Both the position numbers and the translations under genes were made by a program. A stretch of 64,000 nucleotides of DNA from a phage. The DNA is taken from assembly GCA_018509705.1 (NCBI GenBank), contig GCA_018509705.1_3630.1; one strand, written 5' to 3'. This document shows, in pieces, positions 1-64,000 of the stretch (position 1 is the stretch's first letter; the number at the start of each line of letters is the position of its first letter). The notes beneath the pieces are model-generated. The model was not told where the DNA came from, did not search any database, and saw nothing but the letters and a program-made list of their open reading frames with translations.

Positions 1-165
1 ATCTCTCTTAACCATATTTTTGTTTCTACGAGATCCACCCTTCCTGTAGTACATATAGCATTCCTTGCATGTACCTGAGTATCCATCCTTGCTCTTAGAT
101 GATAAAAAGAAATCATCAATAGGTAGAACTCTTTGGCAATCCATACATTTTTTAGTATTACACAT
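1..165 (-). CDS. Cys-rich zinc-ribbon protein, N-terminal part; gene runs off the window start; possible homing-endonuclease-like ORF
   Basis: Minus-strand ATG at 165 after GGGAGGG RBS; open to position 1; CxxC...CKEC pattern like the N-terminus of the HNH protein at 63156-63734. Confidence 0.3.
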   Translation of the reverse strand, partial: MCNTKKCMDCQRVLPIDDFFLSSKSKDGYSGTCKECYMYYRKGGSRRNKNMVKRD

Positions 166-380
166 TCACCCTCCCGTTTCGAATCGCTTGATTCTACGTC
201 TTTCGACTAGTCGTTGAACGTTCATCCTCTCGGATGCTTCGCTGCGGATTATCTAAATTAACACACTGTTACCATACCTTCGATCTCTCTTCGAAGCCTC
301 TATCATGTTACCATGACAGGTTGGTGGTGTCAATAATAAAGATTTCCCCGCAATTAGGGAGGTTTTACGAGAGCTACAAA

Positions 381-809
381 TTAACCCTCATCGAAGCAAA
401 CCATGGTGTACTCAAGCCCTTGATGGTTAAGCTTATCTTGTACATACTCCATGTGACAGTATTTTACAACAGCTCCCTTTTTGCTTCTATCCCACTTGCC
501 AGTGTTCGGATCAAACCGTGGAAAAATGAACTTATGATCCTTCTCTCTGAACTTTGGCTTAATGTTTTCAGGCAGATCACTGTAAATAGCTACTGCTTTA
601 GGCCATAGTCCACCCTCACCTTCCAACTGTGGGGTTGTTCTTCGGAACATAACCACAGAGCTGTGGGGGTCATCAATAATTTTAAGTGGCATCAACTGCA
701 AGAGGAACGACTTGCCAGACCCTGCGGCACCGCCGATTACCAAAATATCTGCATCGTTTTCTAGGATCATCTTCTGCTTTTCAGAACACGGTCCGTAAAT
801 CTTAGACAT
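381..809 (-). CDS. P-loop ATPase fragment resembling a terminase large subunit N-terminal domain, ending right after a Walker-B-like FDEG
   Basis: Walker A GGAAGSGKS preceded by Q-rich motif, C-terminus MVCFDEG then stop; only 142 aa. Confidence 0.4.
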   Translation of the reverse strand: MSKIYGPCSEKQKMILENDADILVIGGAAGSGKSFLLQLMPLKIIDDPHSSVVMFRRTTPQLEGEGGLWPKAVAIYSDLPENIKPKFREKDHKFIFPRFDPNTGKWDRSKKGAVVKYCHMEYVQDKLNHQGLEYTMVCFDEG

Positions 810-1096
810 TAACCTCTCTCCTTTGGAAACAGTGTTCTAATATAGTCTTGCAAAATGATCAATTTAGCTCTATCATTGCTACAAGACAGATTATTATCCC
901 TCATAATGCCAGAATTCACTGCATCTGGCGCACCTTTCTTCAAAGGCATAGCTTTAGCAGGTGGTTTCATGGCACCTTCCGGGGGTTTAACAATCAACCT
1001 TCCTACATCCGGAGGGTCAATCTTGTATTCTCTCTCAACGCTGGTTGCACACCCACATAATAACAAGCACACAATAAACAGTGTAGCAACTCTCAT
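809..1096 (-). CDS. o-spanin-like outer-membrane lipoprotein
   Basis: Signal peptide with lipobox LLLCGC, proline-rich, overlaps upstream gene by 4 nt. Confidence 0.55.
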   Translation of the reverse strand: MRVATLFIVCLLLCGCATSVEREYKIDPPDVGRLIVKPPEGAMKPPAKAMPLKKGAPDAVNSGIMRDNNLSCSNDRAKLIILQDYIRTLFPKERG

Positions 1097-1491
1097 CTAC
1101 CCTCCTGATTAATACTCTCATTATAAATATCTATAAGCTGATCAGGGAGTGTTGACTTCTTACCCTCAGGTGACTGGAGGTAAATAATCTGCTTTTCTTT
1201 ACCTGCCTTCTCAGCCATATTTAATTTATCCTGTAGATCAGAAAGGGATTTTTCAAGGTTTTTAACCTCCTCTGCGTGGCCCATTTTAATTTTGTCGGCC
1301 TGCTTTTGTTGCTGATCAAGGATCCGTTCCCACTTTAACTCTGTTGCTGACACACCTTCTTGGTAGGCATCATTAAGCTTAGAGTTAAACCAATACACGG
1401 CCCCAAGATAAGCTGTACCTATCGCAGCTGCAAAAACTAAACCTTTTATGATCCCTCTATACCTGCTCAGCCATGTTAAAACTGAAATCAT
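1093..1491 (-). CDS. i-spanin-like protein (N-terminal TM helix, coiled coil)
   Basis: TM segment GLVFAAAIGTAYLGAVYWF then charged helical region; overlaps the lipoprotein gene. Confidence 0.55.
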   Translation of the reverse strand: MISVLTWLSRYRGIIKGLVFAAAIGTAYLGAVYWFNSKLNDAYQEGVSATELKWERILDQQQKQADKIKMGHAEEVKNLEKSLSDLQDKLNMAEKAGKEKQIIYLQSPEGKKSTLPDQLIDIYNESINQEGR

Positions 1492-1508
1492 TTTAAGGCT
1501 CCAGAAAC

Positions 1509-1546
1509 GAAAAAACCCCGCAGCTATACAGCTAACGGGGCGGGTT
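1509..1546 (-). terminator. Rho-independent terminator (minus strand)
   Basis: Hairpin CCCCG-N15-CGGGG followed by T-run on minus strand, downstream of gene 1597-1866. Confidence 0.5.
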
Positions 1547-1596
1547 AAAATTGAGTAACCTAAATAGATCGAAACTAACTAAAAGGAGACTAATAC

Positions 1597-1866
1597 TTAT
1601 CGAGGCACTCGGTGGATGATTCTAACAGTAACTGCATTTTCATTCATCAAGTATGCATCTACATCTCTGTAAATATAAAACTTCTGCTCACTATCAACAA
1701 CACAAGCTACCGCCCCTTCAGAGTTGTCTTCAAAAAAGACCACCACTGCATCGCAGCTGAGTTCATGATATGACTCTCGAAGATTTACAGCCAGAGGATT
1801 GAAATCGTCACGAAAATCTACGGTATGGGTTGGATTTACACGCTCTACAATTTTAAGTGTATACAT
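1597..1866 (-). CDS. hypothetical protein
   Basis: ORF with AAGGAA RBS before ATG at 1866; longer track ORF would overlap tRNA-Pro. Confidence 0.45.
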   Translation of the reverse strand: MYTLKIVERVNPTHTVDFRDDFNPLAVNLRESYHELSCDAVVVFFEDNSEGAVACVVDSEQKFYIYRDVDAYLMNENAVTVRIIHRVPR

Positions 1867-1912
1867 TTTAAAGGTTCCTTTTGTTTGTATATGTTTAAAG
1901 TATAACTGAAAG

Positions 1913-1989
1913 TGGTCTCCACGGAGTGATTCGAACACTCGACCTCCTGATCCCAAATCAGGCGCTCTACCAAGCTGAGCTACGCGGAG
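1913..1989 (-). tRNA. tRNA-Pro (anticodon UGG)
   Basis: Cloverleaf readable on minus strand: 7-bp acceptor, T-loop GTTCGAATC, anticodon loop TTTGGGA, CCA encoded. Confidence 0.7.
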
Positions 1990-2000
1990 TATTTATTATT

Positions 2001-2076
2001 TGGTGGCCCTGGGTGGAATTGAACCACCGTCTGGCGATTATGAGTCGCTTGCTTGAACCTTCCAGCTACAGGGCCA
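2001..2076 (-). tRNA. tRNA-Met or Ile2 (anticodon CAU)
   Basis: Minus strand; T-arm GGTGGTTCAATTCCACC, anticodon loop CTCATAA, CCA encoded. Confidence 0.6.
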
Positions 2077-2153
2077 TGGTGCTGATGGCAGGACTTGAAC
2101 CTGCAACCTATTGATTACAAATCAATTGCACTACCAATTGTGCTACATCAGCA
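2077..2153 (-). tRNA. tRNA-Thr (anticodon UGU)
   Basis: Minus strand; D-arm GCACAATTGGTAGTGC, anticodon loop TTTGTAA, T-arm GCAGGTTCAAGTCCTGC, CCA encoded. Confidence 0.65.
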
Positions 2154-2157
2154 AAAA

Positions 2158-2256
2158 GGTGCTAGGTGATGGAATCGAACCACCTATGTATTCAACGACT
2201 ACCTCGTCTATTTTCAGGATTAAAAATCCTCGCCCTTGCCAAAGGGCTTACCTAGC
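2158..2256 (-). tRNA. Aberrant tRNA-like element (good acceptor/D/T arms, irregular anticodon arm, over-long variable region); possible pseudo-tRNA
   Basis: Acceptor GCTAGGT/ACCTAGC pair, T-arm GGTGGTTCGATTCCATC, but anticodon stem does not close canonically and about 30 nt lie between anticodon arm and T-arm. Confidence 0.25.
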
Positions 2257-2354
2257 TCAGTATGTTGACCATGTTGCTAGTCGGCGATGACGACTGTAAC
2301 ATTTGATAATCCGGTTCTGCTTCCGGCTTTCGCTTAATTACAAGGTCAACAATA

Positions 2355-2445
2355 TGGCTGAGGGTAATGGAATCGAACCATCATCAAGTCATCCTCAACG
2401 GGACGGTTTTCAAGACCGCTTGAGCACCATTGCTCCCTACCCTCA
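2355..2445 (-). tRNA. tRNA-Ser (anticodon UGA), type II with long variable arm
   Basis: Minus strand; acceptor TGAGGGT/ACCCTCA, anticodon loop CTTGAAA, long variable arm, T-loop TTCGATT, CCA encoded. Confidence 0.6.
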
Positions 2446-2559
2446 TTTATAAACAATACTGATAATGACACTGATTTTCGAGCAGTTAGTGACTAGTATA
2501 AACGACGATAAATATCAATGCCATTATCTGTATGATTTATGCATTTAAAACTATAAATT

Positions 2560-2646
2560 TGGTGGGGAGTGGTGGAGTCGAACCACCCGAGTCGCAATGA
2601 CAATAGATTTACAGTCTACACCGCTACCCCTACGGGATAACTCCCC
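2560..2646 (-). tRNA. tRNA-Tyr (anticodon GUA), long variable arm
   Basis: Minus strand; acceptor GGGGAGT/ACTCCCC, anticodon loop CTGTAAA, T-arm GGTGGTTCGACTCCACC, CCA encoded. Confidence 0.6.
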
Positions 2647-2650
2647 AATT

Positions 2651-2725
2651 TGGCACCCCGTACTGGACTCGAACCAGTGTCAACGGCTTAGAAGGCCGCT
2701 GCTTTATCCACTAAGCTAACAGGGC
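2651..2725 (-). tRNA. tRNA-Arg (anticodon UCU)
   Basis: Minus strand; D-arm GCTTAGTGGATAAAGC, anticodon stem-loop GCGGC-CTTCTAA-GCCGT, T-arm ACTGGTTCGAGTCCAGT, CCA encoded. Confidence 0.65.
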
Positions 2726-2821
2726 ACTGGGTGGCTTTCTTTTACACCTTAGCCGCCAGAAAAGGTGGGAGACCATGTTTACAATATTACACTGTTAAGC
2801 AAAGTTTGTCAAGAAAATATT

Positions 2822-3160
2822 TTAGCTATTGCTAACAGGTTGTATTTCTGTGGTAAATGGCATAAAAGGTGCTGGTTTTTCAGCCTCTTCTACTACCACC
2901 TCTTCCTCTTCACCAAACATCTCATCATATTCTTCCTGCATTCGGTCTGCCTTATCAAGAACATACTCTGCAATGCTTTGACGAATATTTTGTTTGGTTT
3001 TCGGGTCCAACATCAGCTCTCTTAAAACTTTGTGAGCTTCTGGAACCATCGCTATAAAAGATTCCTTCATATCAAGGATGTTCTTCTCTAGCTGAATGGC
3101 GTTGGACTCCTCTTTCAGAGGTCTGCCTCTACGGCGACGCTTTTTAGTTGTATCCGCCAT
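2822..3160 (-). CDS. hypothetical basic/acidic protein with AT-hook-like RGRP motif
   Basis: ATG at 3160 after GGAGG RBS; KKRRRRGRPLKE N-terminus, acidic C-terminus. Confidence 0.45.
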   Translation of the reverse strand: MADTTKKRRRRGRPLKEESNAIQLEKNILDMKESFIAMVPEAHKVLRELMLDPKTKQNIRQSIAEYVLDKADRMQEEYDEMFGEEEEVVVEEAEKPAPFMPFTTEIQPVSNS

Positions 3161-3504
3161 GTTTCCTCCATTATCACGTGATAGGTGGATTTTATCATAG
3201 CAAATACTGATTGTCAAGTTCGCCGCAGGGTGGTATTCCCTGCGACTTGTCCAGCGTCCTGGACCAGCAAGACCCAACAAGTGGGTTACCAGAGCCCATT
3301 ACCGCACTTTGGCTCGACCTTATTACAGGTTGGCTGGGGTCACATCGTCATGTGCTGGCTGCCCCTACCATTTTAAGTGTGGTGCACTATCAAGCCCTCT
3401 AAGGGGAACTCAGCCTTCTCCGAACCCTGTTTCAAAGCATCCGGAGATAAAGCCATCAAATTCATCTTTAAATTGGATATTCATCATGATACACGAAAAC
3501 AACC

Positions 3505-3747
3505 TCATTGTAAAGCACAAATAAATAAAACATACTTAATTTGTTTGTTATCAGGCTCAGGGTAGAAGTAGAAGATCTTGCTATCACCGATCTGAACACC
3601 ACCATCCCAACAGCATAGCCCATAACCCGTATTCATACAAGCTAAGTCGTTGGCAAAATCTATTGCATCATCCAGTGCACGAAATTCACCTTCATCTTCT
3701 AAATAATCCTCATTCATGGAACGAAAAACGAGCTTAACCTTAAACAT
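3505..3747 (-). CDS. hypothetical small acidic protein
   Basis: ORF track; coding-dense minus-strand context. Confidence 0.35.
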   Translation of the reverse strand: MFKVKLVFRSMNEDYLEDEGEFRALDDAIDFANDLACMNTGYGLCCWDGGVQIGDSKIFYFYPEPDNKQIKYVLFICALQ

Positions 3748-3823
3748 AGCATTACCTGTAGACCTCGTAAGTTAAAATTGCATCACATCATATTGCAGAT
3801 CTTATCAGGTAACACTATTTTTG

Positions 3824-4033
3824 TCAACAGATTCCGGCCTTATCCTTCCTGTCTGCGTATTCTTTAATCGCAACCTCATCTGCATTAGTGACCAGGTCTT
3901 CAAAGTAACTCTCAAGCTCCTCGTCAATGTCAGGAGACCAGCTCTTTTTCCTGTCAGTGTGAATTGCAGACTTGTTGAACTTATTACAGTTCTTTGCTAC
4001 CGGGTTGTTCATTAAGCGCTCCTCAGCGTTCAT
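3824..4033 (-). CDS. hypothetical protein
   Basis: ORF track; overlaps start of next gene by about 10 nt. Confidence 0.35.
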   Translation of the reverse strand: MNAEERLMNNPVAKNCNKFNKSAIHTDRKKSWSPDIDEELESYFEDLVTNADEVAIKEYADRKDKAGIC

Positions 4034-4601
4034 AGTAAATCTTATTTAACATTACCTCATCCTTTGCAGAAAGGATATCAAGATATGCATCACCAAATCT
4101 TCCTGCAACAACCTCTGCATGATACATCACTTCGTTAACATCGTCAAGAGTGATAACCGGATGACCATATCTTTCTGAATATTGTCTCAGGGTGCGATGT
4201 AACGAGTCGTCATCATATGCAGACTTTTTAATATCACAAACACGACGAATAGCCTTGATGTCGAAAAAACCTGTGCGATACCACCCAAGAAAAAGGTTTC
4301 GTGCAGTGTCAACATCTACATTGATACCATCAAGAACCTTATCTACAAGATAGCTGTCATCCTTTGGACCAGCGTCCTTAGTGCGAATGTAGTTGCCATC
4401 TTTTCCAGGCGACATCTCCTTCTCATCCCCAACCTGAATGCCATCATTTGGCGGTGTTAGCCACTTATCCGGATGCTTACGATCACGAGCGTTAGAATGA
4501 TTACGCTGGAAACCGGGCTTCCACTTGAAAGTTTTCTCCATCTGTTCTTCATTCTGATAACGTTTTGCAATCTTTTCACGGTCATCTTTGCGTGAACCCA
4601 T
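4023..4601 (-). CDS. hypothetical protein (192 aa)
   Basis: ORF track; no recognisable motif. Confidence 0.45.
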   Translation of the reverse strand: MGSRKDDREKIAKRYQNEEQMEKTFKWKPGFQRNHSNARDRKHPDKWLTPPNDGIQVGDEKEMSPGKDGNYIRTKDAGPKDDSYLVDKVLDGINVDVDTARNLFLGWYRTGFFDIKAIRRVCDIKKSAYDDDSLHRTLRQYSERYGHPVITLDDVNEVMYHAEVVAGRFGDAYLDILSAKDEVMLNKIYYER

Positions 4602-4699
4602 AGCTGCCTCCTCTTCAAGTTATAGAAAAACTAACTGTATCGCTTTGTAACGAGCTTTTCTATCAAACTGGTGCGATTGCATTACCTGGTATAGTTTAT

Positions 4700-4975
4700 A
4701 TAGCTGTGGAGCGATTTAGGTGCCTTCTTGTCCGTTTCCACACATAAACTTCATCCAAGCTCGCGCGGGAGACTCTCAACCGACTCCTTCCGGCGCTGGC
4801 AAGCTTTCGTCGGTGGTCCACATCAGTGCTCGGCCTTTGGCCTGCGCTATCGCTTCGCTCTCACACATGTTAACAGACCTGCATGTATGCACTTCTGTTA
4901 TTGTGTGCACCAGGGAGGCCCGGCATCTCGCCCCTCGTAGGCGAGTGCCAATGAAGGGCCGACACTACCCATAGT
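4700..4975. other. GC-rich structured island without convincing ORF; candidate stable non-coding RNA next to the tRNA cluster
   Basis: Local GC clearly higher than flanks, many short complementary GC stems, track ORFs here have no RBS and odd composition. Confidence 0.25.
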
Positions 4976-5104
4976 AAGTAATAAATTTAAAACATGGTAC
5001 TTAGGATCTAATATATTCTACATAAGTTAAGTATATGTACTTAGTACCATAAGTACTAGATCTTTTGTTTTTTATTATTTAGTTATTTTAGTTATATTCT
5101 TTAT

Positions 5105-5148
5105 GTGTCCGTATCACGGACAGTTAGTGTCCGTATTACGGACAGTTA
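5105..5148. repeat. Tandem 22-bp direct repeat, each copy an inverted repeat GTCCGT-N3-ACGGAC (operator-like)
   Basis: GTGTCCGTATCACGGACAGTTA followed immediately by GTGTCCGTATTACGGACAGTTA. Confidence 0.6.
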
Positions 5149-5219
5149 CTAACCTCTGTTCCAGAGCGAACATAAAACATACGAATCCTTATAGTACAGA
5201 TATTTAAGTTTTTACTGGT

Positions 5220-5570
5220 CTAACCAGTTGTTGACATTCGAATAACTTCTTCTGGTGGCAAAACTTTGGAAAATGTGCATCTTTTACCTCTCCCTTGTGT
5301 GGATATTTCAACCACTCCCGCACATTCTAAAGTTTTAACGCACGCTGCTGCTTTTGTTTTCTTTATTCCAACATCTGCTGCAATTTTCCTTGTGCTGGGT
5401 GTGAAGCGTGAACTTCCTCCAAGCTTATACCAGTTGTGCAGGTAGCAGTATACGATCTTGTCATACAAGTCAAGAACAACAACCTCCCCAGTTGTGTCAT
5501 TCAAAACTTTTGACATAGATAGTATTTCAAGGGGGACTTTAAGATATAGCAGCTTATCCCCATCTTTCAT
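5220..5570 (-). CDS. putative helix-turn-helix DNA-binding protein
   Basis: Segment TRKIAADVGIKKTKAAACVKTLE resembles an HTH; sits beside the palindromic tandem repeat. Confidence 0.35.
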   Translation of the reverse strand: MKDGDKLLYLKVPLEILSMSKVLNDTTGEVVVLDLYDKIVYCYLHNWYKLGGSSRFTPSTRKIAADVGIKKTKAAACVKTLECAGVVEISTQGRGKRCTFSKVLPPEEVIRMSTTG

Positions 5571-5617
5571 ATCTCCTGATTCTCCTTGTGTGGCAATTTT
5601 CTTTAAAATAGCAGGGA

Positions 5618-6172
5618 TTACTCCCCGCTGTCAATAGCAAAACTCATTGCAATACGGTATGCCTCTTCTAATGGTAAGAGTCTCCCCCACACATCCCAAC
5701 CGACATCAAACTGTCTGCCAAACAACTGTTGTGTGGTTCCGTGAGCATGACCGAACAGTTGGACTGATCCGTGAGGCTTTCTGTTCCACTTTGCAAACTG
5801 GTAATGGCTCATACAGATCAAATTCTTGTTGTGGCGAAGCTCGTAATAATCTACAACCTCATGACCGAACTCTTTCATAATTCTGACAGTCGTCCTTGTG
5901 TCATGGTTACCACGAACAAGAATAATATGTCCGTTCAACATATTTAGAACATCTGGGAGCAATTTGTTGATATTCTTATCATTAGTGCACGCAATATCTC
6001 CCAAGTGAAACACAGTGTCTGCAGGTGACACAACAGAGTTCCACTTGGTGATGATTCCCGCATTCATACTGTCAAGATTGTGATCATACTGAGATCTGTG
6101 TTTTTGACATGAGTCGAACTCCATGACCCGCTGGTGGAGAAAGTGTGTGTCGCTTGTTACAAAGTATTTCAT
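5618..6172 (-). CDS. calcineurin-like metallophosphoesterase (Ser/Thr-phosphatase fold)
   Basis: Motifs SDTH(F), LGDI, GNHD in order; start at MKYF with GAGGA RBS, 7 nt after stop of upstream kinase gene. Confidence 0.7.
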   Translation of the reverse strand: MKYFVTSDTHFLHQRVMEFDSCQKHRSQYDHNLDSMNAGIITKWNSVVSPADTVFHLGDIACTNDKNINKLLPDVLNMLNGHIILVRGNHDTRTTVRIMKEFGHEVVDYYELRHNKNLICMSHYQFAKWNRKPHGSVQLFGHAHGTTQQLFGRQFDVGWDVWGRLLPLEEAYRIAMSFAIDSGE

Positions 6173-6179
6173 ACATTCC

Positions 6180-6590
6180 TCATTTAAGTTTAATGCAGTT
6201 TTTAAGCTGGCGTTCCATACGATCCACAACCCTGTCTGGAACATCATGAATGCTTTTATTACCATGGCGGTTTTCAACCACGATCACGGTATAACTATAC
6301 CCATGACTGATCGCCATGTCAATATATTCTTGCACATATTTTTCTTTTGTAAACGTATTACTTACCACGATACGGTCGTATCCCATACGCATCATATCTT
6401 CTACGTTATCTTTGCACCATTTTGCTGCAAGTGTTACTTTACTTGCATCCCAGTTGTAATTTCCATCATCGTCGTACCAGAACATGTCGTTCTCAAAATG
6501 TGGATACAGACCTTCTAAAGATAGCGCATTTGCCAGTGTTGATTTGCCAGACCCTGGTAGACCACGCACGATATATAGCATTTTAGACAT
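6180..6590 (-). CDS. P-loop kinase, polynucleotide-kinase-like
   Basis: Walker A GLPGSGKST near N-terminus; GGAGG RBS before ATG at 6590; directly upstream of the phosphatase. Confidence 0.55.
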   Translation of the reverse strand: MSKMLYIVRGLPGSGKSTLANALSLEGLYPHFENDMFWYDDDGNYNWDASKVTLAAKWCKDNVEDMMRMGYDRIVVSNTFTKEKYVQEYIDMAISHGYSYTVIVVENRHGNKSIHDVPDRVVDRMERQLKNCIKLK

Positions 6591-6711
6591 AGTAATCCTC
6601 CGTTTTAATTTCAACGATAGTATACCCAACTGTTTTGTTAATTTCAAGTGTTGACACTAGGTTATTTGTGTGGCAGGATAGACTGACAAAATGACAAATG
6701 AGGAATGTATA

Positions 6712-7626
6712 ATGAAGTATTTTAATGCAGACGACCTAGTTGACAAAGGTCTTGTAACCAGCAGATATTACCCAGATCTTGGGTTAAAGATCTATAAATA
6801 TGCCAGAAAAGTATTCTACAACAACTTATGGCATTTGTCTCCTCGATTACTGGAGTGCCGAGGCATTGTTGTCGGTAATGAAGGAAATGTTGTGGCATGG
6901 CCCTTCACAAAAGTGTTTAACTTGGGAGAAAACTCCACCAACCTGCCTGACAATAAGCTTGTGACGGCGGTAGAGAAAAAGAACGGATTCCTTGGTGTGG
7001 TGTCATCTCATAAAGGTGAACTATTGTTCTCAACAACCGGGTCTCTTGATTCTCCATATTGTAACCTTGCAAAGGAAACCATCCAGGAGCAATGCAGTAA
7101 TTTAGATCTTATCAAGAAGGTTATGGGCAATGAAAACATGACATTCATGTTTGAAATTTGTCACCCTTCAGATCCGCATATTGTTCAGGAAGATCATGGT
7201 GCATATTTGATAGGTTGCAGATATAATGATTCTGGAATAATGCTACCAGAAGCAGCTTTAGATGGGATTGCCAAATACCTTGGTGCAAAACGTCCTCACA
7301 CTGTGCGTGAAATTCCGTTCAGTTATGCAAAAGAATTGGCTGCAGAAACAAGAGGTGAAGGGTATATGATTCGTAAGCCTTACTACCCTTATGATCTGCA
7401 GCTGAAGATTAAGTCTCCATACTATCTGGCACGGAAGGCCGTAATGAGGGGTAAAGCTTGGAAGATTTGGGATGATGATATCTTTAAACGTGTTGACGAA
7501 GAGTTTTACGGCATGGTAAACTTCATTCGTAACAACTACACAGAGGATGTATGGAACTGCCTCCTGGAGCAGGAACGCCGTGAGATACTTGATTACTATT
7601 TCCACAACGAGAACTATATGCAATGA
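6712..7626 (+). CDS. RNA ligase (covalent nucleotidyltransferase superfamily)
   Basis: Motif I KKNGF (KxNG), motif IV EGYMIRK, motif V LKIK; AGGAA RBS before ATG 6712 (alternative start 6691). Confidence 0.6.
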   Translation: MKYFNADDLVDKGLVTSRYYPDLGLKIYKYARKVFYNNLWHLSPRLLECRGIVVGNEGNVVAWPFTKVFNLGENSTNLPDNKLVTAVEKKNGFLGVVSSHKGELLFSTTGSLDSPYCNLAKETIQEQCSNLDLIKKVMGNENMTFMFEICHPSDPHIVQEDHGAYLIGCRYNDSGIMLPEAALDGIAKYLGAKRPHTVREIPFSYAKELAAETRGEGYMIRKPYYPYDLQLKIKSPYYLARKAVMRGKAWKIWDDDIFKRVDEEFYGMVNFIRNNYTEDVWNCLLEQERREILDYYFHNENYMQ

Positions 7627-7973
7627 AGAAGTTGATTGTGTGGCTAGATGACTTGAGAGATCCGTCAAATTATGGGCTCCCAGACGCTATTTGGCTAAAG
7701 AATTCCTCCGAGTTTATGGATTTTATTAACGATAATAAAAAGCTCTACAGACGCGTTTCTGAGTGGCATATGGACAACGACCTTGGAGAGGTATTCGAAG
7801 GGTACGATTGCCTATCCATGTTGGAGGAAAAGTTTGTATTTGGTAAGCCTCCTGTAGTTGACAACGTGAAGATTTTCGTGCATACTTCTAACCCATCAGC
7901 GGCTCGTAAATTCATGCTTGCGACTGACTCGTTTAAAAAGTTTGGAATAGAGATTAAACAAAACATCTACTGA
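7623..7973 (+). CDS. small receiver-domain-like protein
   Basis: IVWLDDLRDP ... HMDNDLG ... HTSNP spacing resembles a REC-fold acidic pocket; overlaps stop of RNA ligase. Confidence 0.3.
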   Translation: MKKLIVWLDDLRDPSNYGLPDAIWLKNSSEFMDFINDNKKLYRRVSEWHMDNDLGEVFEGYDCLSMLEEKFVFGKPPVVDNVKIFVHTSNPSAARKFMLATDSFKKFGIEIKQNIY

Positions 7974-7981
7974 GGACACTT

Positions 7982-8743
7982 ATGCGACGACTGATTGTTA
8001 TCTCCGGTGCTGGTTTGAGTGCTGAATCTGGTATTCCCACTTTCCGATCTGGTAGCACTGCAATGTGGGAGAATTTCAGCATCGATGAGGTGTGCAACAT
8101 CCACACCTTTGCCAAGAACTACTATAAGGTGCATGACTTTTACAATGCACGTCGTGTAGCTTTAGGCAGTGTTGAGCCTAACCTTGCACATCTTCGGATC
8201 GCTGAGTGGTATTCCCGCTGGTCTGGTCGTGTGATCAACCTTACCACCAATGTAGATGATTTGCTGGAGCGTGCTGGTGTAAAACATGAAGATATTTTAC
8301 ATGTCCACGGGTATTTGCCAGAAATAGTCTATGAGGACGATGAAGGAAGTGACGTCATTAAGGACATTGGATACTCTGAGGTAGACGCAGGAAAGTATAC
8401 CTGGGTTAAGCCTAATGTGGTGTTCTTCGGAGAAGTAGCTCCGAAGTATACAGACATGTATGACCTGTTGACTTCTCTTACGAGCAATGATATGGTTATC
8501 CTTGTAGGGTGCTCCAACACAGTTATCAATTTTAACTGGGAGCTATTCCCTGCCTGCAATAAGGGAACCAAACTACTGATCGTTAATAAATACGACTCAC
8601 AGCATCTAGAGGAGAATGGCATTTCACGTAGTGATATTTACCAGTATGAGGATCGCGGCATCCCAGTTTGGTTTAACGGTGCGGTTGATGCCTTCTCTGA
8701 TAAAACATTCATTGAGACTGTAGAAAACTTTATGGAACTTTAA
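7982..8743 (+). CDS. Sir2-family (sirtuin-like) NAD-dependent protein
   Basis: ISGAGLSAESGIPTFR matches sirtuin GAGISxxSGIPxFR; TTNVDDLLERAG and HG motifs follow. Confidence 0.7.
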   Translation: MRRLIVISGAGLSAESGIPTFRSGSTAMWENFSIDEVCNIHTFAKNYYKVHDFYNARRVALGSVEPNLAHLRIAEWYSRWSGRVINLTTNVDDLLERAGVKHEDILHVHGYLPEIVYEDDEGSDVIKDIGYSEVDAGKYTWVKPNVVFFGEVAPKYTDMYDLLTSLTSNDMVILVGCSNTVINFNWELFPACNKGTKLLIVNKYDSQHLEENGISRSDIYQYEDRGIPVWFNGAVDAFSDKTFIETVENFMEL

Positions 8744-8756
8744 AAGGAGACCTTTA

Positions 8757-9470
8757 ATGCTGAATACTAAATTAATTGACAACCTGGAAAAACTATCCCA
8801 ACCTGAAAACTACCTTTGGTCTGCCAACTGGGTGGAAAACTGGAACCGTGTGGCAGCTAAAGTGAAAAAATCATACACACCATTCGAATTACAGCTTAGC
8901 TTCATTGAGGAAGAGTTCAATGAAGTTTTGGAAGAGCTGGAGAAAGGTGATGGTGGAGATCACCTGCTAAAAGAGGCCTGCGATCTTCACGTTGTCACAA
9001 GTTATGCAGCTTATCTTGTTAATGACAATCACGAAAAGTGGTCAAACCTGTTTGATAATCCACGAGGTCTTAAGTTCAAGATCGGTGAGTTCTATGACAC
9101 ACTGATCGCTGCGAAAAACACATCCAAGCAAAGAGCGTCAGCTTACCGTTTAGCGGAGTTGTCAACAGCTTTGCTGTTCCAGCTTCGCGGCGATGTGTGC
9201 GGGATGATGCGTAAGGTTCTCAAATCGAATGACAGCAAGTTTGCACGGGTCAACCATCTACGGTATTCACACGGTGCCAGTGCAGATATGCCTGCTGAAC
9301 AACTCATCGAGTTGGAGATTAAAGATCTTGAGCGACGCTTTGATGGTCGATATGAAGGTTTTGTTGCTAAGGAAGAATTCTACAACGGTAATAAAGTTAT
9401 CATATTCCTCGACAGTAAAGGTAAGATTATGAAGCCTTCAAGCTTCAAGGATGTAACAGAATATATTTAA
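8757..9470 (+). CDS. hypothetical protein, possible MazG/HisE-like all-alpha NTP pyrophosphatase
   Basis: FIEEEFNEVLEELEK ... EACDL resembles EExxE...D motif; weak. Confidence 0.3.
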   Translation: MLNTKLIDNLEKLSQPENYLWSANWVENWNRVAAKVKKSYTPFELQLSFIEEEFNEVLEELEKGDGGDHLLKEACDLHVVTSYAAYLVNDNHEKWSNLFDNPRGLKFKIGEFYDTLIAAKNTSKQRASAYRLAELSTALLFQLRGDVCGMMRKVLKSNDSKFARVNHLRYSHGASADMPAEQLIELEIKDLERRFDGRYEGFVAKEEFYNGNKVIIFLDSKGKIMKPSSFKDVTEYI

Positions 9471-9476
9471 TAATAT

Positions 9477-9500
9477 AGCCGGGGCGATCCCGGCTTTACT
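9477..9500 (+). terminator. Rho-independent terminator
   Basis: Hairpin AGCCGGG-GCGAT-CCCGGCT followed by T-rich stretch. Confidence 0.5.
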
Positions 9501-9534
9501 TGTTTCGGAAAGTATGCAAGTGAGGTAGAAAGTT

Positions 9535-9843
9535 ATGTACAAGCACTCCAGAGATCTTGAAAACGATGCTGTGTTTGGGGATCAGATGAAAGAATTGGTT
9601 AAACTTATAGGTAGGATAGAGGATAAGTTTGACACTAAGATCTACATCGACAGCAAAGTATTCAACCACAAAATATGGACAAATCTGTGTGTTGGACTAC
9701 ATGGAGATAAAGATGTGGTAAATTTAGTTGTAATTAAGTTCATAGTGTGGCAGAATAAAACTATAAATTATTACGATCCACACCTGCTTGTTTACCCGAT
9801 AAAAGACCTATTAGAGAAGGAGGACTGCAATGCCGTTATTTAA
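9535..9843 (+). CDS. hypothetical protein
   Basis: ORF track with AGGTAGAAAG upstream. Confidence 0.4.
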   Translation: MYKHSRDLENDAVFGDQMKELVKLIGRIEDKFDTKIYIDSKVFNHKIWTNLCVGLHGDKDVVNLVVIKFIVWQNKTINYYDPHLLVYPIKDLLEKEDCNAVI

Positions 9844-10099
9844 TCTTGCTAAACCTGTAGAAGCACACCAGTTTGACGGAAGCTCTTCATCAGTATCTGA
9901 TCTGCAACGGTGGATTGATACAGGTGTGTTTACATCGTCACCTGTTCGGACCAGAGATCTTCGTCGTATGTGTGAGCTTGTAGAGCCGTTTGGTAACCTA
10001 GTCTTGTACCAGGGTGATTGGCTTGTTGATTTTATGGGTGACTGGTTGGTAATGAGTAAAGAAGAGATGTTTAAAATTTTTAAGGAAGAGGTAGAGTAA
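9830..10099 (+). CDS. hypothetical protein
   Basis: ORF track; overlaps neighbours by a few nt (operon-like). Confidence 0.4.
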   Translation: MPLFNLAKPVEAHQFDGSSSSVSDLQRWIDTGVFTSSPVRTRDLRRMCELVEPFGNLVLYQGDWLVDFMGDWLVMSKEEMFKIFKEEVE

Positions 10100-11364
10100 T
10101 GCATCAATTCAAAACAACACTTTATGCTCGCAATAAAGACGGGTCCATCCAGATGTGGAAAGTAGATACAAGCGGCAACGAGGTTATTGTTGTGTTCGGC
10201 AGGGTTGGTGGCGCTGTACAATCAAAAACCACAAAATGTGAAGCCAAAAACATCGGGCGATCCAACGAAACTACAGCAGAAGAACAAGCTGTTTTAGAGG
10301 CGCAGTCTAAATGGGAAAAGCAAGTCCGGCTGGGTTACAAAGAAAATGTCGAAGACCTTGAGGCCATTGACATTTCACCTATGCTGGCGCAAGATGCTTC
10401 GAAAAAACCACACGCTATTGTGTATCCATGCCACCTGCAACACAAACTTGACGGGAACCGTTGCTTTGTCAAATTCGTAGACGGTGTACCTAAATTCATC
10501 TCTCGCGGTAACAAAGTGTATGAGCCGAAAGGTAACATCCTCCGTGAGCTACAAGACCTGCATGAAGAAACAGGCTTTGATGAATTTGATGGGGAGTTCT
10601 ACATTCACGGTTTACCGTTGCAGAAAATAACCTCCCTCGTTAAGAAATGGCGTAGTCTGGAAGACATTGAGAAAGAAATTGATAAGGATTTCATGGCAGA
10701 CATAAAACGCCGTGAGAAAGCGATCAAGGCCGGAGAGGAGACATGGAAAGACTTCAACAAGGTTGATCATCCGGTTTATGAAGAACCTGTCCGTGATTCT
10801 GATCGGTATGGAGGTTACTGCTCTTATGACCTGAAACTGATGGTGTTCGATGTTCCTGATTGCATCCATCGCTGGGAAGATCGGGCCACAAATCTTCAGG
10901 AAGTTATTGATTATTGTGAAGTTAACCATCTCACAAACGTCGAGGGTGTTCCTTTCAAGATCGCCTACAACGAGGAAGAGGTTCGCAACTCCATCGGACA
11001 GTACATGCAGGAAGGTTATGAAGGATCTATTATTCGTAACTTCTGTGGCACCTACGAATACGGTCAACGCTCTACTGATCTGCTCAAGTGGAAACTGTTC
11101 ACCGATGTTGAAGCAAAAGTGATCGGTGTTGAAAAAGATAAAAACGGGGAAGGTGTTCTTATCTGCGAAGAGAAAGATGGGACACAATGCAAATGCAAAA
11201 TGAAAGGCACTTTTGCCGTAAGGAACTACGAAAAATGCTGCTCATATGTTGGCAAATTTATCACGATAAAATTCCAACAGCGTACGGTGGACGGTGTGCC
11301 TCAATTCCCTGTGGGTATCGCATTCCGCAATCTTAATCCAGAAACTTGGGAGGTGCTGGAATAA
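10099..11364 (+). CDS. ATP-dependent DNA ligase
   Basis: Motif I KLDGNR, EGSIIRN (motif IV-like), C-terminal OB-like VPQFPVGIAFR. Confidence 0.7.
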   Translation: MHQFKTTLYARNKDGSIQMWKVDTSGNEVIVVFGRVGGAVQSKTTKCEAKNIGRSNETTAEEQAVLEAQSKWEKQVRLGYKENVEDLEAIDISPMLAQDASKKPHAIVYPCHLQHKLDGNRCFVKFVDGVPKFISRGNKVYEPKGNILRELQDLHEETGFDEFDGEFYIHGLPLQKITSLVKKWRSLEDIEKEIDKDFMADIKRREKAIKAGEETWKDFNKVDHPVYEEPVRDSDRYGGYCSYDLKLMVFDVPDCIHRWEDRATNLQEVIDYCEVNHLTNVEGVPFKIAYNEEEVRNSIGQYMQEGYEGSIIRNFCGTYEYGQRSTDLLKWKLFTDVEAKVIGVEKDKNGEGVLICEEKDGTQCKCKMKGTFAVRNYEKCCSYVGKFITIKFQQRTVDGVPQFPVGIAFRNLNPETWEVLE

Positions 11365-11487
11365 TGTAGGAAGGTCTAGTAGGTAACGGTAACCAATTGA
11401 ATGATGGTTTTCAATTGGCACCTACATAACCACACTATGCAGTGTTGTTGATCGGGTTAGTTATGAGTAAACTGGAGAGTATGAAAA

Positions 11488-11976
11488 ATGAAACTTGATA
11501 AAAATGTTCAACGAAAAGCTTTCTTGGATATGATCGCATATTCGGAAGGAACAGATAATGGTAGACAACCTACCAAGGATCGGGGGTACGATGTCATAGT
11601 CGGCGGCAAGCTGTTCAGCGATTACAGCAAGCATCCCGGTGTTTACGTTAAGCTAAATGCTAAACTTACCTCCTCCGCTGCTGGGCGTTACCAGGTTTTG
11701 GAGAAGTTTGCTAAACACTACATGAAACAGTTAGGATTACCAGATTTTGGCCCTGCCAGTCAGGACAAGATTGCGTTGCAACTGATCCGTGAGTGCAAGG
11801 CTCTCGCCGACATTGATGAAGGGCGTATTCATCAGGCCATTTATAAATGCCGCAGCCGCTGGGCAAGCTTCCCACCACCGCCAGGGGCTGGAAAGCTGTA
11901 CAATCAGCGAGCAGAAAGTATAGACAAGATGCTGGAGATCTTTAAGAGGGCAGGTGGAGTTGTTACAGATGAGTAA
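11488..11976 (+). CDS. endolysin, lambda R-like lytic transglycosylase/lysozyme
   Basis: RKAFLDMIAYSEGTDNGRQ and GAGRYQ motifs typical of this lysozyme family. Confidence 0.8.
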   Translation: MKLDKNVQRKAFLDMIAYSEGTDNGRQPTKDRGYDVIVGGKLFSDYSKHPGVYVKLNAKLTSSAAGRYQVLEKFAKHYMKQLGLPDFGPASQDKIALQLIRECKALADIDEGRIHQAIYKCRSRWASFPPPPGAGKLYNQRAESIDKMLEIFKRAGGVVTDE

Positions 11977-12649
11977 CGGGATTGACTGGTGGAGTGTCTT
12001 TAGATACGATACAGGCACTGGAAGGTTGTTTTGGAAGTCCCCACCAAAAAACAAACCTCAACTAATGGGAAAGGAGGCTGGATGTACTAACAACGGGTAC
12101 AGGGATATAGTCTATCGTGGCGTGCATTACTACAGGCATAGATTGGTGTGGGAGATGCATTATGGACCAATCCCAGAAGGGTACGAAGTTGATCACATAA
12201 AGCCACTTTTCTATTCCGACGGTGTTGCGGATGATAGGGTAGAAAACCTACAACTGTTAACACCAGAAGAAAATGCAAAAAAGGCGGCAGATGACGGATG
12301 CCTGGCACGCAAGATACCTAAATCCAATACTGGACATTTGGGTGTATATTTTCATGCTAGATCTGGAAGGTATGCTGCTTTTGGTAAGGTAGGTCATTAC
12401 TATAAGAAAGACCTAGGAGAATACGATACCTTAGAAGAGGCCATTGCTGCTCAAAAGTCTTTTGAAAGTGGCACGTTTGTCAGGGAATATCGTGGACAGC
12501 CTTTAGGGAGGGATAAATCTAGAGGTGTCAGATTTGAAGCAGATAGGGGCAAATGGAAAGTAACTTTCAGAGGAAAAACGCTAGGCAGGTTTGACACCAA
12601 AGAGTCTGCTGAAGCGTGTTACGCAAAGGCTCTTACTGAAAGCTTGTAA
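11954..12649 (+). CDS. HNH homing endonuclease with AP2-like DNA-binding region
   Basis: YEVDHIKP ... ENLQLLTPEEN HNH motif; C-terminal basic repeats. Confidence 0.65.
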   Translation: MELLQMSNGIDWWSVFRYDTGTGRLFWKSPPKNKPQLMGKEAGCTNNGYRDIVYRGVHYYRHRLVWEMHYGPIPEGYEVDHIKPLFYSDGVADDRVENLQLLTPEENAKKAADDGCLARKIPKSNTGHLGVYFHARSGRYAAFGKVGHYYKKDLGEYDTLEEAIAAQKSFESGTFVREYRGQPLGRDKSRGVRFEADRGKWKVTFRGKTLGRFDTKESAEACYAKALTESL

Positions 12650-12657
12650 CAGTATCA

Positions 12658-12686
12658 TTGACATAACCACACGGACGTGGTATTGT
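12658..12686 (+). promoter_or_regulatory. sigma70-like promoter
   Basis: TTGACA-17nt-TATTGT upstream of gene 12718. Confidence 0.35.
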
Positions 12687-12717
12687 CACCTCATAAAATG
12701 TTTGAGAGGGTTTAACC

Positions 12718-12924
12718 ATGAAAGATTTTCTGTTGGCAATTTTGTTCATGGCGGCATGTCTGGCCTGTGGTGTAGTGTTTGCAGGTGAAACAGCGTATCT
12801 TGTCGATGTATATCGGGACAATGGTAAACGTATTTGCCTTTATGAGACAAGCCAAGGTGAGCTCTACGAACTTGTGAAACAAGGAGAGGCAGGTTCCTGC
12901 CCTCGTACCCATTTCTTTGAATGA
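12718..12924 (+). CDS. small secreted protein
   Basis: N-terminal signal-peptide-like LLAILFMAACLACG. Confidence 0.4.
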   Translation: MKDFLLAILFMAACLACGVVFAGETAYLVDVYRDNGKRICLYETSQGELYELVKQGEAGSCPRTHFFE

Positions 12925-12933
12925 GGAGGATAC

Positions 12934-13398
12934 GTGGAAGACGGACGTTTAATGAAGTCTGAACGCAGGCTTATTGTGCAACTGATCCCAGAAACAGCTT
13001 GGTATAATAACCTCCGAAACGCTGTAAAGAAGAGTGAGTGGGATAAGATCCGCAAGAAGTGCTATAGAGAAGCCAACTACACCTGTGAGGTGTGCGGCGG
13101 TAAAGGCAGCAAACACCCAGTGGAGTGTCATGAACTTTACACTTTCGAAGAGGGAGTGATCCGGCTTGTCGGACTGATAGCGTTGTGCCCAGATTGTCAC
13201 ACATCGGTGCATCCTGGGTTAGCAAATATTCGTGGAAAGTATGCTCAGGCAGTTAATCAGTTGGCTAAGGTGAATAAGATCACCAGAGGTATGGCAGAGG
13301 CGTATTACCGAGACTGCTTTGCAGAGTGGCGCGAGCTTAGTAAAGTTCCAGAATGGAAGACTGACTTTTCGTGGATAGAGGATTACCTTGATGGCTAA
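12934..13398 (+). CDS. Cys/His-rich putative His-Me-finger nuclease
   Basis: CEVCGG ... ECHELY ... CPDCH arrangement. Confidence 0.35.
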   Translation: MEDGRLMKSERRLIVQLIPETAWYNNLRNAVKKSEWDKIRKKCYREANYTCEVCGGKGSKHPVECHELYTFEEGVIRLVGLIALCPDCHTSVHPGLANIRGKYAQAVNQLAKVNKITRGMAEAYYRDCFAEWRELSKVPEWKTDFSWIEDYLDG

Positions 13399-13681
13399 GA
13401 GATCTGTAAAAGAGAAATTCGATAAGACAGCTTTTGTATTCGATACACCTCTGGACGATATCATCAGAGGTATGCAAGCCTTGTATCGGAAGGCTGAATC
13501 TGAGCAGTTGTCTGAATCAGAACTTTACTGGCTTGGTTGGTGGGAGTTAAACCTGCCTAGAGCTGAAAGTTCTTGTCTGAGAACTGTTAAAACGTGCGCC
13601 CAAGAAAACGCTGCACTTGGAATCTACCACAAAAGGAAAAGATCAACAAAAAGCTCTCCAAGAAAGACTAAAAAGTCTTGA
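13388..13681 (+). CDS. hypothetical protein, basic C-terminus
   Basis: ORF track. Confidence 0.35.
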   Translation: MMAKRSVKEKFDKTAFVFDTPLDDIIRGMQALYRKAESEQLSESELYWLGWWELNLPRAESSCLRTVKTCAQENAALGIYHKRKRSTKSSPRKTKKS

Positions 13682-13707
13682 CAAAAGTGTTATTAATCTG
13701 ATATTAT
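13678..13707 (+). promoter_or_regulatory. sigma70-like promoter
   Basis: TTGACA-18nt-TATTAT, followed by AGGAGAA RBS and ATG 13741. Confidence 0.5.
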
Positions 13708-13740
13708 CGGTCAGATATCTATAAACTAGGAGAACTAGAT

Positions 13741-14049
13741 ATGCTTAAAATTTTTATTGTTGAAGATAAAGATATTGTCCAGTTGTATGCAAACGAGAAT
13801 CATAAAGGTATGATTCTGAAGAAGGCAAGCAACCTTCATGAAAACACAATTCAACCTGGCGATGTAATTAAGATCTGTGGTTATATGATACCAGACTCCT
13901 TGATGAAAATAACCCACCACTGGGGGTCTAATCCGTTCCTTTTTGAAAAGTATTGGGATGTTGAGTCACTTATTGCAGAGAGTGATGATGCATTCCATTA
14001 CAGCATCCAACCATCTTGCAGAATAACTAACAGGAGGGTCTTTGAGTAG
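13741..14049 (+). CDS. hypothetical protein
   Basis: ORF track, good RBS. Confidence 0.45.
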   Translation: MLKIFIVEDKDIVQLYANENHKGMILKKASNLHENTIQPGDVIKICGYMIPDSLMKITHHWGSNPFLFEKYWDVESLIAESDDAFHYSIQPSCRITNRRVFE

Positions 14050-15181
14050 AGAATATCCACTTATTGAGTCCATAGATTGTCTGGCTGATCTTCTTGAACC
14101 TGACGCTATAGTTTATTATGACTTCGATCAGGTTGCATATCAAGCTGCAGCAAGTTGTGAAAAAAGGACAATTGAGGTAACACACAAAGCCTCCGGACGT
14201 AAGAAGATGTTTAAAACACGAACAGAGTTCTGGGGGCGGCAGAAGAACACCGTTGGTGGTTGGTTAAAAGCTGAGAATACCAACCGTGAAGCTGCATGTA
14301 AAAAGGCTGGCAAGGAGTTTATTCCGTGGACACGAGAAGATTTCGATGTCTTGGATATCCAAACCCCTGATCCTGTAGAGAACTGCTTGCACACAATTAA
14401 GTGTAAAGCTAATGCAGTCCTTAATTATCTCGGTATTCCGGAAGATCGGTGCGTGGGGGTACTTGGAGGCACAGGTAATTTCAGACTAGATCTTCCCATG
14501 CCGGAAAGATATAAAGCCAACCGTAACAATACTCTTCGACCACTGCTGCTTGGAGATGCAAGACAGTATCTCCAAAAGCAGTATAATGCTCAAGTGATCA
14601 ACGGTATCGAGGCTGACGACTGGTTAGCTATCCAGCAATTTGAAGGTTGGAATCACTACCAAAAAACAGGTAAGTTCAACAAGTTTATTATCTCTATTGA
14701 TAAGGACCAAAGAACACTACCGGGGCTTGTGTTCGATCCCATGCGAAACGATAAGGGAGATTTTGTAAGAGAAACCCCTATGCTGATCGATAACGGTATG
14801 GGGAACATCTTCATGAAGCCTAATGGAGAGGTTGGTGGTTACGGAATGCTGTTCTTCGGATACCAAATGCTGTGTGGTGACTCTGCTGACAACATCAAGC
14901 CGTATCAGGGACTTATCGGTAAGGGTAAGTTCGGAGATGCCTCAGCATTCTACCTACTGTCTCAGTGCAGCACTCCAAAGGAGATGTGGATGGCTATTAT
15001 TGATCAGTACAAGAAGTGGTTCCCGAAAGGTGTTGTTAAGTATACTGACTTCAATGGTATTGATCGTAGAATTTCCGTAGGTCAATGGATGAGTATAATT
15101 TTTGACTGTTTGTATATGAAGCGAACATTCAATGATCAAACAAAACTTGTTAACGTTCTTAGAAATGTTGGAGCAATTTGA
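14042..15181 (+). CDS. flap endonuclease / 5'-3' exonuclease (FEN family)
   Basis: H3TH-like motif GDSADNIKPYQGLIGKG and acidic clusters typical of this fold. Confidence 0.65.
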   Translation: MSREYPLIESIDCLADLLEPDAIVYYDFDQVAYQAAASCEKRTIEVTHKASGRKKMFKTRTEFWGRQKNTVGGWLKAENTNREAACKKAGKEFIPWTREDFDVLDIQTPDPVENCLHTIKCKANAVLNYLGIPEDRCVGVLGGTGNFRLDLPMPERYKANRNNTLRPLLLGDARQYLQKQYNAQVINGIEADDWLAIQQFEGWNHYQKTGKFNKFIISIDKDQRTLPGLVFDPMRNDKGDFVRETPMLIDNGMGNIFMKPNGEVGGYGMLFFGYQMLCGDSADNIKPYQGLIGKGKFGDASAFYLLSQCSTPKEMWMAIIDQYKKWFPKGVVKYTDFNGIDRRISVGQWMSIIFDCLYMKRTFNDQTKLVNVLRNVGAI

Positions 15182-15513
15182 TGACTAAAAATTCTGTAGA
15201 TAACGCAATTATGGAAGCTGTTTTTGAGGATGATCACACAACAGGGACACTTAAAACAAAAAATACATTCGTTGTTGCCACAGGTATGTGGCGGTTGTAT
15301 GAAGATGACACCATTTCATACATCCTGTACACGGATGATTACGCAGATGACCGTGTATGGTCTGCTGTTTTAAAAGAGGATTGTGAGCTGATTGAGGGCG
15401 AGCGGTTATGCATGTTCACCAGTGTGGAAACAGATGTTAAGCTTTGCTCTCTCGTATTGTTCAAAGATAAGGCTTATGCTCCTGATGAAGGAGAGGAGGA
15501 TGAGGAAGCATGA
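15178..15513 (+). CDS. hypothetical acidic protein
   Basis: ORF track; start overlaps previous stop. Confidence 0.4.
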   Translation: MMTKNSVDNAIMEAVFEDDHTTGTLKTKNTFVVATGMWRLYEDDTISYILYTDDYADDRVWSAVLKEDCELIEGERLCMFTSVETDVKLCSLVLFKDKAYAPDEGEEDEEA

Positions 15514-16139
15514 GAGAGCGTCTATTATCCATAGACCAGTCGTTGACACACACAGCTTGCGTTGTATGGGACGATGGAAAGCCTGTTCATAAGGTTGTGT
15601 TACGAACTCAAAGCTCATCTGCAAAAGAGAAGAAACCAGGGACGGTTTCTTTTGCAACAGCTGCTGAGCGTATTGACTGGATCTGCAAACAGGTCAGATA
15701 TTATATCCACACGCACGGCGTTGACACCGTAGTTATGGAAGGGCTTTCCTTTGGATCACGCGGGGATGCCACACGTGAACTGGCTGGGTTGTTTTACGGT
15801 CTTGAAGTTATGCTTTGGGATGCCTTAGCTGATTGTGAAAATGACGGCCTGTTTAAGGTCCACACAGTGACACCAACAACTGCCAAAAAGTTTGCTCGTA
15901 GTCATCTTCCTGAGGAACTTGCTTTCGAGGAGAAGAAAAAGCTTGACAAAAAGACAGGTAAAGAGCATACTGTGAAGAAACCTGTTACGATGGATAAAAA
16001 GTTGATGGTTAAGGCCTGCGAAGTATCTGAACCTGGGTTCCTAGATGGGGTCAATTTGGTACAAGGTAAGGCCGATCTCGCAGATGCTTATTGGATAGGC
16101 AGGGCGCATCTGGAGGGATTATCGCAAAGCGTAAAATAA
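15510..16139 (+). CDS. RuvC-like Holliday junction resolvase (RNase H fold)
   Basis: N-terminal LSIDQSLTHTACVVWD resembles RuvC motif I; acidic residues downstream. Confidence 0.45.
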   Translation: MRERLLSIDQSLTHTACVVWDDGKPVHKVVLRTQSSSAKEKKPGTVSFATAAERIDWICKQVRYYIHTHGVDTVVMEGLSFGSRGDATRELAGLFYGLEVMLWDALADCENDGLFKVHTVTPTTAKKFARSHLPEELAFEEKKKLDKKTGKEHTVKKPVTMDKKLMVKACEVSEPGFLDGVNLVQGKADLADAYWIGRAHLEGLSQSVK

Positions 16140-16696
16140 GAAAGAAAGCTGTCAAAGCCCCCGTTCATAACGGGTGGTTAAAAGATTCTAAGGACATAGC
16201 CAACTTTCGAAAAGAATTGTCAGAGGAGCAGGATGGTCTTGATCCGATCTTGTGCGAGCCACTTCGTAAGCCTTGTTTGGATCATGACCATCTGACTGGT
16301 CGTTGCAGGGGTGTTTTGTCACAATGCACTAATACCTTTGAGGGGTATGTGCTTAAATACTGGATGAAATACTGTAACGAGTATACAGATTGCAGTTTAT
16401 CAGAGGCGTTGCGCCGGATGGCTGACTATTTGGAGAAAGACTACAGCGACTTCCCGCTCCACAAAAACTACAGAGATGATATGACAAAGTTCTTGAGGAG
16501 ATGCTCTAAAGCTACGATCATTGCACGAGCAGAATCAGATCTCAATATTGTCATTAATCCAGAGTGCACCAAGCATGAGGCTATTGAGTTCTACATGCAA
16601 GAGTTTATAAAGAAAACTGAGGAGAGAGATTTCTATGGGGATGAAAAAGGTATTCAATCCTTGCGACTCAGTCCTGATCAGGATGAAATACCGTAA
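16091..16696 (+). CDS. endonuclease VII-like protein
   Basis: CLDHDHLTGRCRGVLSQCTN matches the endo VII zinc motif; true start uncertain (overlaps upstream gene). Confidence 0.55.
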   Translation: MDRQGASGGIIAKRKIRKKAVKAPVHNGWLKDSKDIANFRKELSEEQDGLDPILCEPLRKPCLDHDHLTGRCRGVLSQCTNTFEGYVLKYWMKYCNEYTDCSLSEALRRMADYLEKDYSDFPLHKNYRDDMTKFLRRCSKATIIARAESDLNIVINPECTKHEAIEFYMQEFIKKTEERDFYGDEKGIQSLRLSPDQDEIP

Positions 16697-16856
16697 CTGG
16701 AAAGGTGTTGTTGCAGATCGCTGCGTTACTGAGCCTAATTTATGGTTTGGCTCTACAGAGTATCATAAAGAAGAGCAGTGGTTGATGCGTGCCTTCGATG
16801 TAGACAAGGGCGAATATCGTGACTTCGCTTTAAAAGACATTCTTCAGTTTTACTAA
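16635..16856 (+). CDS. hypothetical protein
   Basis: ORF track. Confidence 0.35.
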   Translation: MGMKKVFNPCDSVLIRMKYRNWKGVVADRCVTEPNLWFGSTEYHKEEQWLMRAFDVDKGEYRDFALKDILQFY

Positions 16857-16868
16857 GGAATCTTAACG

Positions 16869-17852
16869 ATGATGACAAAGTTAACTCTTGAGCAAATTTT
16901 AACACTAAAGCAACAGGGATACACTAATAGACAAATTGCTCGTGAATTTTTAGGCCGTGAGTCACGTGAGAGCTGGATCCGACTACAGCTTAAACGTGCA
17001 CAAGAGAATATGTCAGAGATTGTAGGAGAAGCAACGGAGCGCTTCCTTGAAGAGCACAAAGGTGCTAAAGTTTGGGTGTATGATACAGAAACATCCCCAA
17101 CAAACGGCTGGTTCTTTGGGCACTATAAGACCAACATTCAAACCTGTGGTATTGAAGTTATGCCCTATATGCTAACTTTCGCAGGTAAGTGGTTAGACAG
17201 CCCTAGTGTGGTTGACTGCGCTCTTCCCGATTACAAAATGTGGGATGAGGATATTCACAATGATCTCGAATTGATTCAGGATTTGTGGTATTATCTGGAT
17301 AAATGTGATGTCGCAGTAGCCCACAATTCAGGTTTTGACTGTGGGTGGGCCAACCAACGATTTGCATTTCACGGGTTGCCTCCAACAAGCCCCTACAAAG
17401 AGGTTGACACCCTTAAAATGATCAAGAAGGCATTCCGTTTGAATGCAAACACTTTGGAGTATGCATGCAAATACTTCCAACTTGCCCGACAGAAACTAAT
17501 TGACCACACATTTGAAATGTGGATCAAGTGTGTTCACGGTGATCTTGAGGCGTTTAAACAGATGCGGGAGTACAATGTTGGTGATATCCTATCTCTGGAA
17601 GGCCTGTATTTGCTGGCTCGACCGTTTGCTAAGCAGCACCCCAACATGTCATTGTACTACCAGGACGAGGAGCCAAAAGTTCGTTGCCCACGCTGTGGTG
17701 GAGAACACCTTCACGAGGAAGAAGCTTTGGCGTATACTCAATTGAGTGCATTTAAAACATACCGCTGCGAAGGTTGTGGATCTGTTGTTCGTGATCGTAA
17801 CAACATCCGTACCAGAGAAGAAATGAAAAACACCCTGATTCAGATAATCTAA
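16869..17852 (+). CDS. DnaQ-like 3'-5' exonuclease with C-terminal zinc ribbon
   Basis: Exo I VYDTETS, exo II HNSGFD, C-terminal CPRCGG ... CEGCG. Confidence 0.5.
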   Translation: MMTKLTLEQILTLKQQGYTNRQIAREFLGRESRESWIRLQLKRAQENMSEIVGEATERFLEEHKGAKVWVYDTETSPTNGWFFGHYKTNIQTCGIEVMPYMLTFAGKWLDSPSVVDCALPDYKMWDEDIHNDLELIQDLWYYLDKCDVAVAHNSGFDCGWANQRFAFHGLPPTSPYKEVDTLKMIKKAFRLNANTLEYACKYFQLARQKLIDHTFEMWIKCVHGDLEAFKQMREYNVGDILSLEGLYLLARPFAKQHPNMSLYYQDEEPKVRCPRCGGEHLHEEEALAYTQLSAFKTYRCEGCGSVVRDRNNIRTREEMKNTLIQII

Positions 17853-17860
17853 CAATTATA

Positions 17861-17888
17861 GGGAGGCTTGCGCCTCCCTTTTCCTTTT
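17861..17888 (+). terminator. Rho-independent terminator
   Basis: GGGAGGCTTGCGCCTCCC hairpin plus T-run. Confidence 0.6.
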
Positions 17889-17897
17889 GGAGGCACT

Positions 17898-18704
17898 TTG
17901 AGCAAGAAAGAGTCCAACGACAAATATTACACAAACCCTGAGTATGCAGAATATCTTGTTGGTAAAGTAAAAGATAAGTATGGGAATTGTGCATACGTTG
18001 AGCCTTCTGCTGGAAGGGGTTCTTTTTCAAAACTATTTTCAGAGATACTGTCGTACGATTTAGTACCAGATCCTGAATTTGAAGGACCAACACCGTGCAT
18101 TCAGGCAAACTTCTTGGAGGTGCATCCCAAGGCAGATGTCTTCATAGGTAACCCACCATTTGGCAAGAATTCATCCTTAGCTTGCAAATTCTTTAACCAT
18201 TGTGCATCATTGCTAGAGATTGGAGGAGCTATAGCCTTCATCTTGCCACGGACATTTGAAAAAATATTTTTTGCAAACAAACTGGACATGTCGATGCATC
18301 TTGTCTACAGCGAAAGGTGCCCTAAGAACTCGTTTTTACTTAATGGCAAACCTTATGACGTGCCATGTGTTTTCCAAATTTGGGAGAAAAAGGCGTGCAA
18401 TAGGGATCCTGTAGAGGTTGGAGAGAATAAGTTATTTTCTTTTAGCACACCAGATGACTACGACTTCTGTGTAAGACGTGTTGGGTATAATGCTGGAAAA
18501 GTACTGGGGGATGATGATCCAAAATCTGAAGAATCTACATATTTCATAAAATCTTTAGTTGACGGTGTTGACAGAGTGTTTGCTGAATGCTATTCTTCTT
18601 TTCAAGAAGAAGCAGGTAAGACTGCTGGAATGAAGAGTATAGGCAAGAAAGAACTACAATACATTTTGGAGACCAGGTATGATCAAAAGCATAGATTTGA
18701 CTAA
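17898..18704 (+). CDS. N6-adenine DNA methyltransferase
   Basis: Motif I EPSAGRGSF and motif IV IGNPPFG; probable TTG start after GGAGG. Confidence 0.6.
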   Translation: MSKKESNDKYYTNPEYAEYLVGKVKDKYGNCAYVEPSAGRGSFSKLFSEILSYDLVPDPEFEGPTPCIQANFLEVHPKADVFIGNPPFGKNSSLACKFFNHCASLLEIGGAIAFILPRTFEKIFFANKLDMSMHLVYSERCPKNSFLLNGKPYDVPCVFQIWEKKACNRDPVEVGENKLFSFSTPDDYDFCVRRVGYNAGKVLGDDDPKSEESTYFIKSLVDGVDRVFAECYSSFQEEAGKTAGMKSIGKKELQYILETRYDQKHRFD

Positions 18705-19137
18705 AGAACTTACTGATGCAAAAGCTTTTGGTGAGACAGCGGTACAAAGGGGGCAGGCGATGGGACTGGCACTACCTTTCGTCTTAAAAGAGCACTTTAC
18801 CGATTTTCAACTTATCAAGGGTGATAAGGGAATGCTTATCCTGGAGCATAAGTTGAGTAAGAAACGCTATAAAGTTGTTTTTAATTCTAAAGCTCCAACA
18901 AAACTGGGATTCAGAACTTACAATCTTAACCCATCCTACACTAAGGGTGTTGGAAGGGTAGAACAACAGCATTTCAGTGCCAGAGCTTCTTTAGCCCCTT
19001 TGATGCTAAATTTCTCAGGGGTGGCTTTAGGATACCTTGATAAGAAAAGAGTTCTTCATGTCCGTTTCACAGACTTTGTAACGCTTTTAGCTAACAACGA
19101 GGTTGATGAAAAGGGACGTGTAAAAACAAACTTCTAA
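18679..19137 (+). CDS. hypothetical protein
   Basis: ORF track; overlaps methyltransferase 3' end. Confidence 0.4.
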   Translation: MIKSIDLTKELTDAKAFGETAVQRGQAMGLALPFVLKEHFTDFQLIKGDKGMLILEHKLSKKRYKVVFNSKAPTKLGFRTYNLNPSYTKGVGRVEQQHFSARASLAPLMLNFSGVALGYLDKKRVLHVRFTDFVTLLANNEVDEKGRVKTNF

Positions 19138-19164
19138 TAACGCATAGTATGATTGGAGGCCACA

Positions 19165-19356
19165 ATGACACTAAAGTTAACAATTCCAGACAGCTTTTCA
19201 GAAAACTTTATCCCAGAAATGATGGGTAAGATGCGATCATTGCTTGATCAGATTGAGGAAGCTGTTTGGGAAGACGATGCTGTAGTGGCTAACGAGCTGG
19301 TAGATAAGTGTAAAAGTATTATTGATGCAGTTGAAGAATACCACGGAGGTTTTTGA
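19165..19356 (+). CDS. hypothetical small acidic protein
   Basis: GGAGG RBS before ATG 19165. Confidence 0.4.
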   Translation: MTLKLTIPDSFSENFIPEMMGKMRSLLDQIEEAVWEDDAVVANELVDKCKSIIDAVEEYHGGF

Positions 19357-19970
19357 TGGATATTATTGTTCTTAACGCCCCACCTAGCAGTGGCAAGGAT
19401 CACATTGCAGATCTCTTGTTGGAAGCTATTCCTAACTCACACCACCGTGAGGTTAAGGAAATGCTCTTCAGTGTGGCAATTAAGGCAGCTGGTGTAACCC
19501 CTCAACTCTGGAGTGCACTTTATGACCGCCACTACAAGGAAGAGCCTTGCCCTTTCTTAATGATGGACGGCAAGCATGTTTCTCCGCGAGAATGGATGAT
19601 CCATTGTAGTGAAAATCTGATTAAACCTATCTTTGGTGAAGATGCTTTCGGTAAAGCCGCAGTCGCATCTTTGAAGAAAGATTTCCCTGAAGGTAAAGGG
19701 GTTGTTGTTTACTCCGATGGTGGATTCAAAGAGGAGCTGGCATGCCTTAGTGAGTACGCATACAGCACAGGTGGAGATCTGTTGTTGTTCCGTATTCACC
19801 GTGTCGGATATGACTGGGGAAATGATTCCAGAACCTATCTAAGTCTGGAAAAGAACGGAATAAAAGGGATTGAGTTTGATGTTGTAAACCCTGAAGGTGC
19901 ACCTTGGGAATGTGCATCGGAGATTGTGTGCAAGTATATTGATGCTAAAGAGGCCCAAGAAGAATGTTAA
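19356..19970 (+). CDS. P-loop nucleotide kinase, possible dNMP kinase
   Basis: N-terminal LNAPPSSGKD P-loop; context with nucleotide-metabolism genes. Confidence 0.4.
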   Translation: MDIIVLNAPPSSGKDHIADLLLEAIPNSHHREVKEMLFSVAIKAAGVTPQLWSALYDRHYKEEPCPFLMMDGKHVSPREWMIHCSENLIKPIFGEDAFGKAAVASLKKDFPEGKGVVVYSDGGFKEELACLSEYAYSTGGDLLLFRIHRVGYDWGNDSRTYLSLEKNGIKGIEFDVVNPEGAPWECASEIVCKYIDAKEAQEEC

Positions 19971-20557
19971 TCGGAATTGATGTAGATTTGACACTGGTAG
20001 ATTCAGGAACAGCATGGTGGGAGTGGTTGGAGCGTTTGTATGGTCCAGCCAGTAAGACAGTCGCTAAACCTTCTAACGGGCTGATGTATTACGATCTGTC
20101 AAAGTATTGGCCTGATCGCCCCAAAGAAAACATCATAGGGCCTTTTGATTTCTGGAGTGACCCGTTCCTTTACGACTTTCTTAAGCCTGAAGAGGGGGCT
20201 ATTGAGGTTATGAAAGATTTGGTGGCTCGTGGTCACAAGCTTGCGTTTATCTCGGTATGCAAGAAAGGTCACCTTGCATCTAAATCAAGGTTCTTAAAGC
20301 GTTGGACCAGTGATTTTATGGATCTGGACGATCACACCCAGGGCCACGGATTCTACGCCACACATTTCAAAGGGAATGTGGCTGTAGATGTTATAATTGA
20401 CGACAGGCATGAATACCTGAACCAATTCGCTTCACGACCTGAAGTTATTAAAATCCTAAAAGATACGCCTTATGAGCAATTCGAGGAGTTAAAGGTCAGT
20501 ATTGACTATACCGCTAATAGCTGGTATAAAATAGGAAAGTTTTTAGAAGGTATTTGA
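19964..20557 (+). CDS. HAD-superfamily hydrolase, likely 5'-deoxynucleotidase
   Basis: N-terminal IGIDVDLTLVD (DxD motif), C-terminal VIIDDR. Confidence 0.55.
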   Translation: MLIGIDVDLTLVDSGTAWWEWLERLYGPASKTVAKPSNGLMYYDLSKYWPDRPKENIIGPFDFWSDPFLYDFLKPEEGAIEVMKDLVARGHKLAFISVCKKGHLASKSRFLKRWTSDFMDLDDHTQGHGFYATHFKGNVAVDVIIDDRHEYLNQFASRPEVIKILKDTPYEQFEELKVSIDYTANSWYKIGKFLEGI

Positions 20558-20558
20558 A

Positions 20559-20759
20559 ATGGGCAGATGTTCTAAAGGTGGCGATCCTGTAGTCAGATAC
20601 GGAGACTGGCTAGAGGTATATAATCTGGAGGGAAAGCTAGTGTATGCTTCCAGGATCACCCAGGATATGTGCTCTGATATGTTTAACAGGTACCTTGCAT
20701 TTAAGGCCAACATAAACCCAGACGAAATTTCCAAAATTAAAACAAGGAGAGCTAAATAA
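20559..20759 (+). CDS. hypothetical small protein
   Basis: ORF track. Confidence 0.35.
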   Translation: MGRCSKGGDPVVRYGDWLEVYNLEGKLVYASRITQDMCSDMFNRYLAFKANINPDEISKIKTRRAK

Positions 20760-21742
20760 TGCTAAAACTGTGCACTGCAAAGATTATTGCTGACAGCATT
20801 TCCGAGAAAGGTAAGTGTATAACCACTTTTGAGCTAGAGTATCCTAGAATCATTCACTCTGAACTCATGACACACCGAGTTTTCAGCAGAAACGCCATGT
20901 CCTCTCGTGCAGTACCTGTTAACAAAATGCTGCAGCAGGTTATGGAAAATCCTGCAATGCCAGTTCGTTTTGGTGTAAACCAGCGAGGTATGGAGGATGG
21001 TGGCGATCACGATCAGAAGATCCGTGTAGAGTATACTGATCTTGAGTTCTCTCCTGAAGAGTTCTGGAAAGAAGCTGCCAAAAATGCAGCCTGGCACGCT
21101 GAGAAGTTTGCTCTTGCTGGATACCATAAGCAGGTGTGTAACCGCTTAGTAGAGCCGTTTCAGCGCATGAAAACAGTTGTAACAAGCACCGAGTGGAATA
21201 ATTTTTTCCACCTCCGTTGCTGGCACGATGCAGATCCTACGATTCAGATGTTGGCTAATTGTATGTGGGAGGCTATGACTAATAGCACTCCTGAAATCCT
21301 TAAACCTGGTCAATGGCACACCCCATATGTAGAGCACATTTATTTGGACGGTGAGTTTAACTATGCTGTACGGGATGCAGAAGGAAAGCTCTGCGTTCTC
21401 AATACTGAAGAAGCTCTATCTATTAGTGCGAGCTGTTGTGCACAAGTATCTTATCGCAATATTGACAGCACGTTTGAAAAGGCAGACAATGTGGCTAAAA
21501 AATTGATTGGTGGGGATCGTATTCATGCAAGCCCTTACGAGCACCAGGCAACACCTATGGATCACGATAACGCAATGGAACGTTTAAACTACTACCTGTC
21601 TTCATGTGAGATCACACAAGACATCAGTACTTGGCAGGAAGGTGTAACCCATCAAGACCGTGATGGTAAATTCTGGTCTGCTAACTTTTGTGGGTGGGTT
21701 CAGCACAGACAACTGCTTAATAACCACTTCGTGAAAGGTTAA
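20759..21742 (+). CDS. thyX: FAD-dependent thymidylate synthase ThyX
   Basis: ThyX signature THRVFSRNAMSSR (RHRxxSxxxxSxR-like). Confidence 0.8.
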   Translation: MLKLCTAKIIADSISEKGKCITTFELEYPRIIHSELMTHRVFSRNAMSSRAVPVNKMLQQVMENPAMPVRFGVNQRGMEDGGDHDQKIRVEYTDLEFSPEEFWKEAAKNAAWHAEKFALAGYHKQVCNRLVEPFQRMKTVVTSTEWNNFFHLRCWHDADPTIQMLANCMWEAMTNSTPEILKPGQWHTPYVEHIYLDGEFNYAVRDAEGKLCVLNTEEALSISASCCAQVSYRNIDSTFEKADNVAKKLIGGDRIHASPYEHQATPMDHDNAMERLNYYLSSCEITQDISTWQEGVTHQDRDGKFWSANFCGWVQHRQLLNNHFVKG

Positions 21743-21771
21743 TCCTATCACAGCGATAGGTAACTTTTGTG

Positions 21772-21800
21772 TTGACTAATAGTATTAGATAATCTATAAT
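21772..21800 (+). promoter_or_regulatory. sigma70-like promoter followed by leader hairpin
   Basis: TTGACT-17nt-TATAAT; hairpin GCTCAC-N8-GTGAGC at 21805-21824 before RBS. Confidence 0.55.
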
Positions 21801-21840
21801 AATGGCTCACTTTGTTAGTGAGCCAGAAATGGAGACAGAT

Positions 21841-22302
21841 ATGAGTAATGTTATGATTCCTAAAAAGACATTTATTTCAGTTACTTTGGATTTCCTATCT
21901 ACCGTTCCCGGGTTTAACGTTCGCACACGAAACGGTCTCCGAGCTGCACTCTTTGCCGTAGGGTTTGATTTAAAAAGTATTGATGTTCTTCGTGGAAAAA
22001 ACGTTCGATGCAAAAATAAGCCAACACATTATCGAAAGGCAGATGTATTTGCTGGTGTTATGCGTGCAGACTTTAGATACCCGCAAATGTATAACGGTGT
22101 AGATATTTTAGATGTAGATAAAGCACCTGGTGAGGCAATGCTTGTTCAAGATCTTCCGTATGATATTCCTGTAGAGGATCGTGTTAATGTAAGAAAGTAT
22201 ACAAAACAATCTGAAAAGGCTGAAGATATTCATATTGTTGATGAACCTTTCAATTTTGAAGATCTGCATCGCCTGGAAAAATTATTCGGTATTGAAAGCT
22301 AA
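21841..22302 (+). CDS. hypothetical protein
   Basis: Start chosen downstream of promoter (GGAGA RBS); longer ORF from 21802 unlikely. Confidence 0.4.
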   Translation: MSNVMIPKKTFISVTLDFLSTVPGFNVRTRNGLRAALFAVGFDLKSIDVLRGKNVRCKNKPTHYRKADVFAGVMRADFRYPQMYNGVDILDVDKAPGEAMLVQDLPYDIPVEDRVNVRKYTKQSEKAEDIHIVDEPFNFEDLHRLEKLFGIES

Positions 22303-22313
22303 GGTGGTGAAGA

Positions 22314-22543
22314 TGAGTCATAACTCCAAGTGGAAGGATCTTGGTTTTGCAAGTCGGGCAGAATATGTTGGTTGGCTTTGGTTCAACGGTCTGACAAACG
22401 ATATTAAAATGTATGATGATGTTTATTATGACGAGTATACAGGTAAAATTATAAATATCTCTGTAGAAGAGGATACCTTTATCCAGCAAGATACTGATAC
22501 CTGCCTTGATAAATACGTTAATGAAGTGGAGGAAGCAAATTGA
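22314..22543 (+). CDS. hypothetical small protein
   Basis: AAGGTGGTGAAG RBS before ATG. Confidence 0.4.
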
Positions 22544-24855
22544 TCACCAAGGTAATTAAAAGTAACGGATGTGAAGTGGCATTCGATCCAGAACGTTTAA
22601 ATAAGGCAGCTATTTTCGGTGACGACGGTAACGGCAATTGGTCACATATTGCACTAGATGCATACAAACGACTGTATGATGGATGTACAACCAAAGAAGT
22701 TAACCAAGCTATCATAGACTCCTGTGTTAGCCGTAAAGACGAAGCACATTCTCGTATGGCTGGTCGTGTTCTTATTGGTCAGATTTATAAAGAGGCTTTT
22801 GGAGGGTTTACAAAGATCCCTTCCTTACCATCATTTTACAATACCATGGTTGAGAAAGGGTATTGGGAGGATATGGGTTATAGCTTTACCGAGCTAAACA
22901 CTTTAGACGCTGTTATTGACCACAGTAAAGATCTCGGTTATGGCTATGCAGTCCTTAAACAGTTTCGCGACAAATACGGGATCAAGGATACTCTTAAAGA
23001 CACCCTGTTTGAATCCCCCCAGATGATGTTTATGGGGATAGCAATGGCTGTCATGAAGAATATGCCGAAAGAACGTCGTATCAACGATGTTGTAAAATTA
23101 TACACTTATCTGTCCGACTTAAAGATCAATGCCCCGACACCGTACTTAAACGGGCTGCGCACAGGTAAGACAGGGTATGCATCTTGTTGTGTAATAAAAG
23201 CTGACGATACAGCAAAATCTATTGGTGTGGCACGTGAAGTTGCGTACACAATGACGGTTAACCAAGCAGGTATCGGCTACTACTTATCCTCAAGATCTGC
23301 AGGCGATGGTGTTCGTGGTAACACTATTAAACATATGGGTAAGATTCCATATTATCGAGGTATTGATGCTGGTGTTAAGGAGAACAGACAACAATCACGT
23401 GGCGGTTCTGCAACAGTATCATTCCTTGCACTGGACCCGCAGATTGATGAGCTAATCCGTTTGAGAAACCCTATGACTGTTGCTTCAAAAAGAATCAACA
23501 CCATGGACTACTCCATCGGTATTAATAGGTCGTTTATCAACCGTGTGGCTAAGAATTTAGATTGGATGCTTGTTTCTTATAAGCACGCTCCTCAACTGCA
23601 TGAGGGTATCTTCACCATGTCTATGGAGGAGTTTGATGCAGAGGTTGATCGTATTGCTAAAGATGACAGTATTCCTAAAACATGGATCCGAGCCAGAGAT
23701 CTTGCTGTTGAACTGATCACGCAGCGTACTGAGGTGGGAAGGCTGTATGTATACTGGACAGATGAGATGAATAGACATACACCTTTTAAAGATGTGATCT
23801 ATTCAAGTAACCTGTGTGCAGAAATAGCCCTCCCTACAAAAGGCTATTCAGATATGCGTAATATCTTCAAGTACGATGCTGATGATGGAGAGGTTGCATT
23901 GTGCTTCCTGTCATCTCTTGTAGCTGGAAGGGTTACTCCAGAGGAGTATGAGGATGTTGCATACTACACGGTGCTTATGATTGACAATGTTATGGAAATC
24001 ATGACATATCCGTATGAAAATATGGAAAGCACAGTTAAAAAACGCAGATCCATCGGGGTTGGCCTTACCAATGTTGCACATTTTATTGCCAGCCACAAGG
24101 TTACTTACGGGTCTCCTGAAAGTAAACAGCTCGTTCACGATCTTGCAGAACTTCACAGCTACAGCTTGCATAAGGCAAGTTTACGGTTGGCAAAAGAGCG
24201 TGGTGTCTGCGAGTGGATGCATAAAACAAAATATCCAGAAGGTTGGTTACCAATCGACACCTATAACAAAGAGGTCGATAGCGTGGTGAAAGATCCTTCT
24301 CTTAAGCAGGATTGGGAAGGGTTACGTAAAGAAATCATTGAAAATGGTGGGCTACGTAATAGCGTTCTTGAAGCATATATGCCTAATGAAAGCTCTTCGC
24401 TGGCAACAAACACCACTAACGGGGTCTATCCTGTCCGTGAGCACATTATCTTTAAAAAGTCGCCACAAGGGCAGGTGCTGTTTATCGTTCCTGACTATGA
24501 TGAGTTGAAAGAGTATTACACTTCGGCTTGGGACGTTGATACTAACGACATGATCGATATGTATGCTGTGATTCAAAAATTCACAGGTCAGGCAATCAGC
24601 GCGGATTTATACATAGACTACACCAAGTTGAAAGATGGTAAAATTTCAATGAAGGAGCAGCTAGGTTACCTTATCCGTGCCACTAAATTCGGGATGAAGA
24701 CATGGTATTATTTAAACTCCCGGGTTGGTGCTGGTGACTCCTTGGCAGAGGAACTTCATGCCAAGAAACAGGCTGAAGATGAAACCAGAAAGAACTATCC
24801 TTTGATTGCAGATAGTTCAGTTGAAGATCAGTATTGCGAAAGTTGTGCACTATAA
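22540..24855 (+). CDS. nrdA: ribonucleotide reductase class Ia alpha subunit
   Basis: 771 aa; active-site region SSNLCAEIALP, ATP-cone-like N-terminus. Confidence 0.9.
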   Translation: MITKVIKSNGCEVAFDPERLNKAAIFGDDGNGNWSHIALDAYKRLYDGCTTKEVNQAIIDSCVSRKDEAHSRMAGRVLIGQIYKEAFGGFTKIPSLPSFYNTMVEKGYWEDMGYSFTELNTLDAVIDHSKDLGYGYAVLKQFRDKYGIKDTLKDTLFESPQMMFMGIAMAVMKNMPKERRINDVVKLYTYLSDLKINAPTPYLNGLRTGKTGYASCCVIKADDTAKSIGVAREVAYTMTVNQAGIGYYLSSRSAGDGVRGNTIKHMGKIPYYRGIDAGVKENRQQSRGGSATVSFLALDPQIDELIRLRNPMTVASKRINTMDYSIGINRSFINRVAKNLDWMLVSYKHAPQLHEGIFTMSMEEFDAEVDRIAKDDSIPKTWIRARDLAVELITQRTEVGRLYVYWTDEMNRHTPFKDVIYSSNLCAEIALPTKGYSDMRNIFKYDADDGEVALCFLSSLVAGRVTPEEYEDVAYYTVLMIDNVMEIMTYPYENMESTVKKRRSIGVGLTNVAHFIASHKVTYGSPESKQLVHDLAELHSYSLHKASLRLAKERGVCEWMHKTKYPEGWLPIDTYNKEVDSVVKDPSLKQDWEGLRKEIIENGGLRNSVLEAYMPNESSSLATNTTNGVYPVREHIIFKKSPQGQVLFIVPDYDELKEYYTSAWDVDTNDMIDMYAVIQKFTGQAISADLYIDYTKLKDGKISMKEQLGYLIRATKFGMKTWYYLNSRVGAGDSLAEELHAKKQAEDETRKNYPLIADSSVEDQYCESCAL

Positions 24856-24859
24856 TTTT

Positions 24860-24883
24860 AAAGGGGCTTCGGCCCCATTTTAG
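24860..24883 (+). terminator. hairpin terminator/attenuator between nrdA and nrdB
   Basis: GGGGCTTCGGCCCC plus T-rich tail. Confidence 0.5.
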
Positions 24884-24894
24884 AGGTTAGAATA

Positions 24895-25983
24895 ATGGCT
24901 GTATTTAATGCTGAGAACACCGCTCATAAAACTGGTGACTATCCGCTGTTTCTAGGACAGCAAATGGGTATGTACGACTCTATCAACAAAAAATATCCAC
25001 AACTGTTTGAACTGTACAAAAAACAAAAAGAACAAGATTGGGCAGAGGATGAAGTGGATTTGTCGCAATCTATTTCAGATTTTGTAACATGCTCAAAGTC
25101 AACTTATGACGTGATGGTGCAGACCTTGATGTGGCAATGGGAGGCTGATAGCGTTGCGGCAAGATCGATCATCTGCCTCTTTTCACCATTCATCACTAAT
25201 AGTGAGCTTTTCACCCTATTGATGAAACAGTCGGAGATTGAAGTTCTTCACGCACTAACTTACTCAGAGATTGTTAGACAATGCCTCCCCAATGCCCGTG
25301 AGATTATAGAAGAGATCCAGGAAAACCAAAACGTTCTGAGCAGATCCGGCGTTATTGTCAAATACATGCAGGAACTCGAGGTTATTGGTGCAAAATACCG
25401 ACTGGATCCTTCTAGTGTTGAAGAAGATGTTGTGCGGAAATGCATTCTTAGAGCGCTTTTTGCACTTTTGGCTCTGGAAAGTATTGAGTTTATTGCAAGT
25501 TTTGCATGCACTTTCGCAGTGGCTGAACAGGGTATCTTTGTTCAGGTGGCGCAGCTTGTTCAAAAAATCATGCTTGACGAAATGCTACATTCGAAAGGTG
25601 ATTTTGCCATCATTGATATCCTGCTTAACGATCCCGCATGGGAGAAAAGCTTCCTTGAGATAAAGGGAGAGTTAAAAGAGATTCTTGATGAAGTACGAAC
25701 CAAGGAGTACGGTTGGAGCGACTATATTTTCAGCGAAGGAAGAGCGATTATAGGTCTTAACTCACCGTTGCTTAAAGAATGGGTTGACTATAACTGTTCA
25801 CCGATTTATGATTACTACGACATCGACAAAGACTTTGTGCCGCCAACAAAGGACCCGCTACCGTTTATGCAGGTGTGGATGAAACCTTCATTGCAACAGA
25901 CGGCGAACCAAGAAATGTCGAACACTGACTACCGCGTCAACACAACTGTTAACGACGCTGAAGAAGAAATTTGGGAGTTTTAA
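24895..25983 (+). CDS. nrdB: ribonucleotide reductase class Ia beta subunit
   Basis: 362 aa ferritin-like pattern with conserved E/H spacing; immediately downstream of nrdA. Confidence 0.85.
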   Translation: MAVFNAENTAHKTGDYPLFLGQQMGMYDSINKKYPQLFELYKKQKEQDWAEDEVDLSQSISDFVTCSKSTYDVMVQTLMWQWEADSVAARSIICLFSPFITNSELFTLLMKQSEIEVLHALTYSEIVRQCLPNAREIIEEIQENQNVLSRSGVIVKYMQELEVIGAKYRLDPSSVEEDVVRKCILRALFALLALESIEFIASFACTFAVAEQGIFVQVAQLVQKIMLDEMLHSKGDFAIIDILLNDPAWEKSFLEIKGELKEILDEVRTKEYGWSDYIFSEGRAIIGLNSPLLKEWVDYNCSPIYDYYDIDKDFVPPTKDPLPFMQVWMKPSLQQTANQEMSNTDYRVNTTVNDAEEEIWEF

Positions 25984-25986
25984 TAT

Positions 25987-26265
25987 ATGAGCTGTGAAAA
26001 ATCTTTTTTCTTTATTATTTACGGTAAAGATAACTGCCCACATTGTGTCAGAGCAAAAGAATTTGCAATCAGCAAAGGTCTGCCTTTTGTATATAAGACA
26101 CTTGGCGAGGGATACACAAAAGAAGAGCTTATTGAGAAGTGTAGCCCAATCGTGCCCAGAACGTTGCCGCAGATCTTCTTAGAAAGCAATCTTGAAAGTG
26201 TCCATATAGGCGGTGCCGACGATTTCATCTCTTTTGTTAAGAATGGTTTTGGAGAGAAAAAGTGA
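25987..26265 (+). CDS. glutaredoxin/NrdH-like redoxin
   Basis: CPHC active site near N-terminus; 92 aa. Confidence 0.7.
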   Translation: MSCEKSFFFIIYGKDNCPHCVRAKEFAISKGLPFVYKTLGEGYTKEELIEKCSPIVPRTLPQIFLESNLESVHIGGADDFISFVKNGFGEKK

Positions 26266-27113
26266 AAGTTGTAAAACGGGACGGTAGAGAAGAGTTCTAT
26301 AACGGAATTAAGGTGATCAAGGCGGCAGAGTCCGCCTTACTTGAGTCTGGACATACTGAAGAAGAAGCTTACCGGATCGCCTGCGCGGTTAATGAAGTTG
26401 TTGCTAACAATCTACCAACCGACCAGTGCACGATCTCTGTAAAAAATATCCATATCCTTGTTGAAGACGCTCTTATGGATATGGGTTTAAAATGTGCAGC
26501 CAGAGAATACATCCAGTATAGGCAGACAAGAGATAATAACAGAGAGGCAGGTGGAAAACTGCTTGCAGATATTAGTGGCTTCTTGGATCGCACTTGTGAT
26601 GAATTTACAAAAGAAAACGCAAATAAGCCTACCAATCATGTACACACTCATCGTGACCTGCTTGCAGGCATTCTTAGCAAACACCTTGCATCAACACAGA
26701 TCCTGCCAGACCGTGTCTCTGAAGAGCACAATAAAGGCTTCATCCATGTGCATGATCTTGACTACTTGATCAGTCCGTTAACAAACTGTTGTTTGGTAAA
26801 TTATCCAGATATGCTGGAAAACGGATTCAACATTGGTAACGCTCATGTCAGTAAGCCGAAGTCAATAGGGGTTGCAACAACAATCCTTAGCCAAATCTCT
26901 AGTGCGGTAGCTAGTGCTCAATATGGTGGTCAGACTATGAGCCATATTGATCATTATCTGGCACAGTATGCTGAAGCAACCTATGAGAAGAACCTTAAAT
27001 TTTGCCAGGAACATTGGTTGCCAGATGCTGAGACTGTTGCAATGCAAATGACAGATAAAGACGTATTTGACAGCATGCAGACTTTGCTCTATCAAATCAA
27101 TACGTTAACTTCT
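26262..27113 (+). CDS. nrdD: anaerobic ribonucleotide reductase NrdD, exon 1 (3' boundary approximate)
   Basis: GTG start overlapping grx stop; ATP-cone N-terminus; frame stops at 27123 inside presumed intron. Confidence 0.7.
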
Positions 27114-27370
27114 GTCAACGGTTAACAAACTGGCCGTTTTAAAACTCTGCTAACCTCAGTATGAGGGGTCAGCTGATCGCTGGCTAACGGGGAACGCTAA
27201 GGCGAAAGCTATGCCAATCCCGTGACTAGCTTCACAAGGAGTGAGGCGGTTGTAACGACTAACCTTTTGGTGTAGGGATTATGGAAGATTCCGAAACGCA
27301 GAGGTCTGATTAAGAATCACACGGTGTGATTTCAGGCAAGAGATAGTCTGGCCTTGTGGAAACATAAGGG
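27114..27370 (+). other. putative ORF-less group I intron in nrdD (boundaries within about 10 nt)
   Basis: About 250 nt GC-richer structured spacer between two in-frame NrdD segments; exon 2 frame opens after stop at 27365-27367. Confidence 0.5.
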
Positions 27371-27679
27371 TGGGGACCGCAAACCCCTTTTATCACATTA
27401 AGTTTAGGTCTGGACACCTCAGTATTTGGTAGAATGATTACCAAAAACTACTTGAAAGTCCACAAAATGGGTCTTGGTGAAGAACGTATCACACCTGTGT
27501 TCCCTAAAGTGCTGTTCTTCCTAGAAGAGGGTGTCAACATGAACCCTGGAGATCCTAACTATGATTTGAAACGATTAGCTTTGGAATGCTCTGCAGAGCG
27601 GATTTATCCTGACTTTGTTTCTGTTCCACTAAATCGTAAAGTGACAGGATCGACAGATGGCAAAGTAACGAGCATGGGT
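27371..27679 (+). CDS. nrdD: NrdD exon 2
   Basis: Encodes WGPQTPFITLSLGLDTS...KVTSMG; ends on T before intron. Confidence 0.6.
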
Positions 27680-28441
27680 AAACTATAACTGCTCATGTAA
27701 AATCTATCTAAACGGGGAAACTCCAGAACGGACAATCCCGTGCTAAACGTAACAGAACTCCTGACCAAGAGGAGTCCTGAAATGAGAAAACAAATTCGTG
27801 ATTTTGAAGGTTATGAAATTGACGAGATGGGCAATGTTTATTGCACCCGCTACGAAAATGAAAGAATTATTCATTCGTGGGAAGAGATAAACACAGGTTA
27901 CCGTCTTGTTAGGATACGCAAGAACAAAAAGACTGTTTGCCTAAGGGTTCACAGACTTGTTGCTGAATCGTTCTTACCAAATCCAGACAATTTACCCTAT
28001 GTTAAGCACAAAGGGGACAACAGGAAAGATAACAGTGTATACAACCTTGAGTGGGGAGCTTGCCCAGACAATACGCAAGAAGGATACAACAACAACTGTT
28101 ATGCTTTTTACACAAAATGCCACGGTGTGAAAGCCACCAACAAATTAACTGGTGAGGTTTTCCACTTTAAAAGTCTGAGATGTTGTGCTGATGTTTTAGG
28201 AGTGGATAGAAAAAGAATATCTGCTATCCTGAAACGTGGTGCGCCTAATAACTATGATTACGAGTTCTGTTACGAAATGCCTAACGACTAACCGTGATGA
28301 ATGTAGCGGTGTAGGGTGTAAGCCGATGACACTCGAAATGGTAGACACACTAAGTGTGAAGATATAGTCTGATCTGCATGGGAACATGCAGCAGCACGTA
28401 AAGGTGCGGGGGTGGACTTGCGAACCACCCTGAACATAATG
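27680..28441 (+). mobile_element. putative group I intron in nrdD carrying an HNH homing endonuclease
   Basis: Splitting ...TSMG | CRSFL...; upstream exon ends in T, intron ends in G (28441). Confidence 0.6.
27740..28291 (+). CDS. HNH homing endonuclease (intron-encoded)
   Basis: IDEMGNVYCTRYE ... HRLVAESF ... VKHKGDNRKDNSVYNLEWG typical of intron HNH endonucleases. Confidence 0.65.
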   Translation: MLNVTELLTKRSPEMRKQIRDFEGYEIDEMGNVYCTRYENERIIHSWEEINTGYRLVRIRKNKKTVCLRVHRLVAESFLPNPDNLPYVKHKGDNRKDNSVYNLEWGACPDNTQEGYNNNCYAFYTKCHGVKATNKLTGEVFHFKSLRCCADVLGVDRKRISAILKRGAPNNYDYEFCYEMPND

Positions 28442-29404
28442 TGTAGAAGTTTCTTATCGAAATATAGCGACCCTGTAACAGGCGAGGAGAAATACCTTGG
28501 CAGATTTAACTTAGGCGTTGTTAGCCTTAACCTGCCAATGATTGCGGCAAAAGCTAAAACGGAAGGTGTTGATTTCTTTGCAGTTCTTGACGAATACCTG
28601 GATCTTGCATACGAGGCTCACCTTGTAAGGGTTAACCGTCTAAAAGGAACAAAGGCAGGGCAGAACCCTATCATGTGGTGTGAAGGCGCTCTTGCTCGCC
28701 TGGATCCTGAAGAGAGTATTGATAAACTCTTCTATGACGGGTACGCTTCCATCAGTATTGGGTATATTGGTGTGTATGAAACCTGTCAGATTTTGGGCAG
28801 GGAGGGTGACAAGGCTTTAGCTCTTGGAATACTACAGCACATGAGAGATGCTTGTGAGCGATACAAGAAGGAAAGTAGACTAGCGTTTAGCTTGTACGGC
28901 ACTCCTTCTGAGAGTCTATGCTATAAAGCTGCAACCTGTCTGGATCGTGAATATCCTGAAGTGTTGAAGCACGAGCATGAATATCTCACCAACAGTTTCC
29001 ATCAGCCAGTATGGATCAATAGCTCTCCTTTTGATAAGTGGGAGTATGAAGAAGGTTTTGCTATGATATCCTCTGGTGGCAACATCGGATACGTAGAGAC
29101 ACCAAATCTGAAAAACAACTTAGATGCTTTGGAAGCTCTTGTTGATTTCGGATATAAACACATTATGTATTTTGGTATCAACCAGCCTGTGGATAAATGT
29201 CTTAAGTGTGGTTTCTCTGGTGAGTTCAGTGCAACAGCTAAAGGGTTCTGCTGCCCTGCGTGCGGATGCCACGATGAACAATATATCTCAGTGATCCGAA
29301 GAGTGTCTGGATACCTTTCCAGTCCTAACTCCCGTCCTTACAATAAAGGTAAGCAAGCGGAAGTTATAGAACGGGTTAAGCACTACGGAAGTTGTGGTTG
29401 CTGA
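28442..29404 (+). CDS. nrdD: NrdD exon 3 (glycyl-radical domain and C-terminal zinc site)
   Basis: RRVSGYLSSP glycyl-radical motif; CLKCG...CPACGC zinc cluster. Confidence 0.75.
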   Translation, partial: CRSFLSKYSDPVTGEEKYLGRFNLGVVSLNLPMIAAKAKTEGVDFFAVLDEYLDLAYEAHLVRVNRLKGTKAGQNPIMWCEGALARLDPEESIDKLFYDGYASISIGYIGVYETCQILGREGDKALALGILQHMRDACERYKKESRLAFSLYGTPSESLCYKAATCLDREYPEVLKHEHEYLTNSFHQPVWINSSPFDKWEYEEGFAMISSGGNIGYVETPNLKNNLDALEALVDFGYKHIMYFGINQPVDKCLKCGFSGEFSATAKGFCCPACGCHDEQYISVIRRVSGYLSSPNSRPYNKGKQAEVIERVKHYGSCGC

Positions 29405-29470
29405 TACTTGACAAAAGCCACAAGGATGTGGCACCCTTAGTTCAAAGACGAGAACTAAGAGGATTCAGCA

Positions 29471-30631
29471 GTGAGAAAACTTACAACCGAAGATTTTATA
29501 GAGGGGGCGAAAGCAGTTCATGGTGATAAATATGATTATTCCAAAGTCAAATATGTGGGTGCACACACCAAGATTGTAATTATATGCCCTGAGCATGGAG
29601 AATTTAAGAAAACTCTTGGAGATCACCTCCGTAAAAAACAGGGTTGCCCAAAATGTCAGATTGAAGCAGAAAGAGCGGCTTCTGCTGAAAAATTTAAAGC
29701 GGAGGCCGAGGCTAAGTATAATTATAAATATGATTACTCTAAGGTAGAGTATGTAAATGCTAAAACTAAAGTTGTGATTGTTTGTCCTGTTCACGGCGAG
29801 TTTGAGCAAAAGCCTGATAACCATCTCCGCGAGGGGGGTTGCCGTAAGTGTGGAGGAACTGAGAGAAAGACTACTGAAGAGTGGATCGCTGAGGCAAAAG
29901 CGCTTCATGGCGATAAGTATGATTACTCTCTTGTAAATTATAAAACCGGTAATGATAAAGTGGAGATAATCTGTAATACATGTGGTGCTCACTTCCCACA
30001 AAGACCTCATGACCATGCACCAAGTGGAAAAGGTTGCCCCGAGTGCGGGAAGAAGAAGGTGGCCGAGGTTAGTAGGAAGACGCAGAGAAAGAAAGCATCT
30101 GAGGTAGCTAAAAGGTTTGAGGCAAGAGCCAGAGCTATCCATAAAGATAAATACGATTATTCCAGGGTGGAATATGTTAATAGGGAGACAGAGGTCACTA
30201 TCATCTGTCCGATTCACGGGGAGTTCACACAAAAACCGTTTGTCCACATCAACCAAAAAGCTGGCTGTCAAAAATGTGCTAAAGTCGGCTTCTTATCTCA
30301 TGAACATGGTAGCCTTTATATCATGGTTGACGATCTGGAAGTACCAACTATGATGAAAATTGGTGTGAGTGTCCGGGTAGATGAACGAAGAAAAGATGTG
30401 TTAAAAAGAGCTAAAAAAGCTGGTGCTAGATTCTCTGATCTACATGTTATAAAAACTTGGGAAGGAACAACAGACGACATGCAAACTTTAGAAAAAGCTA
30501 TGCACCAAGCCTTGAGCCAATACAAAATCAACTTCACAGAGAAGTTTGATGGCTGTCGAGAGTTCTTCTACTACAGACCGGAGGTGTTCAGCATAGTGGA
30601 AGCAGCGTATAAAGAGATCTGCGGTAAATGA
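29471..30631 (+). CDS. free-standing homing-endonuclease-like protein: four zinc-ribbon repeats plus C-terminal T5orf172/GIY-YIG-like domain
   Basis: Four repeats of HGDKYDYS-x-V-x-Y...CPxHGEF...GCxxC; C-terminal LYIMVDD...KIGVSVR. Confidence 0.55.
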   Translation: MRKLTTEDFIEGAKAVHGDKYDYSKVKYVGAHTKIVIICPEHGEFKKTLGDHLRKKQGCPKCQIEAERAASAEKFKAEAEAKYNYKYDYSKVEYVNAKTKVVIVCPVHGEFEQKPDNHLREGGCRKCGGTERKTTEEWIAEAKALHGDKYDYSLVNYKTGNDKVEIICNTCGAHFPQRPHDHAPSGKGCPECGKKKVAEVSRKTQRKKASEVAKRFEARARAIHKDKYDYSRVEYVNRETEVTIICPIHGEFTQKPFVHINQKAGCQKCAKVGFLSHEHGSLYIMVDDLEVPTMMKIGVSVRVDERRKDVLKRAKKAGARFSDLHVIKTWEGTTDDMQTLEKAMHQALSQYKINFTEKFDGCREFFYYRPEVFSIVEAAYKEICGK

Positions 30632-30683
30632 TCGTAGAAAGATACACACATCTTAAACATGCTATAAACTAAGGAGGTACAGT

Positions 30684-30800
30684 ATGTCTAAAGGTATTTC
30701 TAAAATTTGCAAGTGTGGTTGTCGTTGCAATCTTCGTTGGTGCAAGGCACTAGATGATTTTATTTGGCATTGCCCTAAATGTGATACGGAGTATCTATGA
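30684..30800 (+). CDS. small zinc-ribbon protein (38 aa)
   Basis: Strong AAGGAGG RBS; CKCGCRC...CPKCD; stop overlaps nrdG start. Confidence 0.35.
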   Translation: MSKGISKICKCGCRCNLRWCKALDDFIWHCPKCDTEYL

Positions 30801-31270
30801 ACATTGTCGGATACACAGAAATATCTTACACAGAAGGGCCAGGTATTAGAACTGCCTTGTGGGTATCTGGGTGCCCACACGCTTGCCCTGGTTGCTTTAA
30901 TCAGGCATTTTGGTCAAAAGATAAGGGGAGGGAGTTCACTGAAGAAGATTTGCAAAAAATCTTGTCAGATTTAGATAACCCGTCTGTGTGCGGTATCTCT
31001 CTGCTGGGTGGAGAACCCTTAGCATACTATAATGAGCCAGATATTATTAGCCTGATGGAGAAAATTAAGGAAAAATTTGGTGACAAGAAAACTATTCTTG
31101 TATATACTGGGTTCACATTTAACCATATCTCTAGTGATGTTCTTAAACTGGCTGATATCATCATTGACGGTAAGTATGTAAAAGATTTACCAACCAAGAA
31201 ACCGTTCCGAGGCAGTGATAATCAAAGAATGTTTAAAAAAGTATCAGGCGGTTGGGTTCAGGTAGACTAG
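30797..31270 (+). CDS. nrdG: anaerobic RNR activating enzyme (radical SAM)
   Basis: N-terminal GPGIRTALWVSGCPHACPGCFN cluster. Confidence 0.8.
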   Translation: MNIVGYTEISYTEGPGIRTALWVSGCPHACPGCFNQAFWSKDKGREFTEEDLQKILSDLDNPSVCGISLLGGEPLAYYNEPDIISLMEKIKEKFGDKKTILVYTGFTFNHISSDVLKLADIIIDGKYVKDLPTKKPFRGSDNQRMFKKVSGGWVQVD

Positions 31271-31273
31271 TTG

Positions 31274-31303
31274 TTGACAAAGCTTTGTTTAGATAGGTAT
31301 AAT
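31274..31303 (+). promoter_or_regulatory. sigma70-like promoter
   Basis: TTGACA-18nt-TATAAT. Confidence 0.55.
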
Positions 31304-31335
31304 TATCGTAAAATGAAAGCAGAGGAGGTGCCAAA

Positions 31336-31449
31336 TGGCTAAAAAAGCCTTGAAGAAGGCGTACAAGAAAGAGATTGCGCTTGAGCTTAAGAAAAAACAC
31401 AAGCGTGAAAAGAAACATCATGAGGATGAAGAGGGGGTGCAACAGTGAC
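31336..31449 (+). CDS. small lysine-rich protein (37 aa)
   Basis: GAGGAGG RBS then ATG; MAKKALKKAYKKEIALELKKKHKREKKHHEDEEGVQQ. Confidence 0.3.
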
Positions 31450-31795
31450 ACAAGAACGTATCGATTTGGCTAATAAGTTTGTAGATCTCATTTTGCCACG
31501 GTTAGTTACTCAACATGCAGACGCTATTTCTACTAATCTTGATGGCTTACGCCTAATGCTGAATCGCACAGATGATCCTCGTATTCGAGCTGATTTAGAA
31601 GCCTCTGCCAACAAACTGGAAAAGTTCTTGCAAGTAGATACGCAAGAAGCCTTACACAAGATTATGGTGGAAGGTTTCTCTAAAGAATTTACCATTAAAG
31701 AGCTTAAGGAGCTGATCCACCAAGAAGAGATGAATATCCGAGTTCAGGCTGTTGCAAGCAGCATGGAAGCGGCTATTGAAAAACTGTTGCAGTAA
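31445..31795 (+). CDS. hypothetical protein
   Basis: ORF track. Confidence 0.4.
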   Translation: MTQERIDLANKFVDLILPRLVTQHADAISTNLDGLRLMLNRTDDPRIRADLEASANKLEKFLQVDTQEALHKIMVEGFSKEFTIKELKELIHQEEMNIRVQAVASSMEAAIEKLLQ

Positions 31796-31833
31796 AAGTA
31801 CTTGGCACATCTCAATCTGAAAGGAGTACCAAC

Positions 31834-32622
31834 ATGGGTCGAGCTAAAGAAACAAAACGCATGCGTGATGAAGCTAGAGAGGCTCGCAAATCTGATCGCC
31901 TGCGTAAGGCTGCTGAGAAATTTGCTGACGAACGAGAGCACACCGCTCCAGCTCTCCGACCGATGAATAAAAAGCAGCAAAAGTATCTTGATTATCTAGG
32001 GTCGCGTAAGATTATTATTGTAAACGGTGTGTTTGGATCCGGTAAGACATTCATGGCATCTGCATATGCAGGTGATCTTCTGCGTAAGAATGAGATTGAT
32101 AAGATCATTGTTGCACGTCCTTATGTACAGACCGGAAAATCAAGCGGATACAAACCGGGAACGTCAATGCAGAAGCTTTGGCCTTACCTTCGCAGTATGA
32201 TGGACACTATTTGTCGTCGTGTTGGCAAAGGTGCTTTTGCCGCAATGCTGGGAGATGGTCAGAACAGCCGTATCGAGATTTGTGAAGTTGAAAGCATTCG
32301 TGGTCGTAGTTTCGATGAGCGATGCTTTGTCCTGATTGACGAGGCACAGCAAACTAACCCTGAAGAAATGTTGTCAATTATCACAAGGATCTCTGATCAG
32401 GCCACACTTGTAATTATGGGAGATAATAGCCAACGCGACATCCCTGGTAAATCTGGCCTTGCATGGGTGACGGATTTCTTTACTCGTCATCCAGATCCTG
32501 AGGTTGGAATGATCAGCTTTGATAGTCCAGACGATGTCGTTCGTTCTGGGTTGGGTCGTCAGATTGCACTCAATCTTATTGAGGATCGTGCAAATCATAT
32601 TTGGACCCCTGTTTCCGAGTAA
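31834..32622 (+). CDS. phoH: PhoH-like ATPase
   Basis: Walker A GVFGSGKTF, Walker B VLIDEAQ, PhoH-like C-terminal region. Confidence 0.8.
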   Translation: MGRAKETKRMRDEAREARKSDRLRKAAEKFADEREHTAPALRPMNKKQQKYLDYLGSRKIIIVNGVFGSGKTFMASAYAGDLLRKNEIDKIIVARPYVQTGKSSGYKPGTSMQKLWPYLRSMMDTICRRVGKGAFAAMLGDGQNSRIEICEVESIRGRSFDERCFVLIDEAQQTNPEEMLSIITRISDQATLVIMGDNSQRDIPGKSGLAWVTDFFTRHPDPEVGMISFDSPDDVVRSGLGRQIALNLIEDRANHIWTPVSE

Positions 32623-32666
32623 TACAGAAGGGTGGTTATTCCACCCTTAAATGTCTAAAACAGTTG

Positions 32667-32695
32667 TTGACAAACAGGTGAGCTTTAGATACTAT
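32667..32695 (+). promoter_or_regulatory. sigma70-like promoter
   Basis: TTGACA-17nt-TACTAT then AAGGAGA RBS. Confidence 0.5.
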
Positions 32696-32725
32696 TATTG
32701 GACAAAACAAGGAGAAGGGCACAGT

Positions 32726-33037
32726 ATGGCTACAATACAAGAGAGACTGAATAAAATATACTGCCTGTTTGTCTATAACGGTGAGACAATTTTGGCAAAT
32801 AAAGGATCCAAGAATGTGTGGACCAAGGATAGTGGTGGTAATATAATCAACTTAGCGTTGCTACGTGAGCGCCGACACAGATTCTTTACCGAGTCTCGGA
32901 TTATTGAAAGCAGCACCTGCTACAGAACAGGCGATAAAGTGATTGTTGACAATGATACGTGGTATGTGGTAGACTGGCAATCATTGAGCTGTGATGCTTC
33001 TGACAATCGTAAGTATTCCATAGTGATTGCTAAATAA
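32726..33037 (+). CDS. hypothetical protein
   Basis: Start placed after promoter/RBS. Confidence 0.45.
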   Translation: MATIQERLNKIYCLFVYNGETILANKGSKNVWTKDSGGNIINLALLRERRHRFFTESRIIESSTCYRTGDKVIVDNDTWYVVDWQSLSCDASDNRKYSIVIAK

Positions 33038-33097
33038 AGGTAAATGTGAATCAGGTTTAAATAAACAGCTTTCAACTTCCAATATTAAGGATTTCTC

Positions 33098-34147
33098 ATG
33101 AATTTAACATATCGCAGCACCATGGTACACGGCATGAAAGAAAAACAGAACGGTTTCGAACCTATGAGTAATAAAATGTTCGGTATGCCGGGTGGTATTA
33201 TGGAAACATACAGCTACCCAACACCAGTTGTTGACCACGTTCTTTATATCGACGATTTGGAAGACTTACAAGATCATATGTCTCGTCTGCAGACGATCCG
33301 TATGGCTCAGCCGGAAGAAAGCATTCGGGTGATCATCAATAGCCCTGGGGGTTGCGTGCACATTGCAATGGCTTATCTGCAGGCATTCCGCGAGTCTCAG
33401 GCAAGCGTTGTTGCACATGCTGAAGGGATGTGCTGCTCTGCTGGAACAATCTTATGGCTTGGTTGCAAAGAACGTACTGTGGCTCCGGACACAGAATTTA
33501 TGTTCCACTACTATCAAGGTGGCACTTATGGTAACGGTGTGAACATGAATACTCAGGTCAGCTACTGGAAAAAACGTTTTGAACGCCTGATCGAAAAATA
33601 CTACGGTGGGGTGCTGACAGAAGATGAGATCGCATCCATCACAGCTGGCGGTGAAGTGTGGTTAGATGGAGAAGAGCTGGCATCTAGAACTGGTGCTATC
33701 ATTCTGGACGATGAAAACATTCAGCGCATTCAGAATGGACAGAAACCGAAAAAGCTTTTGGCAAAAAGTGATGAAGAAGGTGTGCTAGGCGAAGCAGGCC
33801 TGCCAGAGATTCACCAATGCACATCTCTGGACGAGCTGGTTCATGCTGTTGAGTCTGCAAAAGCAAATGGTATGAAAGATGATGTTCACACTGTGTTCCT
33901 GAATCTGCAGATGGAAAGTGGCGAGACCGTCCGGATCGCCCTGGGTGAAATTACTTCAGAAGATCTGCAGCGATTCTCTGTCGTCGAACTTCAGGATATT
34001 CTGTCTCAATTGAAGACTACTCTGAACGGCGGTGAAGAGGTTAAGGTGAAAGACAAGACCCGCAAGCGTCTGATGGACAATATCATTAAAACAGCAAAAG
34101 AGCTCAATGAAAAAATCCTGGGTGCAGGAATTGTCGAAGAAGCTTAA
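33098..34147 (+). CDS. ClpP-fold serine peptidase with long acidic helical C-terminal extension
   Basis: INSPGG, catalytic-Ser context GMCCSAGT, FMFHYYQGG. Confidence 0.5.
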   Translation: MNLTYRSTMVHGMKEKQNGFEPMSNKMFGMPGGIMETYSYPTPVVDHVLYIDDLEDLQDHMSRLQTIRMAQPEESIRVIINSPGGCVHIAMAYLQAFRESQASVVAHAEGMCCSAGTILWLGCKERTVAPDTEFMFHYYQGGTYGNGVNMNTQVSYWKKRFERLIEKYYGGVLTEDEIASITAGGEVWLDGEELASRTGAIILDDENIQRIQNGQKPKKLLAKSDEEGVLGEAGLPEIHQCTSLDELVHAVESAKANGMKDDVHTVFLNLQMESGETVRIALGEITSEDLQRFSVVELQDILSQLKTTLNGGEEVKVKDKTRKRLMDNIIKTAKELNEKILGAGIVEEA

Positions 34148-34159
34148 ACATTAATTCTA

Positions 34160-34184
34160 AAGCCCTCTTCGGAGGGCTTTTATG
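34160..34184 (+). terminator. Rho-independent terminator
   Basis: AAGCCCTC-TTCG-GAGGGCTT plus TTTAT. Confidence 0.6.
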
Positions 34185-34198
34185 ATCTGGAGATTTGC

Positions 34199-34732
34199 AT
34201 GACTTGTGCTAGAAAACCTGATGAACAACGTAACGCATACGATGAGTATGTGACACCGGAGTGGTGTGCAGAAGGGCTGTATGACCTTATTCCGTTCCCA
34301 GAGGGCTGGACCTACTTAGAGCCTTGCAGGAATAGTGCCTCAGGTGTGTTCTACTCCCGTATGCCGTTAGGATCTGCATGGGGAGAAATCCAAGAAGGTG
34401 TTGACTATCTGAATACAGAATACAACCATGTTGACTGTATTATCACCAACCCACCATACAGTTTGGCTCGTGAGTTTGTAGACAAGGCGTTGAAAGATGC
34501 TGACGTAGTTATTATGCTTTTGCGTCTTAATTTTCTGGAAAGCAAAGCCAGATTTGAATGGTGGCTTGATAATGCACCTACCACTGTGATCACAATATCT
34601 AAGCGTCCATCTTTTCAATCAAATGGCAGAACTGACGGGCAAGCATATGCATATTTTGTGTGGGATAAGAAAAACCGTTTAGGCTTGCCGCCATTTATGT
34701 GGTTGGCACCACCAGAGGTAGACCTGAAATGA
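34199..34732 (+). CDS. DNA methyltransferase (N6-adenine or N4-cytosine)
   Basis: Catalytic motif ITNPPY. Confidence 0.55.
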   Translation: MTCARKPDEQRNAYDEYVTPEWCAEGLYDLIPFPEGWTYLEPCRNSASGVFYSRMPLGSAWGEIQEGVDYLNTEYNHVDCIITNPPYSLAREFVDKALKDADVVIMLLRLNFLESKARFEWWLDNAPTTVITISKRPSFQSNGRTDGQAYAYFVWDKKNRLGLPPFMWLAPPEVDLK

Positions 34733-35013
34733 AAATGAGTGCTAAGGACAAATTACACCAGTTAGCGCTAAAACGTCCTGTAACGCTCCCTGACGAGCTT
34801 AACTCCATTTATGATGCGATTGTAGGGGAGATACAAAATAAAGCGTTAGCAGGCTTTCTGGGGTGCGGATTTTCGATAAATCTACCCTCGCATCTCTCAG
34901 ATTACTTCCCGCACATTGTTGGAGATTTAAGGGCAGGAGGTCTGCAGGTAGATGTTGTTGGCATCTCCCCAGAGAAAAATAATACGGTTGCCTACTTGAC
35001 AGTAACCTGGTAG
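34729..35013 (+). CDS. hypothetical protein
   Basis: ATG overlapping methyltransferase stop. Confidence 0.4.
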   Translation: MKMSAKDKLHQLALKRPVTLPDELNSIYDAIVGEIQNKALAGFLGCGFSINLPSHLSDYFPHIVGDLRAGGLQVDVVGISPEKNNTVAYLTVTW

Positions 35014-35050
35014 TTGTGTATTGTTGTTTTCAACAAGAGGGGGGTCATTT

Positions 35051-35290
35051 ATGTACAAGTCATTTTCAATCTACTCAAGACAGGCGAAACACTACACAGA
35101 GATCCTGATCACTCAGAAAAAATCTGTGGAAGGTGAGTGGGAATATCACCATAAAATGTTGCGTCCAGACTGGGTTTTTGATAGACTTATTGCTATGATC
35201 CCTCTCGGAGAAGTATACCCTCTGACAGCCCATCGCGATGCTTGGGATTTAATTGATTACATAGATTCATTTAAGGAGCCTAGATTATGA
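35051..35290 (+). CDS. hypothetical protein
   Basis: GAGGGGGG RBS then ATG 35051. Confidence 0.4.
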   Translation: MYKSFSIYSRQAKHYTEILITQKKSVEGEWEYHHKMLRPDWVFDRLIAMIPLGEVYPLTAHRDAWDLIDYIDSFKEPRL

Positions 35291-35688
35291 AGATTGAGAT
35301 TACTAAAGAAGGTAAGAAAGTGTCCGGCAACTATGCAACAGTAATTCGGGATTTAATGTTTGAAGCCACCAAGATCGGTACATCTAAAGTTGGTCAAACT
35401 GTTAGTGTGCAAAGTAATATCGCCACAGGAGAGAAGGTATTCATTGTGGTCAAAGGGCAGGATCCTGTGGAAGGAACAGTGGGCCGAGGAGGTTACCTGT
35501 GCATTTCTGAAGAGCCTCGTATGCTAGTGGCTGACTCCGCTACTATAGGTGGGAAACGTGTGTGCGAGGCGGATGAGGTAATGATTATCCAGCCTGTTGA
35601 CCCAGATGATCCAGCAACTTGGATGGTAGGAAATGAAATCTTCTCTTTAGAAGAGTTATCCTTCCCAGCCCCGCGCTCTGTTCAGTAA
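35287..35688 (+). CDS. small acidic protein, family-A paralogue
   Basis: MKIEIT... start, acidic tail; resembles other family-A members. Confidence 0.45.
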   Translation: MKIEITKEGKKVSGNYATVIRDLMFEATKIGTSKVGQTVSVQSNIATGEKVFIVVKGQDPVEGTVGRGGYLCISEEPRMLVADSATIGGKRVCEADEVMIIQPVDPDDPATWMVGNEIFSLEELSFPAPRSVQ

Positions 35689-35727
35689 TAATTTATCTTA
35701 CCAGGGACGGTAGAAGCAGGAGGTAGC

Positions 35728-35961
35728 ATGAAAGTTAAATTTCTTACAGATTTAGGGTACCCTTCCTTGGTTGACTGTGTTGGTAAAATTGTGGAAGCAA
35801 AACGGCTATCTGCAAACGAGAATGTTGTCCTGGTTAAAGGGAAGGATTTACTAGCTGCAGGTGCAGAGTCTGGCAGGATCTCTCCTGATTATATGTATTA
35901 CCTATCTTTAAGTAATCTGCCAGAGCGAGGCGGTAAAGGCCTTGAAGTTGTGGAGGAGTGA
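35728..35961 (+). CDS. small acidic protein, family-A paralogue
   Basis: MKVKFLTD...KGKDLLAAGAESG; close to 39392 and 39609 members. Confidence 0.5.
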   Translation: MKVKFLTDLGYPSLVDCVGKIVEAKRLSANENVVLVKGKDLLAAGAESGRISPDYMYYLSLSNLPERGGKGLEVVEE

Positions 35962-36491
35962 CAGGTATGCTTCTGATTAACTGGGAAGACCTCTATGGGG
36001 ACAAAGACCCTGTTGCGTTTGTTGATCGTAGGTGGAGATACACTGAAGAACAACTGGCGGCAAAAAATTTAACTGCAAAACGCAGAAAGATCATCCAGTG
36101 CAAGTACAAATACGCACAGTTTGCTGCAAAAGTGTCTCCACAAATCGAGAGCTTTGTGCTTAAATTGTATGACGAGTACCTCAAATTCAAATTGGATTTT
36201 GTACAGGTGTACCGTGCACAGGTACGACCAGATACCAACATATGTAGATGGAAGGTTGTTTGTGACGGTAAAGATTTGCCGCTCAGCTTGACAATTGAGT
36301 GGCGTTATGGGTATCATGAGTGTGGTCTGTATGATATTTGGGATGTCATTGTAGATCCTGCTAAGCATCTGAACACAGAGGAGCTGGAATATATCAATAA
36401 GGTTATTCTCGATATGTTTTTCAGCTACACCCATGAAAACTCTGAGAAAGAACGGGATAATTTTCTTGACACCCTCAGCTGCCATTTGTAG
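35958..36491 (+). CDS. hypothetical protein (177 aa)
   Basis: ORF track. Confidence 0.45.
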   Translation: MTGMLLINWEDLYGDKDPVAFVDRRWRYTEEQLAAKNLTAKRRKIIQCKYKYAQFAAKVSPQIESFVLKLYDEYLKFKLDFVQVYRAQVRPDTNICRWKVVCDGKDLPLSLTIEWRYGYHECGLYDIWDVIVDPAKHLNTEELEYINKVILDMFFSYTHENSEKERDNFLDTLSCHL

Positions 36492-36521
36492 TATACAATT
36501 TAACCTACAAAGGGAGGACCA

Positions 36522-36758
36522 ATGAGTATAAATGTTGTGCTAATAGGTTACCTGGTAATGTCCGTTATAACAGCGGTATTCTTGACAGGTGTATGCATCG
36601 TGTCCAGACGAAGGGTGAAGTTTGATGATTTTATCACCATCATCACTGCTGCACCTTTTTGGCCTGTTGTTATCTTCATCGTGATAATGTGCCTGGTTGA
36701 TTACTACAAGAATATCCGTAAGGAGAAAAAGGAGGGTAGGGATGGAGACCGCACCTAA
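36522..36758 (+). CDS. small membrane protein (two TM helices)
   Basis: Hydrophobic segments VLIGYLVMSVITAVFLTGVCIV and AAPFWPVVIFIVIMCLV. Confidence 0.45.
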   Translation: MSINVVLIGYLVMSVITAVFLTGVCIVSRRRVKFDDFITIITAAPFWPVVIFIVIMCLVDYYKNIRKEKKEGRDGDRT

Positions 36759-36894
36759 AACTGTTTATACTGTTCTTAAAGAGATTGCGTTCTACGCAGA
36801 TCTTAGCCAGGCACCTTTATGGGAAAAGAGCATGTATTTAAAATGGTGCGTTAATTTAGGGAGGCCTTCCAGTGTTTCAAGCCATGTTTATTGA
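36742..36894 (+). CDS. hypothetical small protein
   Basis: ATG inside track ORF 36697-36894. Confidence 0.3.
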   Translation: METAPKTVYTVLKEIAFYADLSQAPLWEKSMYLKWCVNLGRPSSVSSHVY

Positions 36895-36977
36895 GATGCT
36901 ATCTGGGGTATTGTTACTGGTAGCCATCTTAGGTGGTGCAGTTCTGATGTATAACTATCTTGAAAAAGGAGACAGCA

Positions 36978-37163
36978 ATGGTAAAAAATAAATCTTTAGA
37001 GCAGGCTGAAAACCTTCTCCACGAGCTGGTAAAGGAGTGGAAAGTTGAATACTCAGATTTTAATGCACGAGAGGGTGAAGATTATTGGCCTACTGAGCGC
37101 TCCGAGGGTGAATGGTATCAAGATTTTATAGAGTGGTTATATCAGACGTGCGATGAGGGGTGA
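36978..37163 (+). CDS. hypothetical small acidic protein
   Basis: AAGGAGA RBS then ATG 36978. Confidence 0.4.
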   Translation: MVKNKSLEQAENLLHELVKEWKVEYSDFNAREGEDYWPTERSEGEWYQDFIEWLYQTCDEG

Positions 37164-37633
37164 CGATGTTTGTTAAATATGTAAAAACGTGCCTCAACAG
37201 CCTTGGCAGAGAGCATTGGTACACCTTGCTTGAAAAAGGAGAAATTTTAACAAAATCTGGAAAGATAACTTTGATACCTCTTGATAGTAAAGGTAAAGAC
37301 CCGTCACGACTTGTTATAGATGATTACGTTACAGGTGTGACGTTCGAGGTCTCTGTGGAGAGGTTAATACGCAGAGCTGGCGGCCCTTATGACCGAAGAG
37401 AGTATGTTTTCGATTCCGTTACAGAGATGGGGGAGCATCCGTCTTTAATGTTCAGGATGGTAATCAGAGATATGAGGTCATCTATAGATAGGATCGTAAA
37501 GGACATTAAGGAACCTTTTAGAGTAAAAGTTAAGAAGTTTTTCGATTCTAAGATTAACATACTCGCCGTTGCACTAGGTGTAGTTCAACTTCTGTTAATT
37601 TTGCACTATTTTGAACTACTATTTAAGTGGTAG
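37160..37633 (+). CDS. hypothetical protein with C-terminal TM helix
   Basis: ORF track; C-terminus ILAVALGVVQLLLILHYF. Confidence 0.4.
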   Translation: MTMFVKYVKTCLNSLGREHWYTLLEKGEILTKSGKITLIPLDSKGKDPSRLVIDDYVTGVTFEVSVERLIRRAGGPYDRREYVFDSVTEMGEHPSLMFRMVIRDMRSSIDRIVKDIKEPFRVKVKKFFDSKINILAVALGVVQLLLILHYFELLFKW

Positions 37634-37692
37634 TTGAGATATGGCACAAAGGATGTGCCATAGTGAAATAAACTAAGAAAGAGGTAGAGAGA

Positions 37693-38040
37693 ATGCCAAA
37701 GATTAAAACGTTATTACTGTGGGTAGCTGTTTTAGCTTTTATAGGGTACTGGACTTGGGAAACTGAATTAAAAGATATCGGATATACCAGTCTTGAGAGC
37801 AAGGCGTGCATTGGCATAACCGATGCGTTCAGGCAAAATGCTATGGATCACGAATGTGTTGATGCAGATATAGATGAGAAACTGTCTAAGGACAAAGATT
37901 TTTACCATGGGCATGCTTTACTTGATAGTGGTGACACTGTAGAGTTCTGGTCGTGGTTTCGTGAAGATGGAACAATAAAAACAGCAGTAAAGATCTCTAA
38001 CAAAGAGTTAATGCTGTTGCAGCAAAAGGAGGCTCAATGA
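37693..38040 (+). CDS. hypothetical protein with N-terminal TM/signal segment
   Basis: MPKIKTLLLWVAVLAFIGYW. Confidence 0.4.
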   Translation: MPKIKTLLLWVAVLAFIGYWTWETELKDIGYTSLESKACIGITDAFRQNAMDHECVDADIDEKLSKDKDFYHGHALLDSGDTVEFWSWFREDGTIKTAVKISNKELMLLQQKEAQ

Positions 38041-38324
38041 TCTGGATATCCTATGCTGATGGCACCATGCTGTATACTGCAGGTACCAGATATGAAGTTC
38101 AGGAGAACGATAAAAAATTTATCGTAAAAACATTTGACAAGGACGACAACCTTTTGCTAGAATTGACTTCCAAAGTTGGAGAGGTATCCAATATCCAGTT
38201 GGATTGTGGTCATAAAGATAATCCACTCAAAAAACCTGGAGTAGGTAAGGCTTCAGAAGAACGTCTGTCTCGTATTGCAGAAAGCGTTTCTCCCCAAAAA
38301 TCTAAGAAGAGGACTAGAAAATGA
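38037..38324 (+). CDS. hypothetical protein
   Basis: ORF track. Confidence 0.4.
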   Translation: MIWISYADGTMLYTAGTRYEVQENDKKFIVKTFDKDDNLLLELTSKVGEVSNIQLDCGHKDNPLKKPGVGKASEERLSRIAESVSPQKSKKRTRK

Positions 38325-38515
38325 AAAACTTACGTTTTAACACTTATTACTACAACACATTGAATGATTTGTATTATATTGTTCGAAGTAAAAGTCCTGA
38401 AACAGTCCTATTCTGCCGCGAACCTTTCAAAGGGGAGGAAGTAGAGTCTGAGATGAATGTTAGCCAGATCACCTCTTTGTTGCTCTCAGGCGCAATGGAA
38501 GAAGCAATATTCTAA
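38321..38515 (+). CDS. hypothetical small protein
   Basis: ORF track. Confidence 0.35.
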   Translation: MKNLRFNTYYYNTLNDLYYIVRSKSPETVLFCREPFKGEEVESEMNVSQITSLLLSGAMEEAIF

Positions 38516-38533
38516 ACCAGGCGGGAGGGTTTT

Positions 38534-38719
38534 ATGAAGCACTATTGCCTGTCTGGTAGAATGGGTGCAGATTGTGATTGGGTTTTCTTAAAACTTGTCA
38601 GCATTCGAGAGTTCATCCCAGAGGAAGAGCAAGAAAGCGAGCTGATGTCATGGATCAACCACTACGGTAACACTTTTCGGCATGTTAAGGTAGAAGAGTT
38701 GCCAAGCGAGGCTGATTGA
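38534..38719 (+). CDS. hypothetical small protein
   Basis: GGGAGGG RBS. Confidence 0.4.
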   Translation: MKHYCLSGRMGADCDWVFLKLVSIREFIPEEEQESELMSWINHYGNTFRHVKVEELPSEAD

Positions 38720-38721
38720 CT

Positions 38722-38811
38722 ATGATTGCATCAATATTAACGTTTATGGGTGGCGTGGCATTCGGATTCATTGTTTGCCTGTTTATAGTGATTATGTCTA
38801 TGCGAGGCTGA
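38722..38811 (+). CDS. micro-ORF, 29-aa hydrophobic peptide
   Basis: MIASILTFMGGVAFGFIVCLFIVIMSMRG; packed between flanking genes. Confidence 0.3.
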   Translation: MIASILTFMGGVAFGFIVCLFIVIMSMRG

Positions 38812-38814
38812 ATT

Positions 38815-39111
38815 ATGAAACTTTTTGAGTGGTTTAAAAAGTTTAAATATAAAGCTGTAGCCATCGTGCCGTGGTCCATTCAGTGGGTTGATGAAGGTGG
38901 TCTACCGATACCTGGTGACAAAGATACTGGGTACTGGATTATGATGGAGAACGGGTTTGGAAAGCGAAAGTATACGTGCACAAACTCTACTCGATCTGCA
39001 CTTAATAGAGTACCTGGTTACAAACTTATGGTTGTGTGGAAAATGTCAGGCGTGCCTCCAGCCAATGCTCAATTTCTTACTGACAATCCGACCACGGTAG
39101 AGGGAGATTGA
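38815..39111 (+). CDS. hypothetical protein
   Basis: ORF track. Confidence 0.4.
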   Translation: MKLFEWFKKFKYKAVAIVPWSIQWVDEGGLPIPGDKDTGYWIMMENGFGKRKYTCTNSTRSALNRVPGYKLMVVWKMSGVPPANAQFLTDNPTTVEGD

Positions 39112-39395
39112 TAATGAAAAAGATTAACAGTAGTGAAGTAGAGTTTAAACTTGTCGGAAAAGGCACTTACTGGGAAGTTCGTCAAAAGGTATATTTGTTC
39201 GGTCTTATTCCCTACTGGTCTAAATTCTACTGGGGAGCTAACGAGTTGGGAAGATACGCCACCAAATCAATGGCACTTATTGGTATAGCAGAGTACATTG
39301 CAGCCCGAGACAGGGTTGGAACCACTTATTACTACACTGCTGACGATATTCGTAACAGTGTTTACGTCCCACAACCGCCTGAGGGAGACCGTTGA
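39108..39395 (+). CDS. hypothetical protein
   Basis: ORF track. Confidence 0.4.
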   Translation: MIMKKINSSEVEFKLVGKGTYWEVRQKVYLFGLIPYWSKFYWGANELGRYATKSMALIGIAEYIAARDRVGTTYYYTADDIRNSVYVPQPPEGDR

Positions 39396-39619
39396 TGAAA
39401 GTTAAAGTTTTAGATTCAAGCTTCTATATTGGTCAGGAGCCCTTAGTGGGGAAAGTGTTTACCGCTATCCCTAACGAAGATTATCCTGACCTTTTAAAAA
39501 TAAAAGGTGCAGATCTTATTGCCGCTGGTGCATCTCAGGACTGCTTTGACAGTCAGTGGACCTACAACTTTGCCCTTGGTGAGGATGTAGAGATAGTGGA
39601 GGACGATCATGAAGGTTAA
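39392..39619 (+). CDS. small acidic protein, family-A paralogue
   Basis: MKVKVLDSSFYIGQEPLVGKV...GADLIAAGA. Confidence 0.5.
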   Translation: MMKVKVLDSSFYIGQEPLVGKVFTAIPNEDYPDLLKIKGADLIAAGASQDCFDSQWTYNFALGEDVEIVEDDHEG

Positions 39620-39863
39620 AATTCTTGATTCTAACGTCTACTTGGGACAATCCTTCCTGAAGGGAAAGGTCGTTCCTGCGGTATACTTTGAAGGGTTGCC
39701 GTGGGATGATCCTGTGCGGCAACATCACAGTTATGTAGGCCACAACGTGGTGTTTATCTTGGGATCAGACCTGATCGCTGCTGGTGCACCGGAATATTAT
39801 TTCGGGGAAGAGTCCTATTATGCCTTTGGGGCAGGGTCAGATGCAGATATTGTAGAGCTGTGA
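39609..39863 (+). CDS. small acidic protein, family-A paralogue
   Basis: MKVKILDSNVYLGQSFLKGKV...GSDLIAAGA. Confidence 0.5.
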   Translation: MKVKILDSNVYLGQSFLKGKVVPAVYFEGLPWDDPVRQHHSYVGHNVVFILGSDLIAAGAPEYYFGEESYYAFGAGSDADIVEL

Positions 39864-40274
39864 TTGGTAACCGTTGTGAAAAATAAACTGTTCAAAGTTA
39901 CAATGAAAATTCGCGGAGCTTGGAGCGTAAAGCAAGGGCGTATCCCAGAATTTGAGAAAGACTTCTACGTAGTCTCCACCTCGGAGGAGGCTGCATGCTG
40001 GCAGGCTGGCTATGCCTATGCAAGAACCTGGTACGAAGGATACCAGACCGGGGGATATGACGGAGAAATTATCAGCAAAGGTGTGGAAGAAATTAATGTG
40101 TTGACAAGTGAAAAAGTTTTTGTTATAGTGCACCCAGATTCTAGAGTGAAGCATTACTGGAATGCCAGAACAAAAACTTGGACACCGTTTGCAGATTCTG
40201 CTACACCACTTTTAAACCAGAAAGCTCTTGACTCTGTCCCGAGCTATGGGGTTGTTGAAGAAAAGCTAAACTGA
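39864..40274 (+). CDS. hypothetical protein, family-B paralogue
   Basis: Shares ...HYWNARTKTWTP... with 42081-42476; non-ATG start likely. Confidence 0.45.
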   Translation: MVTVVKNKLFKVTMKIRGAWSVKQGRIPEFEKDFYVVSTSEEAACWQAGYAYARTWYEGYQTGGYDGEIISKGVEEINVLTSEKVFVIVHPDSRVKHYWNARTKTWTPFADSATPLLNQKALDSVPSYGVVEEKLN

Positions 40275-40291
40275 AACGGTGAGGTACTAAC

Positions 40292-40582
40292 ATGATGGAT
40301 TTAGTTCTAGACACTGATAACACCGGAGCGTTTAAAAAGGATGGTGTAACAAGCGTTGACCAATCATTCCCTGCCAAGATTGACTCAAAATGGACCTACA
40401 AGTTTGATGGAGAGATCTTCGCAAATGATGAGAAGGTTGTAGATGCTGCAGCCATTTTGAACGCTCTAGGGTACGACCCTGTGAATTCTTTGATCAAGGA
40501 TCCTGTTGAGTTTGCAGAGTATGTTCGAAAAATGGCAGATCTTGCTGTGGATATTTTAAAAACTATCGACAACAATCTGTAA
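40292..40582 (+). CDS. hypothetical small acidic protein
   Basis: ORF track. Confidence 0.4.
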   Translation: MMDLVLDTDNTGAFKKDGVTSVDQSFPAKIDSKWTYKFDGEIFANDEKVVDAAAILNALGYDPVNSLIKDPVEFAEYVRKMADLAVDILKTIDNNL

Positions 40583-40588
40583 AAACTG

Positions 40589-40617
40589 TTGACACAACGC
40601 TTCAGATTTAGTATCAT
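40589..40617 (+). promoter_or_regulatory. sigma70-like promoter followed by leader hairpin 40626-40646
   Basis: TTGACA-17nt-TATCAT then AGAGGG-TTTGGTT-CCCTCT hairpin. Confidence 0.5.
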
Positions 40618-40664
40618 TGTTTTCAAAGAGGGTTTGGTTCCCTCTTCTTTAAAAGGAACACGTT

Positions 40665-40982
40665 ATGCAAATTGAAATCACTGGCAACGTAGAAATCACT
40701 GAAGGTATGGTGTCTTTCATTTCCCACAAAATGTCTAAGCTGGAGCGTTTGCATCCCTCTGCCAACTATGCACGTGTGAGTGTAAAAGTTGAAAATGATC
40801 ACCAGGAAGTTATGGCGTTCATTTTTGACAATTCTGGAAAAGAAGTTATTGCCAAAGCTAAAGGCAGTGATGCTTACGAGGCAACTGACCGTATGGTAGA
40901 TGTTGCAGCACGTCAACTGGCTAAATGCGGTGGAAAGAAAGGTAAGGGGAAAGGCAAAGTAAAGATTGACTTTAGAGAATGA
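40665..40982 (+). CDS. ribosome hibernation factor homologue (HPF/RaiA/YfiA fold) with Gly/Lys-rich tail
   Basis: MQIEITGNVEITEGM...KLERL...YEATDRMVDVAARQLAK matches HPF/YfiA pattern. Confidence 0.55.
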   Translation: MQIEITGNVEITEGMVSFISHKMSKLERLHPSANYARVSVKVENDHQEVMAFIFDNSGKEVIAKAKGSDAYEATDRMVDVAARQLAKCGGKKGKGKGKVKIDFRE

Positions 40983-40991
40983 GGTGCTACA

Positions 40992-41093
40992 ATGGGTGTG
41001 ATCAAGAAATTAGTCCCAAATGTAGAGATTGCATGCTTTGAAATTATGTTTGCAATCGCAGTTGTAGTTAATGTGTTAGGTTACGGCTATTAA
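40992..41093 (+). CDS. micro-ORF, 33-aa hydrophobic peptide
   Basis: GAGGTG RBS; MGVIKKLVPNVEIACFEIMFAIAVVVNVLGYGY. Confidence 0.3.
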   Translation: MGVIKKLVPNVEIACFEIMFAIAVVVNVLGYGY

Positions 41094-41119
41094 TATCAAA
41101 TAATTGAGGAGACCTCTAA

Positions 41120-41389
41120 ATGAAAATTAAATTATTCAAAACTGAGCTGGCAGACAAAAACTGTGGACTGGTTGAAGGTATGATTGTCGAAGCACAACCA
41201 GTTGACTATATGAAGGTGGTTCGTGATGCCCTGGGTGAAGGTTTTGATCTGATGGAGCCAGCTCTGCGAGAAGATGTTATCGAGATGGCTAAAAAGCACA
41301 CACCTGAAGGCATGGTGGTGTTTGTTGCACCGGGTAACGGAGAAGAGTTGATTGTAACTCCGGATGTGTATGAGATTGTAGAGGAATAA
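41120..41389 (+). CDS. small acidic protein, family-A-like
   Basis: MKIKLFKTEL..., ends EIVEE. Confidence 0.45.
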   Translation: MKIKLFKTELADKNCGLVEGMIVEAQPVDYMKVVRDALGEGFDLMEPALREDVIEMAKKHTPEGMVVFVAPGNGEELIVTPDVYEIVEE

Positions 41390-41480
41390 TCCTGCTTGGA
41401 TTAGCATACTTCCTCGATAAGGAAGGTTTGTAATTATTTGTGGGAAAGGAATCCCAATCTCTTACCAGAGGTGATACTAT

Positions 41481-41744
41481 ATGATTGTTTATTTTAAAAC
41501 TTCAGGTGGATACCCTGATTCTCAAAGCTTGATCGGAAAAACGTGCACAGCATACTCACCTCTTGATGAGGAGGTAGGCGATATTCTACGAAATATGTAT
41601 CGGATTGATCCTCAAGAAGCTTTTGATCAAAACCTTGTATTTGTCAAGGGCTCAGACATGAAGTCTTTGGGAGCATTCCCTGAAGCAGATGATGATGCCG
41701 TTTATTCGTTCATGACCCCTTTTGAAGCTATGGTTGTTGGGTGA
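41481..41744 (+). CDS. small acidic protein, family-A-like
   Basis: ...LVFVKGSDMKSLGA... Confidence 0.45.
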   Translation: MIVYFKTSGGYPDSQSLIGKTCTAYSPLDEEVGDILRNMYRIDPQEAFDQNLVFVKGSDMKSLGAFPEADDDAVYSFMTPFEAMVVG

Positions 41745-41748
41745 TAAT

Positions 41749-42081
41749 ATGAAAGTACGCTTTATTGGTGAAACAATTCCTGTGCATCTCCGGTCGCCTG
41801 AGGATTCTGCAGATCTTGCATCTCAAAAGGCGAGAGGTTATGATAAGAAAGTAACCTCAACTGATGTAGTGCTTGAGGCTACTAGTCTACCTGACCCTGC
41901 TGCATTCTTTAATCATTATGGGTACTATTTCAGCAATCTGATGAATATCGGTGAGCTTGTGTTTATTAGTGGTGGAGAGATTGTTAGCAAGCTTGGCGGC
42001 GATCCGGATGTCTTTCATGAAACCTGTCCTTTTGCATTTGTGGTAGGTTCAGATGTGGAAGTTATTGAGGAGGTGCGGTAA
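41749..42081 (+). CDS. small acidic protein, family-A-like
   Basis: MKVRFIGE..., ends VIEEVR. Confidence 0.45.
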   Translation: MKVRFIGETIPVHLRSPEDSADLASQKARGYDKKVTSTDVVLEATSLPDPAAFFNHYGYYFSNLMNIGELVFISGGEIVSKLGGDPDVFHETCPFAFVVGSDVEVIEEVR

Positions 42082-42476
42082 TGGTAAGCCTATACCGTGT
42101 TGAGTATAGCTCAGATACTGTATACAACGTAAGAAGCAAAGATCGCAGCGACAGAGTGCAAGAAATGTATGTTCTTGCCGACAGTCCGTTATCTGCAGCG
42201 TTCAAGGCAGGGGCTCTTGCATCTCGTTGGAAATTTGAAGGCGGATCTTTCTATGAAGAAACCCTTGAAGATTCTGTTGTTATTTCTTCTGTAGAGGTTT
42301 CAGATGACTACGAAGGGAAAAAGTTCGTAATGCGGCACCCACACAGCAACATTGCGTACTACTGGGATGTTCTGAACAACGAGTGGACCCCAGATCTTCA
42401 GAAGGCTACTGTGCTAACACCGTTTTTGGCAGATAAGTTCCCACCAGAAGGTAATTTATCCGCACTGTTTCAGTAA
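42081..42476 (+). CDS. hypothetical protein, family-B paralogue
   Basis: Shares ...YYWDVLNNEWTP... with 39864-40274. Confidence 0.45.
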   Translation: MVSLYRVEYSSDTVYNVRSKDRSDRVQEMYVLADSPLSAAFKAGALASRWKFEGGSFYEETLEDSVVISSVEVSDDYEGKKFVMRHPHSNIAYYWDVLNNEWTPDLQKATVLTPFLADKFPPEGNLSALFQ

Positions 42477-42494
42477 TTTTCTTGCACACAGGTG

Positions 42495-42525
42495 TTGACA
42501 ACGCCAACCCTGTGTGAAATAATAC
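42495..42525 (+). promoter_or_regulatory. sigma70-like promoter with -35 embedded in inverted repeat
   Basis: CACACAGG-tgTTGACAacgccaac-CCTGTGTG then AATAAT. Confidence 0.45.
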
Positions 42526-42555
42526 CTTCATCTTAACAAGACAGGAGACCGATTG

Positions 42556-42813
42556 ATGAAGATTAAATTGAAAAACCTTGAAACGGCAGAGATTCAGGAC
42601 GGTGTTGATTTCCGTTCTAAAGATGGTGACATCTTAGAGGTAAATATTCCAACCTACGAGCTGATTAAAGGTTTTGGCAACGTTCAGGAAGAGGATATTA
42701 CAGAAATTCTTATGATGTTGATTCTTGACGGAACTGTGTTTGTAGGTGAAGGTGAGAACGCTATTGCAATCCCAGGCCATTTTTATGAAGTAGTTGACGA
42801 AGAGGTGCTGTAA
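42556..42813 (+). CDS. small acidic protein, family-A-like
   Basis: MKIKLKNL..., ends EVVDEEVL. Confidence 0.45.
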   Translation: MKIKLKNLETAEIQDGVDFRSKDGDILEVNIPTYELIKGFGNVQEEDITEILMMLILDGTVFVGEGENAIAIPGHFYEVVDEEVL

Positions 42814-43164
42814 ATGAAAGTAGAAATTACTGGTTTTGATGTTAATGTGGTTCCGGAAGATATTTTAGCTAAACTTCCGGAAGGTTTTGGTAACGGTGTT
42901 GTGGTGGATGCTGTTCCTCCTACTAAAGACATTCTGCTGCAGTATGGTGTAGCAGAGGAAGATGTCGATAAAGTTCTTACAATGATGGCAATCAATCGTG
43001 TTGTCGTTGTTAAAGGTCTCGATAATTTTGAGAGTGATCCACTGATTATTCGTGGAGATGACTACAAAATCATCGATAATGAAGGCCAAGAGTTCTATGA
43101 GCCTTGTGCAGAAGATATTCTTAACTTATTACTGGAAGCAGGCACCGAAGAGGAGGACGAATAA
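42814..43164 (+). CDS. small acidic protein, family-A-like
   Basis: MKVEITGFD..., tail TEEEDE. Confidence 0.45.
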   Translation: MKVEITGFDVNVVPEDILAKLPEGFGNGVVVDAVPPTKDILLQYGVAEEDVDKVLTMMAINRVVVVKGLDNFESDPLIIRGDDYKIIDNEGQEFYEPCAEDILNLLLEAGTEEEDE

Positions 43165-43493
43165 TGAAGATTGACCCGTTACTGAAGGCTCGTGCAGAAA
43201 AAGCGTACACCATTAAGTTGACCAACTTGGTTCCTACTTGTCATCCGGATGTAGGTTGGCCCGAAGGTTTGGTGGAGGGAACTGTAACAGCTGCATACCT
43301 TCCTAACATCAAATACCTCATGGAAATCTTGGAGCTGGATGAGGAAACGGCAGAAGAGTTCCAGTTGGACATGAAACAAAGTGGGACTCTGGTTATTCAC
43401 GGGTGGTACAATACTAAAGATGCAGAAGACCCTCTGGTAACTTCTAATCTGGCATATGAAATCTTAGGGCCTTTGAACCTGGAGGAAGACTAA
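43164..43493 (+). CDS. small acidic protein, family-A-like
   Basis: MKIDPLLK..., tail LNLEED. Confidence 0.4.
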   Translation: MKIDPLLKARAEKAYTIKLTNLVPTCHPDVGWPEGLVEGTVTAAYLPNIKYLMEILELDEETAEEFQLDMKQSGTLVIHGWYNTKDAEDPLVTSNLAYEILGPLNLEED

Positions 43494-43780
43494 TGAAAGA
43501 TCTGGTTAAGATTAAGATTAAAGATACCAATGGAGAACTCAGCCATTTTGGAATTAATGATGGTGACGAGCTGATCGCACACCTGCCTACCAAGGAGGTT
43601 GTAAGCAAAGCAGTTGCCGGAGAAGAAGCTGCAATGCAGGCTGCAGGTGTGGATGAAAACTATGTAGCTATGTGCATGTGCCGAGATCAGGTTGTTCTGT
43701 ATAAAGCGTATCGACCAAACGGAGCCACGGAGTGGCTTGTATTCCGACCCGAAGGATATGAAATCTTAGAGGCACTATGA
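43493..43780 (+). CDS. small protein, family-A-like
   Basis: MKDLVKIKIKD... Confidence 0.4.
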   Translation: MKDLVKIKIKDTNGELSHFGINDGDELIAHLPTKEVVSKAVAGEEAAMQAAGVDENYVAMCMCRDQVVLYKAYRPNGATEWLVFRPEGYEILEAL

Positions 43781-43869
43781 TAAATCTTGCCAAGGTTGCA
43801 ACGGCACTGTTAATTATTTGCTGGTCAGTAACCTTAACACTGTGTCTTGTATTTCAGTGAGGTGCTTGT

Positions 43870-44133
43870 ATGAACATCCTGATGTGGGTTATAGCAGTGG
43901 CGTTTGTTGCATGTTTTTGCTGCTGGGTTGCGGTGAGGATTTCTGTAGCTACCCTTCGGAAGTTGGGGTTCTCAGAATGGGATATTAATATCCTTTCTTT
44001 TCGCAATGAAACAATCTCAGCCGCCCTGCTTTGTAAGAAATTTAAGTGGGAACCTTGTGAGGTCATGAGCTATCTAAGAACAGGCGATATCCCTGAAAGA
44101 TTTAAAAAAGTTCTTGACGGCAAGGATAAATGA
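43870..44133 (+). CDS. small membrane protein
   Basis: N-terminal TM MNILMWVIAVAFVACFCCWVAV. Confidence 0.4.
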   Translation: MNILMWVIAVAFVACFCCWVAVRISVATLRKLGFSEWDINILSFRNETISAALLCKKFKWEPCEVMSYLRTGDIPERFKKVLDGKDK

Positions 44134-44289
44134 CAGTATAGTGACTAACAAGAGGTGAGGGGTGACTGATTTTACTGAAGCTTTAATGACGGCCTTGTCT
44201 GTTTTAGCGCTATCGGTGTGTTTTGGGGCGTTATTCACATCTCTGGTTAAAGTTTTACATACAGTATTATTACCCAAGGAGCGCAGTAA

Positions 44290-44540
44290 TGACGAAGATT
44301 GACTTGAATGCTGGTGATCATGTTGTTGTCAAATGCGTTGGAGATTATCTTGGATTCACAATCGGCAATACTTACGAGGCGGTAGTGGCGAAGGTTTATC
44401 ATGATAAAGTCCTCAGTCTTGTATTTGACTGTGATGATGACGGAGATGACCGTTACGTCTGTGAGGTGCTGGCTCGTGACGATAGTGAAGACCAGAAATT
44501 CCTGGTTATTGAACTGAACGGTATTTTTGTAGAACGTTAA
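44290..44540 (+). CDS. hypothetical small acidic protein
   Basis: AAGGAG RBS then ATG 44290. Confidence 0.4.
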
Positions 44541-44568
44541 TTTAAAACAACATAAGGAGACTCTTACT

Positions 44569-44874
44569 ATGGCTAAATCTAAAGTTGAACTGTTCACCTC
44601 TCTTCCTTCTGACACTGCAGAACGTGATCGCCTTCGCAAAACAATTGAAGAACTGGTGGAACTCCAGCTTCAGATTAAAGATTTGAAAGATGCCATCAAG
44701 GATATCATTCTTGTTGAGAAGCAGGATCATCTGTATTCTCCTAAATTCATCAAATCTCTGGTGGCTACCGAGTTCGATATTCGCTATGAGGCTGAAAAAC
44801 GTCGCGCTAAAATCGAAGAAGAGGTTGAGCACATGTCTGAGGCAGACATTCTGTTCAAACGCTCTGTAGAATAA
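44569..44874 (+). CDS. hypothetical coiled-coil protein
   Basis: AAGGAGA RBS; charged heptad-like sequence. Confidence 0.45.
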   Translation: MAKSKVELFTSLPSDTAERDRLRKTIEELVELQLQIKDLKDAIKDIILVEKQDHLYSPKFIKSLVATEFDIRYEAEKRRAKIEEEVEHMSEADILFKRSVE

Positions 44875-44880
44875 TGACAA

Positions 44881-44907
44881 AGAGGGGGGCTTGGGCCCCT
44901 CTTTTTA
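44881..44907 (+). terminator. Rho-independent terminator
   Basis: GAGGGGGGC-TTG-GGCCCCTCT then TTTTT. Confidence 0.65.
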
Positions 44908-44929
44908 CTATCTATGAAGGAGATTTGAG

Positions 44930-45256
44930 ATGGGTATACCGATTACTGTAAAAGAGCTAAATGAACGTGATGCAGGTGGTCTATGGCCTGCACGAAAAAT
45001 CCGCTGCGTCTATATGAAAGAGAATCTTGAACATCTTGATCAACAGATAAAGGTCGGCGATATTTTCGAGGTCTTCTATTCCAATCGGCGCAACTGGGAA
45101 ACCATTCAGCCTTCTGGTTTTGTTCTTGCCAAACTTGACACTGGAGAAGTGATTATCCCTGGGTTGGATATTGTCTTCGAAATTATCCAGGAGTGGGATC
45201 CGGATAAGATTAGATACGAAGAATTATTCGGTAAAGGTATTATCAAACCTGTGTGA
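44930..45256 (+). CDS. hypothetical protein
   Basis: ORF track; GAAGGAG RBS. Confidence 0.45.
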   Translation: MGIPITVKELNERDAGGLWPARKIRCVYMKENLEHLDQQIKVGDIFEVFYSNRRNWETIQPSGFVLAKLDTGEVIIPGLDIVFEIIQEWDPDKIRYEELFGKGIIKPV

Positions 45257-45274
45257 GGTGGATTATGTCTACAA

Positions 45275-45564
45275 AGGCGGCTAAATACTCCTATATGCCA
45301 TCAACCTCTGCAGAGGTAGACTTTAGTTTCGATGTGTTTCCACTGTTTGAGGTGGTTCTGGCATACCCAACAATACTATCTACTCCTGAATCACTTGTGC
45401 CTGTTAAGTTGCAGAACGCTATGCATTCTATGCACTACAACAATAAATGTAGGCACAGATGGTGTCAGGACGAGGAGAGAGATTTGGATAGTTTGAGAGA
45501 TTTTGACAGTCACCTTTTGACACCTTTCAGCTACTCCAACCTTGATAAGCCTTCATGGGTATAG
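45275..45564 (+). CDS. hypothetical protein
   Basis: ORF track (start at ATG 45275). Confidence 0.4.
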
Positions 45565-45588
45565 CAAAATATCAAATTTAAGACACCT

Positions 45589-45616
45589 AGGACGCTCTGT
45601 GGCGTCCTTTTCTTTA
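45589..45616 (+). terminator. Rho-independent terminator
   Basis: AGGACGC-TCTGTG-GCGTCCT then TTTCTTT. Confidence 0.65.
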
Positions 45617-45777
45617 TATGGTGCACGATTGCATACCTTGGACAAATAATCTCGTTACAGAGCGTTTAAGGACGGTCTACAAACAAATCTCTCTTTCGAG
45701 CGTAGCGAGAACGCACGTCCGTTTTGACCCAAATCACCATACGCTCGGATTTTAACCAAACCCTCGCGGCGTTTCTG

Positions 45778-45806
45778 TTGACACATTACCGCTCCAGTGA
45801 TAGTAT
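45778..45806 (+). promoter_or_regulatory. sigma70-like promoter
   Basis: TTGACA-17nt-TAGTAT. Confidence 0.45.
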
Positions 45807-45838
45807 CCACACATAGTTTGTAGAATATGGAGTACACA

Positions 45839-45928
45839 ATGAGAACATTGTCCGAAGTTTTAGTGGTGATCCTGATGATTATTACGTCCATAGCGGCTGT
45901 TGCCGGAATACTCACGGGTGGAACATGA
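45839..45928 (+). CDS. micro-ORF, 29-aa hydrophobic peptide
   Basis: TGGAG RBS; MRTLSEVLVVILMIITSIAAVAGILTGGT; stop overlaps next ATG. Confidence 0.3.
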   Translation: MRTLSEVLVVILMIITSIAAVAGILTGGT

Positions 45929-46137
45929 TCAACACACATGCATCTGAAGAGACATCCGAAGGAGTGACCATATGTCCCTTGGCTGATCCAGTGAAAGAGG
46001 AAAACTTCGATTCTGAAGATTCTCCATCTTCGCTCCAGGTAGATCCTGAGGCTGATGATCTAACGTGGGAAGACATCGTAGACATCTGGTTCTCTATTAT
46101 GCCTGAGCACGAAGAGTTCAGGGGTGGTAGACTATGA
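45925..46137 (+). CDS. hypothetical small acidic protein
   Basis: ORF track. Confidence 0.35.
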   Translation: MINTHASEETSEGVTICPLADPVKEENFDSEDSPSSLQVDPEADDLTWEDIVDIWFSIMPEHEEFRGGRL

Positions 46138-46258
46138 AGCACCGAGCCCACACAGGTTCCTCATGCTAAAGCATGGCCTGAAGAGGCAAACGTGCATAAT
46201 TCCAGTGCATTGGAACGTATAAAACCCAGTTCACACTCTCATTTCCAGAGGAGATTTC

Positions 46259-46474
46259 ATGAAGATAGAAATATTTGGTGGAGCTGACAACACTCGTGGC
46301 CTGATTTACCTTGAGTTCGATGAATCATACCTGCCAGAGGTGTTAAATATGGACTCTGTTGCTGATGCTTTGGGAGTAAGTCCTAAAGATCTCTACTCTG
46401 GTGCTGAGATTGATGGTTGGGAGGAGACCATGAACATTGATTTCAGTGAAGTAGGTGATGAACCACTGGACTGA
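46259..46474 (+). CDS. small acidic protein, family-A-like; last plus-strand gene before the non-coding hub
   Basis: MKIEIFGG..., GGAGA RBS. Confidence 0.4.
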   Translation: MKIEIFGGADNTRGLIYLEFDESYLPEVLNMDSVADALGVSPKDLYSGAEIDGWEETMNIDFSEVGDEPLD

Positions 46475-47235
46475 CACACAATTAGCTACCCGGCTAAAGT
46501 GCTGGGAGCACCTATAACACATCTTTCAACTAAATTTCCCACCACCACAATCACTTACCTCCCACACATGACTGTTTGCTTGTTTAGTGAGCAGTCATGC
46601 CTTGACATTCTTGCCTATCCTGATAAAATTAAGTTCTTCTCTTTTCTTTTACCGAGTAATTCGGGTTTTCTGTTCTCTTCGGTTTGAAGGGGGTATGGAG
46701 ATACACCTGAGTGAACAGGGTGAACAACCGAACCATTGGCTATGGCATTAGCATGGCGAAGCGGACGGGTGACGAAAGAGGGGCCGGAGGACACCAGTCA
46801 CTGCCATATGATATATGGGTGATAACCTGAAGAATCTGAATAAGTGTTTAAGTACCAGTCAGAGGAAAAGGTGAATGGTAGCTGAAGGGGAGGGGGGTTT
46901 CTTGTATCTTTAATTTGTATATTATGTATACACTTGTAAACCAATTTCATCTGAATCTGTTTACCACACAAAGTGGATAGAGACAAATATTACCTATTAA
47001 ACTTGAATTATTTATAGAAAATACCACAACACCACTTAAGTCTTTGATTTTACACACAAATCCTGCAGATATTCAACCTCCATATTTAACATACTTGTAA
47101 CATATTCCATACTCTACCTGCCTGATCAATTTCCCCAACTACATCCCCCATATTTTCCCTGTCTGTACTACCCCTGCCCCGCCGGGAGTCCCGTCATATC
47201 TGGCTTTCCAGCAAATATCACACCCACAAATATCA

Positions 47236-47290
47236 TTGCCTGAAGAGGGTTTCATCCCATAATACCTGCCTTGCCTGAAGAGGGTTTCAT
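47236..47290. repeat. 20-bp direct repeat x2 (TTGCCTGAAGAGGGTTTCAT), 15-bp spacer
   Basis: Copies at 47236-47255 and 47271-47290. Confidence 0.7.
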
Positions 47291-47957
47291 ACGCCACGTA
47301 AATTTTTTAATTGACCCCTCCCCGCCGCCGGAAAGGTTGGCTTTTCTCGCACAGACCTGAAGAGTCAGCCAGAAATATCTGAATAGGCCCAATTCTACCC
47401 CGATTTTGACCTGACCTACAGGAGCGCTGCCCTGTCAGGAGCCGTAGCGACTGGAGTGCTGCCAGGCGGACGAAATGGGAATACTTCTCATTCTTATAAC
47501 AATTCTCAAATATCGAGGCAGTGAGGCAAATTAATAGGCCAGGCCGTTCACACAGTGGCACAACATTTGCAACCTATCCTGTGGGGATGAATGAGAATAC
47601 CTATCATTGTGAGAACCATTATCATTACGGGCAATTTAACATAATACCCATTATGCGCACCACTGGCGATACATACAGGGATTGATAACATGGGTTACTG
47701 TTTACGCACATAACAATTATATTTCTTACCATTTGTGTGGGATATAGTTAGCAGCCGATAGATTAGATATTAACCTGCAGACTTCTGACCGTCCAGACGT
47801 CTAAACGCCCACACACCAAGGATTATACATACACTCCTGAATGTAAACAGGGCCGCAAAAATGCTACCATACAAGCTTGTAAATTTTTCATGCAGCACTT
47901 GACAAAGAGGAGAAAAACTTGTCTGACATAATGTGACCTAACTGACACAACATGACA

Positions 47958-48048
47958 CTTTTACACACCTATTAGTTTACACACTGGATTGTTTACATTC
48001 CTGATTGTTCACATGCTAACCATTTACATGATTGACTGTTTACACACC
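47958..48048. repeat. Iteron array: six TTTACA/TTCACA-centred repeats with 15-16 bp periodicity
   Basis: Motif recurs at about 47961, 47977, 47993, 48008, 48024, 48040. Confidence 0.6.
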
Positions 48049-48057
48049 GATAATCAG

Positions 48058-48307
48058 CCATGCCATTCGTTTGCATGACAATAATTATACATGACAATAA
48101 TCGCACTGATTATAATTAGCATGACATAATATAAAAGCAGGGCAACTATTAGCAGATCTATAGTTGCCTTGCTTGTCATGTCATGATTAACTAAATACAA
48201 GGCAACTATGATCTGATTAATAGTTTGCAGACAAACTATCACGGGGGTGATGGTTACTGCTTTTATATTATGTCGCGACTCCGTCGCGCCATGCCATTCG
48301 TTTGCAT
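48058..48307. repeat. Composite element: perfect 19-bp direct repeats flanking a 212-bp AT-rich core full of inverted repeats
   Basis: CCATGCCATTCGTTTGCAT at 48058-48076 and 48289-48307; inner palindromes GGCAACTAT-N11-ATAGTTGCC and ACATAATATAAAAGCAG/CTGCTTTTATATTATGT. Confidence 0.6.
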
Positions 48308-48921
48308 AGTTGCCTTATTGTTACAGATAAAATAATTGTATTGTTAATTATTTCTTATCTTTCTATTAGTCATCTAATGATTTCAGTTAATATAGTAACG
48401 TACAGTAAACATTAGACGACTAAAGATTTCTCTGCTTATGGTAACCTAACGTGACAATTCCAGACTGTTTACGAAAAATGTTGACACCTGGGCCGATTTA
48501 TGTTATGCAGTTTACACGAATAATTATTTTATGCAGGTATTGACTATTCCGTTATTCTATGGTTGGAATAAATGCTTAGCAGGCTATAGAATGGCGAGCG
48601 TACGTAAATTCTGAGATCTGGCGGCTATAGTTATACTCGATTTTTCACGTAGAAAACGCTTTTGTAGTTATGTAAGTGTATGACTTATAAAGATTTTTAG
48701 TTGTTGACAAGCTATTGAAGATATGCATCAGGTTAAATTTTGTGCAAATGCTGCATTATGTGCAATTTTGGAAGGAAAAACGTGTAAAAATGGCCCTGCT
48801 ACCACACAATGAAAAATTATGCAATAGTTATTTTATATGTATGTTTGTACAGTGGGGTTAATTGCTGGCTTGTTGATTATTCCATTTGCCAGGCGGGGCC
48901 ATTTGTGGTAGGAAAAGAGGA

Positions 48922-48950
48922 GACAAAAAGAAAGGGGCTTTAAGCCCCTG
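48922..48950 (-). terminator. Rho-independent terminator closing the minus-strand early block
   Basis: AGGGGCTTTAAGCCCCT hairpin followed by T-run on minus strand. Confidence 0.6.
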
Positions 48951-48968
48951 ACCGTGCACCTTGTTGTA

Positions 48969-49233
48969 TTATTTGTTGCTCATCCAGTTTTCCCAAGCTG
49001 CCTGATAATCTGCCTCACTACGGCGGATCTCTTCTTGCTCTTCAAGGCGGATCTCTTCTTCCAGGTACCCCAAGATGTCAGCCTTTTTGGTCTGGCGTAA
49101 CATCCAATCATCTTTTTTACGAGTGAAGATCTTATAAGCTTTCTCGCAAACCTCTTTTTTGCTACCTTTCTGGACTTCAAGAATTCTGTAGGCCATGTAC
49201 TGAACTAATTTAAGCTGATCCAGACGTTTCATG
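48969..49233 (-). CDS. hypothetical protein
   Basis: AAGAGGA RBS before ATG 49233. Confidence 0.45.
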
Positions 49234-49293
49234 ATGTTTTCCTCTTTATGTGGTCCTGGTTTAGTGGGCCTTTTGGCCCGTGTCATTATCTTA

Positions 49294-49566
49294 TTACTTA
49301 TGGCGGCAGAATTCAAGTGTTTTTAATTGATAATCTTCCTCAGCCTGGAGTACGACCGCCTCGATCATTTCGTTGGCATTGTTAAAGCCATAACCTTTAG
49401 CGAACTCATCCGCGCCACCTTCGTGATCATGTTCTGCGTTCATCGCTTCCACAAAATGGAATTCCAAATTGTTGAGGTAGGGGCTTGATGTGCCGTCTTC
49501 TTTTTCGATGAGATCCCAAATAGCATTAAAACGTGATTCGACTTCTTGATTAATCCAGCTTGACAT
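49294..49566 (-). CDS. hypothetical acidic protein
   Basis: ORF track; leader hairpin GGGCAAAAGTGCCC upstream. Confidence 0.45.
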   Translation of the reverse strand: MSSWINQEVESRFNAIWDLIEKEDGTSSPYLNNLEFHFVEAMNAEHDHEGGADEFAKGYGFNNANEMIEAVVLQAEEDYQLKTLEFCRHK

Positions 49567-49777
49567 AGTGTTTTCCTCTCTCCTGGTTATTGTGTGGGCA
49601 CTTTTGCCCCTTCAAGATAAATGTTACCCCACCCCATGGCAGATGTCAACGGTTTTTATAGTTCTTATATGACAGGCAGGCCCGGTGATTGTCTCCACCC
49701 GTCGCCAGGTGCCTGCCGTGAAACAAGTATAACAAAAAACAGGACCATTGCAAGCCCTGTTTTGTAGTTTATAAGGA

Positions 49778-49969
49778 TTATATTTTTTCGCCTATGTAGT
49801 CCGGTCGGTTTTTCTCTGTCATGCGCTTGAGCAATTCTTGCATGTTGCTTATGGCTTGCAGTGTATCCCCTTCCAGACTTGAATCAACATAATCAGGATC
49901 GTCTATAACCTTTCTATGATTATGATAACGCAGTACCGCCAATACCTTTCTAACTTGTTCGATATTCAT
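49778..49969 (-). CDS. hypothetical small protein
   Basis: ORF track. Confidence 0.4.
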   Translation of the reverse strand: MNIEQVRKVLAVLRYHNHRKVIDDPDYVDSSLEGDTLQAISNMQELLKRMTEKNRPDYIGEKI

Positions 49970-49981
49970 TTTTATCGCTCT

Positions 49982-50115
49982 TTAAAACAAGGTGCCAACC
50001 GTTCCCAATAGATCACTGACTACCAGGACAATACTGATCAGCACATACCTAACCATAAGGGGAAAGAGCGCCAGCGATCCAGCCACAATCCCCAAGGTGA
50101 TGATTATCTTTCTCA
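49982..50115 (-). CDS. micro-ORF, 44-aa hydrophobic peptide
   Basis: MRKIIITLGIVAGSLALFPLMV...; start next to upstream stop. Confidence 0.3.
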
Positions 50116-50118
50116 TGG

Positions 50119-50403
50119 TTAACGGTTTACGTAAGCTTTACCGTTTACGGTGATGGGCAGATCTTCCAGGTCTGGATCTTCCTTAAGGTCGCGAGCAAGC
50201 TCACCGCACCGGATACCCTCGAATCCGTAGTACTCTGTTGTGCCGTCATTAAAAGTTTTAGCGGCAAGGCATAAGCGATAAGTAACCCAGATTTGATTGA
50301 CGGCATGGATATCCGTTAGATTAACCTCTTTTGCCAGCTCTTTAGCCATTACAGGCGCATTAAGTCCAACAACCAGGGCAACTACTGCGATCATCTTTTT
50401 CAT
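50119..50403 (-). CDS. small secreted/periplasmic protein
   Basis: Signal peptide MKKMIAVVALVVGLNAPVMA; two Cys in mature part. Confidence 0.45.
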   Translation of the reverse strand: MKKMIAVVALVVGLNAPVMAKELAKEVNLTDIHAVNQIWVTYRLCLAAKTFNDGTTEYYGFEGIRCGELARDLKEDPDLEDLPITVNGKAYVNR

Positions 50404-50494
50404 TGTGTCTAGCCTCTTTCTGCTACGTTTAAGGCGGCGGTAACCGCCTGTTTATGATTTATTGGTTAATTTTCAGGTATCGCTATAAATTAAA

Positions 50495-50719
50495 CTATGC
50501 TGTACGCTCAACTATAACAACGGTTTGAGGGATCTCACCTTCCACCACTATCAAGGCCTTTTTCTGCGTGATGGATATCTTTACCCGTTGCAGCGTGGCG
50601 GTGAAGTCTTTCATTTCGTCACGTGGTGTTTTAGTGCAATGCCAGATCTCAGGCTTACCTATTTGCAAGCCGCGTAAAAATTCTGTTTTACCTGTCTTAT
50701 TCGTGATCATTTGATTCAC
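50495..50719 (-). CDS. hypothetical small protein
   Basis: ORF track. Confidence 0.4.
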   Translation of the reverse strand: MNQMITNKTGKTEFLRGLQIGKPEIWHCTKTPRDEMKDFTATLQRVKISITQKKALIVVEGEIPQTVVIVERTA

Positions 50720-50720
50720 C

Positions 50721-50825
50721 TTAACCGATACCGTGGGAAGATAGGATCATGTTAGCCATAGTTGCAACCACTCCAACCGATAATGCCAGGCCAACTACTA
50801 CAACCGTGAAAATTTTCTCTAACAT
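50721..50825 (-). CDS. micro-ORF, 34-aa hydrophobic peptide
   Basis: GAGGGTAG RBS; MLEKIFTVVVVGLALSVGVVATMANMILSSHGIG. Confidence 0.3.
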   Translation of the reverse strand: MLEKIFTVVVVGLALSVGVVATMANMILSSHGIG

Positions 50826-50908
50826 GATTCTACCCTCATTAATGGGCGTTGCCTTATTGCCCCGCCCTACGAAATACAGTCTATCAAGTAATAAACTATT
50901 GTCAAGAT

Positions 50909-51046
50909 TTATTTTACTTCCCAAACGGAAAATTCACTACCTGGCGGAATCATCTTTTTAATCTTGTTTGCTGCTGCTACCAGATCCACGGCTTGTACTG
51001 TAATAATATAACCAATTGTCGAGGCTGTTGCGTTGAAAGTTTTCAT
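50909..51046 (-). CDS. micro-ORF, 45-aa peptide
   Basis: Downstream of leader hairpin GGCGGGAAGTATTCCCGCG; RBS GAGGGT. Confidence 0.3.
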   Translation of the reverse strand: MKTFNATASTIGYIITVQAVDLVAAANKIKKMIPPGSEFSVWEVK

Positions 51047-51129
51047 TAAATTACCCTCATTAATGGCGGGAAGTATTCCCGCGCTATGTAGTACACTTTA
51101 CCAGATTGTTGACTGTTGTCAAACTATTT

Positions 51130-51307
51130 TAACGATAATCATCATATGCTTTATTGACCTGGCGAATATAACATTCAAAAGCTAGATCAATAGATTTATA
51201 TTCACGGATATATTCACCATAGGAAACCACATACATTTCTATAGCTTCCTCATATGCGAGGAGAATAGAATCTAAGCCTACGATCTCAGTCTTTGCAATA
51301 ATAGCCA
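51130..51307 (-). CDS. hypothetical small protein (59 aa)
   Basis: MAIIAKTEIVGLDSILLAYEEAIEMYVVSYGEYIREYKSIDLAFE...; below track length cutoff. Confidence 0.35.
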
Positions 51308-51383
51308 TGATTTTTATCCTCTTTGTGGTTGGTGGGGCTTGTTGCCCCCTTTGATTTATATTCTACAGTCTTATAAGGTCATG

Positions 51384-51617
51384 TCAACTATTTTCAAAAA
51401 ATTTTTCTGCTGTAATATTTTTCCCGGTAGGGTTCGCTACTTTCAAAATTTTATCATGCACTGGACGCCCAAAAGAATAAGCGCCGTACACAGTGCACCA
51501 ATAATCGCCGTCAGGCTGTACTATTACAGCCGCATAGGGTACGCCTTTTTCGTTTTTGCTGACAAAATAGATCACGTTGCCATTAATAGCCTCGGCGCGT
51601 TTAATTTGTTCCATCAT
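51384..51617 (-). CDS. hypothetical small protein
   Basis: ORF track. Confidence 0.4.
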   Translation of the reverse strand: MMEQIKRAEAINGNVIYFVSKNEKGVPYAAVIVQPDGDYWCTVYGAYSFGRPVHDKILKVANPTGKNITAEKFFENS

Positions 51618-51673
51618 GATGATTTGCCTCTCTTTATTTTCATAATTGGGGGGCCTTTTCGGCCCCGCCAGGT

Positions 51674-51958
51674 TTATTTATTGATAGCGTGCAGCGGGAA
51701 AGGTACGCCAGGTTGATAGATAACTTTTACAACCTCATCAGAGCAAAAGAAATTACAAAATTCACCCTGATAAGCCTCATCCTCTTTTAATTCTTCATCA
51801 ACATACTGGAAAAAGTAGTCAATGCTTGGATAATCCTGACCGGGATTATATTCAACCATGGTTAATAACAATTCTTGATCATTCCGTATGATATGCATAC
51901 CAGCTTTTAAGTATTTGGCTTCCATTTCTACTACATCGCCAACGGTAACAATAGCCAT
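51674..51958 (-). CDS. hypothetical acidic protein
   Basis: ORF track. Confidence 0.4.
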   Translation of the reverse strand: MAIVTVGDVVEMEAKYLKAGMHIIRNDQELLLTMVEYNPGQDYPSIDYFFQYVDEELKEDEAYQGEFCNFFCSDEVVKVIYQPGVPFPLHAINK

Positions 51959-52164
51959 GGTTTTAACTCCTATCTATCCGGTTAATGATTGGAGGCCTCA
52001 CCGCCCCCCGACACCCTTTATTATCCATATTGTAGGACTTGATGCAAGTACTTCTTTAAAAATTTTTTAAGCGCCTTGGGGGCCGCTGTAACGCCAAAAT
52101 AATAAAGGCTATGCAACCGCATAGCCTTTATGTGATTATATCGCTGCAGGCCCTGCCAGGGGCC

Positions 52165-52515
52165 TTATTTTGCATTCTTTCCTATATTGCCGCTACGGTA
52201 CCAGCGTTTACGGTGAAAATGGTAATAATCACCATCGGCATTAAACATCAGATGATTTTCAATAACCAGCTTACGAAGGTGGGCCGGATCTTGTTCCATT
52301 CTTGCCAGATTCTGGCGGCTGTTACGTAAGCGGATAAATTCTATATTCAGGCCGTTGATTGCAGCATGGATGTCAAAGTAACCACCTTTGAGACGTTCAC
52401 GCATGGCGTTAAGCTCAACACAATATACAGATTTCTCACAAATCAAGGTATTAGCCAGGGCGCGGACCTGGGCAAGAGGGTTAAGCTCATTAAGGTAATA
52501 TAGTTTTACTTTCAT
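52165..52515 (-). CDS. hypothetical protein
   Basis: ORF track. Confidence 0.4.
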   Translation of the reverse strand: MKVKLYYLNELNPLAQVRALANTLICEKSVYCVELNAMRERLKGGYFDIHAAINGLNIEFIRLRNSRQNLARMEQDPAHLRKLVIENHLMFNADGDYYHFHRKRWYRSGNIGKNAK

Positions 52516-52532
52516 AAAATCACCTGCTGAAA

Positions 52533-52853
52533 TTAGTTTGAGAAAACATCGTTCACAATAGCGATCACAATGCCGCCCACCTTGTCACGGTCAACAATGC
52601 ACAAATCACCATAGATCATGTGGTAGTCTGGATGATCTTTGACGGAATAGTCGATAAGTGTTTTCTTGTCATCCAGCTTACTAACTTCCATTCTCATAAC
52701 GATATGAGAATCATCAAAGGCATTATTCCGAAAAGTCATAACCTGACCGCCAGGGCACCCGGTGATTTCCACCTCCACGCCGTCTACGATCTGACCATCA
52801 AAGAAATAAAGATTATTAGCCTGGATAAACATGATCATTACTCCTTTTTGCAC
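52533..52853 (-). CDS. hypothetical protein
   Basis: ORF track; AAAAGGAG RBS. Confidence 0.4.
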   Translation of the reverse strand: MQKGVMIMFIQANNLYFFDGQIVDGVEVEITGCPGGQVMTFRNNAFDDSHIVMRMEVSKLDDKKTLIDYSVKDHPDYHMIYGDLCIVDRDKVGGIVIAIVNDVFSN

Positions 52854-52876
52854 TGATTATTTTAACAGGGTTTAAA

Positions 52877-52920
52877 TTTACTTTATTGATGGCCCTGGAG
52901 TCAAGGCCATCTAAAAATAA
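52877..52920 (-). promoter_or_regulatory. 44-bp conserved palindromic terminator-promoter element, copy 1 of 3
   Basis: Minus strand TTATTTTTAGATGGCC-TTGACTCCAG-GGCCATCAATAAAGTAAA directly after upstream stop; TTGACx hexamer in loop. Confidence 0.5.
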
Positions 52921-52923
52921 ATT

Positions 52924-53124
52924 TTACAGGCCTACAATCTCTTTAATTCGTTTTACTGCTGCCTCAGCGCCTTGAGGGTAAAAATTATGGTAACCAATCA
53001 CGCGAGTGATACTAATCGCCGTTTGATGATCTTCATAATCACCTTTAAAGATTTCTTGACCGTCAATCAGCACGGCAATTTTTTCTTCTTTTTTGAAGTT
53101 AATAACGCGGATATTGTTGCTCAT
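52924..53124 (-). CDS. hypothetical small protein
   Basis: ORF track; leader hairpin GGGGAGTGTCTCCCC upstream. Confidence 0.4.
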   Translation of the reverse strand: MSNNIRVINFKKEEKIAVLIDGQEIFKGDYEDHQTAISITRVIGYHNFYPQGAEAAVKRIKEIVGL

Positions 53125-53220
53125 TTTGTTTCTCCTTTTGGAACTTTGTCTATGCGGTGGGGAGTGTCTCCCCGTTGATTGTTATTATCCATATTCTGGA
53201 TCGGATTGCAACACTCAGGG

Positions 53221-53261
53221 AGAAAAAAATTTGAAAAGTTAGGCCCCCATGATCGGGGGCC
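53221..53261 (-). terminator. Rho-independent terminator (minus)
   Basis: GGCCCCCGATCATGGGGGCC hairpin followed by T-rich run on minus strand. Confidence 0.5.
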
Positions 53262-53265
53262 GTTC

Positions 53266-53385
53266 TTAGTTACTTACAGCGATAAAGTACATCCCTACGC
53301 CTAGCAATATTTCAAGGGCGATAATCTCAAGCCATACCATAACGCGGCGCACCTTATCGGTGCATGGCTTATCCTTGGTTGTCAT
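53266..53385 (-). CDS. micro-ORF, 39-aa membrane peptide
   Basis: Strong AAGGGGGAG RBS; MTTKDKPCTDKVRRVMVWLEIIALEILLGVGMYFIAVSN. Confidence 0.35.
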   Translation of the reverse strand: MTTKDKPCTDKVRRVMVWLEIIALEILLGVGMYFIAVSN

Positions 53386-53604
53386 CGTCTCCCCCTTTCC
53401 TTCTGGTAGTAGTGACGCGATCTACAATGGCCCCCAGGAGTCCTATCACGACACACACCACAAGAAAAATTATCTCCGCTGTTGTTCGATCCATTGTTAT
53501 AAAATTCCTCAAGATCAGGCCTGAAAATAAAGCGTTCGTTATTGAATCCATCCCGCCAGGCGGCTGGCTTCAAATCTTCACTAAAGGGGTTAATTAACGT
53601 GGCA

Positions 53605-54009
53605 TTATTTAAACGGCTGGTCCACATATTTTCTATTCCTCTCAAATAGGCGATCCGCCTCAGTTAAACAAATCTCATGGGCGTGATCTCTGGTTTTAGC
53701 TTCATCGAAAACCTGTTGTGCAAGGCTGCAACGTAGGGAGACTGGAAGATCACTATAATAGGCGTTGACAAACGTTTGAGCGTCGTACAGGTCTGAAAAT
53801 ACTTTACCCTTTCTATTATTCCCCTTGTCAACAATTGCAAGGATAACCAATACAATAGTTGCAACCACCCCCAGGAAAATAGATATAATAAACCATAAAA
53901 AGGCGGATCTTCCCATCTTGCCAGCGATCCAGGCGTTAAACAAGGCAACCAATACAGCCAAAATAATAAATTCCATTCTATGTACCTCTTTTACAGTTCT
54001 GATTAACAA
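53605..54009 (-). CDS. membrane protein (two TM helices)
   Basis: MEFIILAVLVALFNAWIAG and FLWFIISIFLGVVATIVLVILAIV. Confidence 0.45.
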   Translation of the reverse strand: MLIRTVKEVHRMEFIILAVLVALFNAWIAGKMGRSAFLWFIISIFLGVVATIVLVILAIVDKGNNRKGKVFSDLYDAQTFVNAYYSDLPVSLRCSLAQQVFDEAKTRDHAHEICLTEADRLFERNRKYVDQPFK

Positions 54010-54040
54010 TAAGGCGGCAAATATGCCGCCTGCTACCTGA

Positions 54041-54421
54041 TTAAAAATTATCGCCGTAAATCTTTCCGCTTTCTACCCATACCACCACGCGAGGCATACT
54101 ATCCCACACGTCTTGTTTTAGATTGAGCGCGTGCAATTCTTCGGTGGTGCTCATACCGGGCACGGGCTGATTGTATACTGCAAAACGACCGCCTGCATAA
54201 TCATAGGCCAGGGTTAAATCACACTGGATCATCTTTTTGATCATGGCATTAAGCATGGCGTTAGCCGCATATTGATCACGTTTTAAAGGCAACTCTTTGA
54301 TTAGTTTGCGATAGTTTTCGATATGGTCGCACACTGTTTCACGAGGAAGATCTTTCATATCTTCACGGAATGTAACCAGGTTAAACATAACGGTGTCAAT
54401 AGCCTTGGTAGTGTTTTTCAT
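54041..54421 (-). CDS. hypothetical protein
   Basis: ORF track. Confidence 0.45.
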   Translation of the reverse strand: MKNTTKAIDTVMFNLVTFREDMKDLPRETVCDHIENYRKLIKELPLKRDQYAANAMLNAMIKKMIQCDLTLAYDYAGGRFAVYNQPVPGMSTTEELHALNLKQDVWDSMPRVVVWVESGKIYGDNF

Positions 54422-54511
54422 GATGTTATCCTCTTTGTTTTGTGTTGGGGCAAACGTCTTGCCACCTTGAGTTTTAATATAGCAGGTTTTTAGGTTATTG
54501 CAACACTTTAT

Positions 54512-54889
54512 TTATGAAAAAGTCATCTCACCATATTCATCGACATCAAACCGCCAATCATTGGCCTCGATAAGGCCGATCAGGTTTTCTGCGGTGAACT
54601 GTTCTAGATAGGCCTCCTCCAGGTCTACGTAAACCTTGCGGGATAGCTCCCGTACCGTCTCGGTGATCAGTTCTTCCAGGTCTTCCACTTTGTTTTCTTG
54701 TTTGGCGGTCAGATCTAGCCAAGTGGTATCAATGTACCCGCTTACAGTGTTTTCATGGCTGTAATGGCTGTACTTGTCGCGTTCAACACTGGCTGATAAC
54801 TCGCCATCGTGCATTGTGCCGAACAAGTGACGAATTGATCGGAACTTGGTCAGGGCCTTTACTTTACGCAAAAATTTTTCTAAATCCAC
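54512..54889 (-). CDS. hypothetical acidic protein
   Basis: ORF track. Confidence 0.45.
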   Translation of the reverse strand: MDLEKFLRKVKALTKFRSIRHLFGTMHDGELSASVERDKYSHYSHENTVSGYIDTTWLDLTAKQENKVEDLEELITETVRELSRKVYVDLEEAYLEQFTAENLIGLIEANDWRFDVDEYGEMTFS

Positions 54890-54946
54890 GTTTTCAGCAC
54901 TGATTGACGCGCCGTCACCCTGGCACCAAAAGCCTGACCAATGTAC

Positions 54947-55135
54947 TTAGGTATCTTCAAGGCCATACTCTGGAAAAACATATTCTTTATAGTATTCAAT
55001 TACACTTTCTGCAAAAAAGTTATCCCCGCTGTGTTCTTCTCTTTCGCGGACCATTTCAACGGCTTTTTCTTTTTGTTCGTCGGTCAGCACGTCGAAAGAT
55101 AAATTGTAACCTGCGGTAATGTTAACGGTGGTCAT
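54947..55135 (-). CDS. hypothetical small acidic protein
   Basis: ORF track; AGGAGAA RBS. Confidence 0.4.
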   Translation of the reverse strand: MTTVNITAGYNLSFDVLTDEQKEKAVEMVREREEHSGDNFFAESVIEYYKEYVFPEYGLEDT

Positions 55136-55163
55136 GATATTTTCTCCTATTTTCTTTGTTAGT

Positions 55164-55220
55164 GGCGGGAAGTTTTCCCGCCTGTGTGTTTAAGTATACT
55201 TATTGAGGCTTACTTGTCAA
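55164..55220 (-). promoter_or_regulatory. promoter (TTGACA-16-TATACT) followed by conserved leader hairpin GGCGGGAAAACTTCCCGCC
   Basis: Read on minus strand; hairpin at 55164-55182. Confidence 0.5.
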
Positions 55221-55470
55221 CACTATTTTTTAAATTATTGTGGCGCAAAATGTTTAAAATCTCCTCAACGTCATCAACACGGCGGCAATTTTTAAACGCT
55301 ACCAATTGCCCCATGATTTTAATCACTGGGCGGCCTTGCCAGTGCCCCTGAAGAAAGCGCGCCCTGACTTTATCGGTGGAACTATCACGCCACCAAATAG
55401 CCTTGTTGTTGCAGTAGTAAAAATTATTCAGGATAACATCAACTTTATCAAAATTTTTTAATTTACGCAT
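55210..55470 (-). CDS. hypothetical protein
   Basis: ORF track; TTGACA-16-TATACT about 40 nt upstream. Confidence 0.4.
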   Translation of the reverse strand: MRKLKNFDKVDVILNNFYYCNNKAIWWRDSSTDKVRARFLQGHWQGRPVIKIMGQLVAFKNCRRVDDVEEILNILRHNNLKNSVDK

Positions 55471-55651
55471 GGCGTTTACTCCTTTCTCTCTTTGATGTGG
55501 TTAGTATAGCTAACCTGTTGACGATGTCAATGATATTTTTAACGCCATGAAACGGCCCTGGGCGATGTTTTCAGGTTAAAGGGGGCGATTGCATAGGTGG
55601 GGGCCTTTTTGGCGCTTACAGGGCCAACCAGGGGCGCTATTCGTAGGATAG

Positions 55652-55681
55652 AAATAAAAAGCCCCGCACAATGGCGGGGCG
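55652..55681 (-). terminator. Rho-independent terminator (minus)
   Basis: GCCCCGCCATTGTGCGGGGC hairpin plus T-run on minus strand. Confidence 0.6.
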
Positions 55682-55688
55682 TTGGTTG

Positions 55689-55886
55689 TTATTTGTCTTT
55701 ATGGCGGTATCGTTCTGCCTGTCGTTCACGTTCCAAAAGTAGGCCGGGCAATTTACGATCATAATGATTACGCCAGATCTTCCCAAACCTTTTTGGCTTA
55801 TTCAGTTTATTGTTACGCTGGCGGCGTTCTGGCAGCTCTTCGGAATCATGAGGGCGCTTTACAATTTTCTCGAAATTAATTTTCAT
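55689..55886 (-). CDS. hypothetical small basic protein
   Basis: Lys/Arg-rich; start uncertain. Confidence 0.3.
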   Translation of the reverse strand: MKINFEKIVKRPHDSEELPERRQRNNKLNKPKRFGKIWRNHYDRKLPGLLLERERQAERYRHKDK

Positions 55887-56229
55887 ATATTCCCCCCTTG
55901 CTAACTTCAATATTGGCCTGAATAGCCCGGATACGGCGCTTTATAACTTCCTGATCTGTGTGGTCGTATCCCCAAAAGTCTACAATTTTTGCGCCCCCCG
56001 CCTCCAGGCGGTATAGTGTTTCCTGCATTTTGTAAGCCGGGATCGGTCGCGGTGTTACTTGGTCACCTTCTTTATTTTTATACTTTATAATATAATCTTC
56101 GTTATCGTTGAATGCCCAAAATGGATATTCTGCAAGGGCGGTACTTCCTCTTTCCTTTTTATCCTGGATCTTATTTACAATTAAAGCCGTAGCAATAGCG
56201 CCAATAATAAAACTTGCCCCGCTGATCAT
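55876..56229 (-). CDS. membrane-anchored protein
   Basis: N-terminal TM ISGASFIIGAIATALIV. Confidence 0.45.
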   Translation of the reverse strand: MISGASFIIGAIATALIVNKIQDKKERGSTALAEYPFWAFNDNEDYIIKYKNKEGDQVTPRPIPAYKMQETLYRLEAGGAKIVDFWGYDHTDQEVIKRRIRAIQANIEVSKGGIYEN

Positions 56230-56303
56230 GTACTTTCTCCTTTCATGGTGTTAATAAATTATCTTTATAGATGGCCCTGCAACCAGGACCACCGAAAAAA
56301 TAA

Positions 56304-56549
56304 CTATTTCACAATGCCTACAAAACAGATCCCGCCTTCACCTATATAAGCAATATCGGTCACTTTATAACTTGTCAAGATCTGCTTATTTAGTTCATTA
56401 ATAAAATCGGTCATTGCGTTGGTGTAGTTGTCTTCCGTGTCTAAGGCATAATCCCAGGTGTACACCTTTTTACGTCCGAAGCCTTTTACCATGATACGGG
56501 CGCTTTTGGTGTTGGTAGGGGCATAATATTTGGTGATTAGTGCTGCCAT
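56304..56549 (-). CDS. hypothetical small protein
   Basis: ORF track; AGGAGTTAAAACC then ATG. Confidence 0.45.
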   Translation of the reverse strand: MAALITKYYAPTNTKSARIMVKGFGRKKVYTWDYALDTEDNYTNAMTDFINELNKQILTSYKVTDIAYIGEGGICFVGIVK

Positions 56550-56592
56550 GGTTTTAACTCCTATGCATTAGTTCAGTGTTAACAGTATAAAG

Positions 56593-56636
56593 TTTACTTT
56601 ATTGATGGCCCTGGTGTCAAGGCCATCTAAAAATAA
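56593..56636 (-). promoter_or_regulatory. 44-bp conserved palindromic terminator-promoter element, copy 2 of 3
   Basis: Identical to copy 3; directly after stop of gene 56639-56980. Confidence 0.5.
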
Positions 56637-56638
56637 GC

Positions 56639-56980
56639 TTACTCGTTTTCTTCCAGCTCCGCAAGCTCTTCTTTTGCTTCTTCTAACTCTGTCTGTAATT
56701 CCTGGTATTCTTCATCGTCCTCAATATCCAGGCTGTCGATGTAGTCGCTAAATCCGCAGCGGTAAGCGATAGGATCTAGCTCCTTGAGGATACGCGACGG
56801 AAGAAAAGAAATGTTTCCGATCATAATTTCGCCGTAGATCTCGTCTAACCATTCATCATAGTTTTCGTCGTACTTGTCCTCGTCGATTTCAAAGTTATCG
56901 ATCTTATTCTCAAGGTCTGCGATCTGTTTTTTCAGTTCAGCGATCTGCATAGCTTTTTCTGAGGCGGTCATAGTAGTCAT
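56639..56980 (-). CDS. hypothetical acidic coiled-coil protein
   Basis: ORF track. Confidence 0.45.
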   Translation of the reverse strand: MTTMTASEKAMQIAELKKQIADLENKIDNFEIDEDKYDENYDEWLDEIYGEIMIGNISFLPSRILKELDPIAYRCGFSDYIDSLDIEDDEEYQELQTELEEAKEELAELEENE

Positions 56981-57006
56981 GGTGTTTTTCTCCTTTTGTG
57001 TGTTCT

Positions 57007-57059
57007 GGGAAGTTTTCCCGTTTATGTGCTTATTATATCGATTTAAGTTAGCTTGTCAA
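57007..57059 (-). promoter_or_regulatory. promoter (TTGACA-16-TATAAT) followed by leader hairpin GGGAAAACTTCCC
   Basis: Read on minus strand. Confidence 0.55.
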
Positions 57060-57112
57060 TTAAAAGTTTAAGAAAAATTTTGCGACACCGTTGGCGCTAC
57101 CCATCAACATTT

Positions 57113-57180
57113 GCGCCAGGATGTACCCAATGATGCAAACGATGATGGTTACCTTTGTGTGCTGGCGTGTAGTGCTCATC
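57113..57180 (-). CDS. micro-ORF, hydrophobic peptide (boundaries approximate)
   Basis: AAGGAGG RBS; MSTTRQHTKVTIIVCIIGYILAQMLMGSANG... Confidence 0.3.
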
Positions 57181-57213
57181 TTTAAGCCTCCTTTTCCGCT
57201 CAACTGTGGTTAG

Positions 57214-57257
57214 TTTACTTTATTGATGGCCCTGGTGTCAAGGCCATCTAAAAATAA
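57214..57257 (-). promoter_or_regulatory. 44-bp conserved palindromic terminator-promoter element, copy 3 of 3
   Basis: TTATTTTTAGATGGCC-TTGACACCAG-GGCCATCAATAAAGTAAA after stop of gene 57260-57655. Confidence 0.5.
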
Positions 57258-57259
57258 AC

Positions 57260-57655
57260 TCAATAAGTTTTTAGTACTTTCCCGTCCAATCTGTCAAGCT
57301 GGATCTCGATAGCTGCAGAAAACCTATTGTAAACCACATCGCCCAGGGAGTCCAGCCAATCTATGACGTTATATACCTGCTCTTTATTCTTGCAAGTCCG
57401 GATCCGTTTCATTACGTAAGACGGATCAATATTAGCGCTCTCGTTGTTGTGGTCCTGCGCCTGGCCTGCTGCGCTAGTTATAGATTTTACAACCACCTGA
57501 AAGGGCTTTAAGGTGCCTTTTGCGTTCATCTCACGCGCTTTTGCGGCGCGGTTGTTATATGTTACACAACGGCGGCAAATGTTGACCAAATGCATATCAA
57601 TAATTTTTTCATCGTTTGCCAGTTCGTTCATGATGCGGCGTACGTTCTTGTTCAT
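57260..57655 (-). CDS. hypothetical protein
   Basis: ORF track; AAAGGAAAAAG RBS. Confidence 0.45.
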   Translation of the reverse strand: MNKNVRRIMNELANDEKIIDMHLVNICRRCVTYNNRAAKAREMNAKGTLKPFQVVVKSITSAAGQAQDHNNESANIDPSYVMKRIRTCKNKEQVYNVIDWLDSLGDVVYNRFSAAIEIQLDRLDGKVLKTY

Positions 57656-57675
57656 GATCTTTTTCCTTTGTGCTG

Positions 57676-57731
57676 GCGGGAAACATTCCCGCCTTTTGTG
57701 TCTAGTTTACTTAAATTTTGCAGCGTGTCAA
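57676..57731 (-). promoter_or_regulatory. promoter (TTGACA-16-TAAACT) followed by leader hairpin GGCGGGAATGTTTCCCGCC
   Basis: Read on minus strand. Confidence 0.5.
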
Positions 57732-57737
57732 TGATTT

Positions 57738-58136
57738 TTATTCGTGGGCGCATGTTACAATGTGTTTTTTATAGCCCAGGTGGTCAGCAAGTGCCGACAA
57801 AAACTCTTCTTCGTAGATCCAGCCGTCGGCAGTGATCCCCATAGCATTTAATGCGCTCTCAAGTGCTGCGTTAGCTTTATCGTAACCGTGACCGCTCGCC
57901 TTGCCGCCAGTATAACCGTACTTATTGTTCTTGTTGTCGTGAATCCAAAACACGCAGTAGTGAGTGTTCCCGCTGGCGGCGGCATAATACCGGATCTCAG
58001 CTACTTCGTGCAAATTATTGTCATCGTCCAGGCCCACCAGATTATAAGCCTTGTAAAATCCACGATCACGGCGGCAGTTCTTGACATCAGAAAAAGAAAA
58101 GTCCGCATTATCAAAATTAAAGGTAGTGGTTTTCAT
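57738..58136 (-). CDS. hypothetical protein
   Basis: ORF track. Confidence 0.45.
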   Translation of the reverse strand: MKTTTFNFDNADFSFSDVKNCRRDRGFYKAYNLVGLDDDNNLHEVAEIRYYAAASGNTHYCVFWIHDNKNNKYGYTGGKASGHGYDKANAALESALNAMGITADGWIYEEEFLSALADHLGYKKHIVTCAHE

Positions 58137-58200
58137 GATTTTATCCTCTTAGTGTCTTTTGTGTTTTTAGTGTATTTGGTGTCGGACTATATGTCAATAC

Positions 58201-58398
58201 TTATTTTTTATTAAACCAGTGGTTGATCTGTCCTTTTGTCAGGGCGCAACGATTAAGCTGTTGCCGGGTATAGCTCTGACCGCGACGGAATTTATAAAGG
58301 CCTTGCCCGTTGTTGATGGTTACGTCCACCTGGCAAACCATTTGATCGGTGACCACCTGGCGAGTGTTGCGACGTACTTTGATCCCGTATGCGTTCAT
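58201..58398 (-). CDS. hypothetical small basic protein
   Basis: AGAGGA RBS before ATG 58398. Confidence 0.4.
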   Translation of the reverse strand: MNAYGIKVRRNTRQVVTDQMVCQVDVTINNGQGLYKFRRGQSYTRQQLNRCALTKGQINHWFNKK

Positions 58399-58481
58399 AA
58401 ATTTATCCTCTTTACTGGTTAGTGCGGTGTTGTTCACCTTGTAGGGTAATAATACCATGATTAACCTTGTTGTCAACGATT

Positions 58482-58622
58482 ATTTTAAATTATTTTTATG
58501 ATAGAATCCACCTGCCGCCCCCGCCAGGTTAACCACCATTTTTTCGTACTCTTCTTTATGTTCCCGCGCTTCTGTATCATTAATCACTACATTTCCCAGG
58601 TGAGTAGCATTACCTTTCATTT
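58482..58622 (-). CDS. hypothetical small protein (46 aa)
   Basis: Strong GAGGAGG RBS; MKGNATHLGNVVINDTEAREHKEEYEKMVVNLAGAAGGFYHK... Confidence 0.35.
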
Positions 58623-58759
58623 TTGTACCTCCTCTTCAATTGTTTACCCTACAGCATGGGCCTACCAGGTTTGCAAGATTTCACCCTCTCCCACCTGGTC
58701 AGTTAGGTCCTGCCAGGTTGCAACGGTTAGCGCATCAGGTTAGAAAAATTTTTTGAAAA

Positions 58760-59030
58760 GGTGTTGACAGCGGCCCCGCCAGGGGGCACAATATACCTAT
58801 CGAAAGGACGGCAGGCACCGGTGACGGGGGAGACAACCACCGGGGATGGGCGCTGCATAAAATGAGAACGGTTATCATTATCATTTAAAAATTTATGCAA
58901 AAAATCCTTGCCTTCTTTGTCCTGTGTGATACTATAATAACAAGCCGGGGCAACAGGGGCCGGGAGACAATCACCGGGCCTGCCCGTTATTCTGCAAACG
59001 AGAATGATTATCATTCAAAATTCTAAATGA
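58760..59030 (+). ncRNA. two tandem homologous GC-rich structured units, each behind a promoter-like sequence; candidate small RNAs
   Basis: Unit 1 ...GGGGGAGACAACCACCGGGGA...AAATGAGAACGGTTATCATTATCATTT; unit 2 ...GGCCGGGAGACAATCACCGGGCC...AAACGAGAATGATTATCATTCAAAATT; TTGACA and TTGCCT-16-TACTAT upstream. Confidence 0.25.
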
Positions 59031-59224
59031 GAACTCCTCGCATTTAATAAATTTAATTAGCATGCTAATTACCCTCCGTAACAATTTCCTATAAAACAGT
59101 ATCCCATAAAATATTCCCATATAGAAATTTTAAAAATCCATTTCTGAAAACGAAAAATCGATTTCGTCCCCAAAAATTTCAGGTCGAGAGCTGGAACGAT
59201 TTCCAGAAAATCCGATTCAGAAAA

Positions 59225-59315
59225 CGAAAAACAGATCGAGTACTTGGAAATTTATCGAGAAAAATTTTCAGAAAATTCAATCTTTGAAACGAAAAACAGA
59301 TCGAGTACTTGGAAA
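59225..59315. repeat. perfect 26-bp direct repeat x2 inside an AT-rich GAAAA-repeat tract
   Basis: CGAAAAACAGATCGAGTACTTGGAAA at 59225-59250 and 59290-59315. Confidence 0.65.
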
Positions 59316-59620
59316 GCTGTACCGCAACTTCAAGATAGTGGCTGGATTATTGCCATAAAAGGCCAAGGGCGAGTGGGAAAGTTCTGGTAGAAGGGTGTGA
59401 GCATACGCGGAAAATCTGGAATGGTAGCCCGGAATATGACGCAAACGATAGGATGAGTGGTTCAGCTCATCGTGTCTACCCTGAAAAATCCATTTTAGTT
59501 TTCGATCCGTTTTCTGATTTTCTAAGAATTTTAAAATATCTGGCCTGGTGAAATATCAAAAAGGAGGAAATCCATTTTAGAAATCCCCCTTATACTTGAT
59601 ATGCCAGAAATTTTCAAGTA

Positions 59621-59950
59621 TCAGCTATCTTTGTTTTTAGGTTTATACATGCGGAGAGGTATAGTCTTTGTAACATTCCACTTCCTCAACCCTTCCCAGC
59701 TCCAATTGTGGGCGTGGTATCCGGTTATGCATGCACTGCTAGAGTGATCGTAAGCATAAGAGAACGCTAAGCGCACCAGGTGAGGCCAGTCCTTCCACGG
59801 TTGTGGCCCGTAAGCTTTTCTCCAACACCGACACAAACTAAATGTCTCAAGGATAGGAAGGATAACAAACCCATACACTGTAACCAAAATAGTCAGTGCA
59901 ATGATTGTCAGGAACACATACCCTGCAGTTGAAATGATGATCTCTGTCAT
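59621..59950 (-). CDS. membrane protein
   Basis: N-terminal TM IIISTAGYVFLTIIALTILVTVYGFVILPIL. Confidence 0.45.
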   Translation of the reverse strand: MTEIIISTAGYVFLTIIALTILVTVYGFVILPILETFSLCRCWRKAYGPQPWKDWPHLVRLAFSYAYDHSSSACITGYHAHNWSWEGLRKWNVTKTIPLRMYKPKNKDS

Positions 59951-60210
59951 TTGTCGTCCCCTTTCTTACGGATATAAATGTGAGAACCTGCCTGTATATA
60001 AATTTCTCGACCATCTTCTGCAAAGATGTGGAATACACGATCACCTTCGTACTCGATACGAGATATCTTCATGATTGTCTTTCCACCTGGGATGCGGATC
60101 TCGTCTCCCACAGCGATGTTCCATGCAGATTTAAGCTTAAACATCCGCACCCTCCTTTGGGAACTCGAATTCTGGCATAGCCATATACGCCACAACAGGG
60201 TTGTAATCAA
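59947..60210 (-). CDS. hypothetical small protein
   Basis: ORF track; overlaps neighbours by 4 nt. Confidence 0.4.
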   Translation of the reverse strand: MITTLLWRIWLCQNSSSQRRVRMFKLKSAWNIAVGDEIRIPGGKTIMKISRIEYEGDRVFHIFAEDGREIYIQAGSHIYIRKKGDDK

Positions 60211-60382
60211 AGTAGAAATGACCGTTAATTATCCCAGTTTTGTGAGCATAGTCACCAGATCCTGCAAGAACAACCTCGCAAACTCCGAAATCCACCTTGC
60301 CATTCTCATCTGCCATGGCTACAATATACTTTCCTAGAGGCATGTTTTTAACGCCGTCTACAAATGTCCACCCTTTGTTCAT
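60137..60382 (-). CDS. hypothetical small protein
   Basis: ORF track. Confidence 0.35.
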   Translation of the reverse strand: MNKGWTFVDGVKNMPLGKYIVAMADENGKVDFGVCEVVLAGSGDYAHKTGIINGHFYFDYNPVVAYMAMPEFEFPKEGADV

Positions 60383-60403
60383 AACTTTATCTCCTGGACT
60401 TTC

Positions 60404-60736
60404 TTAAGGTAACCAGTAAACAATTTCGCCTTTCAGTTCCATGTCGTTACCGACATAGATTTTCCAGCCATCCATTTTAGCCACTGCAGGAGTGAAGTCC
60501 GTAGAACCACTAACCTCTTTCCAAGTCCCGTAGTCAGGTTGCCAGATATAGAATCCACCTTCCTTGTCCCATGCTCCATATACCACATCGAGCAGGTTGC
60601 CCATTGCAACAATAGTGGGCCGTGGGAATAATACATCTACAGATGCGCCACAATTTCGGGTAGATTTTAAATTACAATCCCAAAAGATGTCTGCCAGTGT
60701 AGCGGCAATAGCTTTACGTCTTTCTAATGTTACCAT
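60404..60736 (-). CDS. hypothetical protein
   Basis: ORF track. Confidence 0.45.
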   Translation of the reverse strand: MVTLERRKAIAATLADIFWDCNLKSTRNCGASVDVLFPRPTIVAMGNLLDVVYGAWDKEGGFYIWQPDYGTWKEVSGSTDFTPAVAKMDGWKIYVGNDMELKGEIVYWLP

Positions 60737-60743
60737 ATCATAC

Positions 60744-60935
60744 TCACTTGTTGTTAATAAGTTCTAAAACTTTCTGTCTTACTTTGTCAAGGTCTGTTGA
60801 TTCAAAAACTGTGCGATATTCCCAACTTTGCCCATAGGAGTGACTGCAATCCCCGTAGCACCATTGCTCAATTTGATAGTATTCAAGGAACGGGTGCTGT
60901 CTAACTATGATACCATCCCGGTTAAAAATTACCAT
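60744..60935 (-). CDS. hypothetical small protein
   Basis: ORF track. Confidence 0.4.
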   Translation of the reverse strand: MVIFNRDGIIVRQHPFLEYYQIEQWCYGDCSHSYGQSWEYRTVFESTDLDKVRQKVLELINNK

Positions 60936-60998
60936 AATACATCGCTCTCTGTTAGTTTATGCGTATATTATACACTGCAGTTTTCAGATGTCAACCTC

Positions 60999-61250
60999 TT
61001 ACAGATTGCTCCAGTACAATCGGCATTTACATTTTGGGCAATGAGGTTCTTTTATGTAATAACCGTCAGTCTTTGGAACACTTTTTGGTGCAGTTTTAAT
61101 ATTGTACCTGGTAAAACATCGGAAGCAGGTTACCTCTCCGATCTGTTGATCGTTAATCCACTCGCCAGAGTAAAGCTCTTTCTTGTTTCTCATAATTCTC
61201 TTCAAAATCCTCTGCAATCTTATACCAAAATCTCCAGCCAGAAAGCACAC
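60999..61250 (-). CDS. small zinc-ribbon protein
   Basis: CFRCF ... CPKCKC pairs. Confidence 0.4.
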   Translation of the reverse strand: MCFLAGDFGIRLQRILKRIMRNKKELYSGEWINDQQIGEVTCFRCFTRYNIKTAPKSVPKTDGYYIKEPHCPKCKCRLYWSNL

Positions 61251-61444
61251 GGGAACACTTTGAGGATTGAATCTTTACTTGGCTCGGAAGTTCTTTTTCC
61301 GTATGGTAGGTAGAAATACCCTCCTGCAGATTCGAATATAGCTCCTTCGGTTGTATCTACCACAGCAAGAATTAAGATTTTAGTCTCCACAGTGCTCCCC
61401 TCTCTTAGTTGTTGTGGTGACTATACCATCTCAAAAACCAGCTG

Positions 61445-61942
61445 TCAACACTTTTTGTACTCCACCACGATAATATCCATATCAAAAGTGGCAAGGTTAA
61501 TAACGTCCTCTACGTGCTCCCACTTCAAACCGCCTATGCCGCACCCGATCTTAGGGATGTAGAATGGTAAAGTCGATCCACTGAATACCTCATTGACTAG
61601 CTCAAAGCCTTTCAGGATTGAGAAATATTCAGCATTAGGTCCTGGGTAGAACTGAGTATACAGATTGATTCCGTAGACAATACCTCTCGGAGATAAGTGC
61701 TCCCATCGGGAGAACGCACCCAGTTTACTTAGGCAACCATGTCTGGTCTCTTTGTCAGCTGCCAATGCTTGAGGGAACTCACGGGTAATCTGTTTTGCTA
61801 TCCCCTTGCCCATTGTGTGGAAGCAGTTACAACCGTGGATCAGGTGACCAGCACCACTCTTAAAAAGGGAGATTAAATCTCCCTCTACAGTATCAATAAT
61901 CACGGTATTCCAGCTCCTCTTCTGCAATTTCCAAAAACTCAT
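61445..61942 (-). CDS. macro domain protein of the TARG1/OARD1 type (predicted ADP-ribose hydrolase)
   Basis: GDLISLF, HGCNCFHTMGKGIA, IPKIGCGIGGLKWEHV line up with TARG1 motifs GDLF, HCISEDCRMGAGIA, MPRIGCGLDRLQWENV. Confidence 0.65.
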   Translation of the reverse strand: MSFWKLQKRSWNTVIIDTVEGDLISLFKSGAGHLIHGCNCFHTMGKGIAKQITREFPQALAADKETRHGCLSKLGAFSRWEHLSPRGIVYGINLYTQFYPGPNAEYFSILKGFELVNEVFSGSTLPFYIPKIGCGIGGLKWEHVEDVINLATFDMDIIVVEYKKC

Positions 61943-62318
61943 CCCAACCCTGTGGCATATTTGAGTTGCCGAAGTGGCTTTCGTAGTAGAGATTTTTACC
62001 ACTTGGAAGGTAGAAATCTGTTACCTCATAGAATCCACAATCGTCGCACTCACCTTCTTCAAACTTGGCCTCAACCTTAATACCGAGGAAGGTGAAAAGT
62101 TTATGGATATCTTCAGTTTCGAACTCCCAGTGAATGTTGTTTTCCGCATCGGTGTAGAACTGGATCAGCAGACCATTGTCCAGTTTACCAAAATACTCTG
62201 TGAAGTAACTTCCTTCCCAGAAATCTTTATGACAAATAATATCCATGCGTTTGCCCATAATAATGGTGTGAGCGTTTTGGGCATCGTCACGAATCAGTTT
62301 TGGCATTTCATAGATCAT
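61893..62318 (-). CDS. hypothetical acidic protein
   Basis: ORF track. Confidence 0.4.
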   Translation of the reverse strand: MIYEMPKLIRDDAQNAHTIIMGKRMDIICHKDFWEGSYFTEYFGKLDNGLLIQFYTDAENNIHWEFETEDIHKLFTFLGIKVEAKFEEGECDDCGFYEVTDFYLPSGKNLYYESHFGNSNMPQGWDEFLEIAEEELEYRDY

Positions 62319-62383
62319 CTTAGTTCTCCGGGTTCAACAGGTGGTGCTACAGGAAGATCATAAAACATGGCTATCACAGTCTC

Positions 62384-62581
62384 TTACACAGGAATTGCTT
62401 CAAATAGACCGTTATCTATACCGTCCTTCAGATAGAGATTATATTCTATATCGGTATCTGTATAAAGGGCAGCATCCAGCATTCTATCTGTGAGTCCATC
62501 CATCGGGTGGAGAAACCACCACCCACGCCAGTCAAAGTAACAGCCTGGTGCATCTTCTCTTACACGGATTCGATAAATCAT
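62384..62581 (-). CDS. hypothetical small protein
   Basis: ORF track. Confidence 0.35.
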   Translation of the reverse strand: MIYRIRVREDAPGCYFDWRGWWFLHPMDGLTDRMLDAALYTDTDIEYNLYLKDGIDNGLFEAIPV

Positions 62582-62677
62582 GGGCAGTGGCCTCCTGTTA
62601 GTTATACATCCCAGTTTTCTTCGTTCATCACGTCCTCCCGTTCTATGAAGTTATAATTGCACACCTTTCAACCTGTG

Positions 62678-63094
62678 TCAACAGAAAACTTCAACAAATT
62701 CTTCCACAGTTTTAATGTCGTGGGAAAAAGGTTTACGGCTATAACGGGCAATAGCACTATCAACCACCGCCCGGTACTCCAAATCTTCAGAATATTTCAT
62801 GAAGCATTGCAGCGTCTCTGGGCAGATAGCTAAATAGCTCCACCACCCCTCTTCAGATTGGTAGTCGAATCCCATACTCTCCAACCATGAAGCATATACG
62901 CCTGCACCCTCAAGCCAGTGAGTATTTTCATCCAGAAACTTGTTAATAGACATGTGAGCTTCTAAGCATTTATCCAGCTCTTTTCCGTTAACCAGCCACG
63001 CACTGACCATGGCGCATCCAAGGTCTACAGATTGAGTTGACAGGTTGTATTGGTCATAGTTCTCAGGTTTAACAATGATATCTTCTAATGTCAT
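62678..63094 (-). CDS. hypothetical protein
   Basis: ORF track. Confidence 0.45.
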   Translation of the reverse strand: MTLEDIIVKPENYDQYNLSTQSVDLGCAMVSAWLVNGKELDKCLEAHMSINKFLDENTHWLEGAGVYASWLESMGFDYQSEEGWWSYLAICPETLQCFMKYSEDLEYRAVVDSAIARYSRKPFSHDIKTVEEFVEVFC

Positions 63095-63155
63095 TTTTCA
63101 GATCTCCTTATACAAAAAGCCCCACCCTTTCGGGCAGGGCTATGTTAGTTATGTG

Positions 63156-63734
63156 TTAAAAGTATTCATAGAAGTATCCATCTGGAGCTGGAATTTTTTC
63201 ATGAATGTAGTAACCAATATATATTCCAGTTTCTCTGCTACAAGAGTTGTGGGATACCCATTCTTTAAGAACGTTACCATTCATGTCCAACCTCCTTACA
63301 TTTTTGCACCGTCTACCGCTGGTGCTTCTATGTAACAGAATATCCTCTGTCTGCTTGTCTTTATTTTCTCCCCAAGTCGTTAAACGGATATTATCAAAAG
63401 AGTACCCTTTGAAATCATCTATCCTGTCGCAAGAAGGCTTTTTCCTTTTGTCGTATCCGCTGGCTACCCACTGATCATACAACTCTTTGTAACCGTTTAG
63501 GTATAGCCACTCCTTAAACTCTTTTTTGGTGTAAGTCGGAGGAGGGTGACCTCTTTGCTTGCTGTTGCACTTTTGAGCCTTGTACAACACACGTATTACA
63601 CCTTTTTCTGAAGAGTCTTTAGCAAATTGGTCAGCCTCCCTGCTGGCCTTCTTGCAACACTCTTTGCACGTTGATTTGTTACTGGTGTAGAAGTCGGAGG
63701 CCTCCTTGTCCTCTCCACAACGTTTGCATTTCAT
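63156..63734 (-). CDS. HNH homing endonuclease with N-terminal zinc ribbon
   Basis: MKCKRCG...CKECC then SCDRIDDFKGYSFDNIRLTTWGEN HNH core. Confidence 0.6.
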   Translation of the reverse strand: MKCKRCGEDKEASDFYTSNKSTCKECCKKASREADQFAKDSSEKGVIRVLYKAQKCNSKQRGHPPPTYTKKEFKEWLYLNGYKELYDQWVASGYDKRKKPSCDRIDDFKGYSFDNIRLTTWGENKDKQTEDILLHRSTSGRRCKNVRRLDMNGNVLKEWVSHNSCSRETGIYIGYYIHEKIPAPDGYFYEYF

Positions 63735-63742
63735 AACTGACC

Positions 63743-64000
63743 TCAGAAAGGGATCGAGTCATCGAACTCATACTGTGCTGGATTCTGGCCCATCGGGTCA
63801 TCTTCCTCGTCATTTACAGGAGGAGCGTCTACAGTGTTTTGCTGTGGAGCGGCTTCCTGTTTGGCAGTTTGAGGTTCTTGATGGTCAGTTGACCCAGCCC
63901 CGTTCTTGATCCAATCGTACAACGGCTCAGCCAGATTAGTCAAGACATCTTTTGCTTCTGTAGTAATTGCCACTGCAAAATCATCAACTTTCGTTTTCTT
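63743..64000 (-). CDS. ssb: single-stranded DNA-binding protein, C-terminal part (gene starts beyond window end)
   Basis: Gln/Pro-rich linker ending in acidic tail EFDDSIPF, like bacterial SSB DDDIPF. Confidence 0.5.
   Translation of the reverse strand, partial: KKTKVDDFAVAITTEAKDVLTNLAEPLYDWIKNGAGSTDHQEPQTAKQEAAPQQNTVDAPPVNDEEDDPMGQNPAQYEFDDSIPF

Follow-up and report, generated by a model that had tools for sequence, protein, structure and literature searches.

The locus at positions 5618–9470 of the window (the whole 64,000-nucleotide stretch of phage DNA analysed here) probably encodes a phage RNA break-repair system: on the evidence of sequence profiles and a structural model, its products would first heal and then seal broken RNA, with tRNAs as likely substrates and conditional counter-defence as the function. 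The source phage is an rV5-like coliphage (Vequintavirus; ~98% identity to published genomes). [quoted passage not shown] Judged by gene content, the cassette is a member of that neighbourhood, from which it differs in nothing substantive. The published setting is mid-sized proteobacterial phages, with Escherichia phage V5 as the prototype (PMC9503650); the novelty implied in a preliminary description of this DNA was thus overstated. GenBank records already carry RNA ligase, polynucleotide kinase and phosphoesterase labels on the cassette genes. The gene set is real, coherent, and previously predicted in print for the rV5 phage group.

Arrangement of the cassette and its surroundings

The minus strand carries a binuclear metallophosphoesterase gene (5618–6172; 184 aa) and a gene for a stand-alone P-loop kinase resembling polynucleotide 5'-OH kinases (6180–6590; 136 aa). 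Reading of the ORFs bears out the 7 nt spacing first reported for the pair, and the phosphoesterase start has a GAGGA Shine-Dalgarno (SD) sequence. Upstream of the kinase lies a sigma-70-like site (TTGAAA-17-TATACT; minus strand, 6647–6619), which is a consensus match only. On the plus strand, an Rnl1-family ATP-dependent RNA ligase is encoded at 6712–7626 (304 aa from the second ATG), in an ORF that opens at 6691. The true start is probably the second ATG, since a GAGGA SD sequence is found there, homologues open with MK(F/Y), and residues 1–7 of the AF2 model have pLDDT < 50. The 100-bp divergent gap originally described between the two units holds if the ligase ORF opens at 6691; measured from the probable start, the intergenic region (6591–6711, by sequence reading) is 121 nt long.

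The ligase stop codon overlaps the ATG of the following gene (ATGA), which encodes cREC, a stand-alone receiver-fold protein (7623–7973, plus strand; 116 aa). A Sir2-family NAD+-dependent enzyme without zinc-ribbon cysteines (7982–8743, plus strand; 253 aa) and a MazG-like nucleotide pyrophosphohydrolase (8757–9470, plus strand; 237 aa) come next, after spacers of 8 and 13 nt and each with its own SD sequence. The series ends in a terminator-like, GC-rich hairpin (9477–9495, plus strand; 8-bp stem with six G-C pairs, then a T-rich tail). As read from these features, the ligase, cREC, Sir2 and MazG-like genes are a single terminated transcription unit (6712–9495). The preliminary description, which had the cassette end at 7973, left out the Sir2 and MazG-like genes that are transcribed together with the ligase. 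The four genes that it did list (phosphoesterase, kinase, ligase and a receiver-like protein) are all present at the positions given above, and each exceeds the Pfam gathering score for the family claimed; they are therefore not chance ORFs.

Seven tRNA(-like) genes (1913–2725, minus strand; ARAGORN, Rfam and fold) lie 2.9 kb from the cassette, in agreement with the phage tRNA cluster noted earlier at about 3 kb. They include a 97-nt tRNA-Lys(UUU)-like gene at 2160–2256, annotated as tRNA-Lys in phage Bas54; an Rfam 'Plastid-ycf2' match was dismissed as a tRNA read in antisense. A separate ATP-dependent DNA ligase is encoded at 10099–11364 on the plus strand (PF01068, PF14743; phrog_114, 3.6e-79), and hence the Rnl1-like enzyme is not the DNA ligase of the phage.

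Ligase, kinase and metallophosphoesterase

The ligase ORF (6691–7626, plus strand) contains the motifs VEKKNG, GEGYMIRK and LKIKS, and its product matches PF09511 (RNA_lig_T4_1; 57.0 bits, cut-off 28.3, 3.3e-15) and, by BLASTP, T4 RnlA (4e-10). Single-sequence PDB searches returned nothing useful for the ligase and the kinase, and family profiles were needed instead; that of the ligase finds T4 Rnl1 (2c5u; 3.4e-13). Best Foldseek matches of the AF2 model (pLDDT 92.1) are the T4 Rnl1, Rnl3 and fungal Trl1 ligase domains, with DNA ligases far below RNA ligases in both the profile and the fold searches. By profile and predicted fold, the protein belongs with the RNA ligases, T4 Rnl1 among them, and not with DNA ligases; a DNA-ligase reading, which the preliminary description had named as the alternative, is ruled out by these rankings.

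Residues K96, E155, E223-G224 and K239/K241 of the ligase align with T4 K99, E159, E227-G228 and K240/K242, and the Rnl1-specific R57, K74 and F76 with T4 R54, K75 and F77; across 77 homologues, conservation at these positions is 94% or higher. The sole exception among the T4 residues compared is K119, at whose position the ligase has T116. Ten of the 11 residues that we take to be essential in T4 Rnl1 are conserved in place. The full-length helical C-terminal tRNA-binding domain is absent (304–311 aa, versus 374 aa in T4): only ~60 helical residues follow motif V, leaving the C-terminal region ~60 aa shorter than the T4 tRNA-binding domain. Scored against the T4 RnlA equivalog TIGR02308 (NCBIfam), the protein reaches 40.2 bits with a cut-off of 242, which falls short of T4 RnlA orthology. 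T116, the shorter C-terminus and the sub-cut-off RnlA score are points against the repair reading.

The kinase has the P-loop GLPGSGKST and matches AAA_33 (41.1 bits; 2.7e-10) and phrog_505, 'polynucleotide kinase' (3e-10). Invariant in its family are the Walker A residues G10-x-x-G13-x-G15-K16-S-T18 and the catalytic Asp, D35, which lies ~20 residues past the P-loop and aligns with T4 Pnk D35. With modest E-values, the family profile matches PSTK (8e-5), Capnocytophaga Pnkp1 (1e-4), T4 Pnk (3e-4) and the CthPnkp kinase domain (6e-4); adenylate, shikimate and uridine kinases appear at 6e-3 or higher, matching in the P-loop only. This ranking places the kinase closest, among solved structures, to polynucleotide or tRNA kinases and rules out a dNMP kinase, the other identity considered in the preliminary description. 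BLASTP against T4 PseT aligned the P-loop and nothing else. In the lid, R108 (at least 90% conserved, among close relatives only) aligns with T4 R122, and K113 roughly with the T4 lid residue R126. No kinase residue aligned with the acceptor-phosphate-binding R38 of T4 Pnk, and we count this against the repair reading. No HAD (DxDxT) 3'-phosphatase domain is fused to the kinase, whose 136 aa are the kinase domain alone.

The phosphoesterase ORF contains SDTH, GDI and GNHD motifs. Its product scores above the gathering thresholds of Metallophos (27.8 bits) and Metallophos_2 (28.5 bits), and matches phrog_547 (5e-51). Five motifs—D8-x-H10, G58-D59, G88-N89-H90, H123 and G141-H142-x-H144—are invariant across 59 viral homologues, and D91 completes the GNH(D/E) motif in this protein. 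The enzyme is proposed to remove 2',3'-cyclic and 3'-phosphate ends. In the PDB, the family profile matches (at E ≤ 0.1) only aq_1665, GpdQ and two uncharacterised proteins; the nearest is Aquifex aq_1665 (1xm7; 4e-24), whose subfamily is without a characterised member, and the CthPnkp phosphatase domain is unmatched at that threshold. The aq_1665 affiliation and the missing CthPnkp match are points against an RNA-repair reading. In the NCBIfam search, none of the six cassette proteins received an above-threshold name.

Profile and motif evidence upholds the earlier view that healing is split between separate polypeptides, with a metallophosphatase replacing the HAD domain of T4. The core reading (i.e., kinase, metallophosphatase and RNA ligase) is consistent with all in-silico tests run: profiles, fold and motifs.

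Add-on genes and the conserved core

A receiver fold for cREC is borne out by its match to cREC_REC (Pfam PF20274; 54.7 bits, above the gathering score). The preliminary description had left this protein without an assigned role, yet one has been predicted in print: PF20274 is named 'Cyclic-phosphate processing Receiver domain', and hydrolysis of 2',3'-cyclic or 1''-2''-cyclic phosphate is predicted for the domain, which is called experimentally uncharacterised (PMC7824862, PMC9503650); a search for later papers turned up none. The receiver-site residues are D9/D10 after strand 1, D51 and D53 ending strand 3, and T88/S89 ending strand 4. Unlike response-regulator receiver (REC) domains, cREC is a stand-alone protein of 116 aa without an output domain, and has an additional aspartate, D53 (the resulting DxD recalls HAD phosphatases), as well as the invariant residues H87-x-x-N90-P91 and K96. 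Published work describes it as never linked to histidine kinases. A second Pfam domain was found in none of ten longer cREC homologues.

Sir2 matches PF02146 (3e-27); among solved structures, E. coli CobB (1s5p; 1.7e-21) comes closest to it. The segments GAGLSAESGIPTFR, TTNVDDL and HVHG align with CobB, showing NAD+-binding motifs and the catalytic His to be present; the GAGxS, TxNxD, HG His and FYxxRR motifs are kept. The Cys4 zinc ribbon is missing: no Cys lies between HG and FGE, and the four zinc-ligand Cys of CobB align with non-Cys residues. The MazG-like protein matches phrog_671 (5.4e-22), with no Pfam or PDB sequence match; a MazG superfamily member is named as part of such neighbourhoods (PMC9503650).

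Viral contigs yielded 41 ligase clusters (70% identity), for which neighbours were counted within 8 kb. The kinase occurs in 35 clusters, the phosphoesterase in 35, and both in 33; two further clusters encode a kinase-ligase fusion protein. cREC is found in five of the 41, Sir2 in four and MazG in four. The ligase-kinase-phosphoesterase triad is the conserved core; cREC, Sir2 and MazG are minority add-ons. Triad genes share a strand in every cluster bar the rV5 type and often abut or overlap, in varying gene order. The six genes occur in three different orders (in rV5-, Klebsiella/Cronobacter- and phi92-type phages), and cREC lies next to the triad both in three gene orders of enterobacterial phages and in the distant lineages L098 and L134. 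Sir2 occurs without cREC in L070, L072 and L077, and cREC without Sir2 in the phi92 type, L098 and L134. That cREC, Sir2 and MazG are missing from most triads is a point against the repair reading of the full cassette. NAD-salvage genes adjoin the triad in phi92 and Pakpunavirus. In Streptomyces phage Stanimal, a related ligase lies 0.75 kb from a T4-type kinase-HAD Pnkp (gp205; AAA_33 + HAD_PNKP), an arrangement that, by its domain content, is a non-orthologous replacement of the healing module. Ligase and kinase are apparently lost in the phAPEC8-like L011/L015, but a lineage-wide loss was not accepted, since related GenBank phages keep the ligase next to the phosphoesterase.

The neighbours of cREC were also scanned at 29 distant viral loci (150 adjoining ORFs; 25 of 66 families listed). 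NAD-related genes are scattered among them (two NADAR, an NAD synthase, an NAD-dependent DNA ligase), and no RNA-ligase family is among the 25 of 66 listed. In Proteus phage Privateer, an RtcB RNA ligase lies ~2.5 kb upstream of cREC. With no enrichment at the 29 distant loci, the link between cREC and RNA repair rests on the enterobacterial phage group, L098, L134 and Privateer.

Proposed repair pathway, alternatives and known systems

Defences that cut tRNA are common in bacteria (PrrC, RloC, PARIS, retrons, Cas13, Schlafen-like nucleases), and T4 Pnkp/Rnl1 is, to our knowledge, almost the sole experimentally proven phage repair answer to them. In the pathway that we favour, (i) the metallophosphoesterase would open or remove the 2',3'-cyclic or 3'-phosphate left by metal-independent ribonucleases, (ii) the P-loop kinase, as homology and gene fusion suggest, would phosphorylate the 5'-OH, and (iii) the Rnl1-family ligase, given its conserved catalytic residues and fold, would self-adenylylate on K96 and join the 3'-OH to the 5'-phosphate. 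Likely substrates would be host or phage tRNAs cut by anticodon nucleases or toxin RNases, which would make the cassette a conditional counter-defence function. Hypothetically, cREC, the zinc-less sirtuin and the MazG-like pyrophosphatase would most likely allow more kinds of ends to be repaired or dispose of NAD+/ADP-ribose by-products; in a proposal already in print, cREC would resolve the cyclic phosphate and Sir2, Tpt1/KptA-like, would remove a 2'-phosphate with NAD+ (PMC9503650).

In the close relative Bas54, transposon insertions in all six orthologues are tolerated on K-12, which fits an accessory function that depends on the host, and insertion mutants show no significant depletion on two uropathogenic hosts (q 0.75–1.0). 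The six genes are thus dispensable on three E. coli hosts in Bas54. The absent depletion on the uropathogenic hosts is a point against the repair reading, as is the continued sensitivity of Vequintavirinae to the tRNA-cutting retron Eco2 (PMC12916289).

It is possible, if somewhat doubtful, that two modules merely adjoin: the triad would repair RNA, while cREC, Sir2 and MazG would be a separate counter-defence that leaves RNA ends untouched and either destroys NAD+/ADP-ribose-derived or nucleotide second messengers or deacylates host proteins. Such a division would fit the absence of cREC from 36 of the 41 ligase clusters and of Sir2 and MazG from 37, the occurrence of Sir2 and cREC each without the other, the NAD-related neighbours of distant cREC loci (and no RNA ligase among the 25 of 66 families listed), the closeness of Sir2, with FYxxRR kept, to the protein deacylase CobB, and the NAD-salvage genes beside the triad in phi92 and Pakpunavirus. 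It sits less easily with the overlap of cREC start and ligase stop in a terminated four-gene unit, with cREC abutting the triad in three enterobacterial orders and two distant lineages, with the cREC near RtcB in Privateer, and with a sirtuin whose zinc module, which gives the peptide-binding cleft its shape, has been lost. An elaboration of the favoured pathway that we consider unlikely is a complete Trl1/Tpt1-like '2'-phosphate' repair route from unrelated folds, an idea proposed by Iyer et al. 2022. In this route, cREC would open the 2',3'-cyclic phosphate (or act as an aspartyl-phosphate phosphatase via DxD), the Rnl1-like ligase would seal the break, the zinc-less sirtuin would strip the leftover 2'-phosphate with NAD+, as Tpt1/KptA does, and the metallophosphoesterase and/or MazG would clear ADP-ribose cyclic-phosphate or nucleotide by-products. 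If true, this route would provide the first RNA-acting sirtuin and the first catalytic, non-signalling receiver domain.

Action of the triad on DNA ends seems improbable. It would clean 3'-phosphate/5'-OH nicks so that the adjoining ATP-dependent DNA ligase could act on them in replication or recombination, or following attack by a nuclease; T4 Pnkp itself acts on DNA as well as RNA, a DNA ligase gene lies within 8 kb in 15 of the 41 clusters (2.5 kb off in the source phage), and the phosphoesterase is weakly similar to ligase-associated PdeM (NCBIfam; 2.4e-4). However, the linked and fused partner is an RNA-ligase-fold protein rather than the DNA ligase, and DNA ligases rank far lower in the sequence and fold searches. 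We give least credence of all to the ligase being mainly a virion-assembly factor, with a tail-fibre attachment role like that of T4 gp63 and RNA repair secondary. The idea draws on the many GenBank records that read 'RNA ligase and tail attachment protein', on homology to T4 gp63/Rnl1, and on transposon mapping of T4 rnlA, in which the N-terminal part is essential and the C-terminal part tolerates insertions. Insertions are tolerated in the Bas54 ligase orthologue, bas54_0209 (60 TA sites, mean ~190–260 reads, like clearly non-essential genes), which rules out an essential fibre-attachment role; moreover, the gene sits among nucleic-acid enzymes rather than tail genes, and fibre attachment provides no rationale for the tight kinase linkage and fusion.

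Returning to heal-then-seal repair of RNA, the triad is widespread, occurring in coliphages, Klebsiella, Vibrio, Pseudomonas and many uncultured phages, and is probably a commoner phage solution than that of T4. The rV5 add-ons offer a tractable place to learn the functions of cREC and zinc-less phage sirtuins, and the saturated transposon library that exists for the near-identical Bas54 makes the counter-defence hypothesis directly testable. In therapeutic phages (Vequintavirus, Pakpunavirus), the triad may influence host range.

Compared with the published type 2 neighbourhood, the emphasis shifts: the paper puts the sirtuin at the centre and treats the phosphoesterase as 'occasional', whereas the survey core is the triad (33/41), with sirtuin, cREC and MazG occasional. 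With T4 Pnkp (pseT) and Rnl1 (gene 63), which work against PrrC, the locus shares a logic that combines a kinase for the 5' end, healing of the 3' end and a ligase of the Rnl1 family; conservation covers the catalytic residues of the ligase and, in the kinase, the P-loop and Asp35. In contrast to T4, the rV5 cassette splits kinase and phosphatase into two proteins, and its phosphatase is of the binuclear metallophosphoesterase type rather than HAD (DxDxT). Its ligase is ~60 aa shorter C-terminally, carries Thr in place of T4 K119 and scores under the cut-off of the RnlA equivalog; the rV5-type ligase is also dispensable (Bas54), unlike the N-terminal part of T4 rnlA. Clostridium thermocellum Pnkp and the Capnocytophaga Pnkp1-Pnkp2-Rnl-Hen1 system have in common with rV5 a P-loop kinase, a calcineurin-type phosphoesterase and an adenylyltransferase ligase, and kinase domains of this bacterial group (4gp7, 4xrp) are among the nearest solved relatives of the rV5 kinase. 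The rV5 enzymes differ in being three polypeptides, not one, in having an aq_1665-like phosphoesterase and an Rnl1-like ligase, and in that no Hen1 methyltransferase was seen within the cassette. Fungal and plant Trl1 and Tpt1 provide the last comparison: the ligase domain is of the same Pfam family, and its fold match (6n0t, 9qw7, 8rbj) is about as good as that of T4 Rnl1. The cassette is without a 2H cyclic phosphodiesterase and a Tpt1/KptA fold, for which cREC and Sir2 are putative non-homologous analogues, and the NAD+-dependent removal of the junction 2'-phosphate in the Trl1/Tpt1 pathway is the very role proposed for the rV5 sirtuin.

Layout and extent of the cassette

The locus is predicted to be a genuine and coherent cassette for RNA healing and sealing, built on a triad that is widespread in phages (a kinase, a metallophosphoesterase and an Rnl1-like ligase), with cREC, Sir2 and MazG as an rV5-specific extension. 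The preliminary description placed four open reading frames, with their motifs, at 5618–7973, exactly as we find them: a phosphoesterase (5618–6172, minus strand), a kinase (6180–6590, minus strand), an RNA ligase (ORF 6691–7626, plus strand) and the receiver-like protein cREC (7623–7973, plus strand). The family given to each protein is also upheld, with the Pfam gathering scores of Metallophos, AAA_33, RNA_lig_T4_1 and cREC_REC exceeded and strong PHROG matches for each of the four. Two points are revised. Firstly, the ligase had been started at the opening of its ORF; the true start is almost certainly the second ATG, at 6712, because a GAGGA SD sequence lies there, homologues begin MK(F/Y), and residues 1–7 are disordered in the AF2 model. 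Secondly, the unit does not end at 7973 but runs further, through the Sir2 (7982–8743, plus strand) and MazG-like (8757–9470, plus strand) genes. The start codon of cREC overlaps the stop codon of the ligase, the two genes 3' of cREC each follow a short spacer and have an SD sequence of their own, and a GC-rich hairpin trailed by a T-rich stretch (9477–9495) closes the ligase–cREC–Sir2–MazG unit.

An identical 15-nt string, AAATGAGGAATGTAT, which includes the GAGGA SD sequence, occurs at 6173–6187 (before the phosphoesterase start) and 6697–6711 (before the second ATG of the ligase), and both proteins begin MKYF. Together, these look like a duplicated translation-initiation region, or may be a coincidence. 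A separate gene at 10099–11364 encodes an ATP-dependent DNA ligase. Next to the 3' end of the phosphoesterase gene, also on the minus strand, is a winged-helix gene of the 'transcriptional regulator / replication initiation' kind (5220–5570). Transposon reads per site in its orthologue from the BASEL coliphage Bas54 (bas54_0212) are roughly one-tenth of those in the cassette genes, which makes the winged-helix gene probably important for the phage.

The tRNA cluster, previously put at six or seven genes about 3 kb away, is present, with seven tRNA(-like) genes at a distance of 2.9 kb. One 97-nt tRNA-like gene (2160–2256, minus strand) was left unassigned by ARAGORN; its anticodon loop, UUUUUAA, gives a Lys(UUU) reading, and its variable region holds a 27-nt extra hairpin that is unusual for tRNA-Lys. 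This gene has a fold z-score of -4.1. Across 92 phage records its sequence is conserved to 99% or more, under labels that vary between tRNA-Lys, tRNA-OTHER and tRNA-TERM. PrrC and PARIS classically attack tRNA-Lys(UUU). Another tRNA, with anticodon CAT, is Met according to ARAGORN, whereas Bas54 has it annotated as Ile(ATA). Antisense to this tRNA, a match to the Rfam family 'Plastid-ycf2 5'UTR' (2003–2075, plus strand; 41 bits, below the gathering score) was rejected as an artefact of tRNA-like structure.

Predicted healing and sealing enzymes

The kinase is one member of a very large group of stand-alone 'predicted kinases' of ~130 aa. The best full-length PDB matches of its family profile (8e-5 to 6e-4) are L-seryl-tRNA(Sec) kinase, Capnocytophaga Pnkp1, T4 Pnk and the kinase domain of Clostridium thermocellum Pnkp, while nucleotide and small-molecule kinases are matched over the P-loop only. 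A polynucleotide-kinase-like protein, as originally proposed, is thus favored over a nucleotide or dNMP kinase. Residue D35 is invariant and aligns with the catalytic D35 of T4 Pnk; no counterpart of T4 Pnk R38 was seen in that alignment.

All five metallophosphoesterase motifs are invariant in the phosphoesterase family. We infer action on RNA ends from context, the only basis for it because the sole close solved relative is Aquifex aq_1665 (4e-24), of unknown function, and a family-profile search of the PDB did not detect the CthPnkp phosphatase domain.

For the ligase, both profile and predicted fold favor RNA ligases over DNA ligases, in keeping with the original assignment. The family profile (40 sequences) matches T4 Rnl1 (2c5u) in the PDB at 3.4e-13; the second match (8uce, 0.01) is deposited as 'ATP dependent DNA ligase' and named Palaeococcus RNA ligase in the fold-search listing. 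The AF2 model (pLDDT 92.1) matches T4 Rnl1, archaeal Rnl3 and fungal Trl1 ligase domains at about 1e-11, and DNA ligases at 1.6e-5 at best.

The triad and its additions across viral contigs

Eighty viral-contig loci encoding the ligase were grouped into 41 clusters at 70% identity, and neighbors were counted within 8 kb. The kinase and the phosphoesterase are each found in 35 of the 41 clusters, and both together in 33; an ATP-dependent DNA ligase is found in 15, cREC in five, and Sir2 and MazG-like genes in four each. The triad lies on one strand in all clusters but the rV5 type, with kinase and phosphoesterase often abutting or overlapping the ligase, in several orders (e.g., PE-LIG-KIN, KIN-LIG-PE). 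In two of the remaining clusters (L103–L118, e.g., L105:574–1872), kinase and ligase are fused in a single ORF of 431–433 aa (AAA_33 + RNA_lig_T4_1), with no separate kinase and no phosphoesterase nearby. In Pakpunavirus and one Vibrio phage, the triad stands without additions. Streptomyces phage Stanimal instead pairs a related ligase with a T4-type kinase-HAD Pnkp at a distance of 0.75 kb, in a region that also holds tRNAs and a tmRNA; here one healing module has functionally replaced the other. Phages of the rV5, Klebsiella/Cronobacter and phi92 types each arrange the six genes differently, and Sir2 is missing from the phi92 type. Two phAPEC8-like contigs (L011, L015) encode cREC, the phosphoesterase, a DNA ligase and MazG, with no intact ORF for the RNA ligase or the kinase found in the intervening DNA; nepoznato and other related phages in GenBank have the ligase at the equivalent place, and gene decay or assembly error may account for the missing genes.

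The cREC protein matches PF20274 (1.7e-14). Its conserved residues comprise D9/D10 (following strand 1), D51-N-D53 (end of strand 3), T88/S89 (end of strand 4), H87, N90, P91 and K96. Judged by sequence, these residues form a receiver/HAD-like constellation that handles acyl-phosphate, and because of this an aspartyl-phosphate phosphatase mechanism would be at least as plausible as the published proposal of a metal-independent cyclic phosphodiesterase. cREC was named, and cyclic-phosphate processing predicted, by Iyer et al. 2021 (PMC7824862); the same group described it as experimentally uncharacterised (PMC9503650), and our literature search found no later experimental work. A full scan for cREC gave 1,462 representative clusters, in which stand-alone proteins 100–125 aa long predominate; one viral contig (L058, 9974–10744) carries two cREC ORFs in tandem. 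cREC adjoins the triad also in two distant loci (L098, L134), and in Proteus phage Privateer (L002) it lies ~2.5 kb downstream of an RtcB ligase. There, the run (2362–6339) also includes an AAA+ ATPase and an SPFH/band-7 protein, with tRNA genes alongside. RtcB uses a different ligase chemistry, taking 3'-P/2',3'>P ends directly. Among the listed cREC neighbors at 29 other viral loci, no RNA-ligase enrichment was seen. The tie of cREC to RNA repair appears real but not universal.

Sir2 is nearest CobB/SIRT5 and keeps the NAD motifs, catalytic His and FYxxRR; all four zinc cysteines are lost. KptA/Tpt1-like action of the sirtuin on 2'-phosphates has been proposed (Iyer et al., PMC9503650). NAD salvage genes (ribose-phosphate pyrophosphokinase, nicotinamide phosphoribosyltransferase) adjoin the ligase-kinase(-phosphoesterase) module in Pakpunavirus (L063, 5896–9833) and phi92 (L003, 1258–3956), and NAD metabolism is thereby linked to the module also where the sirtuin is missing; in the former, a Macro-domain protein is also near. 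The identity of the MazG-like protein is supported solely by phrog_671 and the literature.

Relation to earlier work and to phage T4

Positions 5000–9500 are 97–98% identical to >100 published rV5-like E. coli myophages (Vequintavirus), including rV5_ev147, slur16 and BASEL phages such as MaxBurger/Bas54. GenBank records already label these genes RNA ligase, polynucleotide kinase, phosphoesterase and sirtuin. About 20 unannotated records (MG0656xx), titled 'Campylobacter phage' with host Campylobacter jejuni, are 97–99% identical to rV5-like coliphages across the cassette region; mislabelling or contamination is the probable explanation. For Pakpunavirus, a tRNA-repair role of kinase and ligase was suggested in a 2025 paper, which noted the missing phosphatase domain and left the nearby phosphoesterase unconnected to them. 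Since the literature already predicts the cassette for this phage, novelty is low; its value is that the predicted function is now readily testable.

Transposon insertions in Bas54 have been mapped in the HIDEN-SEQ preprint (10.1101/2025.11.20.689424): in the six orthologues (bas54_0206–0211), insertions are abundant on K-12 and are not significantly depleted on two uropathogenic isolates (q 0.75–1.0). The same study found T4 rnlA to be essential in its N-terminal part. The tRNA-cutting retron Eco2 still gives protection from Vequintavirinae (PMC12916289). A widespread annotation makes the rV5-type ligase a tail-fibre-attachment factor; an essential role of this kind is rejected, since the Bas54 orthologue tolerates insertions, unlike the N-terminal part of T4 rnlA.

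The ligase matches T4 RnlA by BLASTP (4e-10); at 40 bits versus a cut-off of 242, it was rejected as an RnlA orthologue. Ten T4 residues (R54, K75, F77, K99, G102, E159, E227, G228, K240 and K242), which we take to be the essential set from Shuman-lab mutagenesis, align with ligase residues invariant in 77 viral homologues. The position of T4 K119 is a Thr in the cassette ligase, and its helical C-terminal region is ~60 aa shorter than that of T4 Rnl1.

Follow-up and report, generated by a model that had tools for sequence, protein, structure and literature searches.

The gene at positions 7982 to 8743 of the analysed stretch of phage DNA (64,000 nucleotides, hereafter the window) encodes a zinc-less derivative of the class III, CobB/SIRT5-type sirtuins, and its sequence points to a catalytically intact, active-looking NAD+-consuming enzyme. 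The window belongs to an rV5-like myovirus with 97.6% identity to phage DrSchubert. The role considered most likely for the enzyme, although tentatively, is the one proposed by Iyer, Burroughs, Anantharaman and Aravind in 2022 (Viruses 14:1977; PMC9503650), namely the KptA/Tpt1-like removal of 2'-phosphates from RNA. These authors described the same neighbourhood as type 2, with Escherichia phage V5 and Proteus phage Mydo as prototypes (PMC9503650). [quoted passage not shown] All six genes are present here within 5618-9470, their synteny extends to about 12 related viral contigs, and there is no difference in kind from the published arrangement. The initial annotation of this DNA, which saw no obvious textbook role for a phage Sir2 linked to RNA repair, overstated the novelty: gene, neighbourhood, and leading hypothesis, the last being also the first candidate function named in that annotation (NAD-dependent 2'-phosphate removal), are already published, hundreds of records label the gene 'Sir2-like', and little is gained from it as a genome-scan finding. 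What is added beyond the 2022 study is the class III structural placement, a C38/Y54/R57 pocket, the tracing of zinc loss to essentially a single event, the pyrophosphatase fold, the operon anatomy, and counter-examples in phi92, T5-like phages, and Otagovirus.

The sirtuin NAD-binding signature reported earlier is real. The protein carries the motifs GAGLSAESGIPTFR (aa 9-22, nt 8006-8047), NVDDL (aa 90-94, nt 8249-8263), and HVHG (aa 107-110, nt 8300-8311), and matches positions 1-178 of the 180 in the Pfam SIR2 profile PF02146 with an E-value of 3e-27 and 96.2 bits, against a cut-off of 24; the same domain is carried by all 120 homologues listed. PHROG 2162 'Sir2' (E 1e-109) and E. coli CobB (1s5p, E 2e-21) are also matched, the identity to CobB and SIRT5 being about 27%. 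The AlphaFold2 model (pLDDT 90.8, pTM 0.88) superposes on CobB, Af1, and SIRT5 (Foldseek E 1e-18, TM about 0.75), the top structures include CobB-peptide complexes, and the fold is of the canonical six-strand deacylase type, nearest to CobB and not ThsA/DSR-like. Both Pfam and Foldseek lead to the sirtuin family itself, which removes the suspicion that the motif is an artefact of a different Rossmann-fold family.

The NAD pocket is formed by G9-A10-G11, S16, F21-R22, N90/D92, S178-N179, and N202, and the catalytic residue is His109. Among 42 homologues of 50-60% identity, G9, A10, G11, S16, G17, F21, R22, N90, D92, H109, S178, and N202 are invariant, and the canonical NAD-pocket and catalytic residues are kept almost throughout 150 cluster representatives. 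An FGE motif is found at 149-151. In the class III pocket, C38 aligns with A86 of SIRT5 and A76 of CobB, Y54 with Y102, and R57 with R105; all three are invariant in the 42 homologues, and the Tyr and Arg are conserved in most representatives. From the SIRT5/CobB literature, we take these positions to be the anion-recognising acyl pocket (a small residue plus YxxR). The best NCBIfam matches are CobB deacylase models, below their equivalog cut-offs (NF040867, 104 versus 320 bits; NF001753, 123 versus 243). The dN/dS of the gene is about 0.06, which argues that the sirtuin is not a pseudo-enzyme.

The Cys4 zinc ribbon of canonical deacylase-type sirtuins is absent. Of the two residue types singled out in the initial annotation for classifying the protein, the catalytic His is present and the zinc-binding Cys are not: the protein has three Cys in total (38, 177, 192), none of them in the 110-145 module, and the small-domain beta strands of that module are kept in the AlphaFold2 model. 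CxxC occurs in none of 119 close homologues, and 25 of the 26 representatives of the sirtuin's neighbour-joining clade have at most two Cys, according to an alignment-based census over cluster representatives; zinc was lost in essentially one event. The zinc-less finger of phage Sir2 had been noted in 2016 (PMC5107563), and canonical deacetylation is said to need the zinc module (PMC12700824). In a domain-fusion check, ten longer homologues contained the SIR2 domain only, plus one WG repeat, and gave no clue to function.

The locus is 95% identical to that of rV5 and includes the following features:

1913..2725, minus strand: phage tRNA cluster with Pro, Met, Thr, a tRNA-like element, Ser, Tyr, and Arg (ARAGORN, Rfam, rV5 annotation)
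5618..6172, minus strand: calcineurin-like metallophosphoesterase (rV5 gp076 homologue), a candidate 2',3'-cyclic/3'-phosphate end-healing enzyme
6180..6590, minus strand: P-loop protein resembling polynucleotide kinases (rV5 gp077 homologue), oriented divergently from Rnl1
6691..7626, plus strand: Rnl1-family ATP-dependent RNA ligase, 311 aa (rV5 gp078), first of the four genes of the plus-strand unit
7623..7973, plus strand: cREC domain protein (cyclic-phosphate-processing receiver-like), 116 aa (rV5 gp079)
7982..8743, plus strand: sirtuin, 253 aa (rV5 gp080 homologue)
8757..9470, plus strand: all-alpha NTP pyrophosphohydrolase (MazG/HisE/dimeric-dUTPase superfamily), 237 aa (rV5 gp081)
9477..9495, plus strand: terminator-like hairpin, AGCCGGGGCGATCCCGGCT TTTACTTGTTT, a pattern match from the consensus scan and the sequence
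10099..11364, plus strand: ATP-dependent DNA ligase (rV5 gp084; Pfam DNA_ligase_A_M and OB_2), a context gene

The start codons of the kinase and metallophosphoesterase genes follow the rV5 annotation. Rnl1, cREC, the sirtuin, and the pyrophosphatase form a tightly packed unit that looks co-transcribed. The cREC start codon overlaps the Rnl1 stop in an ATGA junction, gaps of 8 and then 13 nt with Shine-Dalgarno sites follow, and the sirtuin ATG is preceded by GAGGA 5-6 nt upstream. The hairpin has an 8-bp stem with six G-C pairs and a T-rich tail, begins 7 nt past the stop of the last gene, and is the probable 3' end of the unit, as judged from its sequence pattern. The promoter scan gave 20 matches versus 14.2 +/- 4.5 in shuffled sequence, so that no promoter is claimed. 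The initial annotation was right to place Sir2 in the same plus-strand run as the RNA ligase and to expect a MazG/HisE-like pyrophosphatase after it. The span 7982-9470 given there contains two ORFs, the second (8757-9470) being the MazG/HisE-like gene itself. Sir2 does not adjoin the RNA ligase: it shares the unit of the ligase, with cREC (7623-7973), which that annotation did not mention, in between, and the kinase and phosphoesterase lie divergently on the minus strand (5618-6590). The tRNAs are plausible clients of the RNA-repair genes and are given as context only; the odd tRNA-like element in the cluster is 97-99 nt long, with an Rfam tRNA match at 2160-2256 of 35.5 bits.

The neighbouring genes can be assigned with varying precision. 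Rnl1 matches the full Pfam RNA_lig_T4_1 profile (57 bits) and PHROG 562 (E 1e-66), scores 40 bits against NCBIfam T4 RnlA with its equivalog cut-off of 242, has no real sequence match in the PDB, and shows a dN/dS of 0.04. The cREC gene matches PF20274 cREC_REC (54.7 bits, cut-off 27) and PHROG 1479, carries an acidic WLDDLRD motif near the N-terminus, and has a dN/dS of 0.08; its cyclic-phosphate phosphodiesterase activity is a contextual, published prediction (PMC9503650). The kinase-like gene matches Pfam AAA_33 (40 bits), PHROG 2071, and PHROG 505 'polynucleotide kinase', and is syntenic with Rnl1 in relatives. The metallophosphoesterase matches Pfam Metallophos and Metallophos_2 as well as PHROG 547 (E 6e-52), and it stays with Rnl1 and the kinase also where a phage has no Sir2. 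The pyrophosphatase has the four-helix-bundle-based all-alpha fold common to dimeric dUTPases and MazG. Its helical catalytic core covers about residues 1-156, and its motifs are E51-E52-E53-x-x-E56, E73-x-x-D76, and N158-D159-S160-K161, the metal-binding EExxE ... ExxD acidic motifs being invariant in 17 sequences. The small, conserved C-terminal part is beta and carries GKIMKPSSF. In Pfam, PRA-PH PF01503 reaches 13.7 bits, below the cut-off of 21.3, and MazG PF03819 gives no match; a precomputed PF01503 match exists in three homologues.

A Sir2 homologue occurs in 992 of 50,697 phage genomes (about 2%), across several families. The rV5-type block of Rnl1, cREC, kinase, phosphoesterase, and MazG-like genes is syntenic down to 45% identity. 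Elsewhere the partners differ. In T5-type phages, HAD_SAK_2 is immediately 3' of Sir2. A jumbo Yersinia phage has a 2H/Acb1-like gene, Sir2, and a Nudix-cREC fusion in this order, with Nampt and NadM upstream. In a marine contig, Sir2 overlaps an NMNAT-kinase gene, and HAD_SAK_2 and a phosphoesterase lie downstream. Single contigs show the orders RlaP, Sir2, NADAR and cREC, Metallophos, Sir2, and in another Sir2 overlaps PTH2, with RNase T-like and AlkB-like genes near. In several independent lineages, these contexts support a recurrent linkage of the zinc-less clade to the processing of RNA ends and ADP-ribose. Such a link is not obligatory: in phi92 the repair block is intact and Sir2 is 27 kb away, most T5-like carriers lack an Rnl1 homologue (287 Sir2 versus 14 Rnl1 matches in Salmonella phages), and Otagovirus phiPsa381 has the kinase, metallophosphoesterase, and Rnl1 without Sir2, cREC, or the MazG-like gene. 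No recurrent RNA-repair families were found among 104 neighbouring ORFs from 12 more distant viral lineages, and the context in a KVP40-like Vibrio phage is uninformative. Rnl1, cREC, and the MazG-like gene share one common genus profile within the enteric myoviruses, so that for the most part they occur together with Sir2 through inheritance of one arrangement. Within the 64-kb window, no homologues of Nampt, PRPP synthetase (NAD salvage), HAD_SAK_2, or 2H were found.

According to the Tpt1-like mechanism, a host metal-independent nuclease would cut tRNA or mRNA and leave a 2',3'-cyclic phosphate and a 5'-OH. The cyclic phosphate would be opened by cREC and/or the metallophosphoesterase, the 5' end would be phosphorylated by the kinase, and Rnl1 would seal the break. 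A leftover 2'-phosphate, at the junction or at an end, would then attack C1'' of NAD+ in the sirtuin site, with release of nicotinamide. This would be the established two-step chemistry of Tpt1/KptA (PMC6097658, PMC8120803), which formally parallels sirtuin deacylation. The resulting cyclic phosphate would be opened by cREC, and the pyrophosphate of ADP-ribose would be split by the MazG-like enzyme or, in jumbo phages, by a Nudix enzyme; these two pyrophosphatases are analogous and fill corresponding roles. The C38/Y54/R57 anion pocket, which in SIRT5 and CobB holds the succinyl carboxylate, would accommodate the phosphate instead.

Tpt1-like RNA repair is the most likely reading on account of the intact active site, the operon anatomy, the recurrent linkage, the published prediction for V5, and the lack of a Macro partner of Sir2 in any context examined; such a partner would suggest reversible protein ADP-ribosylation. 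The fungal and plant Trl1-Tpt1 pathway, with Tpt1/KptA and Cpd1/2H, likewise sets the enzyme beside a kinase, a cyclic phosphodiesterase, and an Rnl1-type ligase. However, Tpt1/KptA has an ART fold with an R-H-R-R tetrad, whereas the phage sirtuin is a Rossmann protein without the tetrad and without any KptA-type Pfam match; it is thus not a member of that family, and we infer a functional analogy. Several observations speak against the proposal. The three activities of T4 Pnkp-Rnl1 and bacterial Pnkp are all supplied by the kinase, metallophosphoesterase, and Rnl1, which thus form a complete heal-and-seal set of a pathway that needs no NAD+ and leaves no 2'-phosphate, although here the activities are in separate genes on two strands and accompanied by cREC, the sirtuin, and the MazG-like enzyme; T4 Rnl1 is a recognised counter-defence enzyme. 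The displacement in phi92, the Otagovirus set without Sir2, the T5-like carriers without Rnl1, the distant lineages, and the single inherited arrangement also count against it. The 'RNA-repair' labels of cREC_REC, HAD_SAK_2, and RlaP are contextual predictions from the same research group, which makes the argument partly circular. KptA, searched with a seed from E. coli K-12, is present in 98 phage records, mostly of jumbo phages. In two of these, Erwinia phage RAY and Klebsiella phage KpLz-2_45, its neighbours gave a weak Macro_2 Pfam match only and no homology to the sirtuin module, and with no genes in common the comparison for displacement by KptA gave nothing. That phages have recruited a sirtuin-fold enzyme to act on RNA instead of protein is conceivable, at less than an even chance.

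The serious rival is a CobB/SIRT5-like NAD+-dependent lysine deacylase, most likely a desuccinylase, demalonylase, or deacetylase, acting on host or phage proteins during infection, which is possible if somewhat doubtful. All class III lysine deacylase features are kept, including FGE and C38/Y54/R57, which makes it the simplest reading of the sequence. The enzyme shares with CobB and SIRT5 the GAGxS...SGIPxFR signature, the N/D pair, the catalytic His, FGE, and the anion pocket, with His109, FGE, and C38/Y54/R57 all invariant. Class III deacylases, CobB-peptide complexes included, are its best sequence and structure matches, and CobB deacylase models are its best NCBIfam matches. The targets might be enzymes with acylated catalytic lysines, such as Acs, proposed in 2016, or the adjoining lysine-adenylylating RNA and DNA ligases; Sir2 lies between the two here, and the DNA ligase is directly 3' of it in several relatives (synteny table). 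The adjoining pyrophosphatase might dispose of O-acyl-ADP-ribose. Nudix-type enzymes cleave O-acetyl-ADP-ribose, and PTH2, which overlaps Sir2 in one lineage, is an esterase for ribose-linked acyl groups. A deacylase would also explain the persistence of Sir2 in phages without an RNA ligase, and deacetylation has been proposed for KVP40-like phages (PMC5107563). However, all four zinc Cys are lost clade-wide (25 of 26 representatives) from a module described as required (PMC12700824), though the beta scaffold is kept, and the scores fall far short of the NCBIfam CobB cut-offs (104 versus 320 and 123 versus 243 bits). CobB is already present in the host. The phage-encoded enzyme lies among phosphoesterases and an RNA ligase; its repeated adjacency to cREC, HAD_SAK_2, RlaP, and 2H phosphoesterases is left unexplained.

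An ADP-ribosyltransferase or NAD+ glycohydrolase for host takeover or counter-defence is unlikely. Such an enzyme might ADP-ribosylate a protein or nucleic acid of the host, which would include the capping of RNA or DNA ends with phospho-ADP-ribosyl groups, or it might use up or transform immune signals made from NAD+, with cREC and the pyrophosphatase breaking down the nucleotides that come from ADP-ribose. Some sirtuins are known to act as ADP-ribosyltransferases or NADases, cREC and Nudix enzymes have been discussed as degraders of ADP-ribose-derived signals, and elsewhere the neighbours (NADAR, Acb1-like 2H, Nudix, NAD salvage) are typical of NAD/ADP-ribose conflict systems. The defence SIR2/SIR2_2 NADases (ThsA, DSR1/2, SIR2-HerA, SPARSA; also FAM118) share the superfamily, the absence of bound zinc, and the NAD+ substrate. 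However, the beta module is missing from them altogether, their small domain is of another kind, and their sheet has seven strands (PMC12700824), in contrast to the six-strand, CobB-like fold found here. Sensor domains are fused or coupled to them, whereas this sirtuin is a stand-alone protein of 253 aa from a lytic phage, with no SLOG, HerA, pAgo/APAZ, or TIR partner among the Sir2 neighbours. A defence-type NADase identity was rejected, as the best PADLOC defence-Sir2 match reached 13.8 bits (E 0.006) and no stretch passed, and Pfam SIR2_2 (PF13289) was not matched. The idea of interference with NAD-depleting defence, raised in the initial annotation, finds no support here for the same reason, and an NAD consumer would worsen, not relieve, such depletion. 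In the SirTM transferases, the sirtuin fold serves a purpose other than deacylation, within an operon that also encodes enzymes for processing the product or modification. In SirTM, however, Gln replaces the catalytic His and a Macro partner is obligatory, whereas His109 is invariant here and no Macro gene is among the window neighbours. Among the anti-defence proteins characterised so far, phage sirtuins are not listed. A decaying, non-catalytic relic kept by linkage alone is highly improbable and was rejected: the zinc Cys are lost and the genomic position varies in phi92-like phages, but the catalytic His and whole NAD pocket are invariant in the 42 homologues, dN/dS is 0.06, the fold is predicted with confidence, and homologues occur in 992 phage genomes of several families.

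No experimental test of a phage sirtuin or of cREC was found in the literature covered, which did not extend to subscription-only papers. About 2% of the phage genomes sequenced so far carry this type of zinc-less sirtuin, among them the model phage T5 as well as the rV5- and phi92-like phages, which find wide use in therapy and in the BASEL collection. If the enzyme is a deacylase, the lysine acylation of the host would be actively rewritten by phages. Should it be a Tpt1-like RNA 2'-phosphotransferase, sirtuin chemistry would reach nucleic acids as a new reaction class of the family, cREC would gain its first biochemical role, and phages would own a fungal-type, 2'-phosphate-leaving route of RNA repair against anticodon nucleases.

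The window derives from an rV5-like E. coli myovirus (Vequintavirus); over window bases 5600-11400, identity is 97.6% with phage DrSchubert and 95.1% with rV5. The span 7982-9470 was treated as one gene in the initial annotation, which also overlooked the adjacent gene for a cyclic-phosphate-processing receiver-like domain (cREC). Two plus-strand ORFs are present in the span: 7982-8743 (253 aa), encoding the sirtuin (Sir2), and 8757-9470 (237 aa), termed ORF2. The features of the region are as follows.

1913-2725, minus strand: tRNA cluster, context of the RNA-repair genes
5618-6172, minus strand: calcineurin-like phosphoesterase, divergent from the plus-strand unit
6180-6590, minus strand: P-loop polynucleotide-kinase-like gene, divergent from the plus-strand unit
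6691-7626, plus strand: RNA ligase of the T4-like Rnl1 family, first in plus-strand order
7623-7973, plus strand: cREC-domain protein (Pfam PF20274, 54.7 bits)
7982-8743, plus strand: sirtuin, 8-nt gap after the cREC gene, GAGGA Shine-Dalgarno
8757-9470, plus strand: ORF2, 13-nt gap after the sirtuin gene, AAGGAG Shine-Dalgarno
9477-9495, plus strand: G+C-rich hairpin with T-rich tail after ORF2 (pattern match)
10099-11364, plus strand: ATP-dependent DNA ligase, downstream of the four-gene unit

The plus-strand genes are packed as in an operon, the ATG of the cREC gene overlapping the RNA ligase stop (ATGA). From this spacing and the hairpin pattern match, Rnl1, cREC, sirtuin and ORF2 look like one four-gene transcription unit. 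No promoter is claimed for it, because the promoter scan gave a count not above shuffled expectation. Comparison with rV5 and another close relative revealed mosaicism within the unit (6691-9470). Against rV5, the ORF2 protein is 100% identical (dS 0.19), cREC 85% (dS 0.95) and Sir2 94% (dS 0.58); against the other relative, cREC and Rnl1 show the opposite pattern. This points to recombination breakpoints between neighbouring genes.

Other elements of the window deserve mention. A tRNA-like element of 97-99 nt (2158-2256, minus strand) lies between tRNA-Thr and tRNA-Ser, where nothing is annotated in the rV5 record. ARAGORN reports it as 'tRNA-???' with a 4-base anticodon, and it scores 35.5 bits with the Rfam tRNA model (gathering 29); it could be a class II, intron-containing or frameshift-suppressor-like tRNA. 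The ARAGORN tRNA-Ser (2355-2445) and tRNA-Tyr (2560-2646) fall below the Rfam gathering score. The ORF at 381-809 (minus strand) is the N-terminal ATPase part of the terminase large subunit; in rV5 this subunit (gp065/gp066, bases 1-1185 of the rV5 locus, L001) is annotated as a join of three pieces, interrupted by an HNH endonuclease gene in an intron- or intein-like manner. Directly after the endolysin, a 231-aa HNH/AP2-like ORF (11954-12649, plus strand) is probably a mobile homing-endonuclease insertion differing among close relatives, as rV5 appears to lack it there (endolysin, small TM protein, HNH).

The sirtuin assignment made from the window alone was correct, with chance excluded. 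The quoted motifs are located at aa 9-22, 90-94 and 107-110, the whole Pfam SIR2 profile is covered (96.2 bits, cut-off 24), and PHROG 2162 matches with E 1e-109. Sequence matches include E. coli CobB, SIRT5 and archaeal Sir2-Af1/Af2 (E about 1e-21), and the AlphaFold2 model (pLDDT 90.8, pTM 0.88) has CobB, Af1 and SIRT5 as top PDB matches (Foldseek E 1e-18 to 1e-15, TM about 0.75). Loss of the catalytic His or NAD pocket had been named as grounds for rejecting the assignment; both are intact, since G9-A10-G11, S16-G17, F21-R22, N90, D92, H109-G110, F149, E151, S178-N179 and N202 are invariant in 42 homologues of 50-60% identity, and G150 nearly so. The nearest NCBIfam models are CobB deacylases, with scores far below the equivalog cut-offs (104 bits vs 320, 123 vs 243), so that the GenBank name 'cobB' in some records is an over-call.

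In public entries for rV5 and related phages the gene is named 'Sir2-like', 'NAD-dependent deacetylase' or 'cobB', and the sirtuin was proposed to remove 2'-phosphates in the manner of KptA (Iyer et al. 2022, PMC9503650). Both the finding and the first function suggested for it were thus already published as predictions, the latter naming this phage lineage; the initial observation stands, and its reasonable interpretation is not new. In the literature searched, neither cREC nor any phage sirtuin had been put to an experimental test. By tblastn, homologues occur in 992 of 50,697 phage records, with Escherichia (374), Salmonella (287), Klebsiella (131) and Vibrio (50) as hosts. About 25 'Campylobacter phage' records (MG0656xx, host C. 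jejuni), of which several lack annotation or are fragments, match E. coli rV5-like phages at 93-99.6% identity over 5600-11400 and are probably mislabelled or contaminant.

All four zinc-binding Cys, whose presence the initial annotation had proposed to check, have been lost. Cys occurs at three positions of the protein (38, 177, 192), all outside the segment from H109 to K143, in which a CxxC is also absent from all 119 close homologues. When 150 representatives of 50%-identity clusters are aligned, about 25 of those nearest to the protein are zinc-less, and 4-Cys forms dominate farther out. A rough NJ tree places the sirtuin in a clade zinc-less in 25/26 representatives, against 28/118 elsewhere. 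The former zinc segment is unchanged in length and keeps three beta strands in the model; the site was lost essentially once, with the scaffold retained. Its absence was noted in 2016 for KVP40-like vibriophages, and Acs deacetylation was proposed (PMC5107563).

ORF2 gave a sub-threshold Pfam PRA-PH/HisE match (13.7 vs 21.3 bits), no match in a PDB sequence search and only non-significant Foldseek matches. Because PHROG 671 'nucleotide pyrophosphohydrolase' matches (E 5e-22) and the acidic motifs E51-E52-E53-x-x-E56 and E73-x-x-D76 are invariant, it is placed as an all-alpha NTP pyrophosphohydrolase of the MazG/HisE/dimeric-dUTPase superfamily, as had been guessed. Several GenBank records (e.g., MK883717, MN850627) call it 'Sir2-like protein', and MN850646 and MN850593 carry 'putative Sir2-like protein (x2)'; these labels are spill-over from the neighbouring gene. 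PHROG 18062, named 'Sir2 (NAD-dependent deacetylase)', matches the C-terminal half of a T5-like HAD_SAK_2 phosphatase (6985-7491 of the T5-like locus L003), another spread of the label to an adjacent gene.

Neighbours were examined at 80 viral loci encoding sirtuin relatives (32 lineages at 75% identity). In rV5-like phages and relatives of about 145-150 kb (Group A, 7 lineages), synteny extends down to about 45% identity and takes in phosphoesterase, Rnl1, cREC, kinase, Sir2, DNA ligase and the MazG-like gene. At the loci of T5 and T5-like phages (Group C, 5 lineages, more than 25 loci) all these partners are absent; there Sir2 sits between NrdD upstream and, directly after it, the HAD_SAK_2 'Swiss-army-knife' RNA-repair phosphatase (PF18143, E 4e-19). 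Jumbo Yersinia phage fHe-Yen9-04 confirms the published type 1, with an Acb1/2H-like phosphodiesterase, Sir2 and a Nudix-cREC fusion in order, and NadM-Nudix and Nampt upstream. Among distant zinc-less metagenomic relatives, Sir2 overlaps an NMNAT+kinase gene with HAD_SAK_2 and a phosphoesterase downstream, stands between RlaP and NADAR, overlaps PTH2 with RNase T-like and AlkB-like genes close by, or follows cREC and Metallophos. At least five or six lineages of differing arrangement thus place the sirtuin beside RNA-end, ADP-ribose or NAD-salvage enzymes, and its grouping with cREC and a pyrophosphatase (MazG-like or Nudix) is repeated among unrelated phages. NAD-salvage genes (PRPP synthetase, Nampt, NadM-Nudix) directly adjoin RNA-ligase or Sir2 blocks in phi92 (locus L084, 48179-50000), Otagovirus (phiPsa381 locus L085, 5999-9864) and the jumbo Yersinia phage (locus L082, 1-2417); the 64-kb window contains no homologues of them.

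Other loci count against the linkage. In phi92 the repair block (cREC, phosphoesterase, Rnl1, kinase, DNA ligase, MazG-like) is intact at 40.6-46.1 kb, with Sir2 separated from it by 27 kb (12.3-13.1 kb). No RNA-repair Pfam family adjoins Sir2 in other contigs of roughly 140-150 kb, and RNA-repair genes do not recur as its neighbours in twelve more distant viral lineages. Rnl1 homologues (769 phage records; Pseudomonas 177, Streptomyces 127, Salmonella only 14) have a host profile very unlike that of Sir2; therefore most T5-like Sir2 carriers lack Rnl1 and many Rnl1 phages lack Sir2. The cREC (357 records) and MazG-like (324) genes share the enteric genus profile of Rnl1, and co-occurrence within this myovirus lineage mostly reflects one arrangement passed on by descent. 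Pseudomonas phage phiPsa381 has DNA ligase, HD protein, phosphoesterase, Rnl1 and kinase, then PRPP synthetase and Nampt; its block lacks Sir2, cREC and the MazG-like gene, so that none of the three is needed for the core heal-and-seal set to work. Its gp035 (L085 3702-4271), annotated 'phosphohydrolase (MutT/nudix family)', is a homologue of the calcineurin-like metallophosphoesterase of the window (32% identity, E 2e-22), and the two small hypothetical genes after its RNA ligase cover the region encoding the kinase homologue (40% identity). cREC_REC, HAD_SAK_2 and RlaP owe their 'RNA repair' names to contextual prediction, so the linkage argument is partly circular. In a KptA displacement test, KptA was present in 98 phage records, mostly jumbo; its neighbours in two jumbo phages had no genes in common with the module of the window, and the comparison gave no information on displacement.

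The published KptA/Tpt1-like removal of RNA 2'-phosphate is adopted tentatively, at somewhat under an even chance; the intact NAD site and catalytic His, the anion-binding pocket, the operon-like packing and the recurrent neighbourhoods are observed, whereas the model predicts what the substrate is, each step of catalysis and what cREC and ORF2 do. It is chemically plausible, since the known two-step mechanism of Tpt1 (PMC6097658, PMC8120803) parallels sirtuin catalysis. The MazG-like enzyme would act as a pyrophosphatase destroying the ADP-ribose-derived product, or ORF2 may have a plain dUTP/dNTP house-cleaning role. The main rival, a desuccinylase or deacetylase of CobB/SIRT5 type with host or phage proteins as substrates, is credible if rather doubtful. 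A86, Y102 and R105 of SIRT5 define class III and bind the distal carboxylate of succinyl- or malonyl-lysine. This anion-binding pocket is complete in the phage sirtuin, where C38, Y54 and R57 align with those residues and with CobB A76/Y92/R95 and are invariant in the 42 homologues of the phage clade; persistence of Sir2 in phages without the ligase also favours deacylation. Against it stand the contexts rich in phosphoesterases and the clade-wide loss of the zinc module, described as required for canonical deacetylation (PMC12700824). A counter-defence ADP-ribosyltransferase or NADase is unlikely, and neither the defence-type Sir2 models of PADLOC nor Pfam SIR2_2 matches. A pseudo-enzyme is highly improbable: dN/dS (Nei-Gojobori, two close relatives) is 0.06 in the sirtuin gene and 0.04-0.08 in the other three genes of the operon, except ORF2 vs rV5 (zero nonsynonymous differences), and the gene is functional. 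If experiments bore out the Tpt1-like reading, which is possible though far from assured, sirtuin chemistry would be notably extended to RNA.

Follow-up and report, generated by a model that had tools for sequence, protein, structure and literature searches.

Two probable, independently mobile group I introns in the anaerobic ribonucleotide reductase gene nrdD of an rV5-like Escherichia coli phage

Introduction

How might a phage make one enzyme from a gene that lies in three pieces? In the 64,000-nucleotide stretch of DNA analysed here (the window), which comes from an rV5-like Escherichia coli phage (Vequintavirus; 98% identity to Vequintavirus records, that of phage navn among them), the plus-strand gene nrdD at 26262–29404 consists of three colinear exons with two insertions between them. 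The initial annotation held that three in-frame segments together make a full NrdD, and read the insertions as two group I introns gained by repeated invasion. Group I introns have a conserved core comprising P3–P8 with a P3/P7 pseudoknot, a P4–P6 domain and a AAGAUAUAGUC-type sequence in J8/7. From the comparisons reported below we conclude, with high confidence, that nrdD is interrupted by two group I introns that are mobile and independent of each other, and which would be expected to self-excise and leave the message for a class III ribonucleotide reductase of 707 amino acids.

Results

The three exons together encode NrdD

Joining the exons at the limits given in Table 1 produces a 2124-nt open reading frame (707 amino acids), equal in length to the uninterrupted nrdD of phage rV5 (2124 nt; DQ832317, 85653–87776). 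The exons cover the Pfam NRDD profile in sequence, and the spliced protein aligns with T4 NrdD (PDB ID: 1H78) with an E-value of 2e-167 (residues 103–701 against 6–604), continuously and without a gap at either junction, supporting the proposal that the segments form one full NrdD. The hallmarks of a class III enzyme are present: exon 3 holds the glycyl-radical motif RRVSGYL and a C-terminal cysteine cluster, CxxC...CxxC is aligned to T4 NrdD, and the finger-loop cysteine Cys388 corresponds to T4 Cys290, which we take to be the catalytic thiyl-radical cysteine. In intron-free alleles, exon 2 runs on from exon 1 without a break. A promoter and terminator scan of the nrdD locus yielded nothing usable above the shuffle background.

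Table 1. Features of the nrdD locus, with positions in the window
Feature	Position	Strand	Description	Basis
nrdD exon 1	26262–27122	+	aa 1–287; ATP-cone and N-terminal part of NrdD; final codons GTC AAC GGT	Pfam ATP-cone 1–91; NRDD profile 1–154; junction set by intron-less allele L001
Intron 1	27123–27379	+	Probable group I intron, ORF-less, 257 nt; last base G27379	
Intron 1, P1	27117–27122/27133–27138			
Intron 1, P3	27145–27150/27298–27303			
Intron 1, P7	27257–27261/27344–27348			
Intron 1, further helices			P4–P6, P7.1, P7.2, P8, P9; two extra hairpins between P3 and P4	
nrdD exon 2	27380–27679	+	aa 288–387, QTPFITLSLG...VTSMG	Pfam NRDD profile 153–263
Intron 2	27680–28441	+	Probable group I intron of the T4 nrdD/sunY family, 762 nt; terminus ...CAUAAUG	
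Intron 2, P1	27674–27679/27691–27696		Second strand is the internal guide sequence (IGS)	
Intron 2, P10	27683–27687/28442–28446			
Intron 2, P3	27703–27708/28340–28345			
Intron 2, P4	27712–27716/27737–27741			
Intron 2, P7	28286–28290/28365–28369			
Intron 2, P9	28374–28391			
Intron 2, further helices			P7.1, P7.2, P8, P9.1, P9.2	
HNH homing endonuclease ORF	27782–28291	+	Intact, 169 aa, I-HmuI-like; P6 loop of intron 2	
nrdD exon 3	28442–29404	+	aa 388–707; first residue Cys, equivalent to T4 Cys290	Pfam NRDD 264–562 and Gly_radical; alignment to T4 NrdD
Intron-2-linked exon tract	28442–28477	+	Sharp, 36 nt	Allele comparison

Intron-less alleles define the boundaries

Intron 1, lying between the codons for Gly287 and Gln288, is precisely missing from rV5 and from phiWec191, whose allele is without exactly 257 nt and reads ...TSVNG|QTPF.... 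Intron 2 separates Gly387 from Cys388, directly before the codon equivalent to T4 Cys290, and phages RudolfGeigy and EmilHeitz are without exactly 762 nt at this site; rV5 and MiataMamis are without both introns. Each insertion is preceded by U and ends in G, and its removal restores the reading frame exactly. The limits first proposed for the second interruption (preceded by T27679, last base G28441, with ...TSMG spliced to CRSFL...) proved exact against the intron-less alleles and the spliced reading frame. Those of the first, about 27114–27370, required a shift of 9 nt rightward, with its length and reading frame staying as before. The earlier limits, like those of the Rfam match (27113–27369), would yield ...TS|WGPQTPF..., in disagreement with the intron-less sequence, while BLAST break-points taken at face value (27122–27378) would put a G before the intron and make C its last base, a one-base shift accounted for by a synonymous difference, GGG to GGT, in the final codon of the exon.

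No ORF lies in intron 1, which, as had been observed, is GC-richer than its flanks (0.49 compared with 0.42–0.43 in the exons). It does not occupy the site of the T4 nrdD intron, which lies 10 codons upstream. Inteins were rejected at both sites, as each insertion, read in the exon frame, meets stop codons almost at once (the first codon of intron 1 is an in-frame UAA) and the length of intron 1 is no multiple of 3.

Both insertions contain complete group I cores

The helices of both insertions follow the canonical order and are fully paired, with a P3/P7 pseudoknot and a P4–P6 domain. The U·G pair in P1, the terminal G, covariation from P3 to P9, Rfam matches and clean absence in sister phages all agree with the reading first put forward, and it is highly probable that both are group I introns.

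In intron 1, the exon sequence AACGGU pairs with the guide GCCGUU at six of six positions, ending in U·G, and J8/7–P7 reads AAGAGAUAGUCU. An unconstrained minimum free energy fold finds all helices but the P7 pseudoknot (z −3.5). P3, CUCUGC/GCAGAG, becomes CUCUCC/GGAGAG in an ORF-bearing form of the intron found at the same site, and takes three other pairings in distant relatives; P6, P7.1, P7.2, P8 and P9 covary as well in these comparisons. We preferred this P3, which has six Watson–Crick pairs and covaries in five lineages, to the Rfam alignment (AUCGCUGGC with ACGCAGAG). The sequence CGAAAGGCAGAG of the ORF-bearing form, considered as a duplicated P3′, is actually the 5′ strand of P7.1, a hairpin of 8 bp. 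The two-hairpin insertion between P3 and P4 is unusual and was not matched to a described subgroup. Relatives in low-GC phage contigs share it, some of them residing in polymerase III alpha or clamp-loader-like genes. A scan of viral contigs with the P4–P5 pattern of intron 1 returned three loci only.

In intron 2, the exon sequence AUGGGU pairs with the guide GCUCAU, again at six of six positions with a terminal U·G, and J8/7–P7 reads AAGAUAUAGUCU. Across six introns of this family P1, P3, P4, P5, P7, P7.1, P7.2, P8, P9 and P10 are fully paired (P10 of T4 was left unscored), with compensatory changes in P3, P4, P5, P7.1, P7.2, P8, P9 and P10. One of the family, L011, is an ORF-less version of intron 2 with a T4-like P6a hairpin.

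Rfam Intron_gpI (RF00028) matches both intervals better than expected by chance in a 1.8-kb search, intron 1 with 29.2 bits (E 4.9e-5) and intron 2 with 35.3 bits (E 7e-7, its 3′ half only), but both fall below the gathering score of 50 bits, which is a curation cut-off and no biological definition. Intron 2 scores low because its 510-nt ORF splits the core of the model; ORF-less copies at the same site reach 70.5 bits (L011) and 70.6 bits (phi92), and the homologous T4 nrdD intron 105 bits. All intron 1-type copies score 27–29 bits.

Intron 2 contains an intact HNH endonuclease gene

The second interruption was said to hold a complete HNH homing endonuclease, and the evidence bears this out. 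The intact ORF matches the HNH endonuclease family phrog_59 (E 4e-31) and aligns along its full length with I-HmuI (PDB ID: 1U3E; residues 3–166 against 4–172, E 1e-7); matches to Pfam HNH_3 and an I-HmuI NUMOD-like profile are weak and below curated cut-offs. With I-HmuI, the intron-encoded HNH nicking endonuclease of Bacillus phage SPO1, it shares the HNH region (HRLVA...KHK..N...NLEW) and, at the C-terminus, a NUMOD-like helix-turn-helix module, but identity is low and the target differs (DNA polymerase for I-HmuI, nrdD as predicted here). The last codons and UAA stop of the ORF overlap J6/7 and P7, and its Shine–Dalgarno sequence AGGAG (27770–27774) lies within the 3′ strand of a hairpin spanning 27753–27779 (−12.4 kcal/mol, z −2.3).

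Relatives of the two introns

The lineage of the T4 nrdD (sunY) intron, which we presume to be subgroup IA2, includes intron 2. The T4 intron, encoding I-TevII, interrupts the same host gene. Its core is 79% identical to that of intron 2 over 118 nt by blastn (P6–P9), and all helices can be superimposed. The two have an identical IGS, 5′ exon hexamers one base apart (AUGAGU in T4), P7.1/P7.2 but no P2, and a similar 3′ end (...CUGAACAxAxUG). The T4 intron is inserted inside codon Tyr180 (nt 538 of the coding sequence), whereas intron 2 lies at the equivalent of T4 nt 867 (G289|C290), about 110 codons downstream. The two are hence relatives at separate sites and not orthologues. Their ORFs also differ, T4 having a GIY-YIG ORF after P9 and intron 2 an HNH ORF in the P6 loop.

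The exact site (...MG|CR...), IGS and core of intron 2 recur in phages of other genera: phi92 (Justusliebigvirus), nieznany (Phapecoctavirus), the Felix-O1-like Meda and Vibrio phage F98, with lineage-specific compensated changes in P3, P8, P9 and P10. Nieznany has the HNH ORF too, with 84% nucleotide identity over the whole intron, while the phi92 copy has lost the ORF, keeping its last 21 nt. At site 1, the BASEL phages RudolfGeigy (bas52_0182) and EmilHeitz (bas49_0185) carry introns in genomes without intron 2. The RudolfGeigy intron shares 99.2% identity with intron 1 of the window; copies of the EmilHeitz type measure 797 nt and have an HNH ORF in P8. Spliced joins are already annotated in these BASEL records at site 1, including the RudolfGeigy coding sequence, and in phi92 and Meda at site 2.

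Presence and absence across Vequintavirus genomes

In a survey of about 120 Vequintavirus records, the ORF-less intron 1 was present in 14, its ORF-bearing form in 28 and intron 2 in 18. Both introns occur together in 7 records and neither in about 67, and at least 53 of the genomes have one or both, most of these being recorded with nrdD split into two or three fragments. All four presence/absence combinations are found, and the two introns, whose sequences are unrelated, vary independently. Among its 14 isolates, from several countries, the ORF-less intron 1 keeps an identity of at least 99%; it also appears in a more diverged contig with its helices compensated.

Immediately downstream of intron 2, the first 36 nt of exon 3 differ by 14–15 substitutions from every Vequintavirus allele lacking this intron, with near-identity beyond. 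Over its first 14 nt the tract is identical to the phi92/nieznany exon, and its first 5 nt take part in P10. As judged from allele comparison, this tract is converted, donor-like exon sequence. Together with the unrelated introns and the four combinations, it favours the suggestion of repeated intron invasion.

Discussion

Exon colinearity, exact boundaries, core covariation, homology to a self-splicing intron, presence/absence polymorphism and a linked exon tract are demonstrated at this locus. A different account, in which the insertions stay unspliced and NrdD assembles from two or three polypeptides, has a precedent in the NrdA of Aeromonas phage Aeh1, interrupted by the mobE endonuclease gene. 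Most depositors do list the pieces as separate coding sequences (nrdD_1/_2/_3) along with ‘hypothetical proteins’, the terminal AUG of intron 2 is in frame with exon 3, and a non-splicing HNH insertion has been reported for the relative CB7 (PMC7344957). Yet the 5′ end of exon 2 has neither a start codon nor a ribosome-binding site, its first in-frame ATG being 18 codons in, and a break just before the equivalent of T4 Cys290 would divide the active-site region. With complete covarying cores and exact U/G boundaries in both insertions, and with the T4 homologue of intron 2 established as self-splicing (PMC2988022), we find this account scarcely credible. It is also highly improbable, though a little less so, that either intron, or both, has decayed into a relic incapable of splicing, leaving nrdD a tolerated pseudogene in this lineage. 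The Rfam scores under the gathering cut-off would fit such decay, as would the lack of an endonuclease in intron 1 and hence of selection for mobility; and if plaques can form in aerobic culture without nrdD, a copy unable to splice could survive. Against this, the exons are intact with protein-level conservation on both sides, every core helix is intact, the ORF-less intron 1 is kept nearly invariant across isolates and compensated in the diverged contig, and the low score of intron 2 comes from its ORF.

The origin of the ORF-less intron 1 is a separate matter. A recent deletion from the ORF-bearing form would account for their shared site, identical P1 pairing and 87% identity over the 5′ 141 nt, and ORF loss has a precedent here in the phi92 copy of intron 2. 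We nevertheless consider it unlikely: the shared core has diverged by 13%, P7.1, P7.2 and P8 are wholly different modules, an ORF remnant was not seen in the 257-nt form, and flanking exon signatures differ between the two. The ORF-less and ORF-bearing forms look like sister lineages.

Returning to two splicing, mobile introns as the preferred reading, we infer splicing, the activity and cleavage site of the endonuclease and the direction of transfer as follows. After transcription each intron would excise by guanosine-initiated, two-step transesterification, restoring the 707-residue reductase. The P6 loop of intron 2 has been colonised by the I-HmuI-like gene, whose product, in a mixed infection, would nick or cut intron-less nrdD near site 2; with the intron-bearing genome as template, repair would then introduce intron 2 along with about 36 nt of downstream exon. 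Without an endonuclease of its own, intron 1 would spread only by recombination or through the HNH enzyme of its sister form.

How one family came to occupy two sites in nrdD may lie in its guide. The spliced T4 nrdD sequence contains just two hexamers able to pair with GCUCAU: the one at T4's own intron site, and ATGGGT at G289|C290, the exact site of the homologous introns in rV5-like, phi92-like, Felix-O1-like and Vibrio phages. We suggest, tentatively and as a possibility that is less likely than not to hold in this form, that sunY-type introns moved between the two sites guided by their own IGS, either through reverse splicing into mRNA and subsequent recombination, or through ectopic insertion with selection for sites that allow splicing. 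A single ribozyme core is found in three endonuclease states, with no ORF (L011), with an HNH ORF in P6 (the window) and with a GIY-YIG ORF after P9 (T4). If the suggestion is true, sunY-type cores would form a natural series of bare introns gaining different homing endonuclease genes.

The locus is another case of a well-known type of phage mobile element, with both introns already in sister genomes, and it leaves the current understanding of group I introns unchanged. In Twort nrdE (a 2002 paper, cited in PMC3653736), two group I introns likewise interrupt the gene for the large subunit of a ribonucleotide reductase, beside conserved functional residues, one with an HNH ORF and one without. 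Unlike the present gene, it is class Ib, from a phage of a Gram-positive host, with unrelated introns and splicing shown experimentally. Our literature searches did not find a paper on nrdD introns in Vequintaviruses; the rV5 paper reported introns for terminase only, and the nrdD of rV5 itself is intron-free. The Rfam gathering threshold misses both copies in the window, and automated pipelines will therefore keep missing them.

What the locus offers is a link between the classic T4 sunY intron and its second-site relatives, and a clear instance, in nature, of the life cycle of homing endonucleases, in which empty sites, a bare intron, an endonuclease-bearing intron and an ORF-deleted intron coexist in one phage genus.

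Two insertions interrupt nrdD

The 3.1-kb interval shares 94–98% identity with numerous rV5-like E. coli myophages (Vequintavirus), phage navn being the closest match at 98.2%. The initial reading of nrdD as a gene interrupted twice was borne out: three ORF pieces cover the Pfam NRDD profile consecutively (1–154, 153–263 and 264–562), with an N-terminal ATP-cone and a C-terminal glycyl-radical domain. Joining 26262–27122, 27380–27679 and 28442–29404 gives an ORF of 2124 nt, exactly the length of the uninterrupted rV5 nrdD, and alignment of the spliced product to T4 NrdD (PDB ID: 1H78, E = 2e-167) has no gap at either junction.

Natural intron-free alleles were used to set the exact intron limits. 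Phage phiWec191, without the first insertion, reads GTCAACGG|GCAAACC (...TSVNGQTPF...), and the exon ends in GGT, not GGG, in every intron-1-bearing allele; intron 1 (the ORF-less insertion) therefore spans 27123–27379, following U27122 and ending in G27379. The approximate limits of the initial annotation (27114–27370) and those of Rfam (27113–27369) preserve the length and would give ...TS|WGPQTPF..., a reading found in no intron-free allele. For intron 2, the proposed 762-nt interval 27680–28441, joining ...TSMG to CRSFL..., proved exact, as the insertion is absent from RudolfGeigy, EmilHeitz, rV5 and MiataMamis, which read ATGGGT|TGC (...TSMGCRSFL...). It lies between G387 and C388, which aligns to T4 Cys290, the thiyl-radical cysteine of NrdD. 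The exon junctions of the predicted spliced RNA are GTCAACGGT-CAAACC (27122|27380) and ATGGGT-TGTAGA (27679|28442), the empty form of the first being GGG-CAAACC. Both introns run into an in-frame stop codon by the third codon, as phage introns usually do.

Intron 2 ends in AUG (28439–28441), which is in the reading frame of exon 3, and annotation pipelines call a start codon upstream of the true boundary (GTG 28412). There is no evident Shine-Dalgarno sequence.

Features of the window and of compared sequences. Coordinates are those of the window unless a compared sequence (L004, L010, L012 or L013) is named.
Feature	Coordinates	Strand	Remark
Group I intron match	92–393	-	RF00028, 42.5 bits, E = 1.8e-7
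Large terminase N-terminus ORF	381–809	-	Walker A GGAGSGKS
tRNA cluster	1916–2725	-	five tRNA genes
Weak tRNA-Sec-model matches	2360–2444; 2564–2646	-	in tRNA cluster
nrdB	24895–25983		local gene order
Glutaredoxin	25987–26265		after nrdB
nrdD	26262–29404		after glutaredoxin
Two-hairpin insertion between P3 and P4	27154–27183		intron 1
Same, L010	1965–2003
Same, L012	7360–7395
Same, L013		reverse
Stem enclosing intron 1 3' splice site	27372–27387		4 bp
Same, L004	1948–1966
Inserted endonuclease-like ORF	29471–30631	+	386 aa, free-standing
38-aa ORF			between endonuclease-like ORF and nrdG
nrdG	30797–31270		after 38-aa ORF

The free-standing endonuclease-like ORF combines repeated DUF723/DUF4379 zinc-ribbon modules with a T5orf172/MUG113 domain (phrog_681, E = 4e-80). 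It is absent from four sister phages, whose homology to the window ends at about 29433; the nrdD–nrdG interval of T4 also has a mobile endonuclease, mobC. Elsewhere in the window, the two weak tRNA-Sec-model matches are probably long-variable-arm tRNAs, and a third group I intron match lies directly downstream of the terminase ORF, in agreement with the terminase introns reported in rV5 (PMC3606486).

Group I cores

Neither intron gave a match at the Rfam gathering threshold. A focused search with RF00028 (Intron_gpI) agreed with the group I assignment, matching both intervals below gathering, intron 1 at 29.2 bits (E = 4.9e-5) and intron 2 at 35.3 bits (E = 7e-7). The low score of intron 2 arises because its 510-nt ORF splits the core; ORF-less introns in this position of nrdD reach 70.6 bits in phi92 and 70.5 bits in the Vequintavirus-like contig L011 (IMGVR_UViG_3300010279_000001), and the homologous T4 nrdD (sunY) intron scores 105 bits. 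A helix table was built from six intron 2 members (the window, T4, phi92, nieznany, Meda and Vibrio F98), in all of which P1, P3, P4, P5, P7, P7.1, P7.2, P8, P9 and P10 are fully paired and in canonical order (P10 unscored in T4), with compensatory changes in P3, P4, P5, P7.1, P7.2, P8, P9 and P10.

For intron 1, an unconstrained minimum free energy fold (z = -3.5) recovered P1, P3, P4, P5, P6, P7.1, P7.2, P8 and P9, with P7 as the expected pseudoknot. P3 is CUCUGC/GCAGAG in the window and CUCUCC/GGAGAG in a 797-nt sister form, and is complementary but different again in three relatives from low-GC phage contigs, two of which interrupt dnaE-like and clamp-loader-like genes. With RF00028, the intron 1-type copies that were scanned (that of the window, two from Vequintavirus and the Bacillus phage S4-2 relative) all reach only 27–29 bits. 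Two hairpins inserted between the P3 5' strand and the J3/4–P4 junction are common to intron 1 and its distant relatives and, to our knowledge, are novel. We infer splicing of both nrdD introns, as we do the activity of the HNH endonuclease, its cleavage position and the direction of transfer; the subgroup of the sunY-type lineage we take to be IA2-like.

Intron forms and their ORFs

The 257-nt form of intron 1 occurs in 14 records at a mutual identity of at least 99%; another 28 records have the 797-nt form, whose P8 loop encodes an HNH protein of 177 aa. The two forms are 87% identical over the 5' 141 nt and differ in their P7.1, P7.2 and P8 modules and in linked exon signatures; on these sequence comparisons they look like sister lineages, not the outcome of a recent deletion. 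Synonymous exon changes covary with the intron strand of the stem that encloses the 3' splice site (GGGG/CCCC versus GGAG/CUCC in the two forms).

The second interruption does contain a complete predicted HNH homing endonuclease, as first noted: the ORF (27782–28291) is located in the P6 loop, and its 169-aa protein is I-HmuI-like over the full length (PDB ID: 1U3E, E = 1e-7; phrog_59, E = 4e-31) and only 29% identical to its counterpart in the 797-nt intron 1. The 3' end of the ORF, with its final codons and stop (...AAC GAC UAA), overlaps J6/7–P7. The Shine-Dalgarno sequence (AGGAG) lies on the 3' side of a hairpin stem, an arrangement that may parallel the sequestration that limits translation of T4 intron ORFs.

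The T4 sunY intron has the entire core in common with intron 2, and an identical guide sequence, GCUCAU; its 5' exon hexamer is AUGAGU rather than AUGGGU. It interrupts codon Tyr180, with the intron 1 site 10 codons and the intron 2 site about 110 codons further downstream. Only two hexamers in spliced T4 nrdD can pair with GCUCAU (nt 533–538 and 862–867): T4's own intron site and ATGGGT at G289|C290. This MG|C site is occupied by homologous introns in rV5-like, phi92-like, Felix-O1-like and Vibrio phages. The two-hexamer result fits a guide-sequence-constrained transposition within nrdD, a mechanism that it does not prove.

The sunY-type core occurs ORF-less (L011), with an HNH ORF in P6 (window, nieznany, Meda and F98) and with a GIY-YIG ORF after P9 (T4). 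In L011, intron 2 is 251 nt, with a short T4-like P6a hairpin in place of the HNH ORF of the window. The ORF-less copy of phi92 still has the 5' leader of the HNH ORF and its final 21 nt, and is therefore a deletion derivative. L011, a more diverged contig, has both nrdD introns, each ORF-less (1727–1984 and 2285–2535).

Distribution and mobility

Population data speak for intron mobility. Among about 120 Vequintavirus records with this nrdD at an identity of at least 90%, 42 carry intron 1 and 18 carry intron 2, with both in seven and neither in about 67. Intron 2 has a similar frequency in records with intron 1 (7/42) and in those lacking it (11/78). The exact configuration of the window recurs in four of the seven (navn, 'Campylobacter' A135, A147 and 241Ecol014PP). 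GenBank MG0656xx 'Campylobacter phage' records (e.g. MG065690 A135 and MG065644 A147), with Campylobacter jejuni as stated host, are ~97% identical to the window across nrdD and bear the same introns; their host label looks doubtful.

In the opening 36 nt of exon 3, 14–15 substitutions separate all intron-2-bearing from all intron-2-less alleles (TGCCGGAGTTTTCTTAGC in the intron-less rV5 nrdD, TGTAGAAGTTTCTTATCG in the intron-linked variant). Near-identity returns beyond this tract, and exon 2 shows no difference over its final 18 nt. At its 5' end the tract is identical to the phi92/nieznany exon for 14 nt, of which the leading 5 form P10. One-sided co-conversion during homing is expected to leave such a footprint, as is selection favouring P10 pairing or immunity to cleavage, or the two together.

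Nucleotide-metabolism genes of phages are classical sites of group I introns. Those of T4 td, nrdB and nrdD are established examples (PMC2988022), and Twort nrdE has two, one with an HNH ORF (cited in PMC3653736). A literature search did not find a paper on these nrdD introns in Vequintaviruses; site 1 is annotated as a join in BASEL genomes, and site 2 as spliced in phi92 and Meda. Given the classical phage introns and these existing joins, the nrdD intron finding is correct but ordinary, and belongs to a known kind.
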